A stretch of 64,000 nucleotides of DNA from assembly GCF_009931435.1 (NCBI RefSeq), contig NZ_CP043414.1; one strand, 5' to 3'. Shown here one piece after another: positions 1 through 64,000 of this stretch. Source of the DNA: Escherichia coli (GTDB lineage Bacteria > Pseudomonadota > Gammaproteobacteria > Enterobacterales > Enterobacteriaceae). Every line of letters begins with the position of its first letter. Positions within the stretch are counted from its first letter, which is position 1. Under the pieces are notes generated by a model. It did not search any database. It was given only the letters and a program-made list of their open reading frames with translations, and had not been told where the DNA came from. Made by a program: the position numbers and the translations under genes.

Positions 1-350
1 CGGTCTTCACGTTGTTCAGCAGACAAGTCGTCACGAATTTGCAGTACCGCCATCAGGTTATCGTAAACGCTGAGGCGACGAAAAATGGAGGCTTCCTGCG
101 GCAGATAGCCGATACCGCGGCGCGCGCGCGCATGCAGAGGCAGCAGACTGATATCGTCATCATCAATAATGATATTGCCCGCATCGCGCGGCACAATGCC
201 AACAACCATGTAGAAAGTGGTGGTCTTACCGGCACCGTTTGGCCCCAGCAGACCGACAATTTCCCCGGAGTTGACGGTCAGGCTAACGTCTTCTACCACG
301 CGGCGGCCTTTATAGGCTTTTGCAAGGTTCTTTGCAGTTAATGTTGCCAT
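1..350 (-). CDS. lptB: LPS export ABC transporter ATPase LptB, N-terminal part (gene continues beyond window start)
   Basis: Minus-strand reading from 350 gives MATLTAKNLAKAYKGRRVVEDVSLTVNSGEIVGLLGPNGAGKTT with Walker A; sits downstream of lptA in operon; the + ORF 12..341 is its antisense frame. Confidence 0.9.
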   Translation of the reverse strand, partial: MATLTAKNLAKAYKGRRVVEDVSLTVNSGEIVGLLGPNGAGKTTTFYMVVGIVPRDAGNIIIDDDDISLLPLHARARRGIGYLPQEASIFRRLSVYDNLMAVLQIRDDLSAEQRED

Positions 351-356
351 AACGAA

Positions 357-914
357 TTAATTACCCTTCTTCTGTGCCGGGGTCTGGCCTTTGTTGTTTT
401 TGTCCTGCAGCTGCGACGGCACCAGAACGGTGGTTACGCGCTTGCCTTTGTCGCTGAACGCCTGCATTTTCTGCTCTTTCACCAGGTAAGTGATCTTATC
501 ACCCTTAATGTTGCTATCGACCTGCTGCAGATAAGCATTACCCGTCAGAACGACAAAATCTTTTGCCAGTTCGTAGTGCATCTGGGAAGCGTGACCTTCA
601 ACGGGTTTACCGTTGTCCTGCATCTGGTAGAACGTTGCCGGTTTACCGTAGCCGTCAATCACTTCTTTACCTTGTTCGCCGCCCGGACGGGTAACGACCA
701 CTTTGTCGGCATTAATTTTGATGGTGCCTTGGGTGACGATGACATTACCGGTAAAGGTAACCACGTTGCCTTGCATATCAAGAGATTGCTGGTCCGATTC
801 AATGTGGATCGGCTGATCAGTGTCTCCGGTTACGGCAAATGCCGGAATGCTGGCGGCCAGAAGTGAGCTGGCAAGCACAAGATTAAGGCTGAGTTTGTTT
901 GTTTTGAATTTCAT
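357..914 (-). CDS. lptA: LPS transport periplasmic protein LptA
   Basis: ORF 357..935 trimmed to internal Met; MKFKTNKLSLNLVLASSLLAASIPAFA signal peptide; 185 aa. Confidence 0.93.
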   Translation of the reverse strand: MKFKTNKLSLNLVLASSLLAASIPAFAVTGDTDQPIHIESDQQSLDMQGNVVTFTGNVIVTQGTIKINADKVVVTRPGGEQGKEVIDGYGKPATFYQMQDNGKPVEGHASQMHYELAKDFVVLTGNAYLQQVDSNIKGDKITYLVKEQKMQAFSDKGKRVTTVLVPSQLQDKNNKGQTPAQKKGN

Positions 915-1458
915 AGGATGTTCTAACCTTTTCAATCAGCTCGGCGTTCTTGCTGCGTAAGTTGCCGCGCATTTTCAGACCGCTGGAGTTAAATGTTGTT
1001 CCGTATAACGTGACAAGGTCTTCAGAGGTAACATCCTGCGTCACCAGATTGATCTGCGCGTTATCCGTCGTGATTCTGCGAAGTTGAGAGTCCGGCACGA
1101 GTGCGTTGACTTCAACGTGTCCATATAAATAGAGCATCCGGTCATTGGTCAGCTTGGCTTTATCTGCTTTTACGGACCATGTCGGGATTTTATCCTTATC
1201 AAACGTGGTAAGTACCGGCTGCGTAAACCACGAAACGGCCTGATCGGAATAATATTCAACGTGTTGAGCAATCAATCGATAGCTTAGTGCCCCTTCTGGG
1301 TTATAGACGAGCGTGTCCGTATGCTCGCTTTTATAGGTGGGATCATTGTTGTTGACGACCACCTGGGCGGTATCGTCTTTTTCGGCCATATTAATGCCGA
1401 TCATCACCAGAACCGCCAGTGATAGCACAATGATAACCCAACGTCTGGCTTTACTCAT
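883..1458 (-). CDS. lptC: LPS transport inner-membrane anchor LptC
   Basis: 191 aa ORF MSKARRWVIIVLSLAVLVMIGINMA; overlaps lptA start and kdsC stop as in known operon. Confidence 0.93.
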   Translation of the reverse strand: MSKARRWVIIVLSLAVLVMIGINMAEKDDTAQVVVNNNDPTYKSEHTDTLVYNPEGALSYRLIAQHVEYYSDQAVSWFTQPVLTTFDKDKIPTWSVKADKAKLTNDRMLYLYGHVEVNALVPDSQLRRITTDNAQINLVTQDVTSEDLVTLYGTTFNSSGLKMRGNLRSKNAELIEKVRTSYEIQNKQTQP

Positions 1459-2021
1459 ATCGATTGCCCTTTGGCTTCATCCAGTTTGCCCTGCGCCAGG
1501 AGTAATAAGTCGCAAACTTCTCGCACTGCGCCACGACCGCCAGCAATGCGCGTTACGTAATCGGCGCGCGGGATCAACAGTGGATGCGCATCGGCCACGG
1601 CGACGCCTAAACCCACTTTTTCCATTACCGGCCAGTCGATGAGATCATCGCCGACATAAGCCACATTTTCCGGGGCAATCGCCAGTTTTTCCAGCAGATC
1701 GCTAAAGGCGATCAGTTTGTTTGACTGCCCCTGATACAAGTGAGTGATCCCCAATGTGGCACAACGATCTTCTACCAGTTTAGCCTTTCGCCCGGTAATG
1801 ATAGCGACTTCAATATCAGAGGTGAGCGCACAACGAATGCCATAACCGTCACGAACGTTGAACGCTTTCAGCTCTTCCCCGTTATTACCCATATAAATCA
1901 GGCCATCTGACAGTACGCCATCAACGTCGAGGATCAGCAGACGAATATTCTCTGCTTTTGCCATAACGTCGGCGCTGACAGGGCCGTAACAGGTCGCAAG
2001 CGACGCACCTGCTTTGCTCAT
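1455..2021 (-). CDS. kdsC: 3-deoxy-D-manno-octulosonate 8-phosphate phosphatase KdsC
   Basis: 188 aa HAD-family ORF with DVDGVL motif; conserved position. Confidence 0.93.
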   Translation of the reverse strand: MSKAGASLATCYGPVSADVMAKAENIRLLILDVDGVLSDGLIYMGNNGEELKAFNVRDGYGIRCALTSDIEVAIITGRKAKLVEDRCATLGITHLYQGQSNKLIAFSDLLEKLAIAPENVAYVGDDLIDWPVMEKVGLGVAVADAHPLLIPRADYVTRIAGGRGAVREVCDLLLLAQGKLDEAKGQSI

Positions 2022-2041
2022 TGTTGTTTATCCTTGAATCT

Positions 2042-3028
2042 TTACACTACGCCTGCACGCAGTAAATCATGCATATGTAACACACCGAGTAAATGGTCGC
2101 CATCGGCAACCATCACGGAGGTGATATGGCGGGACTGCATTAAGTTCAGTGCCTCAACGGCCAGAATGCCAGGGCGTACACGTATTCCCCCCGGCGTCAT
2201 CACATCGGCAATACTTAACTGACGAACATCCACACCCATATCGAAGACACGGCGTAAATCACCGTCGGTAAAGATGCCTTCAATCATCATATTGTCATCG
2301 CAAATGACCGTCATACCAAGATTTTTGCGGGTAACTTCCAGCAACGCGTCGCGCAGGCTGGCCGTTTTCTTAACATGCGGGATCTCATCGCCCGTATGCA
2401 TAATATCGTTTACGCGCAGCAGAAGTTTACGACCCAGTGCGCCGCCGGGGTGTGAGAGCGCAAAATCTTCAGCAGTAAAGCCGCGTGCTTTTAACAGCGC
2501 GACAGCGAGCGCATCGCCCATAACCAGCGTGGCGGTCGTGCTGCTGGTCGGTGCCAGCCCTAACGGACAGGCTTCTTTCGCTACTTTAACACACAGATGC
2601 ACATCTGCGGCGCGCGCCATGCTGCTCTCCGGGCGACCGGTGATGCAGATTAACGGCACGTGAAGACGCTTAAGCACTGGAATTAAGGCCGTGATTTCGC
2701 TGGATTCACCGGAGTTAGAGATAGCAATCACCACGTCCTGCGGGGTGACCATACCCAAATCACCATGAGCAGCTTCACCTGGATGGACGAAAAATGAAGG
2801 TGTACCAGTGCTGGCAAACGTTGCCGCCATTTTGCGCCCAATATGCCCCGATTTCCCCATCCCCATGACGACAACTTTCCCTTTACACCAGAACATCTTT
2901 TCACAGGCAAGCGTGAAATTCTGATTGATGTATTGATCAAGCTCCGCCAGGCAGTCACGTTCAATCGCCAGGACTTCTTTACCTGCTTGCTGAAAGTCAA
3001 AACCCGGTTGTAACTCTACGTGCGACAT
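2042..3028 (-). CDS. kdsD: D-arabinose 5-phosphate isomerase KdsD
   Basis: ORF 2042..3049 trimmed to MSHVELQPGFDF; SIS + CBS domains; 328 aa. Confidence 0.92.
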   Translation of the reverse strand: MSHVELQPGFDFQQAGKEVLAIERDCLAELDQYINQNFTLACEKMFWCKGKVVVMGMGKSGHIGRKMAATFASTGTPSFFVHPGEAAHGDLGMVTPQDVVIAISNSGESSEITALIPVLKRLHVPLICITGRPESSMARAADVHLCVKVAKEACPLGLAPTSSTTATLVMGDALAVALLKARGFTAEDFALSHPGGALGRKLLLRVNDIMHTGDEIPHVKKTASLRDALLEVTRKNLGMTVICDDNMMIEGIFTDGDLRRVFDMGVDVRQLSIADVMTPGGIRVRPGILAVEALNLMQSRHITSVMVADGDHLLGVLHMHDLLRAGVV

Positions 3029-3041
3029 AATGCGTTTCCAG

Positions 3042-4019
3042 TTATTCAACGAGTATTGGCGATAACCAGTACAACATCGCCAGCCATACGATAAATCCGC
3101 CAGTTAATAATACCCCTACACCACGGCCCGGTTGCGGGGAGCGCCGCCAGCACAGCAACGCAAAAATAATGCTCACCAACAACATCACGCTGTAGTCACG
3201 GCTGTACGCCAGTGGATCAATCTCTCCAGGCGTTATCAGCGCGGGTAAACCCAACACGATGACAATATTAAAAATGTTTGCGCCAATGATATTCCCGACA
3301 GCAATGTCGTTTTCACCTTTGCGAACCCCCGCGATTGCGGTTGCCAGCTCTGGCAGACTGGTTCCGATAGCGATTGCCGTCAGACCCATCGTCAACTCGC
3401 TGATGGCAAAGTAATTCGCCAGCACCGTGGCGTTATCAACCACCATCCGCGTGGCCACTGGCATGATGATCAGCGCAATGCCGAGCCATAAAAACGCGAC
3501 GGGCAATCCGCCTTCACGCGGCAGCTCTGCAAGCTGCTCTCTGGTCAGGCTGTCAGTCCCCTGACGTTCAGCCAGACGTGCAAGTTTAACAATGAACAGC
3601 AGCCATAGCACAGCCAGAAAGAGGAGAAAGATACCATCGCTGCGACTAAGTTGTCCGTCATAGAGTACGGAACCGGCCACCACACTGACCAACAACATTA
3701 AGGGTAATTCGCGGCGCAGAACATCGGAATGGACGGTAAAAGGACGTACCAGCGCAGCCAGACCGAGGATCAGCAAAATATTGATAATGTTTGATCCGAG
3801 GGCTACACCAACGGCTAAATCGCGTTGTTCGTGCAGTGATGCGGCAAGCGAAACGATGATTTCTGGTAACGATGTGCCAATACTGACCACCGTCATGCCG
3901 ATGATCAGTGGCGGTATGCCAAAGGATCGGCAAAGAATGGACGCGGCAAATACCAGGCGGTCGGCACTGTAAACGACCAAAAGTAAACCAACAATTAACA
4001 GTGCCGTAGCTAAAAGCAT
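3042..4019 (-). CDS. yrbG: Ca2+/Na+ antiporter-family inner membrane protein YrbG
   Basis: 325 aa polytopic membrane ORF; conserved position between kdsD and mlaF. Confidence 0.9.
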   Translation of the reverse strand: MLLATALLIVGLLLVVYSADRLVFAASILCRSFGIPPLIIGMTVVSIGTSLPEIIVSLAASLHEQRDLAVGVALGSNIINILLILGLAALVRPFTVHSDVLRRELPLMLLVSVVAGSVLYDGQLSRSDGIFLLFLAVLWLLFIVKLARLAERQGTDSLTREQLAELPREGGLPVAFLWLGIALIIMPVATRMVVDNATVLANYFAISELTMGLTAIAIGTSLPELATAIAGVRKGENDIAVGNIIGANIFNIVIVLGLPALITPGEIDPLAYSRDYSVMLLVSIIFALLCWRRSPQPGRGVGVLLTGGFIVWLAMLYWLSPILVE

Positions 4020-4228
4020 CTAACGTCCTTTCTTCAGGTATACTCGCCGGTCCGCTGAAGATTTTCAGAAAGCCGTAACGGATTCTTAATTTTGACTTTA
4101 TGCGGCTAAAAAGTAAAACAAATGCCAGCTTTCGCTAACCACGGCGGGTAATATTCTGTAAATATGTTGGGTTCAAGGTTAAATTGAGCGCCATGCTTAG
4201 AAAATCAACGCAAGACGAAGGGTGAATT

Positions 4229-5828
<1,600 letters not shown>

Positions 5829-5832
5829 GTTC

Positions 5833-6384
5833 ATGCAAACGAAAAAAAATGAAATTTGGGTGGGTATCTTTTTATTAGCAGCACTGCTGGCGGCGCTGTT
5901 TGTTTGCCTGAAGGCGGCGAACGTGACGTCCATGCGTACTGAACCAACCTACACGCTTTATGCGACGTTCGATAACATTGGCGGCCTGAAAGCGCGCTCT
6001 CCGGTCAGCATTGGTGGCGTTGTTGTGGGCCGGGTGGCGGATATTACGCTGGACCCGAAAACTTATCTGCCACGCGTAACGCTGGAAATTGAACAACGTT
6101 ATAACCACATTCCTGATACCAGTTCGCTGAGCATCCGTACTTCCGGCCTGCTGGGGGAACAATATCTGGCATTAAACGTCGGTTTTGAAGACCCGGAACT
6201 GGGGACTGCTATCCTGAAGGATGGCGATACAATCCAGGACACTAAGTCTGCGATGGTGCTGGAAGATCTCATTGGTCAGTTCCTTTACGGTAGTAAAGGC
6301 GATGACAATAAGAATAGTGGCGATGCGCCAGCTGCTGCGCCAGGTAATAATGAAACCACTGAACCTGTGGGTACAACGAAATAA
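5833..6384 (+). CDS. mlaD: MCE-domain phospholipid-binding protein MlaD
   Basis: ORF 5818..6384 trimmed to MQTKKNEIWVGIFLL; 183 aa. Confidence 0.92.
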   Translation: MQTKKNEIWVGIFLLAALLAALFVCLKAANVTSMRTEPTYTLYATFDNIGGLKARSPVSIGGVVVGRVADITLDPKTYLPRVTLEIEQRYNHIPDTSSLSIRTSGLLGEQYLALNVGFEDPELGTAILKDGDTIQDTKSAMVLEDLIGQFLYGSKGDDNKNSGDAPAAAPGNNETTEPVGTTK

Positions 6385-7037
<653 letters not shown>

Positions 7038-7038
<1 letters not shown>

Positions 7039-7331
7039 TGAGCGAGTCACTGAGCTGGATGCAGACGGGTGACACGCTGGCGTTATCCGGAGAGCTGGAT
7101 CAGGACGTTCTGCTACCGCTTTGGGAAATGCGTGAGGAGGCGGTGAAGGGGATTACCTGCATCGATCTTAGCCGTGTATCCCGCGTTGATACAGGTGGAC
7201 TGGCGCTGCTGCTCCATCTTATCGATCTGGCGAAAAAGCAGGGCAACAATGTGACGCTTCAGGGGGTAAACGACAAAGTGTATACCCTGGCGAAATTGTA
7301 TAATTTGCCTGCTGATGTTCTGCCTCGTTAA
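7038..7331 (+). CDS. mlaB: STAS-domain protein MlaB
   Basis: ATG at 7038 overlaps mlaC stop (TAATG); MSESLSWMQTGDTLALSGELD; 97 aa; ORF-track start 6942 lies inside mlaC. Confidence 0.9.
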
Positions 7332-7490
7332 ATTTTTTCAGGCCGGATAAGGCGTTAACCGCCTGTCCGGCAAACCTGCCTGCAAGTTGAGCCTTGTCTG
7401 ATTTATCAGCGAGGCTTTTTGCTTATTTATGCCAGCGCAACTTTGCTCTAAGATGTTTCGCTGGTTTATTAACTGATGATTGAAGATCCC

Positions 7491-7745
7491 ATGGAAAATA
7501 ATGAAATTCAGAGCGTGTTGATGAACGCTCTCTCCCTCCAGGAAGTCCACGTTTCCGGCGATGGCAGCCACTTTCAGGTTATTGCCGTGGGTGAGTTGTT
7601 TGACGGCATGAGTCGGGTTAAAAAACAGCAGACGGTCTATGGTCCGCTGATGGAATATATTGCGGATAACCGCATTCATGCTGTGTCGATCAAAGCGTAT
7701 ACCCCTGCGGAGTGGGCGCGCGATCGCAAACTGAACGGCTTTTGA
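7491..7745 (+). CDS. ibaG: BolA-family acid-stress protein IbaG
   Basis: ORF 7476..7745 trimmed to [28 protein letters not shown]; 84 aa. Confidence 0.9.
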
Positions 7746-7799
7746 GCTATGGGCGATTCGCCGGTAGCGGATATGAATTGTTAACTGAGAACAAACTAA

Positions 7800-9059
<1,260 letters not shown>

Positions 9060-9106
9060 TCGTCCGAGAGCTGGCAGCCCCGTTCGCGGGGCTACCGCCA
9101 GACCAC

Positions 9107-9385
9107 TCATTTTTTCGGTTTAGTGTAGCTACGCATCAACTGCGTTCTGTCGATAAACTCATGGGTCTGCGGATCATGGTAGCGTGATGGCCAGATAACC
9201 CAGGGGTCAGTTCCCAGGGCTTTCGCAATAATCATCTCTCCTTTCGGCCATGGGCGCGATAATGCGTTCGCCAGCGTTGAGGAACTCAAACCATTTCTAC
9301 GAGATTCCGCCGCCATTGACGTTCCTTTCTTGCGTAAACCCGCAATGATGTCAGCGGGATGCCAGTCAATGAAATTACTTTCCAT
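9107..9385 (-). CDS. sfsB: Ner-like DNA-binding regulator SfsB (Nlp)
   Basis: 92 aa ORF MESNFIDWHPADIIAGLRKKGTSMAA. Confidence 0.9.
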   Translation of the reverse strand: MESNFIDWHPADIIAGLRKKGTSMAAESRRNGLSSSTLANALSRPWPKGEMIIAKALGTDPWVIWPSRYHDPQTHEFIDRTQLMRSYTKPKK

Positions 9386-9613
9386 CTTTCCTCACTCCTT
9401 AAGTTAGTCGCTTTCATTCAGAACACTTCTTCTGTCGAGCATCACTATACTCCTGATGGCCTATTGCTCTAAAAAGTTCCTGTAAAGAGTGTGAATATTC
9501 AGAATATATAAAGATACATACACTGGTTTTTCAGGCGTTATTACGCTGAATAAGTGTTTTTATGGAACTTATTGGAATCATCCCGCGCACTGCGCGGGAT
9601 GAGGGGGAGGGGA

Positions 9614-10585
9614 TTAACGATCGCGTTGAACAGCGATGTGCGCGAGGCCGATGAGTGCTTCTCGCCACGGGGTGTCCGGGAGCACCTGTAACGCTGCGAT
9701 GGCTTTGTCTGCTTCTTCCTCGGCACGCTGACGCGTCCATTCAAGAGAGCCACAAGCGTTCATTGCTTCCAGAACCGGTTCCAGAAGATGACGACCGTTA
9801 CCCTGTTCGATGGCGGTACGAATCATCTGTGCCTGTTCTGGTGTGCCATGATGCATTGCATGCAGCAGCGGCAGCGTTGGTTTACCTTCGTTCAGATCAT
9901 CGCCGACGTTTTTACCCAACTGTTCGCCATCGGCATTGTAATCGAGCAAATCGTCGATCAACTGGAAAGCGGTGCCGAGATAACGCCCATAATCTTGCAG
10001 ACCTTTCTCCTCCTCCGGCGAACAACCTGCCAGAATCCCGGAACACTGCGCGGCAGCCTCAAACAGACGCGCGGTCTTGCTGTAGATAACGCGCATGTAG
10101 TTTTCTTCGGTGATGTCCGGGTCGTTAACGTTCATCAGTTGCAGAACTTCACCTTCTGCGATGACGTTTACGGCTTCAGACATCACTTCCAGCACTTTGA
10201 GCGAACCGAGGCTGGTCATCATCTGGAACGCGCGGGTATAAATAAAATCGCCTACCAGCACACTGGCAGCATTGCCAAACGCAGCGTTGGCGGTAGCTTT
10301 ACCCCTGCGCATATCTGATTCATCCACTACGTCGTCGTGTAGCAGAGTCGCCGTGTGGATAAATTCGATCAGGGCTGCAATGGTGACATGCGCATTTCCC
10401 TCATAGCCAACAGCTCGTGCAGCCAGTACAGCAATCATCGGACGAATACGTTTACCGCCGCCGCTGACGATGTAATAGCCTAACTGATTGATCAGTTGGA
10501 CGTCGGAATTAAGCTGCTCAAGGATTGCCGCATTAACACCCGCCATATCTTGCGCGGTTAACTCATTGATTTTTTCTAAATTCAT
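9614..10585 (-). CDS. ispB: octaprenyl diphosphate synthase IspB
   Basis: 323 aa with two DDxxD motifs (LLHDDVVDE, FQLIDDLLD). Confidence 0.95.
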   Translation of the reverse strand: MNLEKINELTAQDMAGVNAAILEQLNSDVQLINQLGYYIVSGGGKRIRPMIAVLAARAVGYEGNAHVTIAALIEFIHTATLLHDDVVDESDMRRGKATANAAFGNAASVLVGDFIYTRAFQMMTSLGSLKVLEVMSEAVNVIAEGEVLQLMNVNDPDITEENYMRVIYSKTARLFEAAAQCSGILAGCSPEEEKGLQDYGRYLGTAFQLIDDLLDYNADGEQLGKNVGDDLNEGKPTLPLLHAMHHGTPEQAQMIRTAIEQGNGRHLLEPVLEAMNACGSLEWTRQRAEEEADKAIAALQVLPDTPWREALIGLAHIAVQRDR

Positions 10586-10807
10586 CGCAAAAGCCGGGCT
10601 TTTCGCCCCGATTACCTTACTGTGAACAAAGGCAACTTAGGGTTTATGGTTAGGAATATAGGGTGATTGTACTGAAAAAATGGCACAGATAAACGTTACC
10701 GTACAAGTTGTGTTTTTTTTCTTCGTGTATTGACTGTAGCACTTGTCAAAGGCGTGCGTTTTGCGTAATATTCGCGCCCTATTGTGAATATTTATAGCGC
10801 ACTCTGA

Positions 10808-11433
<626 letters not shown>

Positions 11434-11457
11434 GTTTTTCGCGTCCCGGTAACGGAT

Positions 11458-11490
11458 GAAAGCCCCGCAACACGTTGCGGGGCTTTTTAC
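11458..11490 (+). terminator. intrinsic terminator after rplU-rpmA
   Basis: GC hairpin AGCCCCGCAACACGTTGCGGGGCT followed by TTTTT. Confidence 0.85.
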
Positions 11491-11559
11491 ATTCGATAAC
11501 CGGTAAAAATTCGCATCGTGCGGCGTTAACTCGCAAATGCGTTTTGTAGGGAATACGGT

Positions 11560-12525
11560 ATGAAGCAGCAGGCAGGCATTGGCATTCTTTTGGCGCTCAC
11601 CACAGCAATTTGCTGGGGGGCGTTGCCAATTGCAATGAAGCAGGTGCTGGAGGTGATGGAACCTCCGACAATCGTGTTTTACCGTTTCTTGATGGCGAGT
11701 ATTGGCCTTGGCGCCATTCTTGCGGTGAAGAAGAGGTTGCCGCCATTACGCGTGTTTCGTAAGCCACGCTGGTTGATTTTGTTGGCAGTGGCGACCGCCG
11801 GGCTGTTTGGGAACTTCATCCTGTTCAGCTCATCCTTGCAATACCTGAGTCCGACCGCTTCGCAGGTGATTGGGCAACTCTCGCCAGTTGGCATGATGGT
11901 TGCCAGCGTATTTATCCTGAAAGAGAAAATGCGCAGCACCCAGGTCGTGGGGGCATTGATGCTCCTGAGCGGCCTGGTGATGTTTTTTAACACCAGTCTG
12001 GTTGAGATATTTACAAAGCTCACCGATTACACCTGGGGAGTTATCTTTGGGGTCGGTGCGGCGACGGTTTGGGTGAGTTATGGCGTAGCGCAGAAGGTTT
12101 TATTGCGTCGGCTGGCCTCACCGCAGATCCTGTTTTTGCTGTACACTTTATGTACAATTGCGCTCTTCCCTCTGGCAAATCCTGGAGTGATAGCGCAGCT
12201 TAGCCACTGGCAGCTCGCATGTTTAATTTTTTGCGGACTGAATACATTGGTAGGATATGGCGCCCTGGCGGAAGCGATGGCTCGCTGGCAGGCAGCGCAG
12301 GTGAGCGCGATCATCACGCTCACCCCACTGTTTACGCTGTTTTTTTCAGATCTTTTATCACTGGCCTGGCCCGATTTCTTCGCCAGACCGATGTTAAACC
12401 TTTTAGGTTATCTCGGTGCGTTTGTCGTGGTTGCGGGCGCGATGTATTCCGCCATTGGTCATCGTATTTGGGGCGGATTACGTAAGCATACAACGGTGGT
12501 ATCGCAACCCCGCGCAGGCGAATGA
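11560..12525 (+). CDS. yhbE: EamA/DMT-family inner membrane transporter YhbE
   Basis: 321 aa polytopic ORF at conserved position upstream of obgE. Confidence 0.9.
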   Translation: MKQQAGIGILLALTTAICWGALPIAMKQVLEVMEPPTIVFYRFLMASIGLGAILAVKKRLPPLRVFRKPRWLILLAVATAGLFGNFILFSSSLQYLSPTASQVIGQLSPVGMMVASVFILKEKMRSTQVVGALMLLSGLVMFFNTSLVEIFTKLTDYTWGVIFGVGAATVWVSYGVAQKVLLRRLASPQILFLLYTLCTIALFPLANPGVIAQLSHWQLACLIFCGLNTLVGYGALAEAMARWQAAQVSAIITLTPLFTLFFSDLLSLAWPDFFARPMLNLLGYLGAFVVVAGAMYSAIGHRIWGGLRKHTTVVSQPRAGE

Positions 12526-13713
<1,188 letters not shown>

Positions 13714-13718
13714 TCAGC

Positions 13719-13750
13719 TAAACCCCGGCCATGTGCCGGGGTTTCTCTTT
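13719..13750. terminator. shared hairpin terminator between convergent obgE and dacB
   Basis: AAACCCCGGCCATGTGCCGGGGTTTCTCTTT between the two stop codons. Confidence 0.75.
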
Positions 13751-13753
13751 AGA

Positions 13754-15187
13754 CTAATTATTCTGATAAATATCTTTATACAAACGGCTTTCAAAACGCA
13801 CTAACGGAATGCGGCGATTACGCTGATCCGCGGGTTCTACCGCATAGCCAGAAAGATATTGTACAAACGCCATTCGTTGCCCGCTCGCTGTGGTAATGAA
13901 TCCCGCCAGGTTATATACCCCCTGCAAAGAGCCGGTTTTTGCTGAGACCTTTCCGTCCACGCCAGCCTGATGCAGGCCCGCACGGTACTGCAAAGAGCCG
14001 TCATAGCCTGCCAGCGGCAGCATAGAGATAAAGTTAAGTTCATTGTCATGTTGGGCAATGTATTGCAGCACCTGCATCATGGTGGCAGGTGCAATCAGGT
14101 TATGCCGCGAAAGCCCTGAACCATCGGCAATAATCGTGTTACCAATATCGATACCAGCTTGCTGACGCAGGATCTGACGTACGGCATCCGATCCGGCCCG
14201 CCATGTTCCGGGCACATTGAAGCGCGCATGGCCTATCATGCGGAAAACCGTATCGGCAATCATGTTGTCTGACTTTTTCAGCATAATCTTAAGCAGATCG
14301 TGCAACGGGGCCGACTGTTTACTGGCAACTACCGTTCCGGGTTCATTAACCTGAGTCTGGCGCAGCAGTGTTCCGCTCCAGGTGATACCTGCCTGTTTTA
14401 ACTCATCTTTCAGAATTGCACCGGCATAGCTGGCTCCATCCTGTATGGCAAAAGCCAACGGGAGCGGCTCAGAACGTTGTGGCAGGCATCCGGTCAGCGT
14501 AAAGCGGTTCAGGTCGCCTGGCACCACATCCAGCTCGCAATATTGCGCTTCGGCAGAACCACGGGGGAGGGTGCGTACCTGGCTGAACATCGTAACAGGG
14601 TAATAAGATGCCACGCGTATAAAGGCCATATCACCGGGTTTTTGGGCACTGTAGAGCGAGACGGAGAAACAGTTGCGGTCAACTATGGCGGCGGCAGGCG
14701 GAGCGCTAAAGCATTGTGTCATGTCATTCCACGGCCAGCCGGGTGCTTTATCGTGGCTGGCAAAAATGGAGGTGTCTATCAACACATTACCATCAATTTG
14801 GTTGACGCCAGATTTTTTCAAAGTCGTGACCATATTGCGAATATCCTGACGTTTTAACGTCGGATCGGCACCAAATCGCGCCACTAAGTCACCCTTGAGT
14901 ACGCCGTTTTCCACATTGCCTTTGGTTTCAAGCGTAGTAGTAAAACGAAAATCGGGGCCGAGTTGAATCAACGCCGCCAGCGCAGTAATCACTTTCTGCG
15001 TACTGGCGGGCAGCGCCATCTGCTGACTGTGGTAATCAATAGCGGGGGCCGATGCGCCGACTTTTTGCACCATCAGGGCAAGGTTGGCACCAGCGGGGAG
15101 TTGAGTAATGTACTCATCAACATTCGCGGCCTGAACACTGAACGCTATACAGCTGGTCAATCCGATGATAAATCTGGAAAATCGCAT
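13754..15187 (-). CDS. dacB: D-alanyl-D-alanine carboxypeptidase/endopeptidase PBP4 (DacB)
   Basis: 477 aa with signal peptide; STQK active-site motif (ASTQKVITALAAL). Confidence 0.95.
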   Translation of the reverse strand: MRFSRFIIGLTSCIAFSVQAANVDEYITQLPAGANLALMVQKVGASAPAIDYHSQQMALPASTQKVITALAALIQLGPDFRFTTTLETKGNVENGVLKGDLVARFGADPTLKRQDIRNMVTTLKKSGVNQIDGNVLIDTSIFASHDKAPGWPWNDMTQCFSAPPAAAIVDRNCFSVSLYSAQKPGDMAFIRVASYYPVTMFSQVRTLPRGSAEAQYCELDVVPGDLNRFTLTGCLPQRSEPLPLAFAIQDGASYAGAILKDELKQAGITWSGTLLRQTQVNEPGTVVASKQSAPLHDLLKIMLKKSDNMIADTVFRMIGHARFNVPGTWRAGSDAVRQILRQQAGIDIGNTIIADGSGLSRHNLIAPATMMQVLQYIAQHDNELNFISMLPLAGYDGSLQYRAGLHQAGVDGKVSAKTGSLQGVYNLAGFITTASGQRMAFVQYLSGYAVEPADQRNRRIPLVRFESRLYKDIYQNN

Positions 15188-15434
15188 AATCTCGCGCTAA
15201 CAACCTGGAATCGAGCCGTCATACTACGGCGCAACGCCCTATAAAGTAAACGATGACCCTGCGGGAACTTCAGGGTAAAATGACTATCAAAATGTGAATT
15301 GCAGCTGACCTGGGACTTGTACCCGGGTCGGTATTTTTTTGCTTCTGGTCCCGGTGAGGAGTTATGCCGGGCAGGCCGAACAGCTGGGGTGGGTGGAGAC
15401 TCGCCCCATCAGGAATATTCAAGAGGTATAACAA

Positions 15435-15911
<477 letters not shown>

Positions 15912-15954
15912 GAATTACCCAATACTCAAGATGTTGATGTATTGTAAAGAAAGG

Positions 15955-15982
15955 AAAAAGGCCGCTATGCGGCCTTTTATCA
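15955..15982 (+). terminator. intrinsic terminator after greA
   Basis: AAAAAGGCCGCTATGCGGCCTTTTAT. Confidence 0.8.
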
Positions 15983-16066
15983 ACGAACAGAGCGTGGCAT
16001 TTTGCTCTCCTGCCTGCGGAAAACCCCTCGTTTTACACAGCAAATGTGTGTAACTTTAGGATAATC

Positions 16067-16360
16067 TTAGCGTGGCAACGAGATTTTACGTTCTTTAGTT
16101 GGGCGATAAAGCACCAGCGTTTTACCGATGACCTGTACATTACAGGCGCCGGTTTCGCGCACGATAGCTTCCACGATCAAGGTTTTAGTTTCGCGATCTT
16201 CGGTGGCGATTTTCACCTTGATGAGTTCATGGTGCTCTAACGCTTGTTCAATCTCGGCCAGTACCCCTTCGGTCAAACCATTACTGCCAAGCAGAACAAC
16301 TGGCTTGAGCGGATGTGCCAGACCTTTCAGGTGCTGTTTTTGTTTAGTACTCAGATTCAT
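16067..16360 (-). CDS. yhbY: CRS1/YhbY-family RNA-binding protein
   Basis: 97 aa MNLSTKQKQHLKGLAHPLKPVVLLG; divergent from rlmE. Confidence 0.93.
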   Translation of the reverse strand: MNLSTKQKQHLKGLAHPLKPVVLLGSNGLTEGVLAEIEQALEHHELIKVKIATEDRETKTLIVEAIVRETGACNVQVIGKTLVLYRPTKERKISLPR

Positions 16361-16485
16361 CGTATTTTTTGCTTACGTTGGGATTGAAAACGGGTCATTC
16401 TACCGCCATCTCCCATATATCACCAAATAGGCGCGTAAAAATTTACGCAATTGGTTACGATGAGTTATCCCCATGGGAAAGTTAA

Positions 16486-17115
16486 ATGACAGGTAAGAAG
16501 CGTTCTGCCAGCTCCAGCCGCTGGCTTCAGGAACACTTTAGCGATAAATATGTTCAACAGGCACAGAAAAAGGGGTTACGTTCCCGTGCCTGGTTTAAAC
16601 TTGATGAAATACAGCAAAGTGACAAACTCTTTAAACCGGGAATGACGGTTGTCGACCTTGGTGCTGCTCCGGGTGGTTGGTCACAATATGTGGTCACCCA
16701 AATTGGCGGCAAAGGCCGCATCATCGCTTGCGATCTTTTACCTATGGATCCTATCGTTGGTGTGGACTTTCTTCAGGGCGATTTTCGTGATGAACTGGTG
16801 ATGAAAGCACTGCTGGAGCGCGTTGGCGACAGCAAAGTCCAGGTTGTCATGTCCGATATGGCACCAAACATGAGCGGAACACCGGCGGTGGATATCCCCC
16901 GTGCCATGTATCTGGTGGAACTGGCGTTAGAAATGTGTCGTGATGTATTAGCGCCAGGTGGCAGTTTTGTAGTGAAGGTGTTCCAGGGCGAAGGTTTCGA
17001 TGAGTATCTAAGGGAAATTCGCTCCCTGTTTACGAAGGTCAAAGTTCGTAAGCCGGACTCTTCTCGTGCACGTTCGCGGGAAGTGTATATTGTAGCGACC
17101 GGGCGTAAACCCTAA
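16486..17115 (+). CDS. rlmE: 23S rRNA U2552 2'-O-methyltransferase RlmE (FtsJ)
   Basis: 209 aa; SAM motif [13 protein letters not shown]. Confidence 0.96.
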
Positions 17116-17214
17116 CCGGGAGATTTCAGACGAAAGTTTGAAAGATGCTGGATATAGAGTATCCTGACGCTGTTTTTAACACAGTTGTAATAAGAGGTTA
17201 ATCCCTTGAGTGAC

Positions 17215-19149
17215 ATGGCGAAAAACCTAATTCTCTGGCTGGTCATTGCCGTTGTGCTGATGTCAGTATTCCAGAGCTTTGGGCCCAGCGAGTCTAATGG
17301 CCGTAAGGTGGATTACTCTACCTTCCTACAAGAGGTCAATAACGACCAGGTTCGTGAAGCGCGTATCAACGGACGTGAAATCAACGTTACCAAGAAAGAT
17401 AGTAACCGTTATACCACTTACATTCCGGTTCAGGATCCGAAATTACTGGATAACCTGTTGACCAAGAACGTCAAGGTTGTCGGTGAACCGCCTGAAGAAC
17501 CAAGCCTGCTGGCTTCTATCTTCATCTCCTGGTTCCCGATGCTGTTGCTGATTGGTGTCTGGATCTTCTTCATGCGTCAAATGCAGGGCGGCGGTGGCAA
17601 AGGTGCCATGTCGTTCGGTAAGAGCAAAGCGCGCATGCTGACGGAAGATCAGATCAAAACGACCTTTGCTGACGTTGCGGGCTGCGACGAAGCAAAAGAA
17701 GAAGTTGCTGAACTGGTTGAGTATCTGCGCGAGCCGAGCCGCTTCCAGAAACTCGGCGGTAAGATCCCGAAAGGCGTCCTGATGGTCGGTCCTCCGGGTA
17801 CCGGTAAAACGCTGCTGGCGAAAGCGATTGCAGGCGAAGCGAAAGTTCCGTTCTTTACTATCTCCGGTTCTGACTTCGTAGAAATGTTCGTCGGTGTGGG
17901 TGCATCCCGTGTTCGTGACATGTTCGAACAGGCGAAGAAAGCGGCTCCGTGCATCATCTTTATCGATGAAATCGACGCCGTAGGCCGCCAGCGTGGCGCA
18001 GGACTGGGCGGTGGTCACGATGAACGTGAACAGACTCTGAACCAGATGCTGGTTGAGATGGATGGCTTCGAAGGTAACGAAGGTATCATCGTTATCGCTG
18101 CGACTAACCGTCCGGACGTTCTCGACCCGGCGCTGCTGCGTCCAGGCCGTTTCGACCGTCAGGTTGTGGTTGGCTTGCCAGATGTTCGCGGTCGTGAGCA
18201 GATCCTGAAAGTTCACATGCGTCGCGTACCATTGGCACCCGATATCGACGCGGCAATCATTGCCCGTGGTACTCCTGGTTTCTCCGGTGCTGACCTGGCG
18301 AACCTGGTGAACGAAGCGGCACTGTTCGCTGCTCGTGGCAACAAACGTGTTGTGTCGATGGTTGAGTTCGAGAAAGCGAAAGACAAAATCATGATGGGTG
18401 CGGAACGTCGCTCCATGGTGATGACGGAAGCGCAGAAAGAATCGACTGCTTACCACGAAGCAGGTCACGCGATTATCGGTCGCCTGGTGCCGGAACACGA
18501 TCCGGTGCACAAAGTAACGATTATCCCGCGCGGTCGTGCGCTGGGTGTGACCTTCTTTTTGCCTGAGGGCGACGCAATCAGCGCCAGCCGTCAGAAACTG
18601 GAAAGCCAGATTTCTACACTGTACGGCGGTCGTCTGGCAGAAGAGATCATCTACGGGCCAGAACATGTTTCTACCGGGGCGTCCAACGATATTAAAGTTG
18701 CGACCAACCTGGCGCGTAACATGGTTACCCAGTGGGGCTTCTCTGAGAAACTCGGTCCGCTGCTGTATGCGGAAGAAGAAGGTGAAGTGTTCCTCGGTCG
18801 TAGCGTAGCGAAAGCGAAACATATGTCCGATGAAACGGCACGTATCATCGACCAGGAAGTGAAAGCACTGATCGAGCGTAACTATAATCGTGCGCGTCAG
18901 CTTCTGACCGACAATATGGATATTCTGCATGCGATGAAAGATGCTCTCATGAAATATGAGACTATCGACGCACCGCAGATTGATGACCTGATGGCACGTC
19001 GCGATGTACGTCCGCCAGCGGGCTGGGAAGAACCAGGCGCTTCTAACAATTCTGGCGACAATGGTAGTCCAAAGGCTCCGCGTCCGGTTGATGAACCGCG
19101 TACGCCGAACCCGGGTAACACCATGTCAGAGCAGTTAGGCGACAAGTAA
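17215..19149 (+). CDS. ftsH: ATP-dependent zinc metalloprotease FtsH
   Basis: 644 aa from ATG 17215 ([10 protein letters not shown]); Walker [14 protein letters not shown] zinc motif; the ORF track starts 3 codons earlier at TTG 17206. Confidence 0.95.
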
Positions 19150-19180
19150 GTTCCCGCATTAGATGACTGTATTTGTACCG

Positions 19181-19213
19181 AAAACCCCGGGGCGTGCTCC
19201 GGGGTTTTTTCTT
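19181..19213 (+). terminator. intrinsic terminator after ftsH
   Basis: AAAACCCCGGGGCGTGCTCCGGGGTTTTTTCTT. Confidence 0.85.
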
Positions 19214-19238
19214 ATCAATTCATACCAGGGATAACATC

Positions 19239-20087
19239 ATGAAACTCTTTGCCCAGGGCACTTCACTGGACCTTAGCCATCCTCACGTAATGGGGATCCT
19301 CAACGTTACGCCTGATTCCTTTTCGGATGGCGGCACGCATAACTCGCTGATAGATGCGGTGAAACATGCGAATCTGATGATCAACGCTGGTGCGACGATC
19401 ATTGACGTTGGTGGCGAGTCCACGCGCCCAGGGGCGGCGGAAGTTAGCGTTGAAGAAGAGTTGCAGCGTGTTATTCCTGTGGTTGAGGCAATTGCTCAAC
19501 GCTTCGAAGTCTGGATCTCAGTAGATACTTCCAAACCAGAAGTCATACGTGAGTCAGCGAAAGTTGGTGCTCACATTATTAACGATATTCGCTCTCTTTC
19601 CGAACCTGGCGCTCTGGAAGCTGCTGCAGAAACCGGTTTGCCAGTTTGCCTGATGCATATGCAGGGAAATCCAAAAACCATGCAGGAAGCCCCGAAGTAT
19701 GACGATGTCTTTGCGGAAGTGAATCGCTACTTTATTGAGCAGATAGCTCGTTGTGAGCAGGCGGGTATCGCAAAAGAGAAATTGTTGCTCGACCCCGGAT
19801 TCGGTTTCGGTAAAAATCTCTCCCATAACTATTCATTACTGGCGCGCCTGGCTGAATTTCACCATTTCAACCTGCCGCTGTTGGTGGGTATGTCACGAAA
19901 ATCGATGATTGGGCAATTGCTGAACGTGGGGCCGTCCGAGCGCCTGAGCGGTAGTTTGGCCTGTGCGGTCATTGCCGCAATGCAAGGTGCGCACATCATT
20001 CGTGTTCATGACGTCAAAGAAACCGTAGAAGCGATGCGGGTGGTGGAAGCCACTCTGTCTGCAAAGGAAAACAAACGCTATGAGTAA
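19239..20087 (+). CDS. folP: dihydropteroate synthase FolP
   Basis: ORF 19173..20087 trimmed to [32 protein letters not shown]; 282 aa; upstream ORF portion covers the ftsH terminator. Confidence 0.93.
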
Positions 20088-21417
20088 TCGTAAATATTTC
20101 GGTACCGATGGGATTCGTGGTCGTGTAGGGGATGCGCCGATCACCCCTGATTTTGTACTTAAGTTGGGTTGGGCCGCCGGTAAAGTGCTGGCGCGCCACG
20201 GCTCGCGTAAGATCATTATTGGTAAAGACACGCGTATTTCTGGCTATATGCTGGAGTCAGCACTGGAAGCGGGTCTGGCGGCTGCGGGCCTTTCCGCACT
20301 CTTTACAGGCCCGATGCCTACACCTGCCGTGGCTTATCTGACGCGTACCTTCCGCGCAGAGGCCGGGATTGTAATTTCTGCATCGCATAACCCATTCTAC
20401 GATAACGGCATTAAATTCTTTTCTATTGACGGTACTAAGCTGCCGGATGCAGTTGAAGAAGCCATCGAAGCGGAAATGGAAAAAGAGATCAGCTGTGTTG
20501 ATTCGGCAGAACTGGGTAAAGCCAGCCGTATCGTTGATGCTGCGGGTCGCTATATCGAGTTTTGCAAAGCCACGTTCCCGAACGAACTTAGCCTCAGTGA
20601 ACTGAAGATTGTGGTGGATTGTGCAAACGGCGCGACTTATCACATCGCGCCGAACGTGCTGCGTGAACTGGGGGCGAACGTTATCGCTATCGGTTGTGAG
20701 CCGAACGGCGTAAACATCAATGCCGAAGTGGGGGCAACAGATGTTCGTGCGTTACAGGCGCGCGTACTGGCTGAAAAAGCAGATCTTGGGATCGCCTTTG
20801 ACGGTGACGGCGACCGCGTGATTATGGTTGACCATGAAGGCAATAAAGTCGATGGCGACCAGATTATGTATATCATCGCGCGCGAAGGTCTGCGTCAGGG
20901 CCAACTGCGTGGTGGCGCGGTGGGTACATTGATGAGCAACATGGGGCTGGAACTCGCCCTGAAACAGCTAGGAATTCCGTTTGCTCGTGCGAAAGTGGGT
21001 GATCGCTACGTACTGGAAAAAATGCAGGAGAAAGGCTGGCGTATCGGTGCAGAGAATTCTGGTCATGTGATCCTGCTGGATAAAACCACAACCGGTGACG
21101 GCATCGTTGCTGGTTTGCAGGTGCTGGCGGCGATGGCGCGTAACCATATGAGCCTGCACGATCTTTGCAGCGGCATGAAAATGTTCCCGCAGATTCTGGT
21201 TAACGTGCGTTACACCGCAGGTAGCGGCGATCCGCTGGAGCATGAATCAGTCAAAGCTGTAACCGCAGAAGTTGAAGCGGCGCTGGGTAGCCGTGGACGT
21301 GTGCTGTTGCGTAAATCCGGCACCGAACCGTTAATTCGCGTGATGGTAGAAGGCGAAGACGAAGCGCAGGTGACTGAATTTGCACACCGCATCGCCGATG
21401 CAGTAAAAGCCGTTTAA
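20080..21417 (+). CDS. glmM: phosphoglucosamine mutase GlmM
   Basis: 445 aa; active-site SASHNP; 8-nt overlap with folP. Confidence 0.96.
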
Positions 21418-21435
21418 CGCGTTATATAACTGTCT

Positions 21436-21466
21436 AAAAAGGCGGCGATTGTCGCCTTTTTTCTCG
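21436..21466 (+). terminator. intrinsic terminator after glmM
   Basis: AAAAAGGCGGCGATTGTCGCCTTTTTTCT. Confidence 0.85.
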
Positions 21467-21644
21467 GTGAACATATCGGTTTTGCTGTTTTTTTCCGCAG
21501 TTGATACAATGCGATAAAATTGCCCTTGCGAAGGTCATTCGCTTTGGTTAGTATTCACACCCGCTTCAGTGGGAAAGATTAGAAATTCCCGCTTTATTGG
21601 TTGAAGCATTGGTACGCGGCAACTCCGCAAGGAACAGGTTGATT

Positions 21645-21977
21645 ATGTACGAAGCTCTTTTAGTAGTTTTCCTTATTGTGGCAATTGGCCTTGTTGGTCT
21701 GATCATGCTGCAGCAAGGTAAAGGCGCTGATATGGGAGCCTCCTTCGGAGCAGGCGCTTCCGCTACGCTGTTTGGTTCAAGTGGTTCTGGTAACTTCATG
21801 ACCCGCATGACGGCGCTGCTGGCAACGTTATTCTTCATCATCAGTCTGGTGCTGGGTAACATCAATAGCAACAAAACCAATAAAGGTAGTGAATGGGAAA
21901 ACCTGAGTGCACCGGCCAAAACCGAACAAACTCAGCCAGCTGCTCCGGCTAAGCCGACCAGCGATATCCCGAACTAA
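21645..21977 (+). CDS. secG: preprotein translocase subunit SecG
   Basis: ORF 21597..21977 trimmed to MYEALLVVFLIVAIGLVGLIMLQQGKGADMG; 110 aa. Confidence 0.93.
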   Translation: MYEALLVVFLIVAIGLVGLIMLQQGKGADMGASFGAGASATLFGSSGSGNFMTRMTALLATLFFIISLVLGNINSNKTNKGSEWENLSAPAKTEQTQPAAPAKPTSDIPN

Positions 21978-21990
21978 AAGTAGTATCCGT

Positions 21991-22077
21991 GCCGAGGTGG
22001 TGGAATTGGTAGACACGCTACCTTGAGGTGGTAGTGCCCAATAGGGCTTACGGGTTCAAGTCCCGTCCTCGGTACCA
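21991..22077 (+). tRNA. leuU: tRNA-Leu (anticodon GAG)
   Basis: GCCGAGGTGGTGGAATTGGTAGACACGCTACCTTGAGGTGGTAGTGCCCAATAGGGCTTACGGGTTCAAGTCCCGTCCTCGGTACCA; long variable arm; 14 nt after secG stop. Confidence 0.95.
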
Positions 22078-22085
22078 AATTCCAG

Positions 22086-22119
22086 AAAAGAGACGCTGAA
22101 AAGCGTCTTTTTTCGTTTT
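22086..22119 (+). terminator. intrinsic terminator after secG-leuU
   Basis: AGAGACGCTGAAAAGCGTCTTTTTTCGTTTT. Confidence 0.85.
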
Positions 22120-22533
22120 GGTCCTGGTCTGAGGAATGGTTGTCAGATATCTGTATCTCGTCCAGTTGCTTTACTCGTAGCTGGTACTTTGAAACGATGG
22201 TGCCGGTACGCCTTAGTTATAAACTTTTCCCTACTGCTGACATAATTGGCACTTTATTGTGTCAACTCCAGTTCCGGTACGAATACGGATATGTTTACTT
22301 CTCGATAAACCATCCTGCTCCTGTCAGTATAACTACTGATGGCTACGTTCTGCGTAATGTTTAGAGACGCATTGATAATGTTATTTAATTACTGAGAACA
22401 ATGGCCGCATCATTTAAAAAGAAAAAACTAACAGTGTTTCGGTCTGATATGGATCAGCATTGAAAAACATGTCTGATATAAAATTGAACATTGTTGATAA
22501 TTGTTTATATTGGTTGTGAACTTGGATTTCTGG

Positions 22534-24159
22534 ATGACAGTATTCAACAAATTTGTTAGAAGTTTTAAATCTCATTGGTTGTTGTATCTTTGTGTTATTG
22601 TTTTTGGTATTACGAACTTAGTCGCCTCTTCCGGAGCGCATATGGTTCAGCGATTGCTGTTCTTCGTTCTGACCATCCTGGTTGTTAAACGTATATCATC
22701 CCTTCCGCTTCGCCTGCTTGTTGCCGCACCATTTGTGTTACTGACAGCGGCAGACATGAGTATTAGCCTCTATTCATGGTGTACCTTTGGTACAACTTTC
22801 AATGATGGATTTGCGATTAGTGTGCTGCAGAGTGATCCGGATGAAGTTGTCAAAATGCTGGGGATGTATATCCCTTATCTATGTGCTTTTGCCTTTTTAT
22901 CCCTTCTTTTTTTGGCAGTAATAATAAAATATGATGTTTCCTTGCCGACGAAAAAAGTGACAGGAATATTATTGCTGATTGTCATTTCGGGCAGTTTATT
23001 TTCCGCTTGTCAATTTGCTTATAAAGATGCAAAAAATAAAAAAGCGTTCAGTCCATATATACTAGCGTCGCGATTTGCTACCTATACACCGTTTTTCAAT
23101 CTCAATTATTTTGCTTTAGCAGCGAAAGAGCATCAAAGATTACTCTCAATTGCAAACACGGTGCCGTATTTTCAATTATCAGTCAGGGATACAGGTATTG
23201 ATACCTACGTGTTGATTGTGGGGGAGTCTGTACGTGTCGACAATATGTCTTTGTATGGATATACACGCTCTACGACACCGCAAGTCGAAGCACAAAGAAA
23301 ACAGATCAAACTGTTTAATCAAGCAATAAGCGGTGCACCTTACACTGCGCTGTCGGTTCCCCTTTCTTTAACTGCTGATTCTGTTTTGAGTCATGACATT
23401 CATAATTACCCGGACAACATTATTAATATGGCTAATCAAGCAGGATTTCAGACTTTCTGGCTAAGCTCGCAATCCGCTTTTCGGCAGAATGGTACAGCAG
23501 TTACCAGTATCGCCATGCGCGCCATGGAAACAGTCTATGTCAGAGGATTTGATGAATTGTTGTTGCCGCATTTATCGCAAGCGTTACAGCAAAAGACGCA
23601 GCAAAAGAAACTGATTGTTCTTCATTTAAATGGAAGCCATGAACCGGCTTGTAGCGCCTATCCGCAATCCAGCGCCGTGTTTCAACCACAGGACGATCAG
23701 GATGCCTGCTATGACAACTCCATTCATTACACAGATAGTTTGCTAGGTCAGGTTTTTGAATTATTAAAAGATCGCCGAGCCTCGGTCATGTATTTTGCCG
23801 ACCATGGCCTGGAACGCGACCCGACGAAGAAGAACATTTATTTTCATGGAGGCAGGGAGGCCAGCCAGCAGGCATATCATGTTCCGATGTTTATCTGGTA
23901 TAGCCCCGTTCTTGGGGATGGCGTGGATCGCACAACGGAAAACGATATCTTTTCCACTGCTTACAATAATTACCTTATTAATGCGTGGATGGGGGTAACA
24001 AAGCCGGAACAGCCGCAAACGCTGGAGGAAGTGATTGCACACTATAAAGGAGATTCACGGGTTGTAGATGCAAACCATGATGTTTTCGATTTTGTGATGC
24101 TAAGAAAGGAGTTTACTGAGGATAAGCAAGGTAACCCCACCCCTGAAGGGCAGGGTTGA
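22534..24159 (+). CDS. yhbX: EptA/OpgE-family inner-membrane phosphoethanolamine-transferase-like protein YhbX
   Basis: ORF 22501..24159 trimmed to MTVFNKFVRSFKSHWLLYL; 541 aa; N-terminal TM helices plus sulfatase-like domain; AT-rich. Confidence 0.85.
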   Translation: MTVFNKFVRSFKSHWLLYLCVIVFGITNLVASSGAHMVQRLLFFVLTILVVKRISSLPLRLLVAAPFVLLTAADMSISLYSWCTFGTTFNDGFAISVLQSDPDEVVKMLGMYIPYLCAFAFLSLLFLAVIIKYDVSLPTKKVTGILLLIVISGSLFSACQFAYKDAKNKKAFSPYILASRFATYTPFFNLNYFALAAKEHQRLLSIANTVPYFQLSVRDTGIDTYVLIVGESVRVDNMSLYGYTRSTTPQVEAQRKQIKLFNQAISGAPYTALSVPLSLTADSVLSHDIHNYPDNIINMANQAGFQTFWLSSQSAFRQNGTAVTSIAMRAMETVYVRGFDELLLPHLSQALQQKTQQKKLIVLHLNGSHEPACSAYPQSSAVFQPQDDQDACYDNSIHYTDSLLGQVFELLKDRRASVMYFADHGLERDPTKKNIYFHGGREASQQAYHVPMFIWYSPVLGDGVDRTTENDIFSTAYNNYLINAWMGVTKPEQPQTLEEVIAHYKGDSRVVDANHDVFDFVMLRKEFTEDKQGNPTPEGQG

Positions 24160-24166
24160 TGTCGAA

Positions 24167-25525
<1,359 letters not shown>

Positions 25526-25561
25526 TTAATTAACTGATGAGGAGCCTGGATTTCCGCTCTC

Positions 25562-25599
25562 ACTGAATTTTTATGCAAAATAAATGAGTTTTCATTTAA
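25562..25599 (-). promoter_or_regulatory. tandem ARG boxes (ArgR operator) in argG promoter
   Basis: ACTGAATTTTTATGCAAA and AAATGAGTTTTCATTTAA, 2 bp apart, match the TGAAT-n4-ATTCA ARG-box pattern upstream of argG. Confidence 0.75.
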
Positions 25600-25734
25600 T
25601 CATCTTTTATCGGTGACAGGAAGAGTTTAGTGTGTTTTTTGTAAAATAATGCGCTTAAGGAGGAGCAGTAGAGGGCAAAAGTATTCGACAAACGAAAGTG
25701 AACTGGATATTCATTCACGCGATTAGCAATAAAT

Positions 25735-25764
25735 GTTGACAAAATGTGGCGTGGATCACTATAA
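25735..25764 (+). promoter_or_regulatory. metY operon promoter (consensus sigma70 -35/-10)
   Basis: TTGACA at 25735-25740, 18 bp spacer, TATAAT at 25759-25764. Confidence 0.75.
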
Positions 25765-25857
25765 TGCCTGCAGATTTTACGTCCCGTCTCGGTACACCAA
25801 ATCCCAGCAGTATTTGCATTTTTTACCCAAAACGAGTAGAATTTGCCACGTTTCAGG

Positions 25858-25934
<77 letters not shown>

Positions 25935-26056
25935 CTTTCCCTTAGAGTCCTTTTTCAAATATACTGTGAAGACTTCGGCCTTCGTAGTGGGATTTGAAAA
26001 AATCCTTCTGGAAAGTGCTCCAGACCGCAGTTGCGGTTATAGGGTTCAGTTATATA

Positions 26057-26087
26057 AAGCCCCGATTTATCGGGGTTTTTTGTTATC
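26057..26087 (+). terminator. intrinsic terminator/attenuator between metY and rimP
   Basis: AAAGCCCCGATTTATCGGGGTTTTTTGTT. Confidence 0.75.
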
Positions 26088-26140
26088 TGACTACAGAATA
26101 ACTGGGCTTTAGGCCCTTTTTTTATGTCTTGGGGGTGGGC

Positions 26141-26593
26141 TTGTCCACATTAGAGCAAAAATTAACAGAGATGATTACTGCGCCAGTTGAGGCCCTGGGT
26201 TTTGAACTGGTTGGCATCGAGTTTATTCGCGGTCGCACATCCACACTGCGCATCTATATTGATAGTGAAGATGGCATCAATGTTGATGATTGTGCTGATG
26301 TGAGCCACCAGGTAAGTGCTGTGCTGGATGTCGAAGATCCCATCACCGTTGCTTATAACCTGGAAGTCTCCTCACCGGGTCTCGATCGCCCACTGTTCAC
26401 GGCTGAACACTACGCCCGTTTCGTCGGAGAAGAGGTGACTCTGGTTCTCCGTATGGCGGTACAAAACCGTCGTAAATGGCAGGGCGTTATCAAAGCGGTA
26501 GACGGTGAAATGATCACAGTTACCGTCGAAGGTAAAGATGAAGTGTTCGCGCTGAGTAATATCCAGAAGGCGAACCTGGTTCCCCACTTTTAA
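26141..26593 (+). CDS. rimP: ribosome maturation factor RimP
   Basis: TTG start at 26141 giving (M)[24 protein letters not shown]; 150 aa; ORF-track start 26129 is also TTG. Confidence 0.88.
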
Positions 26594-26620
26594 TAGTCTG
26601 GATGAGGTGAAAAGCCCGCG

Positions 26621-28108
<1,488 letters not shown>

Positions 28109-28132
28109 TAAACTGTAGCAGGAAGGAACAGC

Positions 28133-30805
28133 ATGACAGATGTAACGATTAAAACGCTGGCCGCAGAGCGACAGACCTCCGTGGAACGCCTGGTACAGCA
28201 ATTTGCTGATGCAGGTATCCGGAAGTCTGCTGACGACTCTGTGTCCGCACAAGAGAAACAGACTTTAATTGACCACCTGAATCAGAAAAATTCAGGCCCG
28301 GACAAATTAACGCTGCAACGTAAAACCCGCAGCACCCTTAACATTCCTGGTACCGGTGGAAAAAGCAAATCGGTACAAATCGAAGTCCGCAAGAAACGCA
28401 CCTTTGTGAAACGCGATCCGCAAGAGGCTGAACGCCTTGCTGCGGAAGAGCAGGCGCAGCGTGAAGCGGAAGAGCAAGCCCGTCGTGAGGCAGAAGAATC
28501 GGCCAAACGCGAGGCGCAACAAAAAGCTGAACGTGAGGCCGCAGAACAAGCTAAGCGTGAAGCCGCTGAACAAGCGAAACGTGAAGCTGCGGAAAAAGAC
28601 AAAGTGAGCAATCAACAAGACGATATGACTAAAAACGCCCAGGCTGAAAAAGCCCGCCGTGAGCAGGAAGCTGCAGAGCTCAAGCGTAAAGCTGAAGAAG
28701 AAGCGCGTCGTAAACTCGAAGAAGAAGCACGTCGCGTTGCTGAAGAAGCACGTCGTATGGCGGAAGAAAACAAATGGACTGATAACGCGGAACCGACTGA
28801 AGATTCCAGCGATTATCACGTTACTACTTCTCAACATGCTCGCCAGGCAGAAGACGAAAGCGATCGTGAAGTCGAAGGCGGCCGTGGCCGTGGTCGTAAC
28901 GCGAAAGCAGCGCGTCCGAAGAAAGGCAACAAACACTCTGAATCAAAAGCTGATCGTGAAGAAGCACGCGCAGCAGTACGTGGCGGTAAAGGCGGGAAAC
29001 GTAAAGGTTCTTCGCTGCAGCAAGGCTTCCAGAAGCCAGCTCAGGCCGTTAACCGTGACGTTGTGATTGGCGAAACCATCACCGTTGGCGAACTGGCGAA
29101 CAAGATGGCGGTTAAAGGTTCTCAGGTCATCAAAGCGATGATGAAACTGGGCGCAATGGCAACCATCAACCAGGTTATCGATCAGGAAACCGCACAGCTG
29201 GTTGCTGAAGAGATGGGCCACAAAGTTATCCTGCGTCGTGAAAACGAGCTGGAAGAAGCGGTAATGAGCGACCGTGACACGGGTGCTGCGGCTGAACCGC
29301 GCGCGCCGGTTGTGACCATCATGGGTCACGTTGACCACGGTAAAACCTCTTTGCTGGACTACATTCGTTCAACGAAAGTGGCCTCTGGCGAAGCGGGCGG
29401 CATTACCCAGCACATTGGTGCATACCACGTTGAAACTGAAAACGGCATGATCACCTTCCTGGACACCCCGGGGCACGCCGCGTTTACTTCAATGCGTGCA
29501 CGTGGTGCGCAGGCAACGGACATCGTAGTCCTGGTTGTTGCTGCCGACGACGGCGTAATGCCGCAGACCATCGAAGCAATTCAGCACGCGAAAGCGGCAG
29601 GCGTGCCGGTTGTGGTTGCAGTGAACAAGATCGACAAACCAGAAGCCGATCCAGATCGCGTTAAGAACGAACTCTCTCAGTACGGCATCCTGCCGGAAGA
29701 GTGGGGCGGTGAAAGCCAGTTCGTACACGTGTCTGCGAAAGCAGGTACCGGTATCGATGAACTGCTGGACGCTATCCTGTTGCAGGCAGAAGTTCTGGAA
29801 CTGAAAGCGGTACGTAAAGGTATGGCGAGCGGTGCGGTTATCGAATCCTTCCTCGATAAAGGTCGTGGTCCGGTTGCTACTGTTCTGGTACGTGAAGGTA
29901 CTCTGCACAAGGGCGACATCGTTCTGTGTGGTTTCGAATACGGTCGTGTTCGCGCAATGCGTAACGAAATGGGTCAGGAAGTGCTGGAAGCAGGTCCGTC
30001 CATTCCAGTTGAAATCCTTGGCTTGTCCGGTGTTCCGGCTGCGGGTGACGAAGTTACCGTAGTGCGTGACGAGAAGAAAGCTCGTGAAGTTGCACTGTAT
30101 CGTCAGGGCAAATTCCGTGAAGTTAAACTGGCACGTCAGCAGAAATCGAAACTCGAGAACATGTTTGCCAACATGACTGAAGGCGAAGTTCACGAAGTGA
30201 ACATCGTTCTGAAGGCAGACGTTCAGGGTTCCGTGGAAGCGATCTCCGACTCCTTGCTGAAACTGTCTACTGACGAAGTTAAAGTGAAGATCATCGGTTC
30301 TGGCGTAGGTGGTATCACCGAAACCGACGCTACCCTGGCTGCGGCGTCCAACGCCATCCTGGTTGGCTTCAACGTACGTGCTGATGCCTCTGCACGTAAA
30401 GTGATTGAAGCGGAAAGCCTGGATCTGCGTTACTACTCCGTCATCTATAACCTGATCGACGAAGTGAAAGCGGCGATGAGCGGTATGCTGTCTCCGGAAC
30501 TGAAACAGCAGATTATCGGTCTGGCGGAAGTTCGTGATGTGTTCAAATCACCGAAATTTGGTGCCATCGCAGGTTGTATGGTTACTGAAGGTGTGGTTAA
30601 ACGTCACAATCCGATCCGCGTTCTGCGCGACAACGTGGTTATCTACGAAGGCGAGCTGGAGTCCCTGCGCCGCTTCAAAGATGACGTTAACGAAGTCCGT
30701 AACGGTATGGAATGTGGTATCGGCGTTAAGAACTACAACGACGTCCGCACTGGCGATGTGATCGAAGTATTCGAAATCATCGAGATCCAACGTACCATCG
30801 CTTAA
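28133..30805 (+). CDS. infB: translation initiation factor IF-2
   Basis: 890 aa; G-domain GHVDHGKTS; N-terminal [12 protein letters not shown] repeats. Confidence 0.97.
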
Positions 30806-30820
30806 GGTTTTTAGGGTTCT

Positions 30821-30896
30821 ATGCGGGATAAGGCGTTTACGCTGCATCCGGCATGGATTGCCTGATGCGACGCTGGCGCGTCTTATCAGGCCTACG
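30821..30896. repeat. REP pair (BIME) between infB and rbfA
   Basis: inverted copies of the GCCTGATGCGACGC...CTTATCAGGCCTAC REP motif. Confidence 0.8.
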
Positions 30897-30968
30897 TGAA
30901 CAGCCCTTCCACCTGAAATTAATTTTAAAAAGGGGCTAACAGCCCCTTTTTTGTCAGGAGAATTTATT

Positions 30969-31370
30969 ATGGCGAAAGAATTTGGTCGCCCGCAGCGCGT
31001 AGCGCAGGAAATGCAAAAAGAGATCGCTCTCATCCTGCAACGCGAAATTAAAGATCCTCGTCTGGGCATGATGACCACCGTTTCCGGTGTCGAAATGTCT
31101 CGCGACCTGGCGTATGCAAAAGTATATGTGACGTTCCTTAACGACAAAGATGAAGACGCGGTTAAAGCGGGCATCAAAGCGTTGCAGGAAGCCTCTGGTT
31201 TCATCCGCAGCCTGCTGGGGAAAGCGATGCGCCTGCGTATCGTGCCGGAACTGACCTTCTTCTACGACAACTCGCTGGTTGAAGGGATGCGTATGTCAAA
31301 CCTGGTGACCAGCGTGGTCAAACATGACGAAGAACGTCGTGTTAACCCGGACGACAGCAAGGAGGACTAA
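30969..31370 (+). CDS. rbfA: ribosome-binding factor A
   Basis: ORF 30951..31370 trimmed to [23 protein letters not shown]; 133 aa. Confidence 0.93.
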
Positions 31371-32314
31371 TGAGTCGTCCTCGTCGTCGCGGTCGCGACA
31401 TTAACGGCGTTTTGTTGCTGGATAAACCGCAGGGTATGTCCAGCAACGATGCACTGCAAAAAGTGAAACGGATTTATAACGCTAATCGTGCCGGGCATAC
31501 CGGTGCGCTGGACCCGCTGGCGACCGGCATGTTGCCGATTTGCCTCGGAGAAGCGACGAAGTTTTCCCAGTATCTGCTGGACTCCGACAAACGCTATCGG
31601 GTGATTGCGCGTCTTGGACAGCGTACTGATACTTCTGACGCTGACGGACAAATCGTTGAAGAACGTCCGGTAACCTTTAGTGCAGAGCAACTGGCGGCGG
31701 CACTGGATACTTTCCGTGGTGATATCGAACAGATCCCTTCGATGTATTCAGCACTGAAATACCAGGGCAAAAAACTGTACGAATATGCGCGTCAGGGAAT
31801 TGAAGTCCCGCGTGAAGCACGCCCGATTACCGTTTATGAATTGCTGTTTATTCGCCACGAAGGCAATGAACTGGAGCTGGAAATTCACTGCTCAAAAGGC
31901 ACCTATATCCGCACTATCATTGACGATCTCGGCGAAAAACTCGGCTGTGGCGCGCATGTTATTTACCTGCGTCGTCTGGCTGTAAGTAAATATCCGGTTG
32001 AACGGATGGTGACTCTGGAACATCTGCGTGAACGGGTTGAGCAAGCCGAGCAGCAGGATATTCCGGCAGCGGAGTTACTTGATCCATTACTGATGCCAAT
32101 GGACAGTCCAGCTTCGGACTATCCGGTGGTGAATCTTCCGTTAACGTCTTCTGTTTACTTCAAAAATGGTAACCCGGTTCGTACATCCGGTGCGCCGCTG
32201 GAAGGACTGGTTCGCGTTACAGAAGGTGAGAATGGCAAGTTTATCGGTATGGGCGAAATTGACGATGAAGGCCGCGTTGCGCCTCGTCGCCTGGTGGTTG
32301 AATACCCGGCGTAA
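31370..32314 (+). CDS. truB: tRNA pseudouridine-55 synthase TruB
   Basis: 314 aa; [16 protein letters not shown] catalytic-Asp motif; start overlaps rbfA stop (TAATG). Confidence 0.96.
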
Positions 32315-32366
32315 TGTTAACCGTCTTGCGATAACAAGTCGCTACGAGTAGAATACTGCCGCTTAA

Positions 32367-32732
<366 letters not shown>

Positions 32733-32747
32733 TTCTTGCGAGTTTCA

Positions 32748-32778
32748 GAAAAGGGGCCTGAGTGGCCCCTTTTTTCAA
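32748..32778 (+). terminator. rpsO intrinsic terminator
   Basis: GAAAAGGGGCCTGAGTGGCCCCTTTTTTCAA. Confidence 0.88.
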
Positions 32779-32977
32779 ACTGACGGCAGCAATTCACTGG
32801 AAACTAATGTATTGTTGCTATGAATGATCTTCCGTTGCAGAGGTTCGCGCGGCTAATGAGAGGCTTTACCCACATTGGGCTGGGTTAGGGTTGTCATTAG
32901 TCGCGAGGATGCGCAGAAGATCGGGTATTAACACCAGTGCCGTAAGGTGCTGTCTAAGAAAGAGAAAGGATATTACA

Positions 32978-35113
32978 TTGCTTAATCCGATCGTTCGTAA
33001 ATTCCAGTACGGCCAACACACCGTGACTCTGGAAACCGGCATGATGGCTCGTCAGGCTACTGCCGCTGTTATGGTTAGCATGGATGACACCGCGGTATTC
33101 GTTACCGTTGTTGGTCAGAAAAAAGCCAAACCAGGTCAGGACTTCTTCCCGCTGACCGTTAACTATCAGGAGCGTACCTACGCTGCTGGTCGTATCCCAG
33201 GTAGCTTCTTCCGTCGTGAAGGCCGCCCAAGCGAAGGCGAAACCTTGATTGCGCGTCTGATTGACCGCCCGATTCGCCCGCTGTTCCCGGAAGGCTTCGT
33301 CAACGAAGTTCAGGTTATCGCCACCGTGGTTTCTGTTAACCCGCAGGTTAACCCGGATATCGTTGCGATGATTGGTGCTTCCGCAGCACTTTCTCTGTCT
33401 GGTATTCCGTTCAATGGTCCGATTGGTGCTGCCCGCGTAGGTTACATCAATGACCAGTACGTACTGAACCCGACTCAGGACGAACTGAAAGAGAGCAAAC
33501 TGGATCTGGTTGTTGCCGGTACAGAAGCTGCCGTGCTGATGGTTGAATCTGAAGCTGAACTGCTGAGCGAAGACCAAATGCTGGGCGCAGTGGTGTTCGG
33601 TCATGAACAACAGCAGGTTGTTATTCAGAACATCAATGAACTGGTGAAAGAAGCCGGTAAACCGCGTTGGGATTGGCAGCCGGAGCCGGTAAACGAAGCG
33701 CTGAACGCGCGCGTTGCTGCGCTGGCTGAAGCTCGTCTGAGCGATGCTTATCGCATCACCGACAAACAAGAGCGTTATGCGCAGGTTGATGTCATCAAAT
33801 CTGAAACCATCGCGACGCTGCTTGCTGAAGATGAAACCCTGGACGAAAACGAACTGGGTGAAATTCTGCACGCTATCGAGAAAAATGTTGTTCGTAGCCG
33901 CGTACTGGCAGGCGAACCGCGTATCGACGGTCGTGAAAAAGATATGATCCGTGGTCTGGATGTGCGTACTGGCGTGCTGCCGCGTACTCACGGTTCTGCG
34001 TTGTTCACCCGTGGTGAAACGCAGGCACTGGTTACCGCAACGCTGGGTACTGCACGTGACGCACAGGTTCTTGATGAACTGATGGGCGAACGTACTGACA
34101 CCTTCCTGTTCCACTACAACTTCCCTCCGTATTCCGTAGGTGAAACTGGCATGGTCGGTTCTCCGAAGCGTCGTGAAATTGGTCACGGTCGTCTGGCGAA
34201 GCGCGGCGTGCTGGCAGTAATGCCGGATATGGACAAATTCCCGTACACCGTACGTGTAGTGTCTGAAATTACCGAATCCAACGGTTCTTCTTCTATGGCT
34301 TCCGTGTGCGGTGCGTCTCTGGCGCTGATGGACGCAGGTGTGCCAATCAAAGCTGCTGTTGCGGGTATCGCAATGGGGCTGGTGAAAGAAGGCGACAACT
34401 ACGTTGTACTGTCTGACATTTTGGGCGACGAAGATCACCTGGGCGATATGGACTTCAAAGTTGCGGGTTCCCGCGACGGTATCTCTGCACTGCAGATGGA
34501 TATCAAAATTGAAGGTATCACCAAAGAGATCATGCAGGTTGCGCTGAATCAAGCTAAAGGTGCGCGTCTGCATATCCTGGGCGTCATGGAGCAGGCGATC
34601 AACGCGCCGCGTGGTGATATCTCTGAGTTTGCACCGCGTATCCATACCATCAAGATCAATCCGGACAAGATCAAAGACGTTATCGGTAAAGGCGGTTCTG
34701 TTATCCGTGCCCTGACCGAAGAAACTGGCACCACCATCGAAATCGAAGATGACGGTACTGTGAAGATCGCAGCGACCGACGGCGAGAAAGCGAAAAACGC
34801 TATTCGTCGTATCGAAGAAATCACCGCAGAAATCGAAGTGGGCCGCGTCTACAATGGTAAAGTGACCCGTATCGTTGACTTTGGCGCGTTTGTTGCCATC
34901 GGCGGCGGTAAAGAAGGTCTGGTCCACATCTCTCAAATCGCCGACAAGCGTGTTGAGAAAGTGACCGACTACCTGCAGATGGGTCAGGAAGTTCCGGTGA
35001 AAGTTCTGGAAGTTGATCGCCAGGGCCGTATCCGTCTGAGCATTAAAGAAGCGACTGAGCAGTCTCAACCTGCTGCAGCACCGGAAGCTCCGGCTGCAGA
35101 ACAGGGCGAGTAA
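32978..35113 (+). CDS. pnp: polynucleotide phosphorylase
   Basis: TTG start at 32978 giving (M)[20 protein letters not shown]; 711 aa with RNase PH, KH and S1 domains; the 740 aa ORF-track call is over-extended upstream. Confidence 0.93.
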
Positions 35114-35123
35114 GGTTGCCATT

Positions 35124-35152
35124 TGCCCTCCGCTGCGGCGGGGGGCTTTTAA
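35124..35152 (+). terminator. probable terminator after pnp
   Basis: GCCCTCCGCTGCGGCGGGGGGCTTTT imperfect hairpin plus short T run. Confidence 0.6.
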
Positions 35153-35221
35153 CCGGGCAGGACGCCTTGTTAGCAACCGGGAACAGGACGTTCATTCAAC
35201 CGTGGTCTTCGGGAGTGGGAA

Positions 35222-36106
35222 ATGAAGCCTTTTTTGCGCTGGTGTTTCGTTGCGACAGCACTTACGCTTGCAGGATGCAGTAATACTTCCTGGCGTAAAA
35301 GTGAAGTCCTCGCGGTACCATTGCAACCGACTTTACAGCAGGAAGTGATTCTGGCACGTATGGAACAAATCCTTGCCAGTCGGGCTTTAACCGATGACGA
35401 ACGCGCACAGCTTTTATATGAGCGCGGAGTGTTGTATGATAGTCTCGGTCTGAGGGCATTAGCGCGTAACGATTTTTCGCAAGCGCTGGCAATCCGACCG
35501 GATATGCCGGAAGTATTCAATTACTTAGGCATATATTTAACGCAGGCAGGCAATTTTGATGCTGCCTATGAAGCGTTTGATTCTGTACTTGAGCTTGATC
35601 CAACTTACAACTACGCGCACTTGAATCGCGGGATCGCATTATATTACGGCGGTCGTGACAAGTTAGCGCAAGATGATCTGCTGGCGTTTTATCAAGACGA
35701 TCCCAATGATCCTTTCCGTAGTCTGTGGCTTTATCTCGCCGAGCAGAAGCTCGATGAGAAGCAGGCTAAAGAAGTGTTAAAACAGCACTTCGAAAAATCG
35801 GATAAGGAACAGTGGGGATGGAACATTGTCGAGTTCTACCTGGGCAACATTAGCGAACAAACGTTAATGGAAAGGCTCAAGGCGGACGCAACGGATAACA
35901 CCTCGCTCGCTGAGCATCTCAGTGAAACCAACTTCTATTTAGGTAAGTACTACCTAAGTCTGGGGGATTTGGACAGCGCCACGGCACTGTTCAAACTGGC
36001 GGTTGCCAACAACGTTCATAACTTTGTTGAGCACCGATACGCATTGTTGGAATTATCGCTCCTGGGCCAGGACCAAGATGACCTGGCAGAATCGGACCAG
36101 CAATAG
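35222..36106 (+). CDS. nlpI: TPR-repeat lipoprotein NlpI
   Basis: 294 aa; lipobox LTLAGCSN. Confidence 0.96.
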
Positions 36107-36212
36107 CTGACGTACACATCAGCCCGTAATCTTTTTTGATTGCCATCACCTTAACGGGTGAGGGCGTTGTTGTTCGTTAATACACCTACTTTGAGCCGGT
36201 TCACACTTTTCA

Positions 36213-36293
36213 ATGAAAATTGCTGATCAATTTCATGATGAGTTATGTAGACTGGCCGCCATTAATTTTGAGGCACACGTACTACATGGCTGA
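36213..36293 (+). CDS. yrbN: small protein YrbN (26 aa) overlapping the deaD start
   Basis: [26 protein letters not shown]; position and length match my recollection of the annotated E. coli small protein upstream of deaD; no obvious SD. Confidence 0.5.
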
Positions 36294-38175
36294 ATTCGAA
36301 ACCACTTTTGCAGATCTGGGCCTGAAGGCTCCTATCCTTGAAGCCCTTAACGATCTGGGTTACGAAAAACCATCTCCAATTCAGGCAGAGTGTATTCCAC
36401 ATCTGCTGAATGGCCGCGACGTTCTGGGTATGGCCCAGACGGGGAGCGGAAAAACGGCAGCATTCTCTTTACCTCTGCTGCAAAATCTTGATCCTGAGCT
36501 GAAAGCACCACAGATTCTGGTGCTGGCACCGACCCGCGAACTGGCGGTACAGGTTGCTGAGGCAATGACGGATTTCTCTAAACACATGCGCGGCGTAAAC
36601 GTGGTTGCCCTGTACGGCGGCCAGCGTTATGACGTGCAATTACGCGCCCTGCGTCAGGGGCCGCAGATCGTTGTCGGTACTCCAGGCCGTCTGCTGGACC
36701 ACCTGAAACGTGGCACTCTGGACCTCTCTAAACTGAGCGGTCTGGTTCTGGATGAAGCTGACGAAATGCTGCGCATGGGCTTCATCGAAGACGTTGAAAC
36801 CATTATGGCGCAGATCCCGGAAGGTCATCAGACCGCTCTGTTCTCTGCAACTATGCCGGAAGCGATTCGTCGCATTACCCGCCGCTTTATGAAAGAGCCG
36901 CAGGAAGTACGCATTCAGTCCAGCGTGACTACCCGTCCTGACATCAGCCAGAGCTACTGGACTGTGTGGGGGATGCGTAAAAACGAAGCGCTGGTACGTT
37001 TCCTGGAAGCGGAAGATTTTGATGCGGCGATTATCTTCGTTCGTACTAAAAACGCGACTTTGGAAGTGGCAGAAGCTCTTGAGCGTAACGGCTACAACAG
37101 CGCTGCACTGAACGGTGACATGAACCAGGCGCTGCGTGAGCAGACTCTGGAACGCCTGAAAGATGGTCGTCTGGATATCCTGATTGCGACCGACGTTGCG
37201 GCCCGTGGCCTGGACGTTGAGCGTATCAGCCTGGTAGTTAACTACGATATCCCGATGGATTCCGAGTCTTACGTTCACCGTATTGGTCGTACCGGCCGTG
37301 CGGGGCGTGCTGGTCGTGCGCTGCTGTTCGTTGAGAACCGCGAGCGTCGTCTGCTGCGCAACATTGAACGCACTATGAAGCTGACCATTCCGGAAGTAGA
37401 ACTGCCGAACGCAGAACTGCTGGGCAAACGCCGTCTGGAAAAATTCGCCGCTAAAGTACAGCAGCAGCTGGAAAGCAGCGATCTGGATCAATACCGTGCA
37501 CTGCTGAGCAAAATTCAGCCGACGGCGGAAGGTGAAGAGCTGGATCTCGAAACTCTGGCAGCCGCACTGCTGAAAATGGCACAGGGTGAACGTACTCTGA
37601 TTGTTCCGCCAGATGCGCCGATGCGCCCGAAACGTGAATTCCGCGACCGTGACGACCGTGGTCCGCGCGATCGTAACGACCGTGGCCCACGTGGCGACCG
37701 TGAAGATCGTCCGCGTCGTGAACGTCGTGATGTTGGCGATATGCAGCTGTACCGTATTGAAGTGGGCCGCGATGATGGTGTTGAAGTTCGTCATATCGTT
37801 GGCGCGATTGCTAACGAAGGTGACATCAGCAGCCGTTACATCGGTAACATCAAGCTGTTTGCTTCTCACTCCACCATCGAACTGCCGAAAGGTATGCCGG
37901 GTGAAGTGCTGCAACACTTTACGCGTACTCGCATTCTCAACAAGCCGATGAACATGCAGTTGCTGGGCGATGCACAGCCGCATACTGGTGGTGAGCGTCG
38001 TGGTGGTGGTCGTGGTTTCGGTGGCGAACGTCGTGAAGGCGGTCGTAACTTCAGCGGTGAGCGCCGTGAAGGTGGTCGTGGTGATGGTCGTCGTTTTAGC
38101 GGCGAACGTCGTGAAGGCCGCGCACCGCGTCGTGATGACTCTACTGGTCGTCGTCGTTTCGGTGGTGATGCGTAA
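36286..38175 (+). CDS. deaD: cold-shock DEAD-box RNA helicase DeaD (CsdA)
   Basis: ORF 36220..38175 trimmed to [21 protein letters not shown]; 629 aa; motifs [25 protein letters not shown]; RGG/ER-rich C-tail. Confidence 0.95.
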
Positions 38176-38200
38176 TCAACGCTGAACAGCGAACACAATC

Positions 38201-38218
38201 TGTAAAATAATATATACA
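38201..38218 (+). promoter_or_regulatory. TyrR box upstream of mtr
   Basis: TGTAAAATAATATATACA matches TGTAAA-n6-TTTACA with one mismatch. Confidence 0.6.
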
Positions 38219-38252
38219 GCCCCGATTTTAACCATCGGGGCTTTTTTTCTGT
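38216..38252 (+). terminator. intrinsic terminator after deaD
   Basis: ACAGCCCCGATTTTAACCATCGGGGCTTTTTTTCTG. Confidence 0.85.
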
Positions 38253-38257
38253 CTTTT

Positions 38258-38275
38258 GTACTCGTGTACTGGTAC
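38258..38275 (+). promoter_or_regulatory. TrpR operator in mtr promoter
   Basis: GTACTCGTGTACTGGTAC, palindromic GTACT...AGTAC type, about 50 bp upstream of mtr ATG. Confidence 0.65.
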
Positions 38276-38328
38276 AGTGCAATGCATAACAACGCAGTCG
38301 CACTATTTTTCACTGGAGAGAAGCCCTC

Positions 38329-39573
38329 ATGGCAACACTAACCACCACCCAAACGTCACCGTCGCTGCTTGGCGGCGTGGTGATTATCGGCGGCACCATT
38401 ATTGGCGCAGGGATGTTTTCTCTGCCAGTGGTCATGTCCGGTGCGTGGTTCTTCTGGTCAATGGCGGCGCTGATCTTTACCTGGTTTTGTATGCTGCATT
38501 CCGGCTTGATGATTCTGGAAGCTAACCTGAATTATCGAATTGGCTCGAGCTTTGACACCATCACCAAAGACTTGCTGGGCAAAGGCTGGAACGTGGTCAA
38601 CGGCATTTCCATTGCCTTTGTGCTCTATATCCTGACCTATGCCTATATTTCTGCCAGCGGTTCGATTCTGCATCACACCTTCGCGGAGATGTCGCTGAAT
38701 GTTCCGGCACGAGCTGCAGGTTTTGGTTTTGCGCTACTGGTGGCGTTTGTGGTGTGGTTGAGCACCAAAGCCGTCAGCCGGATGACGGCGATTGTGCTTG
38801 GGGCGAAAGTTATTACCTTCTTCCTCACTTTCGGCAGTTTGCTGGGGCATGTGCAGCCTGCGACATTGTTTAACGTCGCGGAAAGCAATGCGTCTTATGC
38901 ACCGTATCTGTTGATGACCCTACCGTTCTGTCTGGCCTCATTTGGTTATCACGGTAACGTGCCGAGCCTGATGAAGTATTACGGCAAAGATCCGAAAACT
39001 ATCGTGAAATGCCTGGTCTACGGTACGCTGATGGCGCTGGCGCTGTATACCATCTGGTTGCTGGCGACGATGGGCAACATCCCTCGTCCGGAGTTTATCG
39101 GAATCGCCGAGAAGGGCGGTAATATTGATGTGCTGGTACAGGCATTAAGCGGTGTATTGAACAGCCGTAGCCTGGACCTTCTGCTGGTCGTGTTCTCAAA
39201 CTTTGCAGTGGCGAGTTCGTTCCTCGGCGTAACGCTGGGTTTGTTTGACTATCTGGCAGATCTGTTTGGTTTTGACGACTCTGCCCTGGGCCGCTTGAAA
39301 ACGGCACTGTTGACCTTTGCACCGCCTGTCGTGGGTGGCCTGCTGTTCCCGAACGGATTCCTGTACGCCATTGGTTATGCTGGCTTAGCGGCTACCATCT
39401 GGGCTGCAATTGTTCCGGCGCTGTTGGCCCGCGCATCGCGTAAACGCTTTGGCAGCCCGAAATTCCGTGTCTGGGGCGGCAAGCCGATGATTGCACTGAT
39501 TCTGGTGTTTGGTGTTGGCAACGCACTGGTGCATATTTTATCGAGCTTTAATTTGCTGCCGGTGTATCAGTAA
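38329..39573 (+). CDS. mtr: tryptophan-specific permease Mtr
   Basis: 414 aa [42 protein letters not shown]; 11 TM. Confidence 0.96.
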
Positions 39574-39579
39574 TCAGCG

Positions 39580-39672
39580 GTGCCTTATCCGACATTTCTG
39601 CTGCCTACACAATGCCTGATGTGCTTCGCTTATCAGGCCTACGTAGGACAGCGTTGCCAGCTCGGATAAGGC
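39580..39672. repeat. REP/BIME cluster downstream of mtr
   Basis: GCCTGATGTGCTTCGCTTATCAGGCCTACG plus flanking GCCTTATCCGAC / CGGATAAGGC copies. Confidence 0.75.
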
Positions 39673-39690
39673 TTCCCACGTTAAAACACA

Positions 39691-40698
39691 CTATCCCAGT
39701 AACTCTTCCTTAACATCCATCGCCAGCTCAAACGAATGCAGGCGCGCCTGGTGATCGAAAATCTGCCCGTTAACCATAATCTCATCCGCGTCGGTTTCGC
39801 GCAGGATCGACTGCAAACCATGACGCACTTTCGCTTTATCACCCACCAGCGACATACTCAGCGCCTGCTGCACGCCATACTGCTCAGACGGTGACCAGAA
39901 CTGATCCATATTTTGAATCGGTGGCGGCAGTTGCCCGGTTTCACCGCGGCGCAGCTTCACAAAGGCTTGCTGCATTGAGGTAAACAGAAATTCAGCGTCG
40001 CGGTTGCTGTCGGCGGCGATAATATTGATGCACACCATCGCATACGGTTTTTCCAGTCGTGCCGACGGTTTGAAGTTGCTGCGATAAAGATGCAGCGCCT
40101 GGAATAGCATATCCGGTGCGAAGTGTGAGGCAAACGCGAACGGCAGACCAAGCTGCGCCGCCAGTTGTGCACTGTAAAGGCTGGAGCCTAATAACCACAC
40201 GGGGATTTTCTCGCCATAGCCTGGTACCGGGCGCACATGCGGATTGGGATCGCGGGCGTCAAACCAGTCCACCAGCTCCGCGACATCGCGGGGGAAATTA
40301 TCAATATCGCCGCTCATATGACGACGTAGAGCCATCATGGTTCGCTGGTCACTACCCGGAGCACGGCCCAGCCCCAAATCGATTCGCCCCGGATAGAGCG
40401 TATTGAGCGTGCCGAACTGTTCGGCGATCACCAACGGTGAGTGGTTTGGTAACATCACGCCGCCAGACCCCAGATGCAGCGTAGTGGTATTCGCCGCCAG
40501 ATAGCCAATCAAAACTGATGTTGCAGCACTGGCAATACCGGTCATATTGTGGTGTTCTGCCAGCCAGTAGCGATGATAGCCGCGCTTTTCAGCCAGACGG
40601 GCGAGGTCGAGAGAGTGGGAGAACGCTTCTCGCGCTGAAGAACCTTCTGGGATGGGGGCCAGATCGAGTAGCGAAAACGCAGTGGTTTTATCAGTCAT
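39691..40698 (-). CDS. yhbW: luciferase-like (LLM-class) flavin-dependent monooxygenase YhbW
   Basis: 335 aa [50 protein letters not shown]. Confidence 0.92.
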
Positions 40699-40778
40699 AA
40701 CAGCTCACTTTGTTACCGATTAATCTTTAATACTGCATTAAAGGGTAGTTAAAGTTGTTAACAAAGTGAGCTATTTGC

Positions 40779-41657
40779 TTAGGCTTGCAGTTCCAGCCCA
40801 GCCAGCCGTCTCCAGTAGCCGTTACAGTCGCTGTTTGCCGTCAACGGGAGTGGTGCAGCGCCATTTTCATTAGCGCGGAAGGCGTCGAGCATCGCGAAAG
40901 TGTCAGTACCCTGCGGTGACAGGCGGACCACATCAACCAGCCCCTGCATGGATGCCAGCTCGTTACCGAGGTTGTACACGTAGCCGCTCATGGTCTGAAT
41001 GCCATTGAGCACAAACACTTGTTGGTTTTCCTGCGACAGCACGTTGCGCCCGTTCGGATACTTAATGCAGCAGGTTTCACACTCATCTTTTGGGCGGTCT
41101 TCCGAACGCGCGGTAAAGCAGCGGGCGGAGTAGGCCAGCGGCAGATGACCGTAGCTCAAGACTTCCACTTCAAACTGGTTGCGAATGCCCAGCTCATCGC
41201 ACTGATTAAGCAGATTCACCAGCCAGTCGCGGGAAAGTTCCACCGGCATACACCAGCGCATCATTCCCTGTTTGAGCAATATTTTCAGCGTCACCGCGTT
41301 GTAGCAGTTCAGAGCGTGTCCGGCGACGAACGGCAGTTTGCGCTCAGCGCACATATTCACCACGCCGAGATCGCTGGCTTCAATCAGAAACTCACCGTTC
41401 TCAACATAGCGTTTCAGTTCGCCCAGTTCGGAGGATGCCTGCACCAGCGCCAGCGTGGAGAGCACAATCTGCTTGCCACTTCCGGCGAGCGATTTTGCCA
41501 TCTCCAGCCAGTCGCCAACTTTGGTTGCCCGGCGTTTGCTACAGACCGCTTCACCGAGATAAATCACGTCTGCGCTGCTGGCGGCGGCCTGCTGATAAAA
41601 ATCTTCCAGCGTCTCTTTTGGCCAGTACCACAGCACCGGCCCTAAGGAATATTTCAT
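40779..41657 (-). CDS. ubiV: U32-family O2-independent ubiquinone biosynthesis protein UbiV (YhbV)
   Basis: ORF 40779..41675 trimmed to MKYSLGPVLWYWPKE; 292 aa. Confidence 0.88.
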   Translation of the reverse strand: MKYSLGPVLWYWPKETLEDFYQQAAASSADVIYLGEAVCSKRRATKVGDWLEMAKSLAGSGKQIVLSTLALVQASSELGELKRYVENGEFLIEASDLGVVNMCAERKLPFVAGHALNCYNAVTLKILLKQGMMRWCMPVELSRDWLVNLLNQCDELGIRNQFEVEVLSYGHLPLAYSARCFTARSEDRPKDECETCCIKYPNGRNVLSQENQQVFVLNGIQTMSGYVYNLGNELASMQGLVDVVRLSPQGTDTFAMLDAFRANENGAAPLPLTANSDCNGYWRRLAGLELQA

Positions 41658-41665
41658 TACTTTTC

Positions 41666-42661
41666 TCACTGCCATTTACGGTGATACGCGCCAAGAGTGG
41701 TTTGTGTGCCTTCGGACATCGACCCGAGCGTCTCCATCCACGCGCTTTGCGGCACGAAGTTTTGCGGATCGGCCTTACAACGGTCGATAGCCTGACGCCA
41801 GACTTTCGCTACCTGGCTGACATACGCAGGGCTACGCTGGCGGCCTTCAATTTTCACCGAAGCGATATTCGCCGCCATTAACTCCGGCAGTAGCTCAAGG
41901 GTATTGAGACTGGTTGGTTCTTCCAGCGCATGATAGCGCTCGCCGTCCACCAGATAACGCCCTTTACACAGCGTCGGATAACCTGCGTTTTCGCCGTCCT
42001 GATAACGGTCGATCAGCACTTCGTTCAGGCGGGATTCCAGCCCCTGCGGCGTTTGCTGCCAGCGCACGAAACGGGCCGGAGAACATGCCCCCACGGTGTT
42101 GGGCGACTCACCCGTCAGATACGACGACAGATAGCAACGACCTTCCGACATAATGCACAGACTGCCGAAAGCGAACACTTCCAGCGGTACAGGCGTGACC
42201 CGCGCCAGTTGTTTCACCTGATGAATCGATAACACGCGCGGCAGCACCACGCGGGCAACGTCAAAATGGCGATGATAAAAGTGAATCGCCTCTTCATTGG
42301 TCGCCGAAGCCTGCACTGACACATGACGCTCAATATGCGGGTAACGCTCGGCGGCGTACTCCAGCATGGCGAGGTCGGCGAGAATCAGCGCGTCGGCACC
42401 CAGCTGCGCCGCCATATCCACGGCGCGCTGCCAGCGGGCGTAACCGTCCGGATGCGCAAAAGTGTTAATCGCGATGTGAAGTTTGCGGCGATGTTGATGG
42501 ACAAAACTCACCGCTTCCTGCAATTTTTTCTCGGTAAAGTTAAGGCCGGCGAAGTGACGGGCATTGGTATCATCTTTTAGCCCGATATAAACAGCATCTG
42601 CGCCGTTTTCGATGGCCGCCTTAAGCGCCGGGAGATTTCCGGCAGGGCAGAGCAGCTCCAT
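41666..42661 (-). CDS. ubiU: U32-family O2-independent ubiquinone biosynthesis protein UbiU (YhbU)
   Basis: ORF 41666..42688 trimmed to MELLCPAGNLPALKAAIENGADAVYIG; 331 aa. Confidence 0.88.
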   Translation of the reverse strand: MELLCPAGNLPALKAAIENGADAVYIGLKDDTNARHFAGLNFTEKKLQEAVSFVHQHRRKLHIAINTFAHPDGYARWQRAVDMAAQLGADALILADLAMLEYAAERYPHIERHVSVQASATNEEAIHFYHRHFDVARVVLPRVLSIHQVKQLARVTPVPLEVFAFGSLCIMSEGRCYLSSYLTGESPNTVGACSPARFVRWQQTPQGLESRLNEVLIDRYQDGENAGYPTLCKGRYLVDGERYHALEEPTSLNTLELLPELMAANIASVKIEGRQRSPAYVSQVAKVWRQAIDRCKADPQNFVPQSAWMETLGSMSEGTQTTLGAYHRKWQ

Positions 42662-42869
42662 AATTTTTCCTGAAGGGTGCGCTATCAAAGCGCAAAAATG
42701 TTAACGAACTGGGATTTTAGTTAACCTTGCTGCGACAATTTTTGATTTAAGGCAGTTAAAGTTGTATTGGTGGTAGCAGCAATTTCATATGGAATTGTTG
42801 ATTTATACCGCTATGTTATTTTTCTGATATGGCAAAATAGGATGATTGTTGAAACAGGGAGTAAAACTC

Positions 42870-43394
42870 GTGTTGGATAAACTGCGTTCCCGTATTGTGC
42901 ATTTGGGGCCATCTCTGTTGAGTGTACCGGTAAAACTGACGCCATTTGCGCTAAAACGCCAGGTTCTTGAGCAGGTCTTAAGCTGGCAATTCCGTCAGGC
43001 GCTGGATGATGGCGAGCTGGAGTTTCTTGAAGGCCGCTGGTTAAGTATTCATGTGCGTGATATTGACCTGCAATGGTTTACCTCGGTGGTGAATGGCAAA
43101 CTGGTCGTTAGCCAGAACGCGCAAGCTGATGTGAGTTTTAGTGCCGACGCCAGCGATCTGCTGATGATTGCGGCGCGTAAACAGGATCCGGACACGCTCT
43201 TCTTCCAGCGTCGGCTGGTGATTGAAGGCGATACGGAGCTGGGATTATATGTGAAAAACCTGATGGACGCCATTGAACTGGAGCAAATGCCGAAAGCCTT
43301 ACGCATGATGCTGCTGCAACTGGCGGATTTTGTTGAGGCGGGAATGAAAACCACGCCTGAAACCAAACAGACATCGGTAGGTGAACCATGCTAA
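42870..43394 (+). CDS. ubiT: SCP2-domain lipid-binding protein UbiT (YhbT)
   Basis: GTG start at 42870 with SD AGGGA 10 nt upstream; (M)LDKLRSRIVHLGPSLLS; 174 aa; divergent from ubiUV. Confidence 0.85.
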   Translation: MLDKLRSRIVHLGPSLLSVPVKLTPFALKRQVLEQVLSWQFRQALDDGELEFLEGRWLSIHVRDIDLQWFTSVVNGKLVVSQNAQADVSFSADASDLLMIAARKQDPDTLFFQRRLVIEGDTELGLYVKNLMDAIELEQMPKALRMMLLQLADFVEAGMKTTPETKQTSVGEPC

Positions 43395-43891
43395 TTCGAG
43401 TAGAAATTCCAATTGATGCGCCGGGTATTGATGCCCTGCTGCGTCGTTCATTCGAAAGCGATGCGGAAGCGAAGCTGGTTCACGATCTGCGTGAAGATGG
43501 CTTTCTGACGCTGGGGCTGGTGGCGACAGATGACGAAGGTCAGGTCATTGGCTATGTGGCATTCAGTCCGGTTGATGTGCAGGGCGAAGACCTGCAATGG
43601 GTCGGCATGGCACCGCTGGCGGTAGATGAAAAATACCGTGGACAGGGACTGGCACGCCAACTGGTCTATGAAGGACTCGATTCGCTTAATGAGTTCGGCT
43701 ATGCCGCAGTGGTGACGCTGGGCGATCCGGCGCTGTACAGCCGTTTCGGCTTTGAACTGGCGGCACATCACGATCTGCGTTGCCGCTGGCCGGGCACTGA
43801 AAGCGCCTTCCAGGTACATCGTTTAGCGGATGATGCGCTGAATGGCGTAACCGGTTTGGTTGAGTATCACGAACACTTCAATCGCTTTTAA
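43388..43891 (+). CDS. yhbS: GNAT-family N-acetyltransferase YhbS
   Basis: 167 aa [24 protein letters not shown]; overlaps ubiT stop. Confidence 0.9.
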
Positions 43892-44180
43892 TCTTTGGGG
43901 TTTGCAGGCTGCTCAACAGTTCTGCAAACCCTGCGCCTTCTGCTACCAGACGCTCTTTTTGCCGTTTGGTCAGTTGCTTGATGCGATATTCCATCCGTAA
44001 CGCCAGCGAGCGGTCGCCCACTGGCGCGGAAAACGCCAGCGTCAGTTCTCCTTTCCCGCGCAGTGCTTTCGCCCCTTTTCCGCTTTGGTGCTGCTGATAG
44101 CGGCGTTCAACATCCGTGGTGATCCCGGTATAAAGCTTATTGTCGGCGGTACGGATCAAGTAAAGAAACCAGGGTGTCAT
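43878..44180 (-). CDS. yhbQ: GIY-YIG domain protein YhbQ
   Basis: ORF 43878..44192 trimmed to [27 protein letters not shown]; 100 aa; 3' end overlaps yhbS 3' end (convergent). Confidence 0.85.
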
Positions 44181-44230
44181 CGTCTGCGTCACATGTTAAG
44201 GTCAGGCCCACAGTATAAAAGAGAACAGCT

Positions 44231-44653
44231 ATGGAAACACTCACCGCCATCAGCCGTTGGCTGGCAAAACAACATGTTGTCACCTGGTGTGTGCAGCAGG
44301 AAGGGGAATTGTGGTGCGCCAATGCCTTTTATCTTTTTGATGCACAGAAAGTTGCCTTCTACATTTTGACGGAGGAAAAAACGCGTCACGCGCAGATGAG
44401 TGGGCCGCAGGCGGCAGTTGCTGGAACGGTAAACGGTCAGCCGAAAACGGTAGCGTTAATTCGCGGCGTGCAGTTTAAAGGTGAGATCCGCAGACTGGAA
44501 GGTGAGGAAAGCGACTTTGCGCGCAAGGCGTATAATCGTCGCTTTCCGGTTGCCAGAATGCTGTCGGCGCCGGTGTGGGAAATCCGGCTTGATGAAATCA
44601 AATTCACTGACAACACGCTGGGCTTTGGTAAAAAAATGATTTGGCTACGTAGC

Positions 44654-44674
<21 letters not shown>
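44231..44674 (+). CDS. yhbP: UPF0306 / PNPOx-like protein YhbP
   Basis: 147 aa [34 protein letters not shown]. Confidence 0.9.
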
Positions 44675-45210
<536 letters not shown>

Positions 45211-45211
45211 T

Positions 45212-45262
<51 letters not shown>

Positions 45263-45289
45263 GGGAGCGCAAGGCAGACAATTCTGTAA

Positions 45290-45935
<646 letters not shown>

Positions 45936-46007
45936 TTATTCCCAAGAATTGATAGTGAGCGTAATATTCACGCGCTCAATTATCATAACTTATTCCTGGG
46001 GAATGCT

Positions 46008-47048
46008 ATGACTGGTCAGTCTTCATCTCAGGCGGCAACGCCCATTCAGTGGTGGAAACCCGCGCTTTTCTTTCTCGTTGTCATTGCTGGTCTCTGGTAT
46101 GTGAAATGGCAACCTTACTACGGCAAAGCGTTTACCGCCGCCGAAACTCACAACATCGGTAAATCAATACTCTCACAGGCGGATGCTAATCCGTGGCAGG
46201 CGGCGTTGGATTACGCGATGGTCTATTTCCTCGCGGTATGGAAAGCGGCGGTGCTGGGAGTGATCCTCGGGTCGTTGATTCAGGTGCTGATCCCTCGTGA
46301 CTGGCTGCTACGCACGCTTGGGCAATCGCGCTTTCGCGGCACGCTGCTGGGAACGCTGTTTTCGCTGCCGGGCATGATGTGTACTTGCTGTGCGGCACCG
46401 GTCGCGGCGGGGATGCGTCGCCAACAGGTGTCGATGGGCGGGGCGCTGGCATTCTGGATGGGCAATCCGTTGTTAAACCCGGCGACGCTGGTGTTTATGG
46501 GTTTTGTCCTCGGCTGGGGCTTTGCGGCGATTCGTCTGGTGGCGGGACTGGTGATGGTGTTGCTGATTGCGACCCTGGTGCAAAAATGGGTGCGTGAAAC
46601 ACCGCAAACACAGGCACCGGTCGAAATTGACATGCCGGAAGTGCAGGGCGGATTCTTTAGCCGCTGGGGTAGGGCGCTATGGACGCTTTTCTGGAGTACG
46701 ATCCCGGTATATATCCTTGCCGTACTGGCGTTGGGTGCTGCTCGCGTCTGGTTATTCCCCCATGCCGATGGTGCTGTCGATGACAGCCTGATGTGGGTGA
46801 TTGCGATGGCGGTAGCGGGATGCTTGTTTGTCATTCCCACGGCAGCAGAAATTCCGATTGTACAAACGATGATGCTGGCAGGTATGGGAACCGCTCCGGC
46901 GCTGGCATTGTTGATGACGCTTCCTGCTGTAAGTTTGCCGTCGCTGATAATGTTGCGTAAAGCGTTCCCGGCGAAAGCCTTATGGCTGACGGGTGCGATG
47001 GTGGCGGTGTCTGGTGTGATTGTCGGCGGGCTGGCGCTGTTGTTCTGA
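46008..47048 (+). CDS. yraQ: inner-membrane permease-family protein YraQ
   Basis: 346 aa polytopic ORF. Confidence 0.9.
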   Translation: MTGQSSSQAATPIQWWKPALFFLVVIAGLWYVKWQPYYGKAFTAAETHNIGKSILSQADANPWQAALDYAMVYFLAVWKAAVLGVILGSLIQVLIPRDWLLRTLGQSRFRGTLLGTLFSLPGMMCTCCAAPVAAGMRRQQVSMGGALAFWMGNPLLNPATLVFMGFVLGWGFAAIRLVAGLVMVLLIATLVQKWVRETPQTQAPVEIDMPEVQGGFFSRWGRALWTLFWSTIPVYILAVLALGAARVWLFPHADGAVDDSLMWVIAMAVAGCLFVIPTAAEIPIVQTMMLAGMGTAPALALLMTLPAVSLPSLIMLRKAFPAKALWLTGAMVAVSGVIVGGLALLF

Positions 47049-47062
47049 TTTGAGGGAAAACA

Positions 47063-47239
47063 TGTCGGATGCGGCGTAAACGCCTTATCCGACCTACGGT
47101 TTGCATCGTTGCAGGCCTGATAAGACGCGGCAAGCGTCGCATCAGGCAACGGCAGTCGGATGCGGCGCAGGCGCCTTATTCGACCTACGGTTTGTGTCGT
47201 GTAGGCCTGATAAGACGCGGCAAGCGTCGCATCAGGCAT
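47063..47239. repeat. tandem BIME: two ~91 bp units each carrying two REP motifs
   Basis: unit 47065-47147 and near-identical unit 47156-47237 (TCGGATGCGGCG...GCCTGATAAGACGCGGCAAGCGTCGCATCAGGCA). Confidence 0.85.
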
Positions 47240-47251
47240 TACAAGGTGCTG

Positions 47252-47827
47252 CTATTTAATAAACGTAAACGCTGTGGTTACACGTTTTACGCCGCTCACC
47301 CGACTGGCAATATCTGCCGCCGCTTTCGCTTCACGTTCAGTCACCAGCCCCATCAGGAACACTTCACCATTTTCAGTGGTCACTTTCACGTTGGAGGATT
47401 TCACCAGATCGCTGGTTAACAGCTGCGAACGCACTTTGGTGGTGATCCACGTATCGTTAGACGCTTCGCCCAGACCAATCGGCTGGCCCTGACGAATCTC
47501 GTTATACACTTCGTTGGCACCGTCTACGCCCATAGCAATCTGTTTGGCGCGAGCCGAAAGTTCAGCGTTTGGTGACTGCCCAACCAGCAGCACTTTGCCC
47601 TGATAGGCCGTTACATTAATGCGAGCTTCTTTCTTGATTTGTTCGTCTTTCGACAATGCGCTGTTCACGCGCACTTCCAGGGTTCCATCGTCCACCTGGG
47701 TGCCGACACTGCGTGGGTCAGTTGCGGCTTTTGTACCCACAGCCGCGGTGCCCACTACGGCGGCAGCAACGCAACCTTGCAACAGCAGTGCGGAAATAAG
47801 GACTGCGATTGGCGATAATGCCTTCAT
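47252..47827 (-). CDS. dolP: BON-domain outer-membrane lipoprotein DolP (YraP)
   Basis: 191 aa; lipobox LLLQGC. Confidence 0.93.
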   Translation of the reverse strand: MKALSPIAVLISALLLQGCVAAAVVGTAAVGTKAATDPRSVGTQVDDGTLEVRVNSALSKDEQIKKEARINVTAYQGKVLLVGQSPNAELSARAKQIAMGVDGANEVYNEIRQGQPIGLGEASNDTWITTKVRSQLLTSDLVKSSNVKVTTENGEVFLMGLVTEREAKAAADIASRVSGVKRVTTAFTFIK

Positions 47828-47836
47828 GTATTCTCC

Positions 47837-48427
47837 TTAAACATCCTGGTGAGGGAAAAGCGTGTTATCGATCAGATCGCACAAGCAATTTACCGTCAGC
47901 ATATGCATTTCCTGAATGCGAGCACTACGATGCGAAGGAATGCGGATCTCCACATCCTGTGGCCCTAACAACCCTGCAAGTTCACCGCCGTCATAGCCAG
48001 TCAATGCCACAATGGTCATATCACGCGTAACAGCAGCTTCTACTGCTTTTACGATATCGCGGCTGTTGCCACGGGTGGAAATGGCTAACAACACATCTCC
48101 CGCATGCCCCAGCGCCCGCACTTGTTTTGCATACACTTCATCATGTAAGCGATCGTTGGCAATCGCCGTTAAGACAACATTATCAGTATTTAGTGCAATG
48201 GCAGGTAAGCTGGGCCGCTCCGTTTCGAATCGGTTGATCATGCTGGCAGCAAAATGCTGTGCGTTGGCAGCGGAAGTTCCATTACCACAACAGAGGATTT
48301 TGTTGCCATTGAGCAGAGACTGAACCAGCGTCATGGCTGCACGGGAGATGGCATCCGGAAGCGCCTCTGCTGCCGCAATTTGAGTTTGAATGCTTTCAGT
48401 GAAGCAAGCTTTAATTCGTTCTTGCAC
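47837..48427 (-). CDS. diaA: DnaA initiator-associating protein DiaA
   Basis: 196 aa SIS-domain [30 protein letters not shown]. Confidence 0.93.
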
Positions 48428-48446
48428 GCTAATCCTTAAACCTTAA

Positions 48447-48842
48447 TTATGAGTGGTCATTAAAGGCATCCTTAATCCACTCAACTTCATTCCCGGTGAA
48501 GGCTACCACATCGAACCGGCAATCCACAGTATCAAAACTCCCATTATGACGCGCGAGCCACAAGCGGGCAGTCTGTAATAATTTGTGTTGTTTGCTGCGG
48601 GTCACACTGGCTGCCGCACCACCGTAAAGGGCTGAGCGGCGGTAACGCACCTCGACAAAAACGGTGGTCCTGCCTTCACGCATTATCAGATCGATCTCGC
48701 CGCCACGCTCGTTCACGTTAGCGGCGACAAACCGCAGTCCTTTGCTCTCCAGCCAGCGACGCGCTTGTGCTTCCCACGCATCGCCGGTCTGTTTAGTGGT
48801 TAACTGGCGGGGACTACCTGACCTTGTTGGTACTGTAGCCAT
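48447..48842 (-). CDS. yraN: UPF0102 family protein YraN
   Basis: 131 aa [43 protein letters not shown]. Confidence 0.88.
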
Positions 48843-50836
48843 GATAACTTCCTGTTAATTACGCAATCCGGGTTAGCCGTCAGACTTCCGGTATTACCGT
48901 TGATTTCGAAACCCTGAACCTGGCGCATTTGTGAGAAATGATTTGCCAACGACCAGGCATCAACGCCCATCGCATACATGCGAGCCAGCGAATAATCGTT
49001 ATTCACCGCACTGAGCGCCTGCTGCATTAATGGCAGATTACCGCCCGCCAGCATCGGGATTTCGCTATATTGCAAACCTTCCATTTCCAGACGGAAATCC
49101 GGACCCGCGGTGCCTTGTGCGCTTCGGGAGCTTGCGTACAGCGTTGCACCGCTCTGGCTACCGTTACGCATGGCGATCATCGGTTTGATAAAAGCGATTT
49201 CACCCGGCGTTGCCACAATGTACACCGCATCGACACGACCGCCATTATTGGTGAACTGGTCATAGGTTGGCGTGGTTTGCAGCATTGGATTGTTGGTCGT
49301 TATGCCTGAATCGGTTGTCGCTCTGGGAGTAATCGGGCTACCGGTTAAAGCGATACCAGAACCACCGTTAACTCCCGCGCGTAATTCGCTGGTGGAACCA
49401 AATTTTTGTTGCAAAACGGTACCGCCGCCCAGCTTCTGCCACTCTTGCGCAAACGCATTGGCTACGCGATCGCCCAGCGAACTGCGAGGGATCAGCACCA
49501 GTGGCGCTTGTTTACCCTGGTCACGAATATGACGCGCTGCATCGCGCGCTTCGTCTTCCGGTGAAAGCGCGAAGTAACAAATATTGACGCGGTTTTCGAT
49601 ATTTTCCGGCTGGTTCAGTGCCAGCACGTTCAGCGGGGTGTTGCTTTTCAGTAACTCTTCAACGTTATTTTTCAGCAACGGACCGACCACAATACTCGCG
49701 CCATCCTGCTGAACCTGGTTGAGGATCTGGCTAAGCGGTTGTGATGAGGTATCATAAATTTTCAGCTCTGCGGATGGATTCGCGGGGGCGCTTACCGCCG
49801 CAGTGTTTGCCGCCGGGGCGCTTACAGGCACTGGTTGAGCCGCGGTTTCTTCGCCTGTCAGATCGCTAACCGAGGCTTGTGCCGGGCTGGCAACGCCGTC
49901 AACAGTTTGCTGCTGGGGTTGTTCTGCAACGTCTGCGATTGGTGCGGCAGTTGCCTGTGCCGCCACTGGCTGAGTGCCGATATTTTTCGCCGCTTCAAAG
50001 CCTTGCTGAATAGTGCGGCCAAATACTGCGGCCTGACCATTCAACGGCAATAACAGGGCTATTTTGTTGGTTGACGCTGGTTTAAATGCTTTTACGTTTA
50101 CCAACTGCGTAGGCAGCATTTTCGCGCCCGGGTTGTTCGGATAACGTTTCTGCCAGTCGGCGATCCCAGCTTTCATCATGTCGGGATCGTTACGGTTATC
50201 AAACCAGACGCGCTGCAGATCAAGCCAGCCTTGCAGAATATTTTCGTCGGCGTTGATCACCAGCGTATTCGCCTGGTCCTGAGTCATGGAGGAGAGTGCC
50301 TGCCATGTAGCATCAATATTCTGTTGCTTTTCTTTCGCGCCGAGCAGGGGTTCCTGAGCAATTAAGGCGCGCAGTAAATCAATGGAAGGACGCCCCTGAC
50401 TGGCATCGATTTTTGCCTGCCAGTAACGCGCCTGCTGGTTTTGATCTAAATCGGCAGGTGTGATTTTCGCCAGCAGGGTTTGTGCGCCAGCAAAATCTTT
50501 CTGCGCCAGCTTAATTTCTACTGCCAGAAGAGTTTTCTCGCGACGCTGGTAATCGTTCAGTTCCTGCGGCAGCTGGTTAAACAGCTCCACCGCCTGCCCG
50601 GTTTTACCTTCTTTCACCAGTGCACGAATGGCGAGTAATTGCCAGTTGATCCTGGTATCATCAGCGCTTTGCTGCATCTGCTGAAGATAAAAGGCAGAAT
50701 CAGCCTGCGCCGTGCCCTGCATATAGGCAGTGGACTGATCGGGAGTATGGGTGCCACAACCGGCGAAAATCAGGGCTGCCAGAACAACAGGCAGACAACG
50801 CGCGGCTTTCAAACGAGAAAATGTTGAGGGTACCAT
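48800..50836 (-). CDS. lpoA: PBP1A activator lipoprotein LpoA
   Basis: ORF 48800..50866 trimmed to [30 protein letters not shown] (lipobox); 678 aa; 3' end overlaps yraN start by 43 nt. Confidence 0.9.
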
Positions 50837-50900
50837 AATGTATCCAGTGATATTTTTTTTACGCAATGCTCAATATTAAATCGGCAATACGGACGACACA

Positions 50901-51764
50901 ATGAAACAACACCAATCGGCGGATAATTCTCAGGGCCAGCTTTACATTGTACCGACGCCAATCGGCAATCTGGCAGATATCACCCAGCGTGCGTTGGAGG
51001 TTTTACAGGCCGTTGATCTGATTGCCGCCGAGGATACGCGTCATACCGGTTTACTGCTGCAACATTTTGGAATTAACGCCAGGTTGTTCGCCTTGCACGA
51101 CCATAACGAACAACAGAAAGCCGAAACGTTACTGGCGAAGCTGCAGGAAGGGCAAAACATTGCGCTGGTGTCCGATGCCGGAACGCCACTAATTAACGAT
51201 CCCGGCTATCATCTGGTGCGTACCTGCCGAGAAGCGGGGATTCGCGTGGTGCCACTACCGGGGCCGTGTGCTGCTATCACTGCATTAAGTGCTGCGGGTT
51301 TACCATCCGATCGTTTTTGTTATGAAGGCTTTTTACCTGCCAAATCAAAAGGCCGCCGTGATGCGCTAAAAGCCATTGAAGCGGAGCCGCGCACGCTGAT
51401 TTTTTATGAATCGACCCACCGTCTGTTAGATAGCCTGGAAGATATCGTTGCGGTATTAGGCGAATCCCGCTACGTCGTTCTGGCGCGTGAGCTGACCAAA
51501 ACCTGGGAAACCATTCACGGCGCGCCCGTTGGCGAGCTGCTGGCGTGGGTCAAAGAAGATGAAAACCGTCGCAAAGGTGAAATGGTGCTGATTGTTGAAG
51601 GCCATAAAGCACAGGAAGAAGACTTACCTGCCGATGCCCTGCGCACGCTGGCGTTGTTACAGGCTGAGCTTCCGCTGAAGAAAGCGGCGGCGCTGGCGGC
51701 AGAGATTCACGGCGTGAAAAAAAACGCGCTGTATAAGTATGCGCTGGAACAGCAGGGGGAGTGA
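50901..51764 (+). CDS. rsmI: 16S rRNA C1402 2'-O-methyltransferase RsmI
   Basis: 287 aa [35 protein letters not shown]; divergent from lpoA. Confidence 0.93.
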
Positions 51765-51813
51765 TTACAGGCGTCGCAGCAAGAATAGAGCTGCAACGCC
51801 TACACCGGGCGAT

Positions 51814-52581
51814 TTAACGACGACACATCTCATCAATCATGCATGTGAAATAGTTATGCAGCCATAAAAACGAAGCCGGGATAGCGGTAGAGACTTTAGC
51901 CGTGAGAAAACGTTCTGTCGCATCCTGCTTTCCTTCGCCAGTCACCAGTAGCAAAACTTCGCGGGTATTGAGAATATCCTTCAGGCCTAAGGTGATCCCA
52001 CGAGTCACGGGGCGACCCGCGGTTTTTAACATCTCATGTTGCTGTGTTCTGGCATCAAGTTGACTGATATGGCAGGCCGGTTGCAGGCTTTCTCCCGGTT
52101 CGTTCAGCCCAAGATGACCGTTTTTCCCCAATCCGAGAACGCATAAATCCAGACCGCCTTTGCGCGCAATCAGGTTCGTTACCCGTTCGCACTCTGTCTC
52201 ATTTATCTCTTCGGAGCGAAAGCTGATGAGCTGGTCTTCACGTAGCCCCAGCGGCTGCACGATATGCTGTTGAAGGAAAGTTTCGCAGGTGCCAGGCATC
52301 GTTAATGGCAGATCCACCCATTCGTCGAGCTTCACGAAGGTGAGCTGGCTGACATCAACCTGCTGCTGGTGGATTTTTTCTACCAGATAATGATACGTCA
52401 GTAATGGCGTGGCTCCGGTCGCCAGGCAAATCACGGCATCCGGTTTGCTACGGATCACGGCCAATAAATATTCGCTGGCACGTTCACTTAACGCCGTATA
52501 GTTTTCAACTTGTTGAAGGGTTTGCACAGGATGAAATTCCTTTAGTAAAGAGGCACCACCAGACGCAGTGCCTCGTTCCAT
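51814..52581 (-). CDS. agaI: NagB-like galactosamine-6-phosphate deaminase/isomerase AgaI
   Basis: 255 aa ORF with NagB/Pgl-type sequence; last gene of aga cluster; exact start uncertain. Confidence 0.85.
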   Translation of the reverse strand: MERGTASGGASLLKEFHPVQTLQQVENYTALSERASEYLLAVIRSKPDAVICLATGATPLLTYHYLVEKIHQQQVDVSQLTFVKLDEWVDLPLTMPGTCETFLQQHIVQPLGLREDQLISFRSEEINETECERVTNLIARKGGLDLCVLGLGKNGHLGLNEPGESLQPACHISQLDARTQQHEMLKTAGRPVTRGITLGLKDILNTREVLLLVTGEGKQDATERFLTAKVSTAIPASFLWLHNYFTCMIDEMCRR

Positions 52582-53373
52582 TTACAAAATGCCGAATGCG
52601 GAACAAACAATAGAGAGCACAAAAGTCACGCCGATTAACAGCACCGGATGCGCTTTTTTCACCCGCAGGAAGTAATACATCAGCAGGGTATAGGCCATCG
52701 GTAAAATGTTCGGGAAGACTTTATCGAAGAAATCCTGCTGCAGGGCGACGCTGTGGGTACTGTCGATCGCAAACGATGTCACCACGTTAATATGCACATA
52801 CGAAGCGATCAGCCCGCCGATTACCGTGATCCCGAGGATGGTTGCCGAACGAGCAATCATCTGCGAGTTCTCTCGCACTTTATCGATCGCCTTCACGCCG
52901 ACTGAATAACCGACGTGGGTCCAGCCGACGCGCAGGAAGAAGATAAGCAGGTAAACGGCGAAAAATAGAATCGGCCCCAGCAAGTTTCCCTGGCTGGCAA
53001 ATGATGAGCAAATTCCCGCCATAATCGGCAATAAGGTAAACCAGAAAATCGCATCGCCAATCCCGGCGATTGGGCCAAACAGTGCCACTTTGAGGCCTTT
53101 AATGGTGTCGCGGTTTTCTCCTTTTTCTTCCATCGAAATTAATAACCCCATCAGGAATCCGACCAGATTCGGGTGGGTATTAATAAATTCGAGGTTATCT
53201 TTCATCGCCGCGCTTAGGCCCGGTTTGTCGTCCTTATAAATCTTTTTCAGGATCGGCAACATCGCCCAGGTAAAACCGCCCGCCTGCATCCTTTCGTAGT
53301 TAAAGCTTGCTTGTAGCAGTGACGAACGAAAGCCCAGACGGGTGATATCTTTTTTACTGATTTCAGATCCCAT
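52582..53373 (-). CDS. agaD: PTS galactosamine-specific EIID component AgaD
   Basis: ORF 52582..53520 trimmed to MGSEISKKDITRLGFRSSLLQASFNYERMQ with SD AGAGGA; 263 aa. Confidence 0.9.
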   Translation of the reverse strand: MGSEISKKDITRLGFRSSLLQASFNYERMQAGGFTWAMLPILKKIYKDDKPGLSAAMKDNLEFINTHPNLVGFLMGLLISMEEKGENRDTIKGLKVALFGPIAGIGDAIFWFTLLPIMAGICSSFASQGNLLGPILFFAVYLLIFFLRVGWTHVGYSVGVKAIDKVRENSQMIARSATILGITVIGGLIASYVHINVVTSFAIDSTHSVALQQDFFDKVFPNILPMAYTLLMYYFLRVKKAHPVLLIGVTFVLSIVCSAFGIL

Positions 53374-54166
53374 TGCTGTAGTCCTCTTCTTCATTTTTAC
53401 TGGCAACGGGCTGCGGTTGCGCTTGCTGCCGGGATTTCGCATTGAAAAACTCATACACCGCAAAGCCTGCGCCCAGTACGGCAACCGGCAACAGGTTGCT
53501 GACCTGGATGTAGCAAACAAACAGGAAACCGGCGATCAGGTAAGGGATATATTGCGCTTTGAACATTACGCGCAGCAGCAAGCCAAAACCAACGGCAGGC
53601 AGAATACCGCCAGCCACTTCAAAGCCGTGGGTCAGCCAGGCGGGCATCGCTTTCACCAGCGCCTGCATCGCCCCTTGCGCCAGGTAAGTACAGAGGAAAG
53701 CAATCACCGCATACGCTGAAGCGACGATGAGCATCGTTGTCCAGTTAAGTCGGGAAAACGCTGCTGTATCCGCCTCTTTCGCACAATTATCAGCTTTGGT
53801 CATGAATAATGAGAAAGCGGAATAGAAGAACAGAATGACGTACTGCATTAACAAACTAAACGGCAGACCAAGACCAATTGCCGTTTTGGCATCGACGCCC
53901 GTAGACCATGCAATGACGGTGGTCATCAGACCCGCCATAATTGGGTTGGGCGGCTGAACACCACCTGCGGGGGTTAATCCGGCGAAAGCCAGTTCTGTCA
54001 GGCCACCGGTAATTAAGCCAATCTGAATATCACCGAGAATAGCACCTGTAAGGGTACAAACGATTATCGGGCGGAATAAAAATAAGGCTTCCAGCCAAAA
54101 ATCAATCCCCAGAACGAAAACTAACGCCGCCAGGGATAATCCCTGAATTAGGGTTATTTCATGCAT
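53363..54166 (-). CDS. agaC: PTS galactosamine-specific EIIC component AgaC
   Basis: 267 aa MHEITLIQGLSLAALVFVLGIDFW. Confidence 0.92.
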   Translation of the reverse strand: MHEITLIQGLSLAALVFVLGIDFWLEALFLFRPIIVCTLTGAILGDIQIGLITGGLTELAFAGLTPAGGVQPPNPIMAGLMTTVIAWSTGVDAKTAIGLGLPFSLLMQYVILFFYSAFSLFMTKADNCAKEADTAAFSRLNWTTMLIVASAYAVIAFLCTYLAQGAMQALVKAMPAWLTHGFEVAGGILPAVGFGLLLRVMFKAQYIPYLIAGFLFVCYIQVSNLLPVAVLGAGFAVYEFFNAKSRQQAQPQPVASKNEEEDYSNGI

Positions 54167-54204
54167 TTTTATTACCTCAAACCAGTATTAAGGCGATTTT
54201 AAAT

Positions 54205-54681
54205 TTAGTCAGGGATTTGTTCTTTTTGATCGCCGGGGACGTCCTGAATAAAAATATTCACACCGCGTTGTTTAATAAAGCGTAAGTCCGCGAGATCTTG
54301 ATCGTCGATATAAACTTTACTGCTGATTTGCTTTTTACCTTCCGAGAAATGCATATTGCCGACGTTGACATCTTTCAGGTCAATGCCACCTTCTATCAAT
54401 TTACGTACCGTTTGCGGCGTACGGCAAATCAAGAAGATTTTCTGATGCGGTGCAGCTTTGCCGATGACGTTAATGGTTTTTTCGATAGTAAAGAAACGAA
54501 TGCCAAAGCCGTAGGTTTCCGCGGTAATACCCATTAATTTTTGTTGAATATCATCGTTAGCGACAACATCATCCACGACTACCAGCAGATTTGCACCGAT
54601 GGTAGATGTCCAGGTCACACCAACCTGACCGTGAACCAGACGGTTATCAATACGGGTTAAGAGAATATTTGGACTGCTCAT
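54205..54681 (-). CDS. agaB: PTS galactosamine-specific EIIB component AgaB
   Basis: 158 aa MSSPNILLTRIDNRLVHGQVGVTW. Confidence 0.92.
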   Translation of the reverse strand: MSSPNILLTRIDNRLVHGQVGVTWTSTIGANLLVVVDDVVANDDIQQKLMGITAETYGFGIRFFTIEKTINVIGKAAPHQKIFLICRTPQTVRKLIEGGIDLKDVNVGNMHFSEGKKQISSKVYIDDQDLADLRFIKQRGVNIFIQDVPGDQKEQIPD

Positions 54682-54847
54682 TGTGTAATCCTCACCATAA
54701 AGTTGAATAATATAATTTTTTTAAATATATTATTGTTGCGATATTTTACTGATGTATTTATTAAGGTTTAGTTATCTCCTTTACCATTAAGGCACTCCCC
54801 GATATTAATCGGGAAGTACATTGGGATAAATCATAAAAAACTAATGA

Positions 54848-55720
<873 letters not shown>

Positions 55721-56875
55721 TTATGCCTGCCACGGATGAATGATTACGCCTTGCACCACGCGGTTAACGGTGCCGCTGGCTGATGGGGTATCCGGCGTAT
55801 TGCCCATATGCAGCGACTGCATCAGTGCAAACGTCTGGGCGTACATCAGGAAGCAAAATGCCTGCTCAACGTCGATAAAGTGACGTGACGGCGGCAGGAT
55901 GATATGTGGACCGGCGGTAATAACGTCGTTGCCTTCCGCGGCGATGGCGATTACGCGCATTGCCTGGTTGTCACGGCGGAGTTCTGCCAGCAGATCAAGA
56001 TCATACTGACGCGTATAGGGGTGGCTGGAGACAAACACCACCACCAGCGTTTCGTTATCGACCAGCGATTTCGGGCCATGACGGAATCCGGTCGGGGAAT
56101 CATAAAAGGCCGCCAGTTTACCCGCCGTCAGTTCCAGTACTTTCAGCGCCGACTCGCGTGCTGCGCCCTGTAAGCCACCGCTGCCGAGATAAACGATCCG
56201 TTTCCACGGTGCGTAACCAAACACACCTTCGCTGAAATCGCCCAGTGAGGTCAGGATCGCCTGGCAACGATCCGCTACGTCGCGGAAGGTCTGGCTATTG
56301 ATTGTCTCAGGTGCGAAAACCGCGAGGCAGCTGGCCATCATAGTGGTAATGCTGCTTGTCATTGCAAAGCCGCGATCGTGCGTTTCTGCGGGCATCAGCA
56401 GGGCAAACGCGTTGTCGCTGTTGATCGCGTTTTGGTAAAGAGCGCCCGCTTCGTTGCAGGTGATCGGCAGGTGATAGCATTCCGGTACAAACTGATTCGC
56501 CAGTTCCACGGCGGCGACGCTTTCCGGGCTGTTGCCAGATCGACCGAAGGAGATCAACAGCAGTGGATGAGCTGGATTCAGGTAGTCCATCGGATTAGTG
56601 ACCAGATCGGTGGTCGGTACGGCGCTGAAGTTTTTACCGGTATGGCTGGCGAGCCACGGCGCGATGATATCACCGATAAATGCCGAGGTTCCGGCTCCGG
56701 TCAGGATGATCCGCAGATTCTCTTTGCGCAGTAACGGTTCAAGGAAGTTATTGAGCGCGGAACGTAGCGCGTCGATGTTGGTGAGTGAACGGATCCATGC
56801 GCGAGGCTGATGGCGGATCTCTTCTTCAGTCCATGTGCCGGTGGTGGCGGCCGCTGGGGTGTAATTTTCTGGCAT
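55721..56875 (-). CDS. agaS: SIS-domain galactosamine-6-phosphate deaminase/isomerase AgaS
   Basis: 384 aa with two SIS domains. Confidence 0.93.
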   Translation of the reverse strand: MPENYTPAAATTGTWTEEEIRHQPRAWIRSLTNIDALRSALNNFLEPLLRKENLRIILTGAGTSAFIGDIIAPWLASHTGKNFSAVPTTDLVTNPMDYLNPAHPLLLISFGRSGNSPESVAAVELANQFVPECYHLPITCNEAGALYQNAINSDNAFALLMPAETHDRGFAMTSSITTMMASCLAVFAPETINSQTFRDVADRCQAILTSLGDFSEGVFGYAPWKRIVYLGSGGLQGAARESALKVLELTAGKLAAFYDSPTGFRHGPKSLVDNETLVVVFVSSHPYTRQYDLDLLAELRRDNQAMRVIAIAAEGNDVITAGPHIILPPSRHFIDVEQAFCFLMYAQTFALMQSLHMGNTPDTPSASGTVNRVVQGVIIHPWQA

Positions 56876-56928
56876 AACTCAATCCTTAGTCTGATGAACT
56901 TGACTTCCGGCATTGCAGGCTTCGCTTG

Positions 56929-57045
56929 CCTTTCGTTTCATTTCACTTGGTGATTCGTTTCGTTGATTAAAATCTATAGAAAAGAAATCGAAAGTTCAAT
57001 GGAGAAAAAAGAAATAAAACGAAATTTGTGATCGTTGAAAGAAAA
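56929..57045 (-). promoter_or_regulatory. agaS promoter region with AgaR-type TTTC-repeat operator motifs
   Basis: CGTTTCATTTCACTTGGTGATTCGTTTCGTT and GAAATCGAAAG...AAAACGAAATTTG repeats upstream of agaS. Confidence 0.55.
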
Positions 57046-57099
57046 GACAAGGGAAGATTAAAGGATTGCGTGATAACGTCGCTATGTGTACCGATTGCT

Positions 57100-57146
57100 G
57101 GAAGCGGCGTACCGTAGAGCGGATAAGACGCGCCAGCGTCGCATTC
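57100..57146. repeat. partial REP element in agaA-agaS intergenic region
   Basis: GGATAAGACGCGCCAGCGTCGCAT REP-like half. Confidence 0.5.
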
Positions 57147-57225
57147 GACACCACTGCACAGATTAAAACGAAAGAAAAAGAAAGGCCTTACGGGGGAAGT
57201 GAAGGCCCAATAAAGGAGCAAACCA

Positions 57226-58359
57226 TCAAAACGAAGCTAATTGACCCTGAATCCAGATTTGTTGCACATGCAGTCCGCTATTCAGCGCAACGACGCTGGC
57301 GCGTTTGCCCGGTTTAAGTGATCCCAGAACACCATCAACACCCAGCATACGCGCCGGATGCAGCGATGCCATATGGATGGCTTCCGCAGGCGTTACGCCC
57401 GTCAACTCGACCATGTTGCGCACTGCCGCATCGACAGACAGCGTACTGCCCGCCAGCCCACCGGACGCGGTACGGACAACGCCACCGTGCATCTGCACTT
57501 CTTCACCACATAACGTATAGCGACCATCCGGCATCCCGGCTGCCTGCATCGCGTCGGTGATGAGCACGATTCTCTCTTTCGCACAGCAACAACACAGCGA
57601 CATCGCCGCCGGATGAACATGATGCCCATCGGCTATCAGTTCCAGCCAGGCGCGCTTGTCCGTTAAACCCGCGCCAACCATTCCCGGTTCGCGGTGATGT
57701 AATCCTGTCATCCCGTTATAGCAATGCACCAGGCCGTCTGCGCCAGCATCAAATGCGGCGCGGGTTTGTTGCCAGGTTGCTGCGCTATGTCCCAGCATTA
57801 CCCGCACGTTCTGCTGTTTAAGATGACGAATGGCTTGTAACGCGCCCGTTTTTTCCGGTGCCAGCGCCACCACGCGCAAGGTATGCCGTGAAACAGCAAT
57901 CAATTGATCCAGCTCGGCAATTTCCAGCTCGCGAAACAGCTCCGGCGGATGTGCGCCTTTATTCTGCGGCGTGAAGTACGGCCCTTCGAGATAACTCCCC
58001 AGCACTTGCGCACCAGGTCCACCGCGCTGGCAGCGTAGCGCAATACGTTCCAGCGCCGCATGAATGGTATTAAGCGGCGCGGTTACGGTAGTCGGCAACC
58101 AACTGCCGACACCTTCCCGTGCCTTGTGCATTGCCAGCTTGTCGAGCGCATCCGGCGCGTCATCCATAACATCAACGCCCGCACCACCGTGTACATGGGT
58201 ATCGATATAAGCGGGGCAGAGCAGTTCCGCATCGCGTTCAGTCACGCCCACTGGAATCGGTTCGATTGCTGCGATTACACCGTCAGCAATACACAACTGA
58301 TGGTCATCGAGCCATCCCTCTTCAGTCAGCAGCCTTCTGGCGCGCAGAACGTGTGTCAT
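57226..58359 (-). CDS. agaA: N-acetylgalactosamine-6-phosphate deacetylase AgaA (full length)
   Basis: ORF 57226..58380 trimmed to MTHVLRARRLLTEEGWLDDHQL with SD GAGGAAGGAA; 377 aa; NagA-type HxH metal motif (DTHVHGG); start overlaps agaF stop (ATGA). Confidence 0.9.
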   Translation of the reverse strand: MTHVLRARRLLTEEGWLDDHQLCIADGVIAAIEPIPVGVTERDAELLCPAYIDTHVHGGAGVDVMDDAPDALDKLAMHKAREGVGSWLPTTVTAPLNTIHAALERIALRCQRGGPGAQVLGSYLEGPYFTPQNKGAHPPELFRELEIAELDQLIAVSRHTLRVVALAPEKTGALQAIRHLKQQNVRVMLGHSAATWQQTRAAFDAGADGLVHCYNGMTGLHHREPGMVGAGLTDKRAWLELIADGHHVHPAAMSLCCCCAKERIVLITDAMQAAGMPDGRYTLCGEEVQMHGGVVRTASGGLAGSTLSVDAAVRNMVELTGVTPAEAIHMASLHPARMLGVDGVLGSLKPGKRASVVALNSGLHVQQIWIQGQLASF

Positions 58360-58790
58360 ATTCCTTCCTCGACCGGACATTCTTCATGGCAGCGGCCTAA
58401 CTCGTCTACCAGACTGGTCAGCCCACGGTGTCCACACTCCAGCGCCTGCACACGGAATTCTTCACCGCTTAACCCTTCGCGCTCCAGCACCATTTCCAGT
58501 AACAGTTGCAAATTGGTGCCGGTGATCACTTCATAGCCCGGTTTTTGCATCGCCAGCGTTGAAGCCACGCGAAACGGTGTGCCGCCCAGCAAATCTGTCA
58601 GAAAAACAATGCCGTCTTCACAATCCAGTTTGGCAATGGCTTCTTCAAGCTGCGATGTAAGCAGCGCAGTGCTTGAGGTTTCCGGAAAATCAATGGCGAT
58701 AAACTGCGACTGCTCGCCGAGGATTTGCTTCATTGCTTTTTCCATGCCGCTGGCAAATCCGCCATGCCCTGTCAAAATAATACTTAACAT
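58356..58790 (-). CDS. agaF: PTS N-acetylgalactosamine-specific EIIA component AgaF
   Basis: 144 aa MLSIILTGHGGFASGMEKAMKQILGEQ. Confidence 0.9.
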   Translation of the reverse strand: MLSIILTGHGGFASGMEKAMKQILGEQSQFIAIDFPETSSTALLTSQLEEAIAKLDCEDGIVFLTDLLGGTPFRVASTLAMQKPGYEVITGTNLQLLLEMVLEREGLSGEEFRVQALECGHRGLTSLVDELGRCHEECPVEEGI

Positions 58791-58807
58791 CTAATACCTC
58801 ATTGTAT

Positions 58808-59692
58808 TTAAAGGAAATGACAGAATTTACCGACGATGCCAAGAACCACGGTAACCGCAATCAGGCGCAGCGGACTCCAGCCGCGGCGTACCAGCCAGAA
58901 CATGGTCAGGGTGTAGACCAGCGGTAAGAAGGCAGGCATCAGTTTGTCGATAACGTCAGCCTGCAGCTTAACCACTGCATCGCCCGCCGTGATTTCCAGC
59001 GTGGTGCTTAAACGAACATAGGTTGCCACCAGCGCGCCGATCACCGTCATCCCAACGATAGACGCTGCATGGCCGACTTTTTTGGTATTCGCTTTAATGA
59101 GTGGGATCGCCGCCACGCCCATGCGGTAAGCATAATGCGCCAGACCAAAACGCAGCCCCAGGTGTACCACGTTAAACAGCACAATAAACACGACTGCGCC
59201 AAGAATAGAGCCTTGCAATGCCAGACTGGCACCAATCCCGCCACAAATCGGCAGTAACGTTAGCCAGAACATGGCATCGCCAATCCCACCGAGCGGCGCA
59301 CCGACGGCAATTTTGGTGCTCTGAATACTGTTAACGTCCTGCTTAGAACGCTCCATCGCGAGGATAATGCCAATAACAAACGTCACCAGAAACGGATGGG
59401 TATTGAAGAAACCCATATGCCCCTTCATGGCGCGCGCCAGGTCGCGTTTATTAGTGTGGATCTTTTTCAGAGCAGGCAGCAGACCGTACAACCAGCCGGA
59501 AGCCTGCATACGTTCGTAGTTAAAAGACGCTTGTAACAGCATGGAACGCCAGGCGACGCGGTTGATATCTTTTTTTGTTAGCTCCGCGCCAATGCTCTGA
59601 TCTTCATACACGTTTTCATTGACGCCTGTCAGTAGTGTTTCTTCGTTTTCACTGACGTTCGGCAGGGTAGTTTGATTAGATGCCATCTTCAA
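58808..59692 (-). CDS. agaE: PTS N-acetylgalactosamine-specific EIID component AgaE
   Basis: 294 aa ORF (alternative Met 2 codons in at 59686); paralog of AgaD (shared LLQASFNYERMQA); overlaps agaW 3' end. Confidence 0.88.
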   Translation of the reverse strand: MKMASNQTTLPNVSENEETLLTGVNENVYEDQSIGAELTKKDINRVAWRSMLLQASFNYERMQASGWLYGLLPALKKIHTNKRDLARAMKGHMGFFNTHPFLVTFVIGIILAMERSKQDVNSIQSTKIAVGAPLGGIGDAMFWLTLLPICGGIGASLALQGSILGAVVFIVLFNVVHLGLRFGLAHYAYRMGVAAIPLIKANTKKVGHAASIVGMTVIGALVATYVRLSTTLEITAGDAVVKLQADVIDKLMPAFLPLVYTLTMFWLVRRGWSPLRLIAVTVVLGIVGKFCHFL

Positions 59693-60455
59693 ATTCCTCT
59701 TTCTGTGCCGCAGGTTGAGTCGGTTCAGGAGATTTACGCAGCAGGTCGATCAGCGCCATCGCCAGCGCGGCGGCAGCAATAGCCAGCACCGGTAACTTGA
59801 GCCAGGCGGCGGCAACGAAGCCCAGGATGAAGTAGGGGATATAGACGTTTTTCATCATGATTTTCAGCAGCACGGCAAAACCGATTGCTGGCATGATGCC
59901 GCCCGCGACGCCAAGGCCGTCGATTAACCGTTGCGGCAGGACATCAATGATGGTTTTTGCATGCTCCGCGCCGAAGTAGATAGGCAGGAAAGCGCAGAGA
60001 AAATAGAACGTGCCGAGTGCCAGCAATGCCAGATAGTTCACGCGTTCAATGCCGCGAGTATCGGCGTTCTCCGCCATCCGGTCGCAGCGGGACATCACGC
60101 CAGACATCACCGAGAACAGGAAGGTAATCCCCATCTGTACTGCGACAGCGAAAGGTACGGCGACACCGACCGCGACATCCGGTTTCACGCCAGTAGTAAT
60201 GGCAAACGCCGTGCCGACGATAGTTCCGATAATCACGTTAGGCGGCTGTGCGCCCGCCAGCGGTGCCAGCCCCATCCACACCAGTTCCAGCGTACCGCCG
60301 GTTAAAATACCGGTATGCAGATCGCCAAGCACCAACCCAACTAACGGGCCGAGGACCACCGGGCGGTGCATATGGGTTAGGCCGTTAAACATATCCAGGC
60401 CAGCGATAAAGGCGATAATGCCCAACGCAAATGCCTGCAACAGACTGATTTCCAT
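59676..60455 (-). CDS. agaW: PTS N-acetylgalactosamine-specific EIIC component AgaW (full length)
   Basis: 259 aa MEISLLQAFALGIIAFIAGLDMFNG; paralog of AgaC. Confidence 0.9.
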   Translation of the reverse strand: MEISLLQAFALGIIAFIAGLDMFNGLTHMHRPVVLGPLVGLVLGDLHTGILTGGTLELVWMGLAPLAGAQPPNVIIGTIVGTAFAITTGVKPDVAVGVAVPFAVAVQMGITFLFSVMSGVMSRCDRMAENADTRGIERVNYLALLALGTFYFLCAFLPIYFGAEHAKTIIDVLPQRLIDGLGVAGGIMPAIGFAVLLKIMMKNVYIPYFILGFVAAAWLKLPVLAIAAAALAMALIDLLRKSPEPTQPAAQKEEFEDGI

Positions 60456-60465
60456 GATGAATCCC

Positions 60466-60939
60466 TCAAAGTAATTTAAAGAGGTCCACAGCAGGCTCTG
60501 TCGGGACGCCCTGAACGAAGCATTCCACCCCAGCGGCTTTCAGGTCGTTAAATGCTGCGATATCGCCCGCATCCACAGAAACCGTTTTGGCGATTTGTTG
60601 CTTGCCATTGGCGTAGTGCATATTGCCAACGTTAATGCGATTCACCGGAACGCCACCTTTCACCAGCGTCAGGAAATCGGCAGGTGTTTTACAAACCAGC
60701 AGGATTTTCTGTCGATCGGCGGCGCGATGAATGTTGTCGATCACTTTTTGCAGCGTCCAGAAACGTACGGCGATCCCTTCTGCCAGCACCATTTCCATCA
60801 GGTTTTGTTGTACCGGATCTTCGGCAACCTCATCATTGGCTACCAGCACCAGATTTGCCCCCGCAAATCCGACCCACTGAACGCCGACCTGACCGTGAAT
60901 CAAGCGTTCATCAATCCGGCTTAAAACAATATTTGGCAT
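60466..60939 (-). CDS. agaV: PTS N-acetylgalactosamine-specific EIIB component AgaV
   Basis: ORF 60466..60975 trimmed to MPNIVLSRIDERLIHGQVGVQW with SD GAGGAA; 157 aa. Confidence 0.9.
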   Translation of the reverse strand: MPNIVLSRIDERLIHGQVGVQWVGFAGANLVLVANDEVAEDPVQQNLMEMVLAEGIAVRFWTLQKVIDNIHRAADRQKILLVCKTPADFLTLVKGGVPVNRINVGNMHYANGKQQIAKTVSVDAGDIAAFNDLKAAGVECFVQGVPTEPAVDLFKLL

Positions 60940-60961
60940 AGCGTGTTCCTCTTTGTTTTGC

Positions 60962-62242
60962 TTATTGGCCTTCACAGGCTGTGTGGTACTGCGCCAGGAT
61001 GTCCTGAATATGGTTGATAATGAGTTCCCGTGGCGTTGGCTGCAGCTCGCCGGAGCGAACTTTCACGTATTGCAGCGGCAGGTACTGACTGATGAGCGGC
61101 AGCGGAATTGGCGCATCCGCCAGGTTACGAACCAGATGAGCGAAAGCGTCATCAATCTGGCTGTCCGGCCAGTAATAGCGCACGCGATCCGAGTAGCTAT
61201 AACCACGCGCCAGACGACGCGCGTTGCCGTCACCGTGGTAGTGGCTTTGCCAGTATTCCGGGCGGTCGAGCATCACGTTTTCCAGCACCTGACGCAGACC
61301 GGAACAGGCTTTTGCTGGCACCAGTTCTTCTTCAATCGCCGCCAGAGAGAACAGAGCTTCACGCAGGGCGAAGGTCAGCGCTGGGCCAACTTTCAGAATG
61401 GCAAAGTGGTCAATCACCAGCTGGCGCAGCGATTGCGGCGTTTGGTAATCGGTAGAGTGCGCTTCGAAAATCAGCGTTTCGTAGTTTTCGACCATCTGGC
61501 TTAAGGCGGTCGCTTTAGCTGGCTGATAATCAATAACGTTGGTGTGATCGAATTCGACGCCGGGTTGTACCACCAGAGCAATGATGCGTGGCCAGATGGC
61601 ATTCAGACCTTGCTTTTCAAAGGCGTGACGATGGGCTTCCAGCGTGGCGCGGGCGGCATCCGGCGTAGTGACCGCCAGCTCGCTTAAGGTTTCATGCGCG
61701 CCGCCAGGTACCGGCACTTCGGTACCAATGACATACACCAGATCGGCTTCGCCAAAGTGTTCACGGCAGGTTTCTTCCGCGACTTTAGCCAGTCGGGCGG
61801 CGCGTTCAGCCACGATGTCATCGGTTAAGGGAACCGGATCGTCCTGACAGGACATGCTGCAATCAAGGTGAATTTTTTTGAATCCTGCCGCCACGTAGCT
61901 TTTAATCAAATCATCGGCATTGGCCATCGCCTGAGCTGCAGGCAGGTTTTGCCAGCGGTTTGGCCCCAGATGATCGCCACCCAGAATCAACGCGTCTTGT
62001 GGGAAATTCAATGAGTCGGCGAGCTGACAAACAAAGCCGCGAAAATCGGCGGGTGTCATTCCGGTATAACCACCGAACTGGTCCACCTGATTGGATGTCG
62101 CTTCAATCAGTAACGGTGTTTGGTTTACACTGGCGTAGCGGATTGCAGCTTCCAGCACCAGCGGGTGTGCGGAACAAACGGCATAAATCCCATTTGTTTT
62201 GCCCTCTTTGTGCTGCCTCACCATTTCTGTCAGATGTTTCAC
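60962..62242 (-). CDS. kbaZ: tagatose-bisphosphate aldolase non-catalytic subunit KbaZ (AgaZ)
   Basis: GTG start at 62242 with SD GGAGAGG, giving (M)[26 protein letters not shown]; 426 aa; ORF-track ATG at 62308 is a possible longer alternative. Confidence 0.85.
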
Positions 62243-62490
62243 TTTCCTCTCCAGTTCAGATTGCTGCGATATTAATCTTTCGTTTTGTTTCAGTTGATAC
62301 TGCGTCATGGTGAGATAAAAATAAAACGAAAGATAATAGTTTTCTGATCTGATTCACAAAAGAAACATAATGAAAGTCACTGAAACGAGAGTAGCTTGCG
62401 TCAATGGGCAAGGTGGGCTTGCATTTGCTCAATAGAAAGGCGTAAATAGGCAAAACGAAATGAAACGAAAGTTTTACGAAAGGACTTACT
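62243..62490. promoter_or_regulatory. divergent kbaZ / agaR promoter region with AgaR-type operator repeats
   Basis: ATAAAACGAAAGATAATAGTTTTC, GAAACATAATGAAAGTCACTGAAACGAG and AAACGAAATGAAACGAAAGTTTTACGAAAGG (TTTCGTTT-type repeats on both strands). Confidence 0.6.
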
Positions 62491-63300
62491 ATGAGTAATA
62501 CCGACGCTTCAGGCGAGAAGCGAGTGACAGGCACCAGCGAGCGACGAGAACAAATCATTCAGCGCCTGCGACAGCAAGGGAGTGTGCAGGTTAACGATCT
62601 GTCGGCATTGTATGGCGTATCTACTGTGACGATCCGCAACGATCTGGCTTTTCTGGAAAAGCAGGGGATCGCTGTGCGGGCCTATGGCGGCGCGTTGATC
62701 TGCGATAGCACGACGCCGTCAGTCGAGCCATCAGTGGAAGATAAAAGCGCGCTGAACACTGCGATGAAACGCAGCGTTGCGAAAGCTGCCGTTGAGTTGA
62801 TTCAGCCAGGTCATCGGGTGATCCTCGATTCCGGGACCACCACGTTTGAGATTGCTCGTCTGATGCGCAAGCACACCGACGTAATTGCGATGACCAATGG
62901 TATGAACGTAGCCAATGCACTGCTGGAAGCAGAAGGCGTTGAACTTCTTATGACCGGCGGGCATCTGCGGCGTCAGTCGCAATCTTTTTACGGCGATCAG
63001 GCTGAACAATCGCTACAAAATTACCACTTTGATATGCTTTTTCTCGGCGTAGATGCGATCGATCTGGAGCGCGGCGTCAGCACGCATAATGAAGATGAAG
63101 CCCGTTTAAACCGTCGGATGTGCGAAGTTGCGGAACGGATCATTGTGGTCACCGATTCCAGTAAGTTCAACCGTTCCAGTTTACATAAGATCATTGATAC
63201 TCAACGTATCGACATGATCATTGTTGATGAAGGCATTCCTGCGGATAGTCTGGAAGGCCTGCGAAAGGCTGGGGTTGAAGTGATTCTGGTCGGGGAGTGA
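62491..63300 (+). CDS. agaR: DeoR-family repressor of the aga cluster, AgaR
   Basis: 269 aa; N-terminal HTH ...[17 protein letters not shown]...; divergent from kbaZ. Confidence 0.93.
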
Positions 63301-63832
63301 GAAATGGCGCCCGTAGCTCAACACGGATGTGTTCGGCGGGCATTGTTCACTGACCTTTTACAGCCTGTTTTCTGCTCAAATTAGAAACTTCAGCAAAGGT
63401 AATGCAAATGCATTATTAACAGCAGAAAGCGCCAGAACCAACGAAAAAAGAGAGCATGTTTCCCATTTTGCGAGGCGCTTTCCAAATCACCCGCTCAGTC
63501 CCCTCGCGTTGCAGTGCTAAAAGCACTATTTTGCAAATTTGTGACCTTCTTCACTCTCCCAAAAGGCGGTGATCTCACGGTGGGGATCCACTTTCTGCTT
63601 TCGCTTTTCTGCCGTTAGCACTCGCTATTTCGGCATCTCTTCTTTTCACTTTTTCAGTTTGTCATTTTCATTTGCGGTCAACCGAAAGTTCTGGAGTCGA
63701 TTTTTCCAGGTTTCAACGCCGTTGTCGCGTTCACAAATTCACTTCTTTTCTTCTGATGTAATGCATTCAAAAGAAAATGAAAGCTGCAAAATGCAAGAAT
63801 GCAACGAAATACTTTTTCAGGGAGCGATAAAC

Positions 63833-64000
63833 ATGCTAGATAGCCTAAGACGCCGCGAACAAATCATTGATTTGTTATGTGCCCAGGGAAGCGTACGCGT
63901 TGAGCCGCTCAGCATCCATTTTGGTGTCTCATCGGTCACGATCCGCAATGACTTACGGTATCTGGAGCAAAAAGGTTGCGTCATGCGTTCCTATGGCGGT
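63833..64000 (+). CDS. DeoR-family (AgaR-like) transcriptional regulator, N-terminal 56 codons only; runs off window end
   Basis: ATG 63833 with SD CAGGGAG 7 nt upstream; MLDSLRRREQIIDLLCAQGSVRVEPLSIHFGVSSVTIRNDLRYLEQKGCVMRSYGG, shares SVTIRNDL and R(A/S)YGG with AgaR; not in ORF track because no stop in window. Confidence 0.7.
   Translation, partial: MLDSLRRREQIIDLLCAQGSVRVEPLSIHFGVSSVTIRNDLRYLEQKGCVMRSYGG

Follow-up and report, generated by a model that had tools for sequence, protein, structure and literature searches.

Gene order and base composition at the leuU-argG locus

The window, the whole 64-kb stretch of Escherichia coli chromosome that was analysed, carries the genes secG, leuU and yhbX, followed by the convergent argG. 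The features of the locus are listed below with coordinates, strand and the basis of each call.

21991–22077, plus strand: leuU, tRNA-Leu with anticodon GAG (ARAGORN; Rfam tRNA), outside the putatively foreign cassette
22085–22114, scoring on both strands: intrinsic terminator hairpin of leuU (terminator scan)
22120–24165, plus strand: replaceable AT-rich cassette comprising leader and yhbX, differing between two E. coli alleles
22120–22533, plus strand: AT-rich non-coding leader/promoter region of yhbX (GC ~0.38), without RefSeq gene
22473–22511, plus strand: two overlapping candidate sigma-70-like promoters (consensus scan, 9/12 matches each)
22534–24159, plus strand: yhbX coding sequence, 541 aa, putative inner-membrane phosphoethanolamine (PEtN) transferase (RefSeq annotation of the identical sequence)
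22534–23133, plus strand: N-terminal membrane domain, approximately residues 1–200 (five hydrophobic segments)
23203–23931, plus strand: sulfatase-fold catalytic domain (Pfam Sulfatase, EptA alignment)
24167–25510, minus strand: argG, convergent right neighbour (annotation)

The leuU gene is 100% identical to the K-12 copy and is the conserved left neighbour of the cassette, while its terminator hairpin, which was also found in Citrobacter, Enterobacter and Phytobacter, is the left edge of the ancestral DNA. On the other side, the stop codons of argG and yhbX are 7 bp apart. The segment singled out by the original prediction, which had been made from the bare sequence, ended at 24159, and this position is the yhbX stop codon.

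The prediction that the DNA following leuU is unusually AT-rich was confirmed. The GC content of 22078–24159 is 0.418, compared with a mean of 0.517 (sd 0.025) for the 64-kb window, and the 2082-bp windows with the lowest GC content of the entire 64 kb begin at 22051 and 22101, making this its lowest 2-kb stretch. In a 400-bp sliding profile, GC values of 0.35–0.44 were found over 22000–23600 and values of about 0.50–0.56 in most flanking windows. The proposed check by sliding-window GC and codon usage likewise separated yhbX from its neighbours. The other 57 genes of the window average 0.524 in GC content (sd 0.025), and yhbX, at 0.428 (z = -3.8), is the lowest of all 58; its GC3 of 0.415 (z = -2.6) and its CAI of 0.220, calculated with Sharp-Li weights, are likewise the lowest among these genes, and its rare-codon fraction of 0.085 has rank 57 of 58. 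The N-terminal third is the most AT-rich part of the gene (GC 0.39 in the first 540 nt). Since the membrane proteins encoded by mlaE, yhbE, mtr and yrbG in the same window have GC3 values of 0.56–0.64, the compositional bias of yhbX is not simply a membrane-protein effect. In GC, GC3 and CAI, yhbX shows the host-atypical base composition and codon usage of a horizontally acquired islet.

About 420 bp of AT-rich non-coding DNA had been expected in front of yhbX; the annotated ATG (22534) lies 456 bp beyond the end of leuU and 414 bp past the terminator, and the GC content of the stretch is 0.38. A convincing open reading frame is indeed missing from this leader. Its only ORF (22140–22364, 74 aa, TTG start) is unannotated in RefSeq, and because its substitutions over 10 alleles mostly change the amino acid (approximately 9 to 3 by manual count), its pattern is that of non-coding DNA. 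No Rfam family was found in the 414–456-bp stretch between leuU and yhbX. The two candidate promoters are located 23–60 bp upstream of the yhbX ATG, and the number of promoter matches in the consensus scan across the leader is not above the shuffled expectation. A genomic SELEX peak of a minor-sigma holoenzyme has been reported for the yhbX-leuU spacer (PMC5493296).

YhbX as a putative phosphoethanolamine transferase

The assignment of YhbX as an EptA-family, sulfatase-like membrane protein held up on comparison with domain and structure libraries. The Pfam Sulfatase model (PF00884) matches residues 224–466 with E = 3.6e-56 and a score of 191 bits (cut-off 25), and the best PDB match is the EptC catalytic domain 5zzu (E = 8e-24, residues 208–460). 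Full-length Neisseria EptA (5fgn) was matched with E = 2e-23, its residues 56–489 aligning with YhbX 41–460. In this alignment, E231, T271, D423 and H424 of YhbX correspond to E240, T280, D452 and H453 of NmEptA, residues that in the EptA structure are the catalytic threonine nucleophile and the zinc-binding Glu, Asp and His, and H369 and H449 are likewise conserved. Hydropathy peaks (19-mers) are located at residues 16–34, 41–59, 61–79, 113–131 and 144–162. Thus, the sulfatase fold, a roughly five-helix membrane domain at the N-terminus and the aligned catalytic and metal-binding residues of the PEtN-transferase family are all present, and on the basis of these similarities YhbX is placed in the EptA/EptC/MCR phosphoethanolamine-transferase superfamily within the alkaline-phosphatase superfamily.

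The individual member of the family that YhbX represents was searched for with more specific models. The N-terminus is not matched by Pfam EptA_B_N, and YhbX stays below the cut-offs of all NCBIfam models. Scores were 143 bits for the CptA model (cut-off 404), 123 and 94 bits for the EptA equivalogs (cut-offs 561 and 660), 105 bits for the EptB model (cut-off 493) and 30–72 bits for the MCR equivalogs (cut-offs 1075–1250). Hence, YhbX does not qualify as a specific orthologue of EptA, EptB or CptA/EptC, and with 143 bits against the cut-off of 404 it is not a CptA. None of the PADLOC defence-system models matched YhbX.

By homology, the sulfatase-fold domain of YhbX would face the periplasm and carry a metal site and a threonine nucleophile, and by analogy with EptA, EptB, EptC and OpgE the protein would most likely move phosphoethanolamine from phosphatidylethanolamine to an envelope glycan or lipid. 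YhbX has been described as having no established function (PMC4013655), and in the literature found to mention yhbX no demonstration of PEtN transfer and no defined acceptor was encountered. Among the PEtN-transferase paralogues of E. coli, YhbX is therefore one whose acceptor no report was found to name; its relatives include EptA and MCR. The MCR family is curated as conferring polymyxin resistance.

A plain search for relatives was filled by near-identical E. coli entries, and relatives were therefore sought in a library of clusters at 50% identity. The next clusters, from Buttiauxella, Pectobacterium sp., Mixta and Microvirgula, are 42–48% identical to YhbX, a Proteus homologue is 34% identical, and no more than 123 of the 50% clusters score at E <= 1e-30. 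YhbX thus forms a small subfamily of its own. For the Proteus protein PMI3040, identities of 33% to YhbX and 30% to YbiP have been published (PMC4013655). The homologues of Buttiauxella and Mixta lie elsewhere in the genome in unrelated gene neighbourhoods, and in the same orders in which YhbX homologues are only 42–48% identical, ArgG is 87–97% identical.

Closer to YhbX is a paralogue with 65% protein and 68% DNA identity and a GC content of 0.44. Full-length copies occur in ~8% of E. coli genomes (455 of 5426), directly beside the integrase of a tRNA-Phe-associated P4-like island, and the paralogue also lies on the 62-kb plasmid pRHB40-C01_2. A patchy distribution over scattered genera and homologues on mobile elements, further marks of horizontally acquired islets, are hence both seen for yhbX.

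Alleles, distribution and origin of the yhbX cassette

The boundaries of the cassette were defined by comparison with strain OkiPb01711, which carries an alternative allele: homology with the window ends at 22119 and restarts at 24166. The leader consequently belongs to the cassette and is not ancestral spacer. Among 5426 complete E. coli genomes the yhbX cassette is present in 5178 and of full length in 5166 (~95%), while in 237 the two junctions enclose an unrelated AT-rich cassette, which holds an orphan HTH protein and keeps the argG terminator. IS1 insertions or fragments of the yhbX cassette were seen in some E. coli genomes. An unusually high divergence of yhbX among strains was considered and rejected, since the gene is 97.7% identical to that of K-12 and the flanking glmM (93.8%) and argG (96.4%) diverge more. 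The gene is under purifying selection: compared with K-12, 29 of its codons differ synonymously and 6 change the amino acid. Its wide occurrence and the divergence no greater than that of flanking genes agree with the predicted old age of the acquisition.

The presence/absence survey across Enterobacteriaceae that had been called for was performed as an ArgG-anchored scan. A yhbX homologue was found, among the matches listed, in none of 25 Enterobacterales argG-leuU loci, a set that contains no E. albertii, E. fergusonii, Salmonella or Klebsiella. In nine Enterobacteriaceae genomes (Citrobacter youngae, C. werkmanii, Phytobacter, four Enterobacter, Pseudocitrobacter and one MAG) the slot measures 114–478 bp and holds no gene of at least 70 aa. 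Eight of these short slots were read; they contain the terminators of leuU and argG, in some cases palindromic repeats, and no gene remnant. The slot of Superficieibacter is 565 bp long with one ORF of 119 aa, and different cargo was found in Kluyvera, 'Escherichia sp. ESNIH1', Pluralibacter and RIT691. In the related Enterobacteriaceae genomes compared, the syntenic site thus lacks yhbX. In Salmonella LT2 and Citrobacter rodentium a YbiP counterpart is listed and a YhbX counterpart is not (PMC4013655). The time of acquisition is bracketed loosely by these slots, which omit E. albertii, E. fergusonii, other Escherichia species and Salmonella.

Several candidates for closer outgroups were discarded. 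The 'E. fergusonii' entry P0108 is E. coli-like, its contig matching 11.6 kb of the window at 99.4% identity. Fragment clusters at 68–88% identity, which might have represented yhbX of other Escherichia species, derive from poor assemblies; one of the fragments (L099) is uniformly 82% identical and almost gap-free, another (L100) is full of frameshifts. An exact SecG look-up for other Escherichia species returned E. coli-type contexts only.

Taken together, it is quite probable that 22120–24165 is a foreign yhbX cassette of about 2 kb, which encodes a putative PEtN transferase, is bound and repressed by H-NS and is probably subject to interference from argG. In this case an ancestor of E. coli and Shigella would have received yhbX together with its own AT-rich leader, placed between the terminator of leuU and the stop codon of argG, an event that would have removed the argG terminator. 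The horizontal acquisition proposed in the original prediction is supported by the atypical composition, the slot empty in nine relatives, the alternative allele, the distant homologues and the mobile paralogue. For the tRNA the outcome was divided: yhbX does adjoin leuU, but a mechanistic role of this adjacency is not supported, since the locus has neither an integrase nor a repeated tRNA 3′ end and its left junction lies past the leuU terminator.

Accordingly, it is unlikely that the cassette is the remnant of a P4-like island that was targeted to leuU by an integrase and later lost int and att, even though the 65% paralogue is cargo of such an island, adjoining its integrase at tRNA-Phe, and yhbX lies within 456 bp of a tRNA gene. 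Neither a mobility gene nor an att repeat nor an integrase remnant was found at the yhbX locus: no integrase is annotated, the tRNA-Phe island integrase used as tblastn query matched nothing in the spacer or elsewhere in the 64-kb window, and instead of attL/attR, which would directly repeat the 3′ end of the tRNA, only short repeats at chance level were detected. The left junction (22119/22120) is outside the tRNA, yhbX is oriented relative to the tRNA unlike the paralogue in the tRNA-Phe island, and the alternative cassette and the cargoes of other genera at the leuU-argG slot are without integrases as well.

Ancient vertical descent with repeated loss, the AT-richness reflecting low expression and membrane-protein composition, is very unlikely. 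The gene is near-universal in E. coli and under purifying selection, it is marked 'horizontally acquired: no' by Forrest et al. according to the published lists that they used (PMC8894471), and genes of low expression do show low CAI. These points are outweighed by the nine relatives with a short intact slot, eight of which when read keep both ancestral terminators without a remnant, by the lack of a yhbX homologue among the matches listed for the 25 Enterobacterales loci, by outside homologues that are far less conserved (42–48%) than ArgG (87–97%) and located elsewhere, by a GC3 of 0.415 against 0.56–0.64 for membrane proteins of the window, and by the paralogues carried on a plasmid and an island. 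Still less credible is a functionless, decaying passenger kept harmless by H-NS. The AT-rich, H-NS-bound locus, the IS1 insertions or fragments in some genomes and the lack of an established function (PMC4013655) would suit such a passenger, whereas the full-length gene in 5166 of 5426 genomes, the ratio of 29 synonymous to 6 non-synonymous differences, the conservation of all aligned catalytic residues and a moderate expression (logCPM 6.3, PMC8894471) speak against it. A yhbX knockout moreover raised reporter activity in one screen, an effect that the authors partly discounted as one of envelope or permeability (PMC4551910).

Transcriptional control and comparison with known systems

For the foreign cassette, the predicted silencing by H-NS was examined in published data. 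In the source data of Fig. 1b of Forrest et al. 2022, yhbX of K-12 is listed as 'H-NS bound', and in the Δhns mutant it has a logFC of 1.82 (P = 5.9e-7), with the same positive sign as hdeAB, bglG and gadE; argG is absent from the bound list and its logFC of 0.71 is not significant (PMC8894471). By these published data the gene is bound by H-NS and derepressed in its absence, but 'silenced' overstates the case for a gene that is moderately expressed and whose knockout affected a reporter in one screen (PMC4551910). With at most 2 mismatches to the H-NS high-affinity motif TCGATAAATT, a loose matching, 4 of the 81 matches in the window fall inside the cassette, which is no enrichment. H-NS would bind the AT-rich cassette and keep its transcription low, and this effect on yhbX is modest and could be partly indirect.

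Furthermore, argG has no terminator of its own in the yhbX allele: no terminator-like site was found on the minus strand from 24166 to 22108, and the ancestral argG terminator, kept in the alternative allele, Citrobacter and Enterobacter, is missing. For MG1655, 165 convergent excludons have been listed, and the pair argG-yhbX is among them (PMC12288877). Transcription from argG, unterminated before yhbX, would probably add convergent antisense interference. A more far-reaching and rather doubtful proposition is that leuU-argG is a recurrently reused site that works without integrase, and that ArgR-controlled argG antisense transcription couples arginine supply to the expression of the H-NS-coated envelope-modification gene yhbX. 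If true, the two E. coli alleles would differ in their transcriptional wiring, with the argG terminator lost in one and kept in the other. The two mutually exclusive alleles and the sister gene on island and plasmid in any case provide natural presence/absence material for finding the function.

The yhbX segment was read correctly, but features of its kind are familiar and unremarkable. It resembles a textbook small xenogeneic insertion with low GC content, H-NS binding and a syntenic site without yhbX in relatives; its confirmation mainly shows that the composition-based call was sound and leaves the current understanding unchallenged.

Among the known PEtN transferases, EptC/CptA, the heptose-phosphate PEtN transferase of E. 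coli and Salmonella, shares the membrane anchor and the sulfatase-fold domain with YhbX, provides its best PDB match and is the best-scoring model of a named enzyme, ranking behind a generic PEtN-lipid A transferase domain model. It differs in that YhbX is lineage-restricted and AT-rich and does not reach the CptA cut-off. With the lipid A PEtN transferases EptA/LptA and MCR-1 the alignment covers the membrane domain of YhbX and the catalytic residues, but YhbX scores far under the equivalog cut-offs, and a link of YhbX to polymyxin resistance is absent from the literature found. OpgE (YbiP), the periplasmic-glucan PEtN transferase paralogue of E. coli, is likened to YhbX in the original prediction and by database labels, some records naming YhbX relatives 'glucan phosphoethanolaminetransferase', and the Proteus protein PMI3040 resembles both.

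The island and plasmid paralogue has the motifs VGES/IGES, PYTAL, GSHEP and DHG and a similar GC content in common with YhbX. It differs by its position beside an integrase or on a plasmid and by a conserved hydrophobic ORF of 65 aa upstream, no remnant of which was found at the yhbX locus; the DNA upstream of the plasmid and island copies has no similarity to the yhbX leader or to other DNA of the window. Finally, the H-NS-bound xenogeneic islets of K-12 (bgl, yad/yag, gad-hde) are, like yhbX, AT-rich, listed as H-NS bound and derepressed in Δhns. Their derepression is stronger (logFC 3–6 versus 1.8 for yhbX), and the yhbX cassette is near-fixed in E. coli rather than strain-specific.

Composition and gene order of the leuU-argG interval

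The annotated gene order around yhbX is ftsH, folP, glmM, secG, leuU, yhbX, argG, tRNA-Met metY, rimP, nusA and infB. A rimP leader RNA (26023-26123; Rfam RF01770, 102 bits) was found upstream of rimP-nusA-infB, as expected there.

Features of the interval (window coordinates)
21645-21977, secG
21991-22077, leuU, tRNA-Leu(GAG)
22085-22114, leuU terminator hairpin, scoring on both strands
22534-24159, plus strand, yhbX, 541 aa
24167-25510, minus strand, argG

The original prediction that the segment 3′ of leuU is more AT-rich than its flanks was correct, and the difference is strong. In a 400-bp sliding profile the GC content was 0.35-0.44 over 22000-23600 compared with about 0.50-0.56 in most flanking windows. 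The GC content of 22078-24159 is 0.418, and the lowest-GC 2082-bp windows of the 64 kb (mean 0.517, sd 0.025) start at 22051 and 22101. Among 58 genes, yhbX is lowest in GC (0.428, z = -3.8), GC3 (0.415, z = -2.6) and codon adaptation index (CAI, 0.220), and second highest in rare-codon fraction. The CAI was calculated with Sharp-Li weights, and a synonymous-codon log-likelihood derived from the window's own genes agrees with it (yhbX rank 2 of 58). Since GC3 is 0.56-0.64 in other integral membrane proteins of the window, a membrane-protein effect was rejected as the cause of this bias. The GC content also increases along yhbX itself, its 5′ third being at 0.39 and its 3′ third at 0.47.

The 456-bp spacer between the leuU end and the yhbX start codon ATG (GC 0.38) contains no family detected by an Rfam scan and no gene annotated in RefSeq. 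Its sole ORF (22140-22364; 74 aa, TTG start) is uninterrupted in each of the 10 alleles compared, with about 9 amino-acid-changing and 3 silent differences by our own count. This pattern resembles that of non-coding DNA and the ORF is probably not a gene, in line with the earlier description of an AT-rich stretch without a convincing ORF.

Alleles of the slot in E. coli and other Enterobacteriaceae

Most of the query was missing from about 260 complete E. coli genomes. In one of these, strain OkiPb01711, homology ends at 22119, just past the leuU terminator, and restarts at 24166, at the argG stop codon, with an unrelated 1169-bp segment (GC 0.37) in between; the spacer and yhbX therefore make up one replaceable unit, 22120-24165. 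This cassette is present in 5178 of 5426 complete genomes (5166 at a coverage of at least 80%) and the alternative one in 237, which leaves about 11 with neither, provided that the two sets do not overlap.

Alternative cassette in place of window 22120-24165 (coordinates of the fetched comparison loci)
L002, 8219-9387
L102, 1533-2486

The alternative cassette encodes one acidic orphan protein of 317 aa, in which a weak N-terminal helix-turn-helix motif alone was detectable and for which no strong PADLOC match was obtained. It retains the ancestral argG terminator, which is absent from the yhbX allele. In the latter, the yhbX and argG stop codons are 7 bp apart, and a terminator scan found no minus-strand terminator-like site past argG before the leuU hairpin, 2 kb away. 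The missing terminator fits the listing of argG-yhbX among 165 convergent transcript overlaps in MG1655 (PMC12288877).

An ArgG-anchored scan with one genome per species covered at least 25 Enterobacterales loci, E. albertii, E. fergusonii and Salmonella not being among them. The argG-leuU-secG synteny is kept in 14 of the 25 loci listed. The slot measures 114-478 bp in Citrobacter youngae and werkmanii, Phytobacter, four Enterobacter, Pseudocitrobacter and one MAG, and 565 bp with one small ORF in Superficieibacter. Eight short slots were read and showed a conserved leuU terminator and, some 20 bp beyond the argG stop codon, a terminator for that gene; palindromic repeat units are present in some of them. 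Palindromic units resembling REP elements lie between the two terminators in empty slots of Citrobacter and Enterobacter asburiae (L006 7342-7533; L007; L015).

Filled slots of other Enterobacteriaceae (coordinates of the comparison loci)
L009, 7336-10127
L010, 7345-9083
L016, 7336-10920
L028, 7333-10634
L012, 7345-7909

Besides the small ORF of Superficieibacter, four different, unrelated cargoes were found, with identities judged from ORF translations: an AraC-type regulator and an AhpD-like protein in Kluyvera; an acid phosphatase, HxlR regulator, SDR and protein phosphatase in 'Escherichia sp. ESNIH1'; and OmpA-like and beta-barrel proteins in Pluralibacter and strain RIT691. No yhbX homologue occurs among the 25 loci listed, and no YhbX counterpart is given for Salmonella LT2 or Citrobacter rodentium in PMC4013655. 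From the short slots, the differing cargoes and the lack of yhbX in the listed loci, we infer that the slot was ancestrally empty and was filled independently several times.

Protein family, mobile paralogue and origin of the cassette

The assignment of YhbX as an EptA-family membrane sulfatase-like protein was borne out. A single Pfam Sulfatase domain spans residues 224-466 (E = 3.6e-56), five hydrophobic segments occupy residues 16-162, and the closest solved structures by sequence are EptC 5zzu (E = 8e-24) and full-length Neisseria EptA 5fgn (E = 2e-23). Alignment to the latter spans residues 41-460, membrane part included, and places E231, T271, D423 and H424 onto EptA E240, T280, D452 and H453; the further histidines H369 and H449 are also conserved in it. 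As scores fell far short of the NCBIfam equivalog and subfamily cut-offs (CptA 143 bits vs 404; EptA 123 vs 561; EptB 105 vs 493), YhbX is a superfamily member and no orthologue of any characterised enzyme. No function is given for it in the consulted papers that mention yhbX.

Only 123 of 1.84 billion cluster representatives match YhbX at E <= 1e-30. The nearest clusters beyond that of E. coli share 42-48% identity (Buttiauxella, a Pectobacterium, Mixta gaviniae, Microvirgula) and a Proteus relative 34%, while Enterobacterales ArgG proteins share 87-97% with the window's ArgG among the matches listed. The Buttiauxella and Mixta homologues sit in unrelated gene neighbourhoods. Within E. coli, a second yhbX-like paralogue (65% amino acid identity, GC 0.44) occurs at full length in 455 of the 5426 genomes.

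The yhbX-like paralogue (coordinates of the comparison loci)
L104, 8001-9674, adjoining the integrase of a P4-like island inserted at tRNA-Phe (11231-11306)
L103, 438-2099, on plasmid pRHB40-C01_2 (62 kb, CP057032.1)

Its low GC content and its presence on both an integrase island and a plasmid show that the family is natively low in GC and mobile. A conserved 65-aa hydrophobic ORF precedes the paralogue at both locations, and the island carries a gene for an H-NS-like protein as well; the genes beside the island are, judging by their Pfam domains, presumably the yqgA-speC neighbourhood.

The tRNA-Phe island raises the question of whether the yhbX cassette is itself an eroded integrase island. 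This origin is improbable: neither an integrase, an integrase remnant nor a tRNA 3′-end repeat was found at the locus, and the left cassette junction falls past the leuU terminator. The tRNA gene may instead mark a permissive terminator-to-terminator gap, not an attachment site.

The cassette is 97.1-97.7% identical to that of K-12 and thus no more diverged than its flanks (argG 96.4%, glmM 93.8%). Of the codon differences between yhbX and its K-12 allele, 29 are synonymous and 6 non-synonymous, and Shigella entries contain the gene as well; yhbX is therefore older than much of the E. coli diversification and evolves under purifying selection. The proposed old horizontal acquisition thus gains support from the atypical composition, the slot without yhbX in the listed relatives, the mobile paralogue and the sharing with Shigella. 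Despite its age, yhbX is far from ameliorated.

Separately, glmM (20080-21417) and argG (24167-25510) diverge from their K-12 alleles by 6.2% (81 synonymous codons, 1 non-synonymous) and 3.6% (all synonymous), respectively. Such divergence seems high for core genes within one species and suggests that the cassette lies in a divergent or recombinant segment. The chromosome of E. coli 2020CK-00188 is 100% identical to the window around yhbX (most other E. coli 97-98%). Its full identity is limited to most genes in about 16.4-42 kb, outside of which gene identities are mostly 96-99.9%, and the rsmI-kbaY interval (51765-54870) carries agaBCDI in the window and malX, a MalY-like gene, a LysR regulator and an MBL hydrolase in 2020CK-00188; the window is therefore mosaic relative to its best match.

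H-NS and the standing of the acquired-gene reading

H-NS binding and repression of yhbX are supported, on evidence taken entirely from the literature. The Fig. 1b source data of Forrest et al. 2022 (PMC8894471) have yhbX in the column of 'H-NS bound' genes, and Table S2 of that study gives it a logFC of 1.82 in the Δhns comparison (logCPM 6.3, P = 5.9e-7), on a sign scale on which hdeAB, bglG, gadE and csgD are strongly positive. The neighbouring argG (logFC 0.71, not significant) is outside the bound list. The same study labels yhbX as AT 57%, 'above average', and 'horizontally acquired: no' by the lists its authors used. The suggestion that yhbX is probably H-NS silenced thus holds for binding and repression; 'silenced' is too strong for a gene of moderate expression on which the effect is approximately 3.5-fold, assuming base-2 logs.

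Taken together, the compositional observation is confirmed and the acquired-gene interpretation supported. yhbX is a known gene with a known kind of signature.

Follow-up and report, generated by a model that had tools for sequence, protein, structure and literature searches.

The infB locus and its internal in-frame codons

The window analysed here is a 64,000-nucleotide stretch of Escherichia coli DNA (assembly GCF_009931435.1, contig NZ_CP043414.1). It contains an operon in the order metY-rimP-nusA-infB-rbfA-truB-rpsO-pnp, which matches the order found in K-12 and was established from open reading frames together with Rfam and ARAGORN; the S15 leader, between truB and rpsO, and the antisense SraG, between rpsO and pnp, were also placed in this operon by Rfam/ARAGORN. 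The infB reading frame comprises 890 codons followed by TAA and is the sole long ORF at its position. Its product shows the Pfam domains IF2_N (twice), IF2_assoc, GTP_EFTU, EF-G_D2, IF-2 and GTP_EFTU_D2, and of 5426 complete E. coli genomes, 5425 contain a match to the 1.2-kb stretch around the internal codons described below, annotated there as nusA/infB. The ORF is the infB orthologue and encodes IF2. The features of the region are collected in Table 1.

Table 1. Position of infB, its start codons and the neighbouring features in the window.
Feature	Position	Strand	Basis or remark
metY tRNA	25858-25934		Rfam/ARAGORN
rimP leader	26023-26123		Rfam/ARAGORN
nusA, directly 5' of infB, same operon	26621-28108	+	ORF list, annotation, K-12 gene order
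Shine-Dalgarno-like AGGAAGGA, 5' of the primary ATG	28120-28127	+	Sequence; anti-SD duplex -6.5 kcal/mol
infB CDS, full-length IF2-1 (IF2-alpha)	28133-30805	+	ATG start, 890 aa; ORF list and translation
24-nt-period tandem array, (A/E)EQAKREA repeats	28524-28598	+	Tandem Repeats Finder; 6 nt short of GTG158
Core of the internal initiation region, GCGGAAAAAGACAAAGTGAGCAATCAA, codons 153-161	28589-28615	+	(Near-)codon-invariant, A-rich, unstructured
GTG, codon 158, start of IF2-2 (IF2-beta)	28604-28606	+	CDS 28604-30805
ATG, codon 165, start of IF2-3 (IF2-beta' / IF2-gamma)	28625-28627	+	CDS 28625-30805
24-nt-period array, KAEEEARR repeats	28685-28748	+	Tandem Repeats Finder; 3' of the spacer with both starts
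REP/naRNA4 element, between infB and rbfA	30822-30892		Rfam/ARAGORN

Counting in frame from the first letter of infB places a GTG at codon 158 (28133 + 157 × 3 = 28604) and an ATG at codon 165 (28133 + 164 × 3 = 28625), 21 nt or 7 codons apart, in the translated context REAAEKDK-V158-SNQQDD-M165-TKNAQAEK. A first-pass annotation of the window had reported these two codons, and the numbers, identities, coordinates and frame it gave for them are exact on direct reading. It had also set them within a repetitive region, which is a minor inaccuracy. Besides the two arrays of Table 1, Tandem Repeats Finder delimits another 24-nt (8-aa) repeat array at 28442-28497, and both codons fall within an 86-nt non-repetitive spacer between arrays (28599-28684), after the EAAEQAKR array and outside the repeat units.

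The presence of such codons is not in itself beyond chance, as infB holds 48 in-frame ATG, GTG or TTG codons. With start-type codons this common, the two could be ordinary Val and Met codons that stand in frame by accident and go unused as starts in the strain from which the window comes. What takes them beyond chance is their positional and sequence orthology with K-12, the conservation of the codons across species and the unusual local properties of the mRNA.

Identity with K-12 and published use of the internal starts

The RefSeq record of K-12 MG1655 carries three infB CDSs that share a common end and start at 3316014, 3315543 and 3315522, i.e. at offsets of 0, +471 and +492 nt, which correspond to codons 1, 158 and 165. 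The tandem translation of infB in K-12 (IF2-1, IF2-2 and IF2-3) and the locus in the window share the gene, the operon, the codon numbers and the codon identities. Over the whole gene the two alleles differ at 76 nucleotides, mostly silently, and at three amino acids (A269S, Q490G and L613M), so that 887 of 890 residues are identical. No allelic change touches the internal initiation region: from 28565 to 28821, that is from 39 nt upstream of GUG158 to 215 nt downstream of it, the sequences are the same base for base. Of 5426 E. coli genomes, 5304 hold an exact copy of the 30-mer that spans both starts (28602-28631); in one of the approximately 121 others, codon 159 has changed synonymously from AGC to AGT and both starts are kept.

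Internal initiation in infB has been known since 1985-1992, and methods that map start sites today use its sites as positive controls; the internal starts are textbook knowledge and are annotated in the reference genome. Genetic data come from substitutions in K-12: g474c (GUG to GUC) and t494c (AUG to ACG), at nucleotides that lie within codons 158 and 165, eliminate IF2-2 and IF2-3 (Madison et al. 2012, PMC3334882). Both short forms are also made by a deletion construct whose gap begins 14 nt upstream of AUG1 and ends 32 nt upstream of GUG158 (PMC3334882), which, AUG1 being gone, argues for autonomous initiation. Mallikarjun and Gowrishankar give the infB start codons as 1, 158 and 165, and TRAINSPOTTER N-terminomics recovered infB peptides at 3316014 (0, ATG), 3315543 (+157, GTG) and 3315522 (+164, ATG) (PMC13245402). 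In the same data the K-12 peptide at 158 begins with Met, GUG being read as Met, and that of the 165 form begins MTKNAQ... (PMC13245402). Ribosome profiling of two E. coli strains with retapamulin (Ribo-RET) gave specific initiation peaks at the internal infB site already known, and there is evidence for a homologous short infB proteoform in S. Typhimurium.

The first-pass annotation had assigned the two codons to the shorter IF2 isoforms, and the K-12 RefSeq record, the mutants and the N-terminal peptides all agree with this. It had pointed to published isoform N-termini and to ribosome-profiling initiation peaks as the places to look; the K-12 peptides do begin at 158 and 165, published E. 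coli data do show the Ribo-RET peak at the known internal site, and a mismatch between the codon positions and the documented starts, which it named as the outcome that would overturn the assignment, is not what we found, since the positions coincide. Its name for the 165 form, IF2-gamma, is one that the current literature employs (PMC12297416); the same protein is called beta' in RefSeq and IF2-3 elsewhere.

Short forms of this kind might also be produced if a protease cut full-length IF2 near residue 158, where the charged linker is, judging by its composition, probably disordered and would be accessible to proteases. The peptides argue otherwise: elongation would insert Val at position 158, and the Met found there proves initiation as opposed to proteolysis. 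The genetics point the same way, with single-base changes in the start codons abolishing the short forms and loss of AUG1 preserving them (PMC3334882), as do the initiating ribosomes that Ribo-RET places at the internal site. For K-12 these data refute cleavage, which we consider to be extremely improbable.

Chance in-frame codons fare no better against these data, the context of both being identical to that of K-12, where they are proven starts. By virtue of this identity, the strain of the window would likewise make (f)Met-started proteins from residues 158 and 165.

Conservation of the internal initiation region in Enterobacteriaceae

Residues 1-390 of the IF2 query were searched against species-representative genomes, and the best 80 of 248 matches were taken. 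The resulting 80 loci, from approximately 35 genera of Enterobacteriaceae and with 82-94% identity, were brought into a protein-guided codon alignment. All 81 sequences (best 80 of 248 matches) have GTG at codon 158, an invariance that does not amount to 80 independent observations, since the 80 species are related and all belong to the Enterobacteriaceae. Valine columns offer an internal comparison: of the 18 that are conserved, only 158 (GTG) and 85 (GTC) are codon-invariant, while 16/18 mix GTN codons. The alignment indicates that selection acts on the start codon GTG158 itself, beyond the amino acid it encodes.

The second start is less constant. Other Enterobacteriaceae, among them Salmonella, Klebsiella, Citrobacter and Enterobacter, share GTG158 in their infB genes, whereas ATG165, found in 72/81 sequences, is absent from 9/80 species, including Entomohabitans, Trabulsiella (2), Mangrovibacter (3), Shimwellia and Tenebrionibacter. 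None of the nine has a replacement start near the lost ATG165. Given that ATG165 is missing from nine species, IF2-3 is the less conserved product, and not a universal one; species without this codon would make one short form only.

Synonymous sites were examined by normalised entropy in 11-codon windows. The minimum of the first 390 codons is found at codons 151-161 (0.106), compared with typical values of 0.3-0.7 elsewhere and 0.215 for the eleven codons that open the gene. Codon-invariant columns are likewise concentrated here, making up 7/9 of the columns at codons 153-161 and 28/322 overall (hypergeometric P = 5.7e-7). The element GTGAGCAATCAA is conserved across Enterobacteriaceae infB, and a GCGGAAA motif 5' of GTG158, which holds a weak Shine-Dalgarno-like GGA(A) at 28591-28594, is invariant across the alignment. 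Both the invariance of GTG158 in 81/81 sequences and the strongest synonymous constraint of the first 390 codons around it are hard to reconcile with codons that stand in frame by accident.

At synonymous sites no other part of the first 390 codons, the opening eleven included, is as constrained as GCGGAAAAAGACAAAGTGAGCAATCAA, and the block at 28589-28615 could conceivably do more than provide a start codon and a weak Shine-Dalgarno sequence: it might be an operator or enhancer, specific in sequence, by which the ratio of IF2-1 to IF2-2/3 is set or regulated. We think this unlikely. Candidate binders for such an operator would be S1, IF2 itself, a cold-shock factor or a small RNA.

Shine-Dalgarno pairing and mRNA structure

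Pairing with the anti-Shine-Dalgarno sequence is uneven among the three starts. The predicted duplex is -6.5 kcal/mol at AUG1, the strongest of the 48 in-frame start-type codons, and -3.5 and -1.9 kcal/mol at GUG158 and AUG165. The candidate at GUG158 is a GGA approximately 10 nt upstream; strong complementarity at 5-9 nt upstream was not found at GUG158 or at AUG165. The want of a strong Shine-Dalgarno sequence at either internal site is what one would expect of codons that are unused as starts.

Local folding separates the three starts from the remaining start-type codons. In 63-nt local folds the three starts between them take the three weakest places of 48 (-2.9, -6.8 and -7.3 kcal/mol, listed from the weakest, the rest ranging from -10 to -29), although the windows of codons 158 and 165 overlap and the three starts are not three independent draws. 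That the internal sites and AUG1 should be the three least structured of 48 again speaks against chance codons, which, with the K-12 identity and the conservation, we judge to be exceedingly unlikely. Among 880 codon-centred windows along infB (mean -15.1, sd 4.2 kcal/mol) the eight least structured are all at codons 155-163, where A makes up 44-49% of the sequence, and the window of GUG158 ranks fourth for low structure. Low structure is conserved in the orthologues, in which the codon-158 window ranks between 1 and 24 of approximately 399, with a median of approximately 6.

How extreme the accessibility is depends on the measure. When unpaired probability was computed with plfold (W=150, L=100, 20-nt stretch) over positions -15 to +5, GUG158 ranked 143 of 2882 (top 5%), AUG165 15 and AUG1 339, so that the result is less extreme for GUG158 by plfold.

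A conserved RNA structure was not found: RNAalifold over 25 genera gave -9.8 kcal/mol, with -0.5 as the covariation term and a single compensatory pair, and the single-sequence fold at the internal start region is unremarkable (z = -0.13). A permissive Rfam search over 28400-28800 returned a chance-level RAGATH-8 fragment only, at 12 bits against a gathering threshold of 86.7. A 4-bp GCGG/CCGC closure predicted by the folding is invariant and hence uninformative.

Two antisense ORFs on the minus strand, 28282-28611 and 28307-28936, were set aside as shadows of the repetitive GAA/GCN/CGT coding sequence, since they are unannotated in K-12 and the synonymous sites of infB vary freely in the flanks.

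Alternative routes considered for GUG158

A +1-frame ORF of 56 codons (28437-28607) ends at a TGA (28605-28607) that overlaps GUG158 in the sequence GUGA, an arrangement that would allow ribosomes terminating there to restart on the internal codon, and all 81 sequences have the GTGA overlap. The conserved Ser/Thr/Ile of the second codon explains the constant A after GTG equally well. The ORF itself is not conserved: the open stretch in the +1 frame measures anything between 5 and 73 codons across species, in seven of them it lacks a start codon, and the GTGs of that frame are by-products of the CGTGAA repeat. In K-12, moreover, 32 nt upstream of GUG158 are enough for IF2-2/3 (PMC3334882). Stop-start coupling at GUGA was rejected on the lack of conservation of this ORF, and we regard termination-reinitiation as very improbable.

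The internal codon could also be brought near a 5' end by a separate, shorter transcript arising from an internal promoter or from processing. This operon does have internal promoters that respond to cold, located in nusA or upstream of it (PMC6511841), but they lie upstream of AUG1 of infB and outside infB. A scan of 28000-28800 on both strands, made with the consensus only, gave no sigma-70-like matches, and expression of IF2-2/3 from heterologous promoters and deletion constructs has no need of infB DNA beyond 32 nt upstream. A dedicated transcript carries about the same very low probability in our estimation as reinitiation does.

Probable initiation at three starts on one mRNA

The reading we favour, with a probability of about 0.95, is that a single infB mRNA, transcribed within its normal operon, bears three in-frame starts, and that the internal ones are used through de novo binding of 30S subunits. 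We found no evidence that contradicts this three-start model.

Under it, AUG1 would direct the synthesis of full-length IF2-1 (alpha, 890 aa), GUG158 that of IF2-2 (beta; residues 158-890, with fMet in first place instead of Val), and AUG165 that of IF2-3 (beta'/gamma; residues 165-890). The 30S subunits would load independently and de novo inside the infB coding sequence, on a conserved, A-rich and nearly unstructured landing region at approximately 28589-28640, in the spacer between the arrays. The weak Shine-Dalgarno-like GGA(A) approximately 10 nt 5' of the GUG would be of slight help, and the loaded ribosomes would take one or the other of the two starts, which are separated by 21 nt. We infer that loading is driven by accessibility over Shine-Dalgarno pairing, and the invariant GCGGAAA may act as a weak Shine-Dalgarno sequence or as an enhancer. 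A 2002 study by Laursen et al., in Genes Cells 7:901, is said to have dissected the mRNA requirements of the infB internal site.

Comparison with other systems and isoform function

Other E. coli genes, namely clpB, mrcB, cheA, clpA and speA, likewise give a full-length and an N-truncated protein from an internal in-frame start. They are different genes with different domains, whereas infB has two tandem starts, a weak Shine-Dalgarno sequence and an open A-rich region. To our knowledge, the infB genes of Bacillus subtilis and other non-enteric bacteria that have alpha and beta forms possess N-terminal regions that cannot be aligned with the E. coli spacer, and their starts are non-homologous.

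With the starts themselves already established, what is new here are the cross-species numbers: the invariant GTG, the minimum at synonymous sites and the structure-free window. This three-part signature could serve to search for other internal starts. It also bears on annotation, where all the PGAP-style records listed carry a single infB CDS, hiding two real products.

These products differ from IF2-1 in what they lack. The short forms miss Domain I, which comprises the N1 subdomain plus a linker (residues 1-157), and IF2-3 is without residues 1-164. Only IF2-1 binds NusA's C-terminal domain, via Domain I (PMC12297416), and IF2-1 alone supports DNA-damage tolerance, while the short forms keep the translation function but are deprived of the IF2-1 interactions that concern NusA and genome maintenance. 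Long and short IF2 are both needed for optimal growth, and the balance between them affects growth, cold adaptation and recombination.

infB allele and its distribution in E. coli

The infB allele differs unevenly from that of K-12: divergence is approximately threefold higher in the 3' two-thirds of the gene than in the 5' third (window 29500-30650), a distribution that suggests a mosaic or recombinant allele. Within the more divergent part, all three bases of codon 490 are changed (CAG to GGC; window 29599-29611), replacing Gln by a Gly that is also found at this position of IF2 in Salmonella and Citrobacter, and silent differences from K-12 adjoin this codon. By sequence comparison, the infB/nusA segment belongs to a minority allele group that includes, for example, strain 2013C-4282: among the 5425 complete E. 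coli genomes, just 18 reach 99% identity or more over the 1.2 kb at 28000-29200, the remainder ranging from 95 to 99%. This segment matches up to five places in some E. coli genomes, and one E. coli record carries a plasmid-borne copy of nusA/infB.

In approximately 121 of 5426 E. coli genomes, the 30-mer that covers the two internal start codons of infB (around 28604-28629) has no exact match. In the single variant examined (L082, strain Z0117EC0056), the change is synonymous, AGC to AGT at codon 159.

Other features of the window

The leaders, tRNAs and sRNA listed in the table below are already known and expected for this chromosomal region; two REP-type elements were also matched. The two long antisense ORFs have no counterpart in the K-12 annotation, and we rejected them as genes: the coding strand opposite is GAA/GCN/CGT-rich, and we judge both to be its shadow ORFs.

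RNA elements and candidate ORFs, in window coordinates
Feature	Position	Strand	Remarks
greA leader	15218-15339		
tRNA-Leu(GAG)	21991-22077		
metY, initiator tRNA-Met	25858-25934		
rimP leader	26023-26123		
Antisense ORF, 109 aa	28282-28611	-	overlaps repetitive part of infB
Antisense ORF, 209 aa	28307-28936	-	overlaps repetitive part of infB
+1-frame ORF, 56 codons	28437-28607	+	TTG start; TGA overlaps GTG158 as GUGA
naRNA4 (REP-type)	30822-30892	+	Rfam match; infB-rbfA gap
S15 leader	32405-32519		
SraG sRNA, antisense	32748-32919	-	
naRNA4 (REP-type)	47114-47185	-	Rfam match

The TGA of the +1-frame ORF is invariant in all 81 aligned sequences. The open frame upstream of it is not conserved, varying from 5 to 73 codons and lacking a start codon in seven species, and the CGTGAA repeats in infB appear to generate this ORF incidentally.

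Internal starts across Enterobacteriaceae

The IF2 N-terminus encoded by contig L048 (CACSKA010000008.1, labelled 'Chryseobacterium sp. 18061') is, at 83% identity, enterobacterial and Buttiauxella-like; the contig is probably a contamination or a mislabelled assembly.

In the codon alignment of the best 80 of 248 matches, ATG165 (28625-28627) is absent from 9 of 80 Enterobacteriaceae species (loci L017, L047, L049, L066, L071, L072, L076, L077, and L081), among them members of Trabulsiella, Mangrovibacter, Shimwellia, Entomohabitans, and Tenebrionibacter, whereas GTG158 is invariant in the same set. These nine species should produce only one short form of IF2.

Follow-up and report, generated by a model that had tools for sequence, protein, structure and literature searches.

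The rpsO-pnp intergenic region of Escherichia coli: placement of the pnp leader hairpin, its RNase III sites and the antisense RNA SraG

The 245-nt intergenic region that lies between rpsO and pnp in the 64,000-nt stretch of Escherichia coli DNA analysed here (the window) is almost certainly the E. coli rpsO-pnp control region, functioning as published for strain K-12. The list of open reading frames gives the gene order around it as truB (31370-32314), rpsO (32463-32732), the intergenic region, and then pnp. All of the computable defining features were found, both for the small RNA SraG and for the autoregulatory leader of pnp, and nothing departs from the published rpsO-pnp system; the region is ordinary and already known. 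In K-12, autoregulation of PNPase was reportedly worked out by Portier, Regnier, Hajnsdorf and co-workers. The sequence elements, folds, conservation and covariation presented below were computed here, and the cleavages, the steps that involve PNPase, CsrA and RNase E, and the expression of SraG are taken from the K-12 literature. The positions of the elements in the window are collected in Table 1.

Table 1. Elements of the rpsO-pnp region, in window coordinates, with the basis on which each was placed
Feature	Position	Strand	Basis
rpsO CDS (ribosomal protein S15, 89 aa)	32463..32732	+	ORF list, RefSeq annotation of identical genome
AGUUUC spacer, rpsO stop codon to terminator	32741..32746	+	≥90% conserved columns, 79 loci
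Intrinsic terminator, bidirectional (T1 of rpsO on +, T of SraG on -)	32747..32775	both	
SraG primary transcript, 215 nt	32749..32963	-	RF00082, MG1655 RefSeq mapping
pnp internal promoter P2: -10 TATTGT 32810-15, start ~32820-32823	32810..32823	+	
Hairpin R (RNase III-processed stem-loop, 97 nt)	32826..32922	+	MFE fold, 79-locus folds, covariation
RIII1, 5' arm (approximate)	32858..32862	+	+39 from P2, transferred from literature
RIII2, 3' arm (approximate), makes processed pnp mRNA 5' end	32896..32900	+	+77 from P2, literature
GGA in invariant 3' arm of R (GCGAGGAUG)	32907..32909	+	motif only
Small hairpin H2 (CAGUGCC-GUAA-GGUGCUG), between R and SD	32935..32952	+	fold
pnp Shine-Dalgarno (SD) AAGGA	32966..32970	+	AAGGA or AGGA conserved in alignment
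SraG promoter -10 TAATAT	32970..32975	-	position fits start 32963; hexamer putative
pnp CDS, TTG start, 711 aa	32978..35113	+	RefSeq annotation, 79-locus conservation

The 301 bases from 32700 to 33000 have a match in 5425 of 5426 complete E. coli genomes. Strain 2013C-4282 is 100% identical to the window over this segment, and the matched region is annotated as rpsO and pnp, while K-12 derivatives show 98.3% identity, with five differences in 301 nt. Compared with the K-12 rpsO-pnp region, the window lacks one G in the terminator's 5' arm, which yields a perfect stem, and has one A/G change directly past the terminator, two base changes within the apical loop of hairpin R, and one change in hairpin H2 that converts a U-A pair into U-G. 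Gene content, order and spacing (P1-rpsO-T1-P2-hairpin R-pnp) are common to both, no difference falls in the pairs of stem R, in the SD, in the TTG start or in the SraG promoter, and the published positions of the K-12 elements transfer cleanly onto the window. The five strain-level differences would not be expected to alter function.

Among the E. coli genomes, one of the 5426 is without any match to 32700-33000. In the record NZ_OZ040555.1 the query matched only from base 56 onward, at two places, which suggests that the region is interrupted at the terminator or directly before it. In ET12567 (NZ_CP045457.1), a cloning strain derived from K-12, pnp is annotated as a frameshifted pseudogene.

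For comparison beyond the species, 80 loci were collected with S15 as the query, one genome per species across the Enterobacterales (from Escherichia to Photorhabdus, Proteus and Schmidhempelia), and the rpsO-pnp spacer was taken from each fetched locus, 79 of them usable. Affinibrenneria salicis (NZ_VYKJ01000001.1) carries two copies of rpsO-pnp, at 394545-397211 (L021) and 677918-680584 (L022), which are 2667 nt each, 100% identical, and located on one scaffold in opposite orientation; they stem from a large inverted duplication or else from an error of assembly. On the rpsO side of the window, the S15 leader (Rfam RF00114, 116.5 bits) was detected at 32405-32519 on the plus strand, spanning the rpsO 5' untranslated region (UTR) and first codons. 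This known element of S15 translational autoregulation was found in 20 of 20 sampled loci. Further upstream, 30822-30892 matches naRNA4/CssrE (RF02564) on both strands, with 73.5 bits (plus; exceeding the gathering score) and 35.2 bits (minus), and looks like a pair of REP-type palindromic repeats upstream of truB.

The strong terminator that the first-pass annotation had placed at 32748-32778 was found at 32747-32775, where the sequence AGAAAAGGGGCC-UGAGU-GGCCCCUUUUUU forms a stable fold. Its G+C core (32753-58 and 32764-69) encloses a loop at 32759-63 and is flanked on both sides by A/T runs, and the GGGGCC/GGCCCC(T)n core is kept in all 79 related loci. The folding energy of the 46-nt segment is −24.6 kcal/mol for the plus strand and −22.2 kcal/mol for the minus strand, and the U runs that follow the GGGGCC/GGCCCC stem are UUUUUU (plus strand) and UUUU (minus strand). 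As the stem lies between an A run and a T run, termination is possible in both directions. A simple promoter and terminator scan of the region did not call T1, since the T run pairs with the A run into the stem, so that no free T tail is left.

Between the rpsO stop codon and the terminator lies the conserved AGUUUC spacer. RNase E cleaves upstream of T1 and thus initiates decay of the rpsO mRNA (Fontaine et al. 2016, PMC5029454), and the spacer is probably the area of the reported cleavage. In Erwinia, Pantoea and Tatumella (loci L024, L030, L043, L047, L054, L062-L064, L068-L071, L074, L078, L079 and L082), an additional segment of ~65-70 nt lies between the rpsO stop codon and the AGTTTC-terminator block; its ends form inverted repeats, e.g. 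ATCTGATCA...TGATCAGAT.

From the terminator to the pnp start the leader measures 199 nt, in line with the initial estimate of about 200 nt. The internal promoter P2 lies inside this leader, so that the full 199 nt are present only in transcripts that read through from the rpsO promoter, and the 5' UTR of P2 transcripts is only ~155-158 nt long. The best candidate for the P2 −10 element, TATTGT, follows a conserved TG (32808-09) and is aligned with TATAAT or TATTAT of other genera. No convincing −35 element was found upstream of TATTGT, and the simple promoter scan called neither P2 nor the SraG promoter, both of which are weak matches to consensus. The start was positioned from the pnp RNA used in vitro, which extends from the P2 start to nucleotide 79 of the ORF and is stated both as 1-234 and as 237 nt (PMC5029454). 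Given that these published sizes are inconsistent, the start falls at 32823 or at 32820, and we infer a position of ~32820-32823, ±3 nt.

A further hairpin (GGCAGCAAU...AUUGUUGCU) occupies 32785-32819 on the plus strand, between the terminator and hairpin R, and overlaps the P2 −10 element. Only read-through transcripts contain this hairpin, SraG carries its complement, and both arms of the hairpin are conserved in Enterobacteriaceae and Erwiniaceae.

The leader of pnp had been described as a long structured 5' UTR holding the RNase III-processed hairpin of pnp autoregulation, with folding of 32780-32990 proposed as the check. That fold has an energy of −72.8 kcal/mol, compared with −56.9 ± 4.4 for shuffled sequences (z = −3.65; none of 200 shuffles as stable), and it is dominated by a single hairpin of 97 nt, R, which places the element at 32826-32922. 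From the base upward, R consists of a lower stem, a 4-nt GAGG bulge (32840-43), a 3-bp helix, a 12-bp core in which CGCGGCUAAUGA (32848-59) is paired with UCAUUAGUCGCG (32894-905), and an upper stem with single-base mismatches that ends in an 8-nt apical loop (32873-80).

Conservation of this architecture was assessed in two ways. Single-sequence folds recovered the hairpin R architecture in 79 of 79 loci. In addition, a covariance model built from the window structure was used to realign 77 loci (75 distinct sequences). Its first search drew minus-strand mirror matches and was repeated with a stricter cut-off. In the resulting alignment, standard pairs occupy 91.9% of cells, compared with 32-45% after a shift of the 3' partners by 1-3 columns; changes on both sides occur in 21 of 37 pairs; and 168 cells are compensatory, compared with 61.5 ± 7.2 in shuffles (observed values reached in none of 500). 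A covariance-model alignment is fitted to the structure and in this respect favours R, a bias from which the single-sequence folds are free. MAFFT combined with RNAalifold recovered only the invariant core of R because the arms vary in length.

According to Fontaine et al. 2016 (PMC5029454), the two sites at which RNase III cuts R, RIII1 and RIII2, lie 39 and 77 nt past the P2 start. Counting from a start at 32820, cuts after +39 and +77 fall between 32858 and 32859 and between 32896 and 32897, leaving a 2-nt 3' overhang in the predicted stem. This overhang is the canonical product of RNase III; with a start at 32823, both cuts shift 3 nt further on. Because the P2 start is placed only within 3 nt, the two sites are given as ranges in Table 1. 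Both fall at the top of the invariant 12-bp core. As independent support, RNA-seq of rnc compared with wild type lists pnp with a ratio of 3,782 at MG1655 3311286, a position that corresponds to 32860 in the window, inside the piece excised by RNase III.

The main function of such a long, stable and conserved 5' UTR hairpin could also lie in transcriptional attenuation or termination, or in binding a protein in riboswitch-like fashion, instead of in cleavage by RNase III, and the invariance of the R core sequence goes beyond a pure requirement for double-stranded RNA shape. However, no U tract follows the 3' side of the stem, where the next sequence is GAAGAUC-GGGUAUUAAC, and R was rejected as an attenuator on this ground. 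Moreover, the RNase III cuts at both sites of R are documented in vivo and in vitro (PMC5029454), the rnc to wild-type ratio at pnp is among the largest for known sites in the genome-wide table, and no cis-regulatory Rfam family matches the plus strand here. We regard this alternative as exceedingly improbable and treat R as the RNase III-processed hairpin. The rnc leader, rncO, and similar elements likewise consist of a long 5' UTR hairpin in which RNase III cleavage triggers decay of the message. Unlike rncO, the regulator of pnp is PNPase and not RNase III, and it must remove a small paired 5' fragment; pnp also has added layers of control in the form of an antisense RNA and CsrA.

The compensatory changes of R sit in the lower and upper stems, and the 12-bp core and the bases flanking it hardly vary, with the frozen arms reading TTCGCGCGGCTAATGAGAG and TGTCATTAGTCGCGAGGATG. 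The constraint on core and flanks exceeds what base pairing alone needs. Across the 79 species, the near-invariant segments are 32844-32863 and 32891-32911, and the neighbouring stems covary.

Insertions of ~30-130 nt were observed exactly in the apical loop of R in Serratia sp. DD3 (L055, ~1600-1730), Dickeya oryzae (L032), Budvicia (L060) and one further locus (L065). They extend the stem and leave the conserved core intact. The Serratia insert resembles an ERIC/IRU-type repeat.

Between R and the SD, a second, smaller hairpin is predicted at the position of H2 in nearly all of the 79 loci, formed by unrelated sequences (median z = −2.4; z < −2 in 57 of 79). The complement of H2 is the 5' end region of SraG; on the pnp side, no function of H2 was found stated in the literature. 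Taken together, a core of R frozen in sequence and an H2 conserved in structure only could reflect a sequence-specific reader of the core, acting beyond the shape recognition of RNase III, and a role for H2, a reading that we hold to be possible but rather unlikely. The candidate constraints on the core are the KH/S1 domains of PNPase, CsrA acting on GGA, or the two overlapping transcripts jointly, and in such a reading H2 would fit a spacer or a 5' structure of SraG. The frozen core sequence and the role of H2 are not explicitly addressed in the literature that we found.

SraG, which had been expected in this intergenic region, lies wholly inside it. Rfam family RF00082 matches 32919..32748 on the minus strand over its full length (model positions 1-177 of 177) with 160.8 bits, compared with a gathering score of 50, and E = 2.8e-30. 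Published coordinates were also mapped: the sraG gene of MG1655 (b4449, alias psrO; 3311183-3311398, 216 nt), transferred base by base, runs from 32963 to 32749. The transcript has 215 nt in the window and 216 nt in K-12 because of the one missing G. Its strand, which the first-pass annotation had not stated, is opposite to that of rpsO and pnp, such that SraG is antisense to pnp and ends at the shared terminator. That annotation had named beforehand two outcomes that would count against it; in the event, a stable long hairpin is present in the leader, and SraG does not lie outside the interval.

The Rfam model describes only the older 174-nt form of SraG (32919..32748), and the start of the primary transcript corresponds to 32963 here. 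For K-12, cRT-PCR combined with polyphosphatase treatment defined the 216-nt transcript; this remapping in 2016, with which the position in the window agrees, put the start 42 nt farther upstream than the earlier 5' end by the numbering of that study, with U as the first base, and the end at the terminator shared with rpsO (PMC5029454). Expression of species of ~216 and ~190 nt was shown in the K-12 strains N3433 and MG1655 only (PMC5029454). The putative −10 element TAATAT is located between the pnp SD and the TTG codon, 6 nt upstream of the SraG start, and is identical in K-12. Mutation of the −10 element, which is near the pnp SD without overlapping it, abolished SraG and raised pnp mRNA and PNPase 1.3-fold (PMC5029454). 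SraG is antisense to ~144 nt of the P2 leader, including R and H2, and its 5' end comes within 3 nt of the SD. Pairing of SraG blocks 30S binding in vitro, and its 5' region is essential (PMC5029454).

Could the minus-strand match be simply the mirror image of a conserved plus-strand leader, with no separate antisense gene? A hairpin and a symmetric terminator can score on both strands, and the plus-strand hairpin model does match the minus strand of most loci, weakly, with 26-43 bits. Furthermore, the −10 element is situated in the A/T-rich spacer between SD and start codon, where −10-like hexamers are easily found, and only about one locus in four has TAATAT there. On the minus strand of the window, however, the Rfam SraG model scores 160.8 bits compared with 27.7 bits for the plus-strand hairpin model, sraG is annotated in the MG1655 RefSeq record, and the −10 element, start and antisense segment are those of K-12 apart from five substitutions or indels outside the promoter. 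In K-12 itself, the transcript was mapped by cRT-PCR and is lost upon mutation of its −10 element (PMC5029454). A mirror image is thus very unlikely, and the match is read as SraG. Among 20 sampled Enterobacterales loci, 19 have SraG matches in antisense orientation between rpsO and pnp.

Translation of pnp had been proposed to start at TTG 32978, which is also the start annotated in RefSeq for an identical E. coli genome; the TTG is found in 79 of 79 Enterobacterales loci. The AAGGA of the SD is located 8 nt upstream. An upstream start, at ATG 32909 (an older 734-aa annotation) or at TTG 32891 (a 740-aa ORF), would make the leader partly coding, and the frame is indeed open in the window from 32891 to TTG 32978. 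However, only 3 of the 79 loci have an equivalent of ATG 32909 that is open and in the pnp frame; in 61 it is out of frame, in 12 a stop codon intervenes and 3 lack it, whereas TTG 32978 with its upstream AAGGA is conserved in all 79. Both upstream codons are buried inside the R stem and have no SD, the current RefSeq start of pnp is TTG 32978, and a 30S toe-print was obtained 15 nt from the pnp UUG (PMC5029454). The two upstream codons were therefore rejected, and there is next to no chance that pnp starts at either of them.

These elements can be arranged into the following scheme, in which the order of events is that of the K-12 literature. Transcripts from the rpsO promoter would mostly end at the terminator at 32747-32775, with some reading through into pnp, and the other pnp transcripts would begin at P2, so that both kinds would carry hairpin R. 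RNase III would cut both arms of R atop the core and free the apical stem-loop, and the short 5' fragment would stay paired to the new 5' end of the mRNA until degraded by PNPase. Removal of the paired fragment by PNPase, followed by decay or repression, is known from K-12 (PMC5029454), where two CsrA sites are also reported, one of them over the SD, that are usable after processing (PMC5029454). In the window, only two GGA motifs occur between RIII2 and the start codon, at 32907-09 and 32968-70. On the strength of motif and position, the first is likely to be the upstream CsrA site, exposed after the RNase III cut and removal of the fragment by PNPase, and the second, within the SD, is the presumptive second site. 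CsrA would bind both motifs on the bared mRNA, and RNase E would attack it. Translation would begin at the weak UUG codon at 32978, and the 5' 42 nt of SraG would pair near the SD, block 30S binding and modestly lower PNPase. The end result would be a self-limiting output of PNPase.

The value of the present analysis is that of an annotation check: the elements are placed at the level of single bases, and the strand of SraG, as well as its length beyond the Rfam model, is corrected. The region to which this applies, rpsO-pnp, of which the window has an intact copy, is a classic model of nuclease autoregulation that brings together RNase III-dependent decay, removal of a protective RNA duplex by PNPase, repression by CsrA and an antisense RNA.

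Follow-up and report, generated by a model that had tools for sequence, protein, structure and literature searches.

yrbN at the deaD start of Escherichia coli as a candidate translated leader of the deaD mRNA

Identification of yrbN

Positions refer to the window, which is the whole stretch of 64,000 nucleotides that was analysed (Escherichia coli, NCBI RefSeq assembly GCF_009931435.1, contig NZ_CP043414.1). The genes at the locus are as follows.

35222–36106: nlpI coding sequence, which contains the deaD promoter and transcription start site (TSS)
36213–36293, plus strand: yrbN coding sequence, 26 codons plus TGA; a RefSeq CDS on the same bases, with a match to NF033440 and with TIS and RPF reads
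36286–38175, plus strand: deaD (csdA) coding sequence, 629 aa, beginning MAEFETTF; ATG at 36286–36288, its first 8 nt overlapping the end of yrbN

The yrbN ATG is at 36213–36215 and the TGA at 36291–36293, giving 26 sense codons on the plus strand (ATG AAA ATT GCT GAT CAA TTT CAT GAT GAG TTA TGT AGA CTG GCC GCC ATT AAT TTT GAG GCA CAC GTA CTA CAT GGC TGA). The overlap with deaD is 8 nt long (ATGGCTGA, 36286–36293); the two frames differ, and yrbN ends 5 nt past the deaD ATG. Sequence and open reading frame list therefore agree with the first-pass annotation, which had described a 26-codon frame opening at ATG 36213 and stopping 5 nt after the deaD ATG.

That annotation also proposed that the frame is the annotated small gene yrbN, and this is correct. 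The 401 bases from 36050 to 36450 match E. coli chromosomes with 100% identity, and 5425 of 5426 complete genomes contain them. RefSeq annotates the same 81 bases, between nlpI and deaD, as yrbN (“protein YrbN”, WP_010723222.1), and the ORF is therefore already known. The peptide matches the NCBIfam equivalog family NF033440 (small_YrbN) with 76.3 bits against a cutoff of 33, over residues 1–26 of 26; no Pfam family and no domain was found in it. An identical peptide is given for yrbN of MG1655 in PMC11188072, and yrbN of E. coli K-12 (b4685, UniProt C1P618, NF033440) has the same sequence, the same position between nlpI and deaD and the same 8-nt overlap, with no difference, and is thus the same gene. 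It has been described as a 26-aa ORF in the 838-nt 5′ UTR of csdA/deaD, with an 8-nt overlap; its discovery is attributed to Hemm et al. 2008, and no function was assigned (bioRxiv 10.1101/2021.03.08.434349).

We note that there are 63 ORFs of at least 20 aa within the surrounding 4 kb, and that an ORF of the size of yrbN is on its own not beyond chance. It stands above chance because it is conserved across 78 readable Enterobacterales loci, as described below.

The deaD leader

35413–35448, plus strand: deaD promoter TTTATA-16-TATGAT with the published TSS, inside the nlpI coding sequence (promoter scan; Ojha and Jain 2020)

The main deaD TSS is 838 nt upstream of the ATG (–838, position 35448 of the window), with TATGAT as its –10 element (Ojha and Jain 2020, PMC7430678); TATGAT is found at 35435–35440, upstream of this position. 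A promoter within or beside yrbN was considered and rejected, because the published site at 35413–35440 is the sole promoter-like site in a scan of 35350–36450, and promoter activity was likewise not found downstream of the published deaD promoter (bioRxiv 10.1101/2021.03.08.434349). The same two publications bear out the earlier suggestion that yrbN lies inside a long deaD leader. Because promoter and TSS are both inside nlpI, most of the 838-nt “untranslated” leader is in fact nlpI coding sequence.

The leader mediates autoregulation of DeaD through mRNA stability and Rho-dependent termination. The determinants map to –820 to –101, and a construct containing only the last 100 nt loses Rho dependence. 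Autoregulation was accounted for at the level of mRNA with no need for translational control, a statement that concerns autoregulation and not basal coupling, and neither yrbN nor nlpI is named (PMC7430678). The last 100 nt, kept in that deletion, coincide exactly with the part of the leader in which yrbN and the conserved blocks (see below) are found.

Several further features of the leader were observed. Between the nlpI stop and yrbN, at 36142–36178, there is a hairpin with the sequence GCC.TCACCT-TAAC-GGGTGA.GGC, behind which comes a T-rich tail with interruptions; among 72 leaders its stem shows compensatory changes, from A-U to G-C in 13 and from C-G to U-A in 9. It was not called by a simple terminator scan of 35350–36450, and from its sequence it looks like either a leaky nlpI terminator or a stabilising stem of the deaD leader. 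The sequence TAGCTGACG (36104–36113), made up of the nlpI stop codon and 6 nt more, does not vary among the 72 leaders. An old 5′ end at “–173” (Toone 1991, quoted in PMC7430678) would map to 36113, directly after TAGCTGACG, which may be a processing site. The last 150 codons of nlpI (35654–36103) have a third-position diversity of 0.30, compared with 0.40 in deaD, and 33% of their third positions are nearly invariant, compared with 12% in deaD; such synonymous conservation would fit a second role of the nlpI 3′ end as deaD leader. Finally, the deaD frame is open upstream as far as a TTG at 36220, with in-frame ATG codons at 36235 and 36238. These two ATGs vanish where yrbN codon 9 is GAC, and an N-terminally extended DeaD is therefore not conserved.

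Translation of yrbN

Tagged YrbN is reported to have been detected by Hemm et al. in 2008. A re-analysis of retapamulin and Onc112 ribosome-profiling data sets (smORFer, PMC11188072) places yrbN at NC_000913.3 3307852–3307933 on the minus strand, and its Table S4 lists, for MG1655, 45 retapamulin and 12 Onc112 reads at the initiation site. The TIS fraction is 1 for each of the two, and elongating footprints number 235 and 214. Initiation at position 36213, for which the first-pass annotation had looked to such data, is therefore seen with both antibiotics. The TIS counts are modest, of a similar order to those of hisL in the same table. There is no Shine-Dalgarno (SD) sequence at yrbN, the anti-SD duplex amounting to only –3.9 kcal/mol, and the AUG itself is partly paired in the predicted folds.

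Elsewhere, yrbN is absent from the supplement of 10.1101/2021.07.02.450978. The legend of figure 2 of PMC6001520 labels a cold-induced small protein “yrbN_PAIR_0”, and the text there names YnfR beside a cold-shock gene. We rejected the idea that YrbN belongs to the commonest class of E. coli small proteins, the small membrane proteins: its sequence is charged and amphipathic, and it is listed as nonTM and nonCDD in file 2 of PMC11188072.

Conservation of the reading frame

We then compared 80 loci from different Enterobacterales species, of which 78 cover the yrbN region. They were fetched by a search with the N-terminus of DeaD, so that the sampling is independent of yrbN. Four extra metagenome loci (L082, L083, L086 and L087) proved to be E. 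coli-like or Pantoea-like and added nothing. Wherever the locus extends far enough nlpI is upstream of deaD, and the spacer is 171–187 nt long in all but two loci.

A yrbN-like ORF starting with ATG is present in every one of the 78 readable loci; the start codon and frame singled out in the first-pass annotation are thus conserved. Over codons 3–7 there are no in-frame stops in any of 29 distinct haplotypes, compared with 13 and 9 haplotypes that have stops in the other two frames. Indels within the ORF are of 3 or 6 nt, with the sole exception of Dickeya, where the indel is downstream of an early stop; single-base indels do occur just upstream of the yrbN ATG. The distance between the yrbN and deaD ATGs preserves the same frame relation in 77 of 79 loci. 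The ORF runs into the deaD start in 61 of the 78 loci, with an 8- or 11-nt overlap and a TGA stop. In the remaining 17 it stops 12–16 nt before the deaD ATG, so that the overlap is not universal: 15 of these (Pantoea, Erwinia, Mixta, Tatumella and one Rosenbergiella) stop at codon 19 with a TAA that lies 16 nt upstream of the deaD ATG, and two Dickeya loci have a TGA 12 nt before it. YrbN is consequently shortened to 18–19 aa in these six genera. Together, the lack of in-frame stops, the indel lengths of 3 or 6 nt and the site of termination argue that the frame is read and that the position at which it ends matters.

Outside this group the element is degraded or was not found. A Plesiomonas MAG (L084:1215–1331) has degenerate blocks, and its homologous frame has TTG in place of ATG and a TAA at codon 11; the yrbN ORF is therefore not kept there. 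No yrbN-like ORF or blocks were found in Pasteurella multocida, a locus of 70% DeaD identity with an nlpI-like gene upstream, or a more distant locus. As far as sampled, the yrbN element appears to be confined to the Enterobacterales.

Conservation at the RNA level

Per-column diversity was calculated from an alignment of 72 distinct leaders, and shows three conserved blocks.

36188–36220, plus strand: block A, ACTTTGAGCCGGTTCACACTTTTCAATGAAAAT; 25 non-coding nt, the yrbN ATG and the next 5 nt; diversity near 0 in the 72 leaders
36231–36260, plus strand: block B, TTTCATGATGAGTTATGTAGACTGGCCGCC; yrbN codons 7–16; common arm of two mutually exclusive predicted helices
36270–36282: block C, GAGGCAC..GTAC; nearly invariant in the 72 leaders

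Block A contains no Shine-Dalgarno sequence, and its GCCGGTT (36195–36201) can pair with block B. Within block B, the third positions of codons 10–16 (GAG TTA TGT AGA CTG GCC GCC) have a diversity below 0.1 in six of the seven codons; only 12% of deaD third positions in the same genomes are that conserved, and the longest such run there is 2. Codons 3–6 and 17–19 are hypervariable at all positions. Codons 8 and 9 show synonymous wobble (CAT/CAC and GAT/GAC), with a third-position diversity of about 0.5 compared with 0.03–0.4 at the first two positions. The C-terminal EA..(L)H(G/D) is simply the translation of the SD-like GAGGCA of deaD and of CAT GGC or CAT GAC at the deaD start. Nucleotide conservation thus exceeds what coding explains, and much of the conservation of yrbN is at the RNA level. 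Separately, the third frame of block B contains AUGUAG (36245–36250), a start followed at once by a stop, which is nearly invariant and has no SD at a useful distance.

Predicted structures of the leader RNA

Two alternative helices are predicted for this part of the leader, both of which use block B.

36241–36291, plus strand: predicted B:C hairpin, 5′ arm 36241–36257 (AGUUAUGUAGACUGGCC) with 3′ arm 36272–36291 (GGCACACGUACUACAUGGCU); takes in the deaD AUG and half of the GAGG
36270–36273, plus strand: SD-like GAGG of deaD, with a spacing of 12 nt to the ATG (9 nt in leaders of the Yersinia and Serratia type)
36195–36256, plus strand: A:B helix, GCCGGUU (36195–36201) with GACUGGC (36250–36256), predicted by RNAalifold; closes a long irregular hairpin

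The E. coli B:C hairpin has a predicted energy of –19.2 kcal/mol, with a z score of –4.3 against dinucleotide shuffles, and in 14 representative species the values range from about –15 to –21 kcal/mol and from –1.1 to –4.7. The predicted probability that the deaD AUG is unpaired is 0.00–0.16 in three further folding windows, compared with about 0.5 in shuffles, and averages 0.06 over all leaders in a fourth window (–100/+20). In a comparison of 39 genes of the neighbourhood, deaD is predicted to have the least accessible initiation region, or nearly so. Folded as a whole from a single sequence, the 191-nt segment shows no more stability than shuffles (z –0.37), and only the local hairpin stands out. 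The SD of deaD is itself weak and distant (–5.6 kcal/mol, with the duplex ending 11 nt from the AUG). The hairpin is predicted to bury the deaD AUG in every species tested, and we infer that it may also form in vivo. With the folding settings used for deaD, other buried AUGs in the E. coli neighbourhood (L090) include genes that overlap their upstream gene, namely glmM (folP-glmM) and agaD (agaC-agaD).

Of the cells in an alignment of 45 distinct hairpins, 95.6% are paired, compared with 13–47% when the 3′ partner is slid. Mismatches are seen in a few lineages (C.A in Cedecea-type leaders and G.G in Pluralibacter), and there is essentially no covariation in this alignment, which is uninformative because both arms hardly vary. 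Sequence comparison would thus neither prove nor refute the B:C hairpin. A small A-U hairpin over yrbN codons 2–8 (–1 to –8 kcal/mol) was discarded as too weak and too variable to interpret.

The A:B hairpin holds the yrbN AUG, and is predicted to exclude the B:C hairpin. Its pairs are invariant except for two changes from G-U to A-U and one from U-A to U-G, and there is no covariation within the 80 loci. Folding with one or the other helix enforced gives two ensembles whose energies are +0.3 ± 1.6 kcal/mol apart in 19 species; together they make up about 80–99% of the predicted ensemble, and their predicted balance shifts little between 37 and 15 °C. The Plesiomonas MAG keeps the A:B helix despite its broken ORF and lengthens it to 9 bp by several pair-preserving changes, and its deaD AUG is predicted to be buried by a different upstream partner. 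Taken together, the two helices look like a switch in the folding models. We treat this as a lead only, because RNA often has near-degenerate folds and the species are not independent of one another.

Function of yrbN

The best-supported reading, which in our view is somewhat probable, makes yrbN a translated ORF in the leader of the deaD mRNA, with its main job in cis: a ribosome that melts the hairpin and ends at or near the deaD AUG would couple the translation of deaD to that of yrbN, the peptide being secondary. Ribosomes would start at AUG 36213 without a Shine-Dalgarno sequence and would read codons 10–16, which are otherwise predicted to be paired with the deaD initiation region and so to bury the deaD AUG. 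Termination would follow at the UGA overlapping the AUG of deaD, or 12–16 nt ahead of that AUG in some genera. With the hairpin unwound and termination taking place beside the AUG, the same ribosome or a new one could then start on deaD, which has only a weak and distant SD of its own. The 26-aa peptide would be mostly a by-product. Translation of deaD would then depend on that of yrbN. Coupling of deaD initiation to yrbN translation through the overlap, as raised in the first-pass annotation, is plausible and fits the structural and comparative results.

The translated-leader reading explains both why the frame is kept and why its stop falls where it does, together with the weak SD of deaD, the invariance of block B as RNA and the looseness of the peptide. 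The early stops in 17 loci would be tolerated because they are in the loop of the hairpin and are reached only once the ribosome has passed block B. The invariance of block A is explained only in part. Points that weigh against this reading are the account of DeaD autoregulation by mRNA level (PMC7430678), the lack of covariation and the few mismatches in the B:C hairpin, the unremarkable stability of the 191-nt fold, the lack of an SD and the partly paired AUG at yrbN, the modest TIS counts and an overlap that is not universal. There is also room for a function of the peptide, given its conserved core and the synonymous wobble of codons 8 and 9.

A more elaborate proposal, which we put forward tentatively and regard as possible rather than probable, is that the conserved unit is a three-block leader RNA (A 36188–36220, B 36231–36260 and C 36270–36291) in which B pairs with either A or the deaD start. 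Translation of yrbN through B would flip the leader so as to expose the deaD AUG, adding a translational gate, and the peptide would be dispensable.

It is also conceivable, if on balance unlikely, that the ORF is incidental and that the conserved thing is a structured RNA, whether a bistable A:B/B:C switch or a binding or processing site, which sets the accessibility of the deaD AUG, mRNA stability or Rho access; initiation at yrbN would then be noise. The invariance of the non-coding block A and of the synonymous sites of block B is what such an element would show, as are the two exclusive helices that share block B at nearly equal energy in 19 species, the lack of an SD at yrbN, and the A:B helix that Plesiomonas keeps and lengthens even though in its frame a TTG replaces the ATG and codon 11 is a TAA. 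The leader is moreover known to mediate stability and Rho-dependent control (PMC7430678). An incidental ORF is however difficult to reconcile with 29 haplotypes free of in-frame stops when the other frames have 13 and 9 with stops, with indels restricted to 3 or 6 nt inside the ORF and of 1 nt just upstream, with an ATG in 78 of 78 loci, with a stop that is always at or just before the deaD AUG, or with TIS peaks in two independent antibiotic data sets. There is also no covariation in the 80 loci and no Rfam family, and near-degenerate alternative folds are common in random RNA, so that bistability is not itself significant.

We consider it distinctly unlikely that YrbN works in trans as a functional small protein, with DeaD, the ribosome or the degradosome as conceivable targets, and that its overlap with deaD only ensures co-expression. 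In favour of this, YrbN is translated, it belongs to an equivalog family curated by NCBI, its codons 8 and 9 wobble synonymously, and it has a conserved core (F7, D9, E10, L11, C12, R13, L14, A15 and A16). The core codons are however also invariant at synonymous sites, and conservation of the core therefore needs no peptide; a rough count over codons 7–16 gives about 7 synonymous and 11 non-synonymous events, which indicates only weak purifying selection on the amino acids. Residues 3–6 and 17–19 are hypervariable, the last 7–8 residues are dictated by the SD and start region of deaD, and 17 of the 78 species retain only 18–19 residues. The Plesiomonas MAG has a broken frame and an intact RNA helix, and the peptide has no TM segment, domain or Pfam family. 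On the translated-leader reading the peptide would be secondary, given that codons 3–6 and 17–19 are hypervariable, that the C-terminus is set by the deaD start and that truncation to 18–19 aa occurs.

The least probable of the explanations, and one to which we give very little weight, is that yrbN translation mainly shields the end of the leader from Rho and RNases, and so sets the number of transcripts that reach deaD and not the frequency of deaD initiation. Leader ORFs that gate Rho are an established class (mgtL/mgtA and corL/corA), which counts in its favour, as does the fact that most of the 838-nt leader is nlpI sequence left untranslated from the internal promoter. The leader supports both Rho-dependent termination and DeaD-dependent decay (PMC7430678), but the determinants of Rho dependence and feedback, at –820 to –101, are upstream of yrbN (–73), the construct with the last 100 nt loses Rho dependence, and an ORF of 26 codons ending at the deaD start would protect little more than deaD translation already does.

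DeaD/CsdA is a key RNA helicase of cold shock and ribosome assembly. If yrbN has to be translated for the hairpin to be unlocked, then DeaD would gain a translational control on top of mRNA stability and Rho, and YrbN would exemplify a “small protein” whose real nature is that of a leader acting in cis; the three-block gate, if true, would be a layer missing from the published model of DeaD autoregulation. The identification of yrbN is itself already known, and the hypothesis of a hairpin or switch is the only part of this work of possible specialist interest.

Comparison with known systems

To our knowledge the leader of cspA contains no translated ORF, unlike that of deaD. The cspA mRNA thermosensor (Rfam RF01766) is comparable in that both are leaders of cold-shock genes in which alternative folds could change the accessibility of the start codon. 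A thermosensor of the cspA type was nevertheless rejected, given that an Rfam scan of 35000–36600 gave no relevant match at E-values up to 10 and that the A:B/B:C balance barely moves between 37 and 15 °C. The hexamer ACGUAC in block C was rejected as a cspA cold box because it is not conserved among the leaders.

The leader peptides of attenuators (trpL, hisL, thrL and leuL) are likewise encoded by short translated leader ORFs, with alternative pairings that have a middle segment in common, as do A:B and B:C here. In yrbN, in contrast, the alternative helix would hide a start codon and not a terminator. An attenuator peptide of the trpL type was rejected, as yrbN has no run of regulatory codons and there is no terminator-like site in 35350–36450.

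Translational coupling through an occluded downstream start is established for secM-secA and for the MS2 coat gene with the replicase start. Compared with these, yrbN has no evident stalling signal, is only 26 codons long and has no SD of its own. The likeness is in the arrangement: an upstream ORF spans the arm of a hairpin, here a predicted one, that hides the downstream start, it ends at or next to the downstream AUG, and the downstream SD is weak.

What the first reader, a model, noticed from the sequence alone, without database searches (positions are those of the whole stretch)
38201..38275. Composite TyrR box and TrpR operator upstream of mtr
A TGTAAA-n6-TATACA TyrR-type box (38201-38218) overlaps the deaD terminator, and a GTACTCGTGTACTGGTAC TrpR-type palindrome (38258-38275) sits just before the mtr start. 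This is consistent with the known dual control of the tryptophan permease and shows how compactly the terminator and operators are packed.
Basis: partly seen in the sequence, partly recalled or inferred. Interest (0 to 1): 0.2.

Follow-up and report, generated by a model that had tools for sequence, protein, structure and literature searches.

The report
Known mtr promoter: TyrR boxes, TrpR operator
This is the well-studied control region of the E. coli tryptophan-permease gene mtr, where an activator site (TyrR) and a repressor site (TrpR) share the 153-base gap with the terminator of the upstream gene deaD; it is real, strongly conserved and already known.

Summary
The window is E. coli chromosome (pnp-nlpI-yrbN-deaD-mtr). 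This intergenic region differs from K-12 MG1655 at two bases, neither in the TyrR box arms or the TrpR operator.

- **Above chance.** Each motif is the only hit of its kind in 64 kb, with about 0.17 expected.
- **TrpR site.** A matrix built from the four other K-12 TrpR operators ranks 38258-38275 first in the window: 19.9 bits against 9.75 for the runner-up, and none of 100 simulated windows reaches it.
- **Conservation.** The operator is present in all 78 sequences compared (window plus 77 Enterobacteriaceae). The strong TyrR box sits at a fixed distance from it in 74 of 78. The hairpin between them keeps pairing through compensatory changes while its loop drifts.
A weak, promoter-distal TyrR box (38171-38188) overlaps the deaD stop codon. 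The core promoter is a poor -35 CTGTCT plus an extended -10 TGgTACAGT, which the operator covers.
- **One correction.** The strong box abuts the terminator stem rather than truly overlapping it.

The layout matches the published description. This is an ordinary, already known regulatory region. Interest is low.

The parts
36286..38175 (+). deaD coding sequence (ATP-dependent RNA helicase). Its last codons and its stop codon lie inside the weak TyrR box.
   Evidence: RefSeq annotation of an identical E. coli record, mapped with an offset of 35099. The ORF ends at 38175.
38171..38188 (+). Weak, promoter-distal TyrR box CGTAATCAACGCTGAACA. It matches 8 of 12 arm positions and keeps G-N14-C. It overlaps the deaD stop codon TAA at 38173-38175.
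   Evidence: Consensus scan. Taken as 22-mers, the weak box (38169-38190) and the strong box (38199-38220) are 8 bp apart, as stated in PMC4374768. The assignment is my inference. A box of at least 7/12 at this position was found only in the two E. coli sequences and two Citrobacter sp..
38201..38218 (+). Strong, promoter-proximal TyrR box TGTAAAATAATATATACA, matching 11 of 12 arm positions.
   Evidence: Identical in K-12. Present at a fixed distance from the operator in 74 of 78 sequences. The arms are conserved (0.92 and 0.85) and the centre less so (0.79).
38218..38248 (+). deaD intrinsic terminator: stem AGCCCCGAT/ATCGGGGCT, a 7-nt loop, then T7. It fills the space between the TyrR box and the -35.
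   Evidence: -19.2 kcal/mol, z -3.5. Across 77 sequences 99.4% of cells are paired, 5 of 8 pairs show compensatory changes, and slid controls reach at most 58%. Majority-base frequency is 0.53 in the loop and 0.99 in the T-tract.
38249..38254 (+). Inferred weak -35 hexamer CTGTCT (3 of 6 to TTGACA), with an 18-bp spacer to the -10.
   Evidence: Inference from the sequence and from the published 42-bp distance between the strong-box centre and the -35. Poorly conserved (0.79). The simple promoter scan did not call it.
38258..38275 (+). TrpR operator GTACTCGTGTACTGGTAC (20-mer TGTAC...GTACA at 38257-38276). It covers the promoter spacer, the extended -10 TG and the first three bases of the -10.
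   Evidence: Matrix from the trp, aroH, trpR and aroL operators: 19.9 bits, top hit in the window, next best 9.75, 0 of 100 simulated windows as high. Present in 78 of 78 sequences. Majority-base frequency 0.97.
38270..38278 (+). Inferred extended -10, TGgTACAGT (TG at 38270-38271, hexamer TACAGT at 38273-38278; TACAAT in many other genera).
   Evidence: Sequence and conservation. The transcription start implied near 38284-38286 is inferred and was not verified; no TSS dataset could be retrieved.
38315..38331 (+). Shine-Dalgarno GGAG (38315-38318) and the mtr start codon ATG (38329-38331).
   Evidence: CTGGAGA is conserved in most genera.
38329..39573 (+). mtr coding sequence (tryptophan:H+ symporter, 414 aa).
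   Evidence: Orthologues of 84-99% identity lie downstream of deaD in 80 Enterobacteriaceae loci.

Best explanation
The 153-bp deaD-mtr gap is the known mtr regulatory region and works by activation and repression at one promoter.

**Activation.** A TyrR dimer binds the strong box at 38201-38218, four helical turns (42 bp) upstream of a poor -35. With tyrosine or phenylalanine bound, it activates transcription by contacting the C-terminal domain of the RNA polymerase alpha subunit (class I activation). With phenylalanine, a second dimer binds the weak box at 38171-38188, which overlaps the deaD stop codon, and raises activation further.

**Repression.** Tryptophan-bound TrpR binds the operator at 38258-38275. 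The operator covers the spacer, the extended -10 TG and the start of the -10 hexamer, so TrpR excludes polymerase.

**Outcome.** mtr is expressed most when tyrosine or phenylalanine is plentiful and tryptophan is scarce.

**The terminator.** The deaD intrinsic terminator at 38218-38248 occupies the otherwise non-specific DNA between the activator site and the -35.

**Shown here:** the sequences, their statistical uniqueness, near-identity with K-12 (two neutral differences), the matrix match, conservation and fixed spacing across Enterobacteriaceae, and structural conservation of the terminator.

**Taken from the literature or from my knowledge of it:** protein binding, the direction of regulation, the cofactor dependence and the contact with the alpha subunit.

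**Inferred:** the exact -35, -10 and transcription start, and the assignment of the weak box.
For: - The region is E. coli deaD-mtr and matches K-12 apart from two neutral positions.
- The TyrR box is a 1-mismatch consensus hit and the only one in 64 kb, with 0.17 expected.
- The TrpR site is the top matrix hit, at 19.9 bits. The four training operators score 18.4-26.5, the next window hit scores 9.75, and 0 of 100 simulated windows reach it.
- Footprint: the operator is present in 78 of 78 sequences. The strong box is present in 74 of 78, always 48.5 +/- 1 bp from the operator start, even though the loop between them varies.
- The terminator stem covaries.
- The literature gives a matching layout and regulatory logic: PMC4374768, PMC5343134, PMC7142922, PMC6524683.
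- The Pittard/Yang laboratory's mtr primer CTGTCTTTTGTACTCGTGTACTGGTACA matches 38249-38276.
Against: - The primary 1991-1997 papers with footprints, mutants and the mapped transcription start are not held. The site-to-sequence assignment therefore rests on a secondary description plus identity with K-12.
- The weak box is a poor match (8 of 12). Its left arm is largely deaD coding sequence and stop codon. It is not conserved outside E. coli and two Citrobacter sp..
- The -35 and the transcription start are inferred. The simple promoter scan did not call this promoter; its only call in the region, TGAACA-17-AATAAT at 38183-38211, is a different site.
- Invariance of the operator could owe something to its overlap with the extended -10.
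Confidence: 0.93

Rival explanations
1. The conserved GTAAA...ATACA stretch acts mainly at the RNA level, as part of the deaD 3' UTR. It would be an AU-rich single-stranded stretch just upstream of a strong terminator, for example an Hfq-binding or 3'-UTR-derived small-RNA module, or a determinant of mRNA stability. On this reading its likeness to a TyrR box is secondary.
For: In the predicted fold of the 3' UTR the box is unpaired and lies directly 5' of the terminator hairpin. The box, hairpin and T-tract are conserved as one block, while the sequence between the stop codon and the box is not.
Against: - The conservation pattern is that of a protein-binding palindrome: both arms kept at exactly N6 spacing, the G-N14-C pair kept, the centre freer.
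- The distance to the mtr operator is fixed to within 1 bp. That matters for a DNA activator site, not for an RNA tail.
- Rfam has no family here and no paper mentions a deaD 3' UTR RNA.
- Published genetics assign the box to TyrR.
Confidence: 0.03
2. The two motifs are chance consensus matches in AT-rich intergenic DNA, and the real control of mtr lies elsewhere.
For: Each motif alone has roughly a 12-16% chance of occurring somewhere in a shuffled 64-kb window.
Against: - Both fall within 75 bp of each other, in the one intergenic region upstream of a known TyrR and TrpR target.
- The matrix score exceeds all 100 simulated windows.
- Both are conserved across about 77 genomes while neighbouring bases drift.
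- The sequence matches the characterised K-12 promoter apart from two neutral positions.
Confidence: 0.01
3. The invariance of 38258-38278 reflects core-promoter constraint only (extended -10 and spacer), not TrpR binding.
For: TGgTACAGT overlaps the 3' part of the operator and would be conserved in any case.
Against: - Promoter spacers are not normally invariant, yet GTACTC.TGTACT at 38258-38270 is conserved at or near 100% apart from one free position, 38264.
- The sequence scores like genuine TrpR operators in a matrix that excludes it.
- The literature reports TrpR repression of mtr.
Confidence: 0.02

Closest known systems
E. coli K-12 mtr promoter-operator region (Heatwole & Somerville 1991; Sarsero, Wookey & Pittard 1991; Sarsero & Pittard 1991)
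   Same: It is the same locus. All motifs are identical, and the only two intergenic differences lie in the weak-box spacer (38179) and the terminator loop (38230). The geometry matches the published description: strong box proximal and 42 bp from the -35, weak box distal and 8 bp away.
   Different: Nothing functional. This strain carries a rare loop variant, A at 38230; only 8 of 5,425 E. coli genomes are identical over 38196-38288.
tyrP promoter (the other TyrR-activated transporter gene)
   Same: Both have a strong plus a weak TyrR box and are activated by a phenylalanine-bound TyrR dimer through the polymerase alpha subunit (details from my knowledge of Pittard et al. 2005).
   Different: At tyrP the weak box overlaps the -35, so the tyrosine-bound hexamer represses. 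At mtr both boxes lie upstream of the -35, so TyrR activates with tyrosine or phenylalanine, and repression is handled by a different protein, TrpR.
TrpR operators of trpLEDCBA, aroH, trpR and aroL
   Same: All are 18-bp quasi-palindromes with outer GNAC...GTNC arms. The mtr site shares 12-13 of 18 bases with each and scores within their range. Like the trp operator, it overlaps the core promoter.
   Different: The inner CTAG half-sites are degenerate (CTCG and CTGG). The site reads better as GTACT repeated at 8-bp intervals (38258, 38266) plus GTAC at 38272. aroL is the other promoter that combines TrpR and TyrR sites, but there both proteins repress.

Membership tests
TyrR box (operator of the TyrR regulon) | 18-bp palindrome TGTAAA-N6-TTTACA with the invariant G-N14-C pair | tested here: met
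   38201-38218 matches 11 of 12 arm positions and keeps G2 and C17. It is the only hit in the window, with 0.17 expected. The weak box at 38171-38188 matches 8 of 12 and keeps G2 and C17.
TyrR box (operator of the TyrR regulon) | For activation: a strong box upstream of the -35 on the correct helical face | tested here: met
   The box centre at 38209.5 is 42 bp (four turns) from the inferred -35 CTGTCT, matching PMC4374768. The distance to the operator is fixed at 48.5 +/- 1 bp in 74 sequences. The -35 itself is inferred.
TyrR box (operator of the TyrR regulon) | Physical binding by TyrR and TyrR-dependent regulation | not testable with these tools
   Reported for the K-12 sequence, which is identical at these sites, in papers cited. 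The primary papers are not held.
TrpR operator | Sequence similarity to the established TrpR operators | tested here: met
   A matrix from the trp, aroH, trpR and aroL operators, with mtr excluded, gives 19.9 bits. This is rank 1 in the window, the next hit scores 9.75, and 0 of 100 simulated windows reach it.
TrpR operator | Overlap with the core promoter, so that binding excludes polymerase | tested here: inconclusive
   The operator overlaps the inferred extended -10 TGgTACAGT. The transcription start was not verified because no dataset could be retrieved.
TrpR operator | Physical binding by tryptophan-bound TrpR | not testable with these tools
   The literature states that TrpR represses mtr.
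Rho-independent (intrinsic) terminator | G+C-rich hairpin followed by a U-tract at the end of a gene | tested here: met
   A 9-pair stem with 6 G-C pairs, followed by T7, 43 nt after the deaD stop. Free energy -19.2 kcal/mol, z -3.5. Compensatory changes occur in 5 of 8 pairs.
Rho-independent (intrinsic) terminator | A mapped RNA 3' end at the U-tract | not tested
   In the supplementary files of the 3'-end mapping paper that are held as text, the only deaD entry is an internal position (3307737) and no position in 3305800-3305899 is listed.

The most novel reading that the evidence does not exclude
The deaD terminator may be a working part of the mtr promoter rather than passive filler. Its invariant T-tract, directly upstream of the -35, could serve as the A/T-rich docking surface for the polymerase alpha subunit that TyrR recruits. 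In the other direction, TyrR bound at the foot of the hairpin could alter deaD termination or read-through into mtr. One DNA segment would then couple termination of one gene to activation of the next. The natural IS200 insertions in the T-tract (strain 405) would be ready-made tests.
Probability: 0.1. Interest if true: 0.35.

Novelty: already known. Interest (0 to 1): 0.08.

Why it matters
The finding adds no new biology. It re-identifies a textbook example of two amino-acid-sensing regulators integrated at one promoter. The modest added value lies in three results:
- The TrpR operator and the strong TyrR box, with their spacing, are conserved across most Enterobacteriaceae genera sampled.
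- The weak box is essentially specific to E. coli.
- The whole 153-bp gap is functionally occupied, starting inside the last codons of deaD.

Tried and rejected
- **Primary papers.** I tried to read PMC208063, PMC212541, PMC207980 and PMC178520. None is held.
- **Transcription start and 3' end.** Thomason 2015 is not held. The Cappable-seq supplements have no matching coordinates. In the supplementary files of Adams 2021 that are held as text, the only deaD entry is an internal position. The transcription start and the terminator 3' end therefore remain inferred.
- **Idealised TrpR consensus.** GTACTAGTTAACTAGTAC at up to 3 mismatches finds nothing, because the mtr site has 4 mismatches. I replaced it with a matrix built from real operators.
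- **Sigma-54 motif.** I recalled a sigma-54-like motif near TGGTAC...TGCA. There is no match at up to 2 mismatches with canonical spacing at mtr, and window-wide hits are at or below chance. By eye the GG-to-GC spacing is one base too long. Dropped.
- **Other weak-box candidate.** CGCTGAACAGCGAACACA (38180-38197) keeps G-N14-C but matches only 5 of 12 positions and lies 3 bp from the strong box. That does not fit the published 8-bp separation. Rejected in favour of 38171-38188.
- **The only promoter-scan hit.** TGAACA-17-AATAAT at 38183-38211 lies inside the TyrR boxes, upstream of the terminator. I regard it as a chance match.
- **deaD 3' UTR RNA.** A literature search found nothing and Rfam has nothing here.

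Full report
**What is in the sequence.**
- Both lie in the 153-bp gap between an ORF ending in TAA at 38173-38175 and an ATG at 38329.
- A megablast of 38100-38420 matches 5,425 of 5,426 complete E. coli genomes. One record is 100% identical, and there RefSeq annotates the flanking genes as deaD and mtr. The local gene order is pnp-nlpI-yrbN-deaD-mtr on the + strand and yhbW on the - strand.
- Compared with K-12 MG1655, the intergenic region differs at two bases: 38179 (A for T) and 38230 (A for T, in a hairpin loop). The TyrR box arms and the TrpR operator are untouched.

**Is it more than chance?**
- The TyrR consensus TGTAAA-N6-TTTACA has one hit in the 64-kb window at up to 1 mismatch, and this is it. 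Shuffles give 0.17 expected. It is still the only hit at up to 2 mismatches, where 2.17 are expected.
- GTACT-N9-GTAC also occurs once, with 0.17 expected.
- An idealised TrpR palindrome at up to 3 mismatches misses the site, which has 4 mismatches. I therefore fetched the four other K-12 TrpR operators (trp, aroH, trpR, aroL) and built a matrix from them, leaving mtr out.
- That matrix ranks 38258-38275 first in the window at 19.9 bits. The runner-up scores 9.75 and the training operators score 18.4-26.5. None of 100 simulated 64-kb sequences reaches it.
- The site is an imperfect palindrome, with 6 of 9 pairs complementary. It can also be read as GTACT repeated 8 bp apart (38258, 38266) plus GTAC at 38272.

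**Comparative evidence.**
- A scan of one genome per species returned 80 Enterobacteriaceae mtr loci with 84-99% protein identity. In all 77 whose upstream sequence I could extract, the sequence upstream of mtr ends in deaD-like coding sequence.
- The operator pattern GTACT..[TC]GTACTGGTAC is present in all 78 sequences compared, the window included. Its mean majority-base frequency is 0.97, and only position 38264 is free to vary.
- A TyrR box matching at least 9 of 12 positions, with G2 and C17 kept, is present in 74 of 78. Its centre is always 48.5 +/- 1 bp upstream of the operator start.
- The box is missing only in three Cedecea loci (L059, L063, L069) and in Shimwellia (L081).
- The arms are conserved (0.92 and 0.85), the central spacer less so (0.79), and the five bases upstream not at all (0.42).

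**The deaD terminator.**
- Between the two sites lies AGCCCCGAT-TTTAACC-ATCGGGGCT followed by T7, at 38218-38248. Its free energy is -19.2 kcal/mol with a z-score of -3.5.
- Across 77 sequences, 99.4% of stem cells pair. Five of eight pairs show compensatory double changes, and slid controls reach at most 58%.
- The loop is free to vary (0.53) and the T-tract is nearly invariant (0.99).
- This is a genuine intrinsic terminator for deaD. The strong box abuts it, sharing only the outermost A-U pair, or two bases if the box is taken as a 22-mer.

- PMC4374768 summarises the primary work. mtr has two adjacent TyrR boxes upstream of the -35. The strong one is promoter-proximal and centred 42 bp upstream of the -35. 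The weak one is distal and 8 bp away. Tyrosine acts through the strong box alone; phenylalanine acts through both.
- The only upstream 18-mer that keeps G-N14-C with a reasonable match is CGTAATCAACGCTGAACA at 38171-38188, at 8 of 12. As 22-mers, 38169-38190 and 38199-38220 are exactly 8 bp apart.
- This weak box overlaps the last deaD codons and the stop codon. A box at this position was found only in the two E. coli sequences and two Citrobacter sp.. Several other genera instead carry a candidate box 21 bp upstream of the strong box.
- Counting 42 bp from the strong-box centre (38209.5) gives CTGTCT at 38249-38254 as the -35. An 18-bp spacer then leads to TACAGT at 38273-38278, preceded by TG at 38270-38271, which makes an extended -10.
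- The operator therefore covers the spacer, the TG and half of the -10. The transcription start, near 38285, is inferred only.

**Mechanism.**
- TyrR bound at the strong box activates a weak-(-35) promoter as a class I activator, through the C-terminal domain of the polymerase alpha subunit.
- A second dimer on the weak box boosts the phenylalanine response.
- Tryptophan-bound TrpR occludes the -10 region.
- The fixed box-to-operator distance across genera fits the requirement for a correct helical face.

**Comparison and novelty.** This is the K-12 mtr regulatory region itself, so it is already known. The rival readings (chance, an RNA-level role for the box, promoter-only constraint on the operator) are each disfavoured by the matrix result, the palindromic conservation pattern, the fixed spacing and the published genetics. 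The one mildly novel reading left open is that the terminator's T-tract and hairpin have a role in the mtr promoter, or that TyrR affects deaD termination. I put that at about 10%.

**Limits.** The primary papers and the genome-wide start-site and 3'-end tables could not be read. The footprint coordinates are therefore matched through a secondary description plus identity with K-12, not read directly.

Noticed in passing
L087:2545-3265 (E. coli strain 405; equivalent to window ~38247/38248): An IS200C element (tnpA annotated) is inserted inside the T-tract of the deaD terminator. It moves both TyrR boxes about 710 bp away from the intact TrpR operator and core promoter. This should abolish TyrR activation and keep TrpR repression. 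Eighteen of 5,425 E. coli genomes cover less than 80% of the 93-bp core and may carry similar disruptions.
   Followed up: partly
window 38230 (and 38179): This strain has A where K-12 and nearly all E. coli have T in the terminator loop. Only 8 of 5,425 genomes are identical over 38196-38288. 38179 A/T lies in the N6 spacer of the weak box. Both look neutral.
   Followed up: yes
L059, L063, L069 (Cedecea) and L081 (Shimwellia), upstream of mtr: These genera keep the TrpR operator and the terminator but have no TyrR box. In its place is a different conserved stretch (..GGCAGTGATAAAAG..). This suggests loss or replacement of TyrR control of mtr.
   Followed up: no
L053, L064, L071, L031, L079 and others, 21 bp upstream of the strong box: Several genera lack the E. 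coli weak box. They have a different candidate second TyrR box (e.g. CGTAAAAAACTACGTTCA, CGCATAAGCTGCTTTACA) centred 21 bp (two turns) upstream of the strong box, against 30 bp in E. coli.
   Followed up: partly
window 36213-36293: The small ORF yrbN (26 aa) overlaps the deaD start at 36286. The mechanical ORF list extends deaD to a TTG at 36220 (651 aa), whereas the annotated protein has 629 aa.
   Followed up: no
window 32748-32919 (-), 32405-32519 (+), 26023-26123 (+), 15218-15339 (+): Rfam gathering-score hits: SraG sRNA antisense to the rpsO-pnp region, the S15 (rpsO) leader, the rimP leader and the greA leader. tRNAs lie at 21991-22074 and 25858-25931. All are expected for this part of the E. 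coli chromosome.
   Followed up: no
window 30822-30892 (+) and 47114-47185 (-): Two matches to Rfam naRNA4 (CssrE, a REP-derived nucleoid-associated RNA), at 73.5 and 64.6 bits. They are probably REP/BIME repeats.
   Followed up: no

Follow-up and report, generated by a model that had tools for sequence, protein, structure and literature searches.

The closest described counterpart of the region analyzed here is the spacer between ubiT and ubiUV of Escherichia coli K-12, in which three promoters and two FNR sites have been mapped (Arias-Cartin et al. 2023, mBio 14:e03298-22, PMC10470549; what is taken from this paper comes from its available portions). Site F1 (TTGATTTAAGGCAG) is located 36 nt 5' of the ubiUVp start, and site F2 (TTGATTTATACCGC) is located 33 nt 5' of the ubiTp2 start and 19 nt 3' of the start of the constitutive promoter ubiTp1. 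In a delta-fnr strain carrying pBAD-fnr the ubiUVp and ubiTp2 fusions are activated and the ubiTp1 fusion is not. Exchange of the five TTGAT bases in F1 or F2 results in loss of FNR-dependent anaerobic expression, in GFP fusions as well as on the chromosome. The F1 mutation (mutF1) removes activation of ubiUVp and abolishes anaerobic UbiV on the chromosome, and with the corresponding F2 mutation (mutF2) or deletion of F2 (deltaF2) the anaerobic induction of UbiT is lost and its aerobic basal level stays. Mutation of either site leaves the opposite operon unaffected, with the UbiT level unchanged in mutF1. Neither an in vitro footprint nor a gel shift is described in the available portions of the paper. 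An FNR ChIP peak is present at yhbT/yhbU (ubiT/ubiU) by all methods used in Myers 2013, where yhbUV is classified as directly FNR-activated but has no assigned start site, and Federowicz 2014 lists an Fnr region over the spacer in both fermentative and nitrate-respiring cells, with yhbUV and yhbST both activated. Published experiments thus demonstrate that expression depends on FNR, how mutation of each site acts, that the sites work independently, and that FNR occupies the spacer.

More distant systems share some of these features. In Pseudomonas aeruginosa the FNR-family sensor Anr activates ubiUVT, as FNR does in E. coli, and the ubiU 5' leader contains a stem-loop, as does the ubiU leader analyzed here (Cao et al. 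2023, Nature, PMC10247376). In P. aeruginosa ubiU, ubiV, and ubiT belong to a single operon, and the leader stem-loop masks the ribosome-binding site unless it is paired with the small RNA SicX (PMC10247376). In our sequence ubiT is divergent and has two promoters of its own, and the hairpin described below is positioned upstream of the Shine-Dalgarno sequence. FNR-like motifs 5' of ubiTUV have been found across Pseudomonadota, and positive control by FNR was proposed (ISME J 2024, PMC11707229). That study is a phylum-wide MEME survey, whereas our comparison was made at base level in 79 species of Enterobacteriaceae and resolves fixed non-consensus half-sites and fixed spacings. Among the class II FNR promoters of E. 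coli, the FNR site is centered at -41.5 in narG, dmsA, nirB, and nrfA, at -40.5 in focA, yfiD, and nikA, and at -42.5 in ydhY and fnrS (Myers 2013 Table 1).

The sequence studied is a stretch of 64,000 nucleotides (64 kb) from E. coli (assembly GCF_009931435.1, contig NZ_CP043414.1), referred to as the window. Its ubiU-ubiT spacer covers 208 bp (42662-42869) with a G+C content of 35.1%, compared with 51.7% across the window, in agreement with the initial annotation, which had described an AT-rich intergenic region between a GTG-initiated ubiT on the plus strand and ubiU-ubiV on the minus strand. The three proteins are assigned by NCBIfam equivalogs, UbiU by NF047963 (559.8 bits, cut-off 440), UbiV by NF047965 (363.7 bits, cut-off 275), and UbiT by NF047962 (153.6 bits, cut-off 46.9). 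The start of ubiV matches primer Ebp136 and the GTG start of ubiT matches primer Ebp275 of PMC10470549, the latter also the K-12 annotation. The assignment of ubiU agrees with the RefSeq annotation of matching genomes, and this DNA is present with identical gene annotation in all but two (5424) of the 5426 complete genomes of E. coli. The locus has the composition of an O2-independent ubiquinone locus, with UbiU and UbiV of the U32 family adjacent and in order and the SCP2 protein UbiT alongside, and the divergent order of ubiT and ubiUV is found in 79/79 of the compared loci that cover the ubiT region. The features of the locus are collected in Table 1.

Table 1. Features of the ubiT-ubiUV locus, with coordinates in the window
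Feature	Coordinates	Strand	Sequence or description	Basis
ubiV	40779..41657	-	292 aa + stop; start MKYSLGP	ORF list
ubiU	41666..42661	-	331 aa + stop; ATG at 42661; first in ubiUV operon	ORF list
ubiUV leader hairpin, GC-rich (predicted)	42678..42694	-	UGCGCU-UUGAU-AGCGCA; ~+13 to +29	RNAfold
ubiUVp -10 hexamer (putative)	42714..42719	-	TAAAAT	sequence and published F1-start distance
F1, FNR site for ubiUVp	42742..42755		TTGATTTAAGGCAG; consensus half nearest ubiU	named and mutated in PMC10470549
ubiTp1 core, constitutive (putative)	42742..42770	+	TTGATT (42742-47), 17 nt, TATTGG (42765-70)	
F2, FNR site for ubiTp2	42798..42811		TTGATTTATACCGC; consensus half farthest from ubiT	named, mutated, and deleted in PMC10470549
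ubiTp2 extended -10 (putative)	42830..42838	+	TGgCAAAAT	sequence; start ~42845 fits published 33 nt exactly
ubiT Shine-Dalgarno region	42855..42861	+	CAGGGAG; 8 nt before GTG	conserved block in 79 species
ubiT	42870..43394	+	GTG start at 42870; 174 aa + stop	ORF list

Comparison of the window with K-12 MG1655 resulted in only 2 differences among the 208 spacer bases (42677, G for T; 42690, G for A). The substitutions are both located in the ubiU leader hairpin and outside F1, F2, and the promoters. The two sites, the three promoters, and both ribosome-binding regions match the K-12 spacer studied in PMC10470549 at every base. Because just two bases differ, neither of them in a mapped element, the published K-12 map transfers directly to the window. 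An in-frame TTG (42846-42848) is present 24 nt 5' of the ubiT GTG. It sits at the ubiTp2 start (~42845) and would therefore be usable on transcripts from P1 only, and it is probably not a start codon, the preceding AGGA being just 3 nt away.

The comparison with published promoter mapping that the initial annotation had called for thus finds the operator architecture already defined in PMC10470549. FNR control of ubiT and ubiUV is known in detail for identical sites, and since the experiments were published on the same sequence, our main finding contains nothing new. We hold with high confidence that the spacer contains three sigma-70 promoters together with the FNR operators F1 and F2, which are independent of each other and act in class II fashion on ubiUVp and ubiTp2. 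The present analysis adds the matrix scores of the two sites, their class II positions, and their conservation, including that of the non-consensus halves, in 79 species. The scores, the conservation, the spacings, and the sequence identity with K-12 were established here by direct measurement on the sequences.

The initial annotation had noted TTGAT half-sites in the spacer and the lack of a perfect TTGAT-N4-ATCAA palindrome, and both observations hold. The strings it had quoted are TTTTTGATTTAAGG at 42739-42752 and TGTTGATTTATACC at 42796-42809. Within them TTGAT itself begins at 42742 and 42798, and one more ATCAA begins at 42684; no perfect TTGAT-N4-ATCAA occurs in the spacer. The F1 and F2 14-mers each contain 3 mismatches, located in the second half, with 7 of the 10 consensus positions matching. 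F1 retains the key positions T2, G3, A4, C12, and A13, and F2 fits the consensus in its left half and in only A10 and C12 of its right half. The two sites share one pattern, a perfect TTGAT followed by TTA and then by a poor half in which the key C of position 12 is retained. The third half-site (ATCAA, 42684-88) was rejected as an operator; it falls 3' of the start site, within the hairpin loop of the leader, and shows no conservation.

For scoring, a symmetric FNR matrix was built from the 63 ChIP-validated sites of Myers 2013 Table S6, the weakest of which has an ln p of -10.5; the published cut-off is -10.75 (Myers 2013). F1 scores 8.33 bits (ln p -8.75) and ranks 19 among 63987 window positions, and F2 scores 1.30 bits (ln p -6.0) and ranks 227 among 63987, which is at noise level. 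As both sites fall below -10.75, they are not identifiable from sequence alone. The same is seen in Myers 2013, where the best site at this location was scored at -8.72, below that study's own cut-off of -10.75, and where the yhbT/yhbU locus is missing from the list of predicted sites. The site listed there that is closest to F1 is TTGATTTAGGGCAA at aqpZ/ybjD, and neither the F1 nor the F2 string has a match in the motif table of Federowicz 2014. Several 14-mers of the window outscore F1 on the FNR matrix, among them TTGCTGAAAGTCAA (start 2987, 12.2 bits), TTGCGCTGAATCAA (34539, 11.75 bits), ATGACCTTGCTCAA (24776, 11.72 bits), TTGATTAAAATCTA (56963, 11.64 bits), and TTGATTGCCATCAC (36136, 11.21 bits).

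Scores of this kind would also be seen if the TTGAT half-sites were chance occurrences in an AT-rich spacer and anaerobic induction were indirect or proceeded through other sequences. TTGAT-N4-ATCAA with up to 3 mismatches has 291 matches in the window against 242.5 ± 15.7 in shuffled sequence, at least three half-sites occur in 4.7% of spacer shuffles, and by motif alone F1 and F2 are not beyond chance. What lifts them above chance is the 8-mer TTGATTTA common to both sites, their fixed spacing to the -10 elements, and their near-invariance in 79 species. On the plus strand the 8-mer occurs nowhere else in the 64 kb, and two copies were obtained in 0 of 5000 spacer shuffles. Experiments also argue against chance sites. 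When just the five TTGAT bases are mutated, FNR-dependent expression is lost from plasmid fusions and chromosomal loci alike (PMC10470549), and FNR ChIP peaks are located on the spacer in Myers 2013 and Federowicz 2014. Chance occurrence is already effectively refuted by the published mutagenesis, and we regard it as extremely improbable. The same mutagenesis and ChIP peaks bear out the proposal of the initial annotation that the half-sites are FNR operators responsible for anaerobic induction of ubiT and ubiUV. Its suggestion that failure to pass an FNR matrix scan would refute this proposal is not tenable, as the scores of -8.75 and -6.0 (Myers 2013, -8.72) against a threshold of -10.75 would wrongly reject proven sites.

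The positions of F1 and F2 relative to the promoters were calculated with start sites derived from the distances stated in PMC10470549 and not from raw dRNA-seq data. As the start sites depend on the wording of that paper, the positions of the F1 and F2 centers are good to about ±1-2 bp. With the minus-strand ubiUVp start placed at ~42705-42707, the F1 center (42748.5) is at about -41.5 to -43.5, and the F2 center (42804.5) is at about -40.5 from the ubiTp2 start. The ubiTp1 start was placed at ~42778-42779 from the 19-nt distance to F2 and from the extent of the P1 and P2 fusions as set by primers Ebp192 and Ebp194 (PMC10470549). The hexamers assigned to ubiUVp, ubiTp1, and ubiTp2 are putative. 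The -35 region of ubiUVp reads AAATTG, which provides no usable -35, and no recognizable -35 element is found at ubiTp2, where the sequence reads GCTATG. The combination that defines the class II position, a site near -41.5 with a -10 present and no functional -35, is found for F1 with ubiUVp and for F2 with ubiTp2. The location of both sites ~40-43 bp 5' of promoters that have a -10 only and lack a usable -35 argues that FNR is a class II activator at both. The single product of a simple promoter scan, TTGATA/AATTAT at 42688..42660, was discarded; it overlaps the ubiU start codon and fits no mapped start.

In these respects ubiUVp and ubiTp2 resemble the known class II FNR promoters of E. coli, with a site ~40-43 bp upstream, a -10 without a -35, and FNR-dependent expression. 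They differ from them in the quality of the sites. The class II sites mostly pass the ln p cut-off of -10.75 and have two recognizable halves, whereas F1 and F2 each have one consensus half and one poor half, the latter being conserved.

ChIP data were placed on the window with a coordinate offset between genome versions that was calibrated on the nearby yhcC site. The FNR ChIP-seq summit (Myers 3,299,423) falls at ~42745, inside F1, and a sigma-70 ChIP-seq peak (3,299,327), with an occupancy that is doubled in anaerobiosis, falls at ~42842, at ubiTp2. The FNR summit favors F1 as the main occupied site and is compatible with occupancy of F2 too, as summit-to-site offsets in Myers 2013 are 14-70 bp and ChIP cannot resolve two sites 56 bp apart. 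The aerobic/anaerobic expression ratios are 0.07 for yhbU, 0.115 for yhbV, and 0.49 for yhbT (Myers 2013 Table S12), and this order of induction, stronger for yhbU and yhbV than for yhbT, parallels the order of the matrix scores, 8.3 bits for F1 and 1.3 bits for F2.

The position of the summit also raises the question of whether F1 is the sole true FNR operator, with the F2 mutations lowering ubiTp2 activity through damage to an UP element or other upstream promoter DNA. This would fit the low score of F2 (just 1.3 bits, ln p -6.0) and the single predicted site at yhbUV in Myers 2013 Table 1, and mutF2 alters P2 positions around -47 to -43, a stretch that the alpha-CTD might contact. However, the ubiTp2 fusion, which starts at 42776 (Ebp194) and does not include F1, is still strongly activated by pBAD-fnr, and the UbiT level in mutF1 is the same (PMC10470549). 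In addition, F2 tops the matrix matches within the P2 fragment, its TTGATTTA is present in 73/79 species, and it has the class II distance from the extended -10. A sole operator at F1 is therefore considered very unlikely.

The reading that we prefer, two FNR operators each serving its own promoter, operates as follows. Without O2, F1 and F2 are occupied by [4Fe-4S]-FNR dimers, which bring RNA polymerase to the minus-strand promoter ubiUVp and the plus-strand promoter ubiTp2, presumably through class II contacts at both. The stronger site, F1, drives tightly anaerobic expression of ubiUV, with ubiU induced roughly 14-fold, and the weaker site, F2, gives ubiT a modest anaerobic boost of roughly 2-fold. 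The promoter between the sites, ubiTp1, is independent of FNR and provides the aerobic basal level of UbiT.

Conservation was assessed in the best 80 loci of a genome scan, all from Enterobacteriaceae, of which 79 include the ubiT region; Yersinia and Vibrio are outside this set. F1 reads TTGATTT[G/A]AGGCAG in 75/79 species, and its non-consensus half GGCAG is present in 78/79. F2 contains TTGATTTA in 73/79 species, and YGCCGC or TACCGC comes next in nearly all. Exactly 22 nt separate the ubiUVp -10 (ATTTTA on the plus strand) from F1 in 76/79 species, the gap between F2 and TGnCAAAAT is 18 nt in 59/79, and TTGATT-17-TATTGN (ubiTp1) is present in 75/79. In contrast to these fixed distances, the distance between F1 and F2 varies from 56 to 67 bp, being 56 in Escherichia and 65-67 in most genera. 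Fixed spacing between site and promoter together with variable spacing between the sites is the pattern expected of a pair of class II activator sites that act independently, and the variable F1-F2 distance agrees with the published independence of the F1 and F2 mutations (PMC10470549). The near-invariance of F1 and F2 at a fixed distance from the -10 elements is also difficult to reconcile with chance sites. The conservation of the poor halves suggests that weak FNR binding is selected and not merely tolerated.

A further block, 42698-42727, is very highly conserved across the 79 species. In this block the ubiUVp -10 and start are enclosed by two palindromic GTTAAC hexamers, at 42700-42705 and 42720-42725, with a distance of 20 bp between them. 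The strong conservation could indicate that a second regulator, such as ArcA, a nitrate-responsive protein, or another factor, acts on the -10 and start blocks of ubiUVp, for example through the GTTAAC pair, and the sequences TGTTA and AGTTA, 21 bp apart, loosely resemble ArcA direct repeats. The GTTAAC pair, however, is intact in just 39/79 species and was dropped as an operator, and the block is core promoter, which is sufficient reason for its conservation. Neither the ArcA tables of Federowicz 2014 nor the available supplements of Park 2013 show an ArcA peak at yhbU/T, and ArcA was rejected as a regulator for want of a ChIP signal in these two sources. We consider a second regulator at ubiUVp very unlikely.

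Two further properties of the spacer may add to control by FNR, namely a dual use of F1, as ubiTp1 -35 and as FNR site, and a post-transcriptional layer provided by a hairpin in the ubiUV leader. Taken together, this reading is tentative and we would not favor it at present. The TTGATT of F1 overlaps the likely -35 of ubiTp1, and the overlap is kept in 75/79 species. FNR bound at F1, ~-29.5 from P1, may occlude ubiTp1 and switch ubiT from P1 to P2 under anaerobic conditions. A single binding event at F1 could then shut P1 while activating ubiUVp, with ubiTp2 turned on through F2. In PMC10470549, P1 shows no activation by FNR and mutF1 does not alter anaerobic UbiT. The conserved non-consensus halves (GGCAG and GCCGC) may hold affinity low, and if so, induction would need high levels of active FNR.

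The predicted leader hairpin is located within a leader of ~45 nt. The ubiU Shine-Dalgarno AGGA (42671..42668, minus strand) is downstream of the hairpin and outside it. A hairpin folds in most of the 79 species (RNAfold, 71 distinct leaders), with stems that vary by genus (GCGCU/AGCGC, GCGCC/GGCGC, GCGACC/GGUCGC, CGAUC/GAUCG, and others), and one of the two substitutions between K-12 and the window turns a U.G pair of the stem into C-G. Counted in a fixed register, pairing is found in 76.6% of cells, compared with 71.7 ± 1.3% in shuffles (maximum 75.7%) and 21-57% for slid partner columns. This count gives modest support to conservation of the hairpin and is suggestive, not strong. No consensus structure emerged from RNAalifold with MAFFT-aligned leaders, as the stems are out of register. 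Searches of Rfam returned sub-threshold chance matches only (CRISPR-DR22, 21.9 bits versus 50; DicF, 17.4 versus 48). The available portions of the 2023 mapping paper (PMC10470549) make no mention of the hairpin. It may act after transcription, for instance on mRNA stability or on small-RNA access.

Among the flanking genes, yhbW (39691-40698, minus strand), which follows ubiV, is expressed at an aerobic/anaerobic ratio of 6.8, a direction opposite to that of the neighboring ubiUV (Myers 2013 Table S12). On the other side, yhbS is co-induced with ubiT, with a ratio of 0.47 (Myers 2013 Table S12). yhbS (43388-43891) has a 7-nt overlap with the end of ubiT (43394), and its protein has no NCBIfam family match at E <= 1e-5. 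YhbS is probably HqbA. HqbA is an acetyltransferase-family regulator of Hfq RNA binding (PNAS 2023, PMC10710024).

Through the ubiT-ubiUV spacer, O2-independent ubiquinone synthesis in E. coli is restricted to conditions under which FNR senses anoxia, while UbiT is kept present for the return to air. An FNR operator can be functional and yet score well below matrix thresholds, and a matrix scan is therefore a poor refutation test for sites of this kind. For the evolution of such sites in Enterobacteriaceae, the conservation of the poor halves of F1 and F2 suggests that weak binding is itself under selection.

Follow-up and report, generated by a model that had tools for sequence, protein, structure and literature searches.

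BIME-2 elements are built of z2 and y units with a short linker and occur in multiple tandem copies whose number varies between strains; BIME-1 elements are single-copy, combine a z1 unit with a long L linker and often carry an IHF site (Ton-Hoang et al., PMC3333891). REP325 has been explicitly described as Y and Z2 repeats (Qian et al., PMC4550694). TnpA-REP was reported to cleave and recombine BIMEs in vitro, for which the GTAG foot is needed (PMC3333891). Gyrase cleavage is enriched in BIME-2, mostly within the y REPs (PMC6379681), and a topological-barrier role has been ascribed to BIME-2 (PMC10592627). REPs located 15 nt or less from a stop codon lower translation, according to Liang et al. 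2015 as quoted in PMC12306157.

In the present study, a stretch of 64,000 nucleotides of Escherichia coli DNA (hereafter the window) was analysed, and its yraQ-dolP array has been shown to consist of two tandem 91-bp BIME-2 units, a non-coding and non-autonomous repeat of the REP/palindromic-unit family. The element is of a known kind, at a known locus and with a known type of polymorphism, and its functions are taken from those of the family. The reading as a whole, which joins the BIME-2 anatomy, the 3'-end and gyrase roles that the family would confer and a multi-unit ancestry followed by contraction, is very probably correct.

Results

Structure and setting of the array

The original prediction had described head-to-tail units of about 91 bp with few substitutions between yraQ and dolP, each containing an inverted REP pair, and had proposed a self-comparison for the periodicity. 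Tandem Repeats Finder reported a single array at 47064-47238 with a period of 91, 1.9 copies, 90% matches, 1% indels and a score of 294. A repeat search of the array returned two direct-repeat blocks spaced by 91 and 90 nt, along with a 14+14-nt inverted repeat within every one of the four palindromic units, and each 91-bp repeat was found to hold a Y unit and an inverted Z2 unit. Unit 1 and unit 2 differ by 7 substitutions and 1 single-base indel over 85 aligned columns. REP-type patterns matching the array units were expected by chance 0.00 times, as judged from 100 shuffles of the window.

According to the ORF table, yraQ occupies 46008-47048 on the + strand (stop codon TGA at 47046-47048) and dolP 47252-47827 on the - strand (stop codon TAG, the complement of 47252-47254); both names were confirmed by the RefSeq annotation of near-identical genomes. 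The two genes are convergent and the intervening spacer of 203 bp is filled by the array, which is extragenic as it lies between the two stop codons. Since 14 independent complete genomes each have one exact unit-to-unit junction of the window type, and a further 307 a variant of it, the array is not an assembly artefact. The parts of the spacer are as follows.

47049..47063, + strand: spacer of 15 nt from the yraQ stop codon to the first hairpin, taken from the sequence and ORF coordinates; identical in K-12-like and other E. coli alleles
47064..47097, + strand: Y unit no. 1; hairpin 47064-47093, CTAC tail 47094-47097, GTAG foot on the - strand
47098..47110, no strand: tail-to-tail linker no. 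1, GGTTTGCATCGTT, 13 nt, at the S-linker position, taken from the sequence
47111..47148, + strand: Z2 unit no. 1, inverted relative to Y; hairpin 47115-47147, foot GCAG instead of GTAG (47111-47114)
47114..47185, - strand (dolP sense): head-to-head module of Y no. 2, linker and Z2 no. 1; full-length match to RF02564
47149..47154, no strand: head-to-head linker ACGGCA, 6 nt, joining units 1 and 2, taken from the allele alignment; absent in one-unit alleles
47155..47188, + strand: Y unit no. 2, GTCGGATGCGGCGCAGGCGCCTTATTCGACCTAC; hairpin 47155-47184, CTAC 47185-47188
47189..47200, no strand: tail-to-tail linker no. 2, GGTTTGTGTCGT, 12 nt, taken from the sequence
47201..47238, + strand: Z2 unit no. 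2; intact GTAG foot 47201-47204, hairpin 47205-47237
47239..47251, - strand: spacer of 13 nt from Z2 no. 2 to the dolP stop codon, taken from the sequence and ORF table

Y unit 1 (GTCGGATGCGGCGTAAACGCCTTATCCGACCTAC), which is made up of GTCGGATGCGGCGTAAACGCCTTATCCGAC followed by CTAC, matches the published Y consensus GCCGGATGCGGCGTGAACGCCTTATCCGGCCTAC of PMC12306157 at 31 of 34 positions, and the C2-to-T change in its stem is paired with a G-to-A change in the opposite arm. Its predicted RNA hairpin has an energy of -18.4 kcal/mol on the + strand and -17.4 on the - strand. For Y unit 2 the values are -15.5 kcal/mol on the + strand and only -10.5 on the - strand, which is the dolP strand; the weakness there is due to the T at 47180, a C-to-T change at a conserved REP position that is missing from the closest genome, MFDS1022581. 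Z2 unit 1 (GCAGGCCTGATAAGACGCGGCAAGCGTCGCATCAGGCA), composed of GCAG, GCCTGATAAGACGCGGCAAGCGTCGCATCAGGC and a final A, differs from the Z2 of K-12 REP325 (GTAGGCCTGATAAGACGCGCAAGCGTCGCATCAGGCA) only in having an additional loop base and in the T-to-C change in GTAG. Z2 unit 2 is identical to Z2 unit 1 from 47115 on, and the hairpin energies are -20.4/-20.5 kcal/mol for both. Thus, apart from Y unit 2 on the dolP strand, single-unit hairpins range from -15.5 to -20.5 kcal/mol on either strand. The foot change from GTAG to GCAG (47112) in Z2 unit 1 is common to MFDS1022581 and is also found in one E. albertii unit, and the GTGTCG signature of linker 2 recurs in unit 2 of the Ec-042-T0 and E105 alleles, which also have two units. 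A hairpin stem begins 15 nt past the stop codon in the yraQ transcript and 14 nt past it in the dolP transcript.

Three open reading frames overlapping the array were considered for coding potential and set aside as apparent repeat by-products or as antisense to yraQ. Those at 47069-47419 and 47101-47259 on the + strand begin in the array and look like by-products of the GC-rich repeat. The 319-aa frame at 46280-47239 on the - strand begins inside the BIME and runs antisense through yraQ.

Assignment to the BIME-2 class

Every sequence feature that defines BIME-2 was found in the array, and none of those specific to BIME-1. The two Y-type units (47064-47097 and 47155-47188) are each accompanied by a Z2 unit in the opposite orientation (47111-47148 and 47201-47238), having the long inner stem GACGC/GCGTC as in published Z2. 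The Z units also fit the Z2 consensus that flanks the E. coli RAYT gene (Nunvar et al., PMC2817692), and their assignment to z2 and not z1 was made by comparison with labelled examples (K-12 REP325 and this RAYT-flanking consensus) and not with the original consensus figure. The REP/iREP linkers are short, being 13 and 12 nt. The GTAG/CTAC foot is present in three of the four units, and each of the four predicted hairpins has an unpaired or mismatched position in its interior. The repeat also belongs to a dispersed family, with other palindromic units at 30822-30895, 39614-39642 and 57114-57150 in the window, and E. coli genomes have a median of 9 places matched by a 601-bp query centred on the array.

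The earlier claim that such arrays bind gyrase and IHF has to be divided. IHF binding would be the job of the array if it were a BIME-1 (RIB/RIP) element, and it does combine a Y unit with a Z-class unit of inverted orientation, which is also true of BIME-1. However, the array is tandemly repeated whereas BIME-1 is single-copy, its linkers are of 12-13 and 6 nt as against a long conserved L linker carrying the IHF site, and the IHF consensus WATCAANNNNTTR has no match anywhere in 47000-47300. The BIME-1 reading is almost certainly wrong, and with it falls the IHF part of the claim, IHF binding being a BIME-1 property. The gyrase part may be kept as a family property of BIME-2; as the element is a BIME-2, gyrase and not IHF would be the relevant partner.

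Hairpins and transcription signals

Compared with shuffled sequences, the fold of the whole spacer has a z of -5.3 on the + strand and -5.1 on the - strand. No hairpin followed by a U-tract was found by scanning 47049-47251 on either strand, and no sigma-70-like promoter was found in the yraQ-dolP spacer. The terminator scan bears on the proposal that the array is a bidirectional intrinsic (Rho-independent) terminator for both convergent genes. Such a function would suit its position, and Kosakonia and similar relatives have a textbook A-run/hairpin/T-run terminator at the same place, but on neither strand does a U-run follow any of the four hairpins. This function is exceedingly unlikely for the array, which is better described by its BIME-2 anatomy.

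Among 16 units from nine genomes, 95% of cells were paired, with 0 pairs changed on both sides in either hairpin, and the variation in the Y stem was one-sided or disruptive. No selection for hairpin structure has been detected in this 16-unit covariation test. Regarding the published data, no entries for yraQ, yraP or dolP were found in the examined supplements of the gyrase Topo-Seq paper, the supplements of PMC12306157 do not mention yraQ or dolP, and a literature search on yraQ, dolP and REP returned only unrelated 'DoLP' optics papers.

Copy number across E. coli

The sample comprised 5,426 complete E. coli genomes, of which 5,425 were matched by a 601-bp query across the locus. The query spanned 510-511 bp in most genomes instead of 601, showing that most genomes have one unit. 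Alignment separated three allele classes: alleles with two units, K-12-like alleles with one, and alleles in which a 121-bp spacer of unrelated sequence takes their place. When junctions were counted by a 50-nt probe across the unit-to-unit junction, the window type was found in 14 of 5,426 genomes and the Ec-042 type (ACAGCA) in 307, which gives at least 321 two-unit genomes (at least 5.9%). More than one junction per genome was seen in 0 of 5,426, so none has three units of these junction types. The unrelated spacer occupies the locus in 429 genomes (7.9%), and by subtraction about 86% have one unit.

The expectation that copy number varies between strains, for which a comparison with other E. 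coli genomes had been suggested, was thus borne out: one unit is the commonest state, two are present in at least 321 genomes and the BIME is lacking in 429, the range being 0, 1 or 2 units in E. coli and 4 in E. albertii. As 429 E. coli genomes (8%) are without a BIME at the locus, the array is dispensable.

The alternative 121-bp spacer (E. coli SCU-313, extracted locus 500-620; E. coli E69) is without REP and holds a GC-rich palindromic repeat, CCCCTCTCCCCTTTGGGGAGAGGG with TTAGGGTGAGGGG, the core of which recurs as a dispersed repeat at a median of 6 places in each genome. Presumably, this repeat resembles boxC. Similar motifs were observed in the same spacer of Enterobacter sp. ENT03 and Phytobacter massiliensis.

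At the locus (45350-48950, 3.6 kb) the window shares about 95% identity with K-12, and about 94-96% across yraR-lpoA; its nusA-infB segment (27500-29000) reaches at least 99% identity in only 18 of 5,426 genomes. On these identities, the E. coli lineage to which the window belongs is rare and divergent, and may be cryptic-clade-like. The genomes closest to it include MFDS1022581, R32_14_1F and RMDEC465.

The locus in other species

Within Escherichia, the scan of species-representative genomes covered E. albertii and two genomes labelled E. coli. In E. coli SCPM-O-B-8794 there are two units, 97% alike (2 differences), and the type strain of E. albertii (NBRC 107761) has four tandem 91-bp BIME-2 units downstream of dolP (extracted locus 3089-3446). 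The linker TGCCGT on the dolP strand, which equals ACGGCA, is present in SCPM-O-B-8794 and three times in E. albertii. In E. albertii, yraQ is a short 3' remnant and the next ORF, of 211 aa, is on the opposite strand.

Convergent dolP and yraQ were found in 26 further species. In 18 of these the spacer is of 35-66 nt with one GC hairpin, which in many cases is bordered by A- and T-runs to form a bidirectional terminator; in the remaining eight it is of 81-161 nt, and some of these spacers hold pairs of their own REP type. Such single hairpins and REP pairs at the same position in other genera point to the yraQ-dolP spacer as the common 3'-end region of both genes and as a recurrent site of REP landing or retention.

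In Kosakonia and several Enterobacter-group species, the spacer, which follows dolP at about 3077-3140 of the extracted loci, is of 35-60 nt and has one hairpin between an A-run and a T-run, i.e. a bidirectional intrinsic terminator. The spacer hairpin of the Enterobacter cloacae group resembles one REP with a T-run after it.

Origin of the second unit

The ACGGCA linker is not derivable from the flanks of the one-unit allele, and it therefore does not arise by simply duplicating the one-unit state in place. A linker AC(G/A)GCA together with the GTGTCG signature in the second unit is common to two-unit alleles with different unit-1 backgrounds, and the yraQ-proximal unit shows 0-1 differences between two-unit and one-unit genomes. 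As E. albertii has four units and the same linker, the array probably has an old origin and underwent contraction in the majority of E. coli. We consider it probable that the locus was already multi-unit before the E. coli/E. albertii split and was reduced to one unit in most E. coli, with the direction taken from one outgroup genome. Units would have been lost in most E. coli by recombination between identical Z2 copies, the rare lineage of the window keeping two.

A recent duplication or RAYT-mediated amplification of the second unit, starting from a one-unit ancestor in the lineage of the window, is rather unlikely. It would agree with the single unit of most E. coli genomes and with the addition of BIME units by TnpA-REP in vitro, which published models describe as adding a unit with its linker (PMC3333891). 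The 97% likeness of the SCPM-O-B-8794 units is also expected after a recent gain, but equally after homogenisation; units within one genome tend to be more alike than orthologous units between genomes, as in SCPM-O-B-8794 with its 2 differences, and this is consistent with the reported homogenisation of BIMEs (PMC3333891). Against a recent gain, 8 of 85 positions differ between units 1 and 2 of the window, which is more than between orthologous units of different lineages; window unit 1 and the O157-like single unit, for example, show 1 difference. The linker and GTGTCG signature held in common across unit-1 backgrounds, as well as the four E. albertii units with the same linker, also speak for the older multi-unit state. 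Hence, the word 'duplicated' in the original prediction holds for the structure, i.e. two tandem units, and probably not for the history, as the shared linker and the four units of E. albertii fit contraction at least as well.

Match to the naRNA4 family

The head-to-head module on the - strand (47114-47185) matches the Rfam family naRNA4 (RF02564) with 64.6 bits against a gathering score of 59.5, covering model positions 1-77 of 77. The arrays of Ec-042-T0, SCPM-O-B-8794 and E. albertii score 64.6-68.3 bits, the three naRNA4-type junctions of E. albertii 56-68 bits, and the one-unit K-12-like locus 34.7 bits only. The head-to-head junction of Y2, ACGGCA and Z2 requires at least two units, and the lineages with the module are accordingly the rare E. 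coli lineage of the window, about 6% of E. coli genomes and E. albertii, which has three modules. A second match above the gathering score is located in the window at 30822-30892. As the Rfam model was built from a BIME-2, the match shows kinship and not function, and we read it as such and not as evidence of a small-RNA gene.

If the array were instead a naRNA4-like RNA gene, the Y-linker-Z2 module would be cut from the dolP 3' UTR, bind HU and help to condense DNA. The full-length match in the dolP sense orientation, with a score above the gathering threshold, the restriction of the module to multi-unit alleles (34.7 bits at the one-unit K-12-like locus) and the need of naRNA4 for two hairpins such as Y and Z2 (Qian et al., PMC4550694) are in line with this proposal. 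However, any head-to-head Y/Z2 pair scores with a BIME-2-derived model, as the other above-threshold match at 30822-30892 within the same 64 kb illustrates; the linker is of 6 nt as compared with about 11 nt in REP325, the spacer is without a promoter, and the module is missing at the locus in most E. coli. An RNA gene of this kind is very unlikely. A further conjecture, that multi-unit lineages could process the dolP transcript to an HU-binding nucleoid-associated RNA, with copy number serving as an on/off switch of the small RNA, is highly improbable. The match is better taken as one more sign of the BIME-2 family.

Other elements in the window

The palindromic units elsewhere in the window belong to the same REP family. 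The one at 30822-30895 is a head-to-head Y/Z2 pair just after the infB stop codon with a naRNA4 score of 73.5 bits on the + strand, and a canonical terminator with hairpin and T-run is located 3' of it, near 30929-30953. A short-form unit (TGCCTGATGTGCTTCGCTTATCAGGCCTAC) is found at 39614-39642 and a degenerate long-form unit (GTAGAGCGGATAAGACGCGCCAGCGTCGCATTCGAC) at 57114-57150. The other Rfam matches above the gathering score (15218-15339, 21991-22074, 25858-25931, 26023-26123, 32405-32519 and 32748-32919) are the greA leader, two tRNAs, the rimP leader, the S15 leader and the SraG sRNA, as expected for this chromosomal region.

Discussion

From what is known of the family, a possible course of events at this locus can be outlined. 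Both yraQ and dolP would be transcribed into the array, and either transcript would end in GC-rich hairpins without a U-tract. These hairpins may block 3'-to-5' exonucleases, whereby the mRNA 3' ends of both genes would be defined and stabilised. As the first hairpin lies within 15 nt of each stop codon, a damping of translation is possible, and the first hairpins may slightly lower the translation of the last codons of yraQ and dolP. On the DNA, the Y units may serve as preferred sites of gyrase binding and cleavage, which would suit a place where the positive supercoils of convergent transcription meet, and the array may act as a topological barrier. The direct repeats could recombine or slip and thereby change the copy number, which could also be altered by TnpA-REP/RAYT. 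Gyrase binding, mRNA stabilisation and translation damping are thus proposed for this locus by analogy with the family.

The outcome of the study is that the 203-bp yraQ-dolP spacer can be marked as repeat DNA and not as a gene or regulator, which is of little import beyond annotation, and that the attribution of IHF has been corrected. It also adds one more locus at which the BIME-2 copy number ranges from 0 to 4 across Escherichia. This variation could serve as a typing marker, and also as a natural allelic series in which the influence of BIME-2 dosage on gyrase activity nearby and on the 3'-end stability of the two convergent mRNAs could be followed.

Comparison with known systems

One of the known systems closest to the array is the orthologous one-unit locus of K-12, where the dolP-yraQ spacer is of 113 bp. 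Both have the same flanks, the same Y and Z2 units and the same distances to both stop codons, whereas the K-12 locus is without the ACGGCA linker, the second unit, the head-to-head junction and the above-threshold naRNA4 match.

REP325, the BIME-2 between yjdM and yjdN of K-12, has in common with the array the alternating opposed Y and Z2 units with short tail-to-tail and head-to-head linkers, the head-to-tail tandem arrangement, the extragenic position at gene 3' ends and the strain-variable copy number. The differences are of detail. The yraQ-dolP array repeats every 91 nt, REP325 every 100 nt. Head-to-head units are joined by 6 nt (ACGGCA) in the array and by about 11 nt in REP325, and the tail-to-tail linkers, which differ in sequence, measure 12-13 nt and 17 nt, respectively. 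The Y stem of the array has a T-A pair where the consensus has C-G, its Z2 loop is one base longer than in REP325, and it has 2 units in comparison to about 6. The nucleoid-associated RNA naRNA4 (CssrE), which comes from REP325, shares with the array the two hairpins, Y and then Z2, with a linker between them; in the array this linker is shorter, and the resemblance is due to a common repeat ancestry.

BIME-1 (RIB/RIP) elements likewise lie at gene 3' ends and combine a Y unit with a Z-class unit of inverted orientation, whereas their z1 unit, single copy and long L linker with the IHF site are not found in the array. The substrates of TnpA-REP/RAYT (yafM, 'REPtron') share with it the GTAG/CTAC foot, present in three of its four units, and the 2-nt internal stem mismatch needed by TnpA-REP, for which all four have an unpaired or mismatched position; Z2 no. 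1 of the array differs from these substrates in having GCAG and not GTAG.
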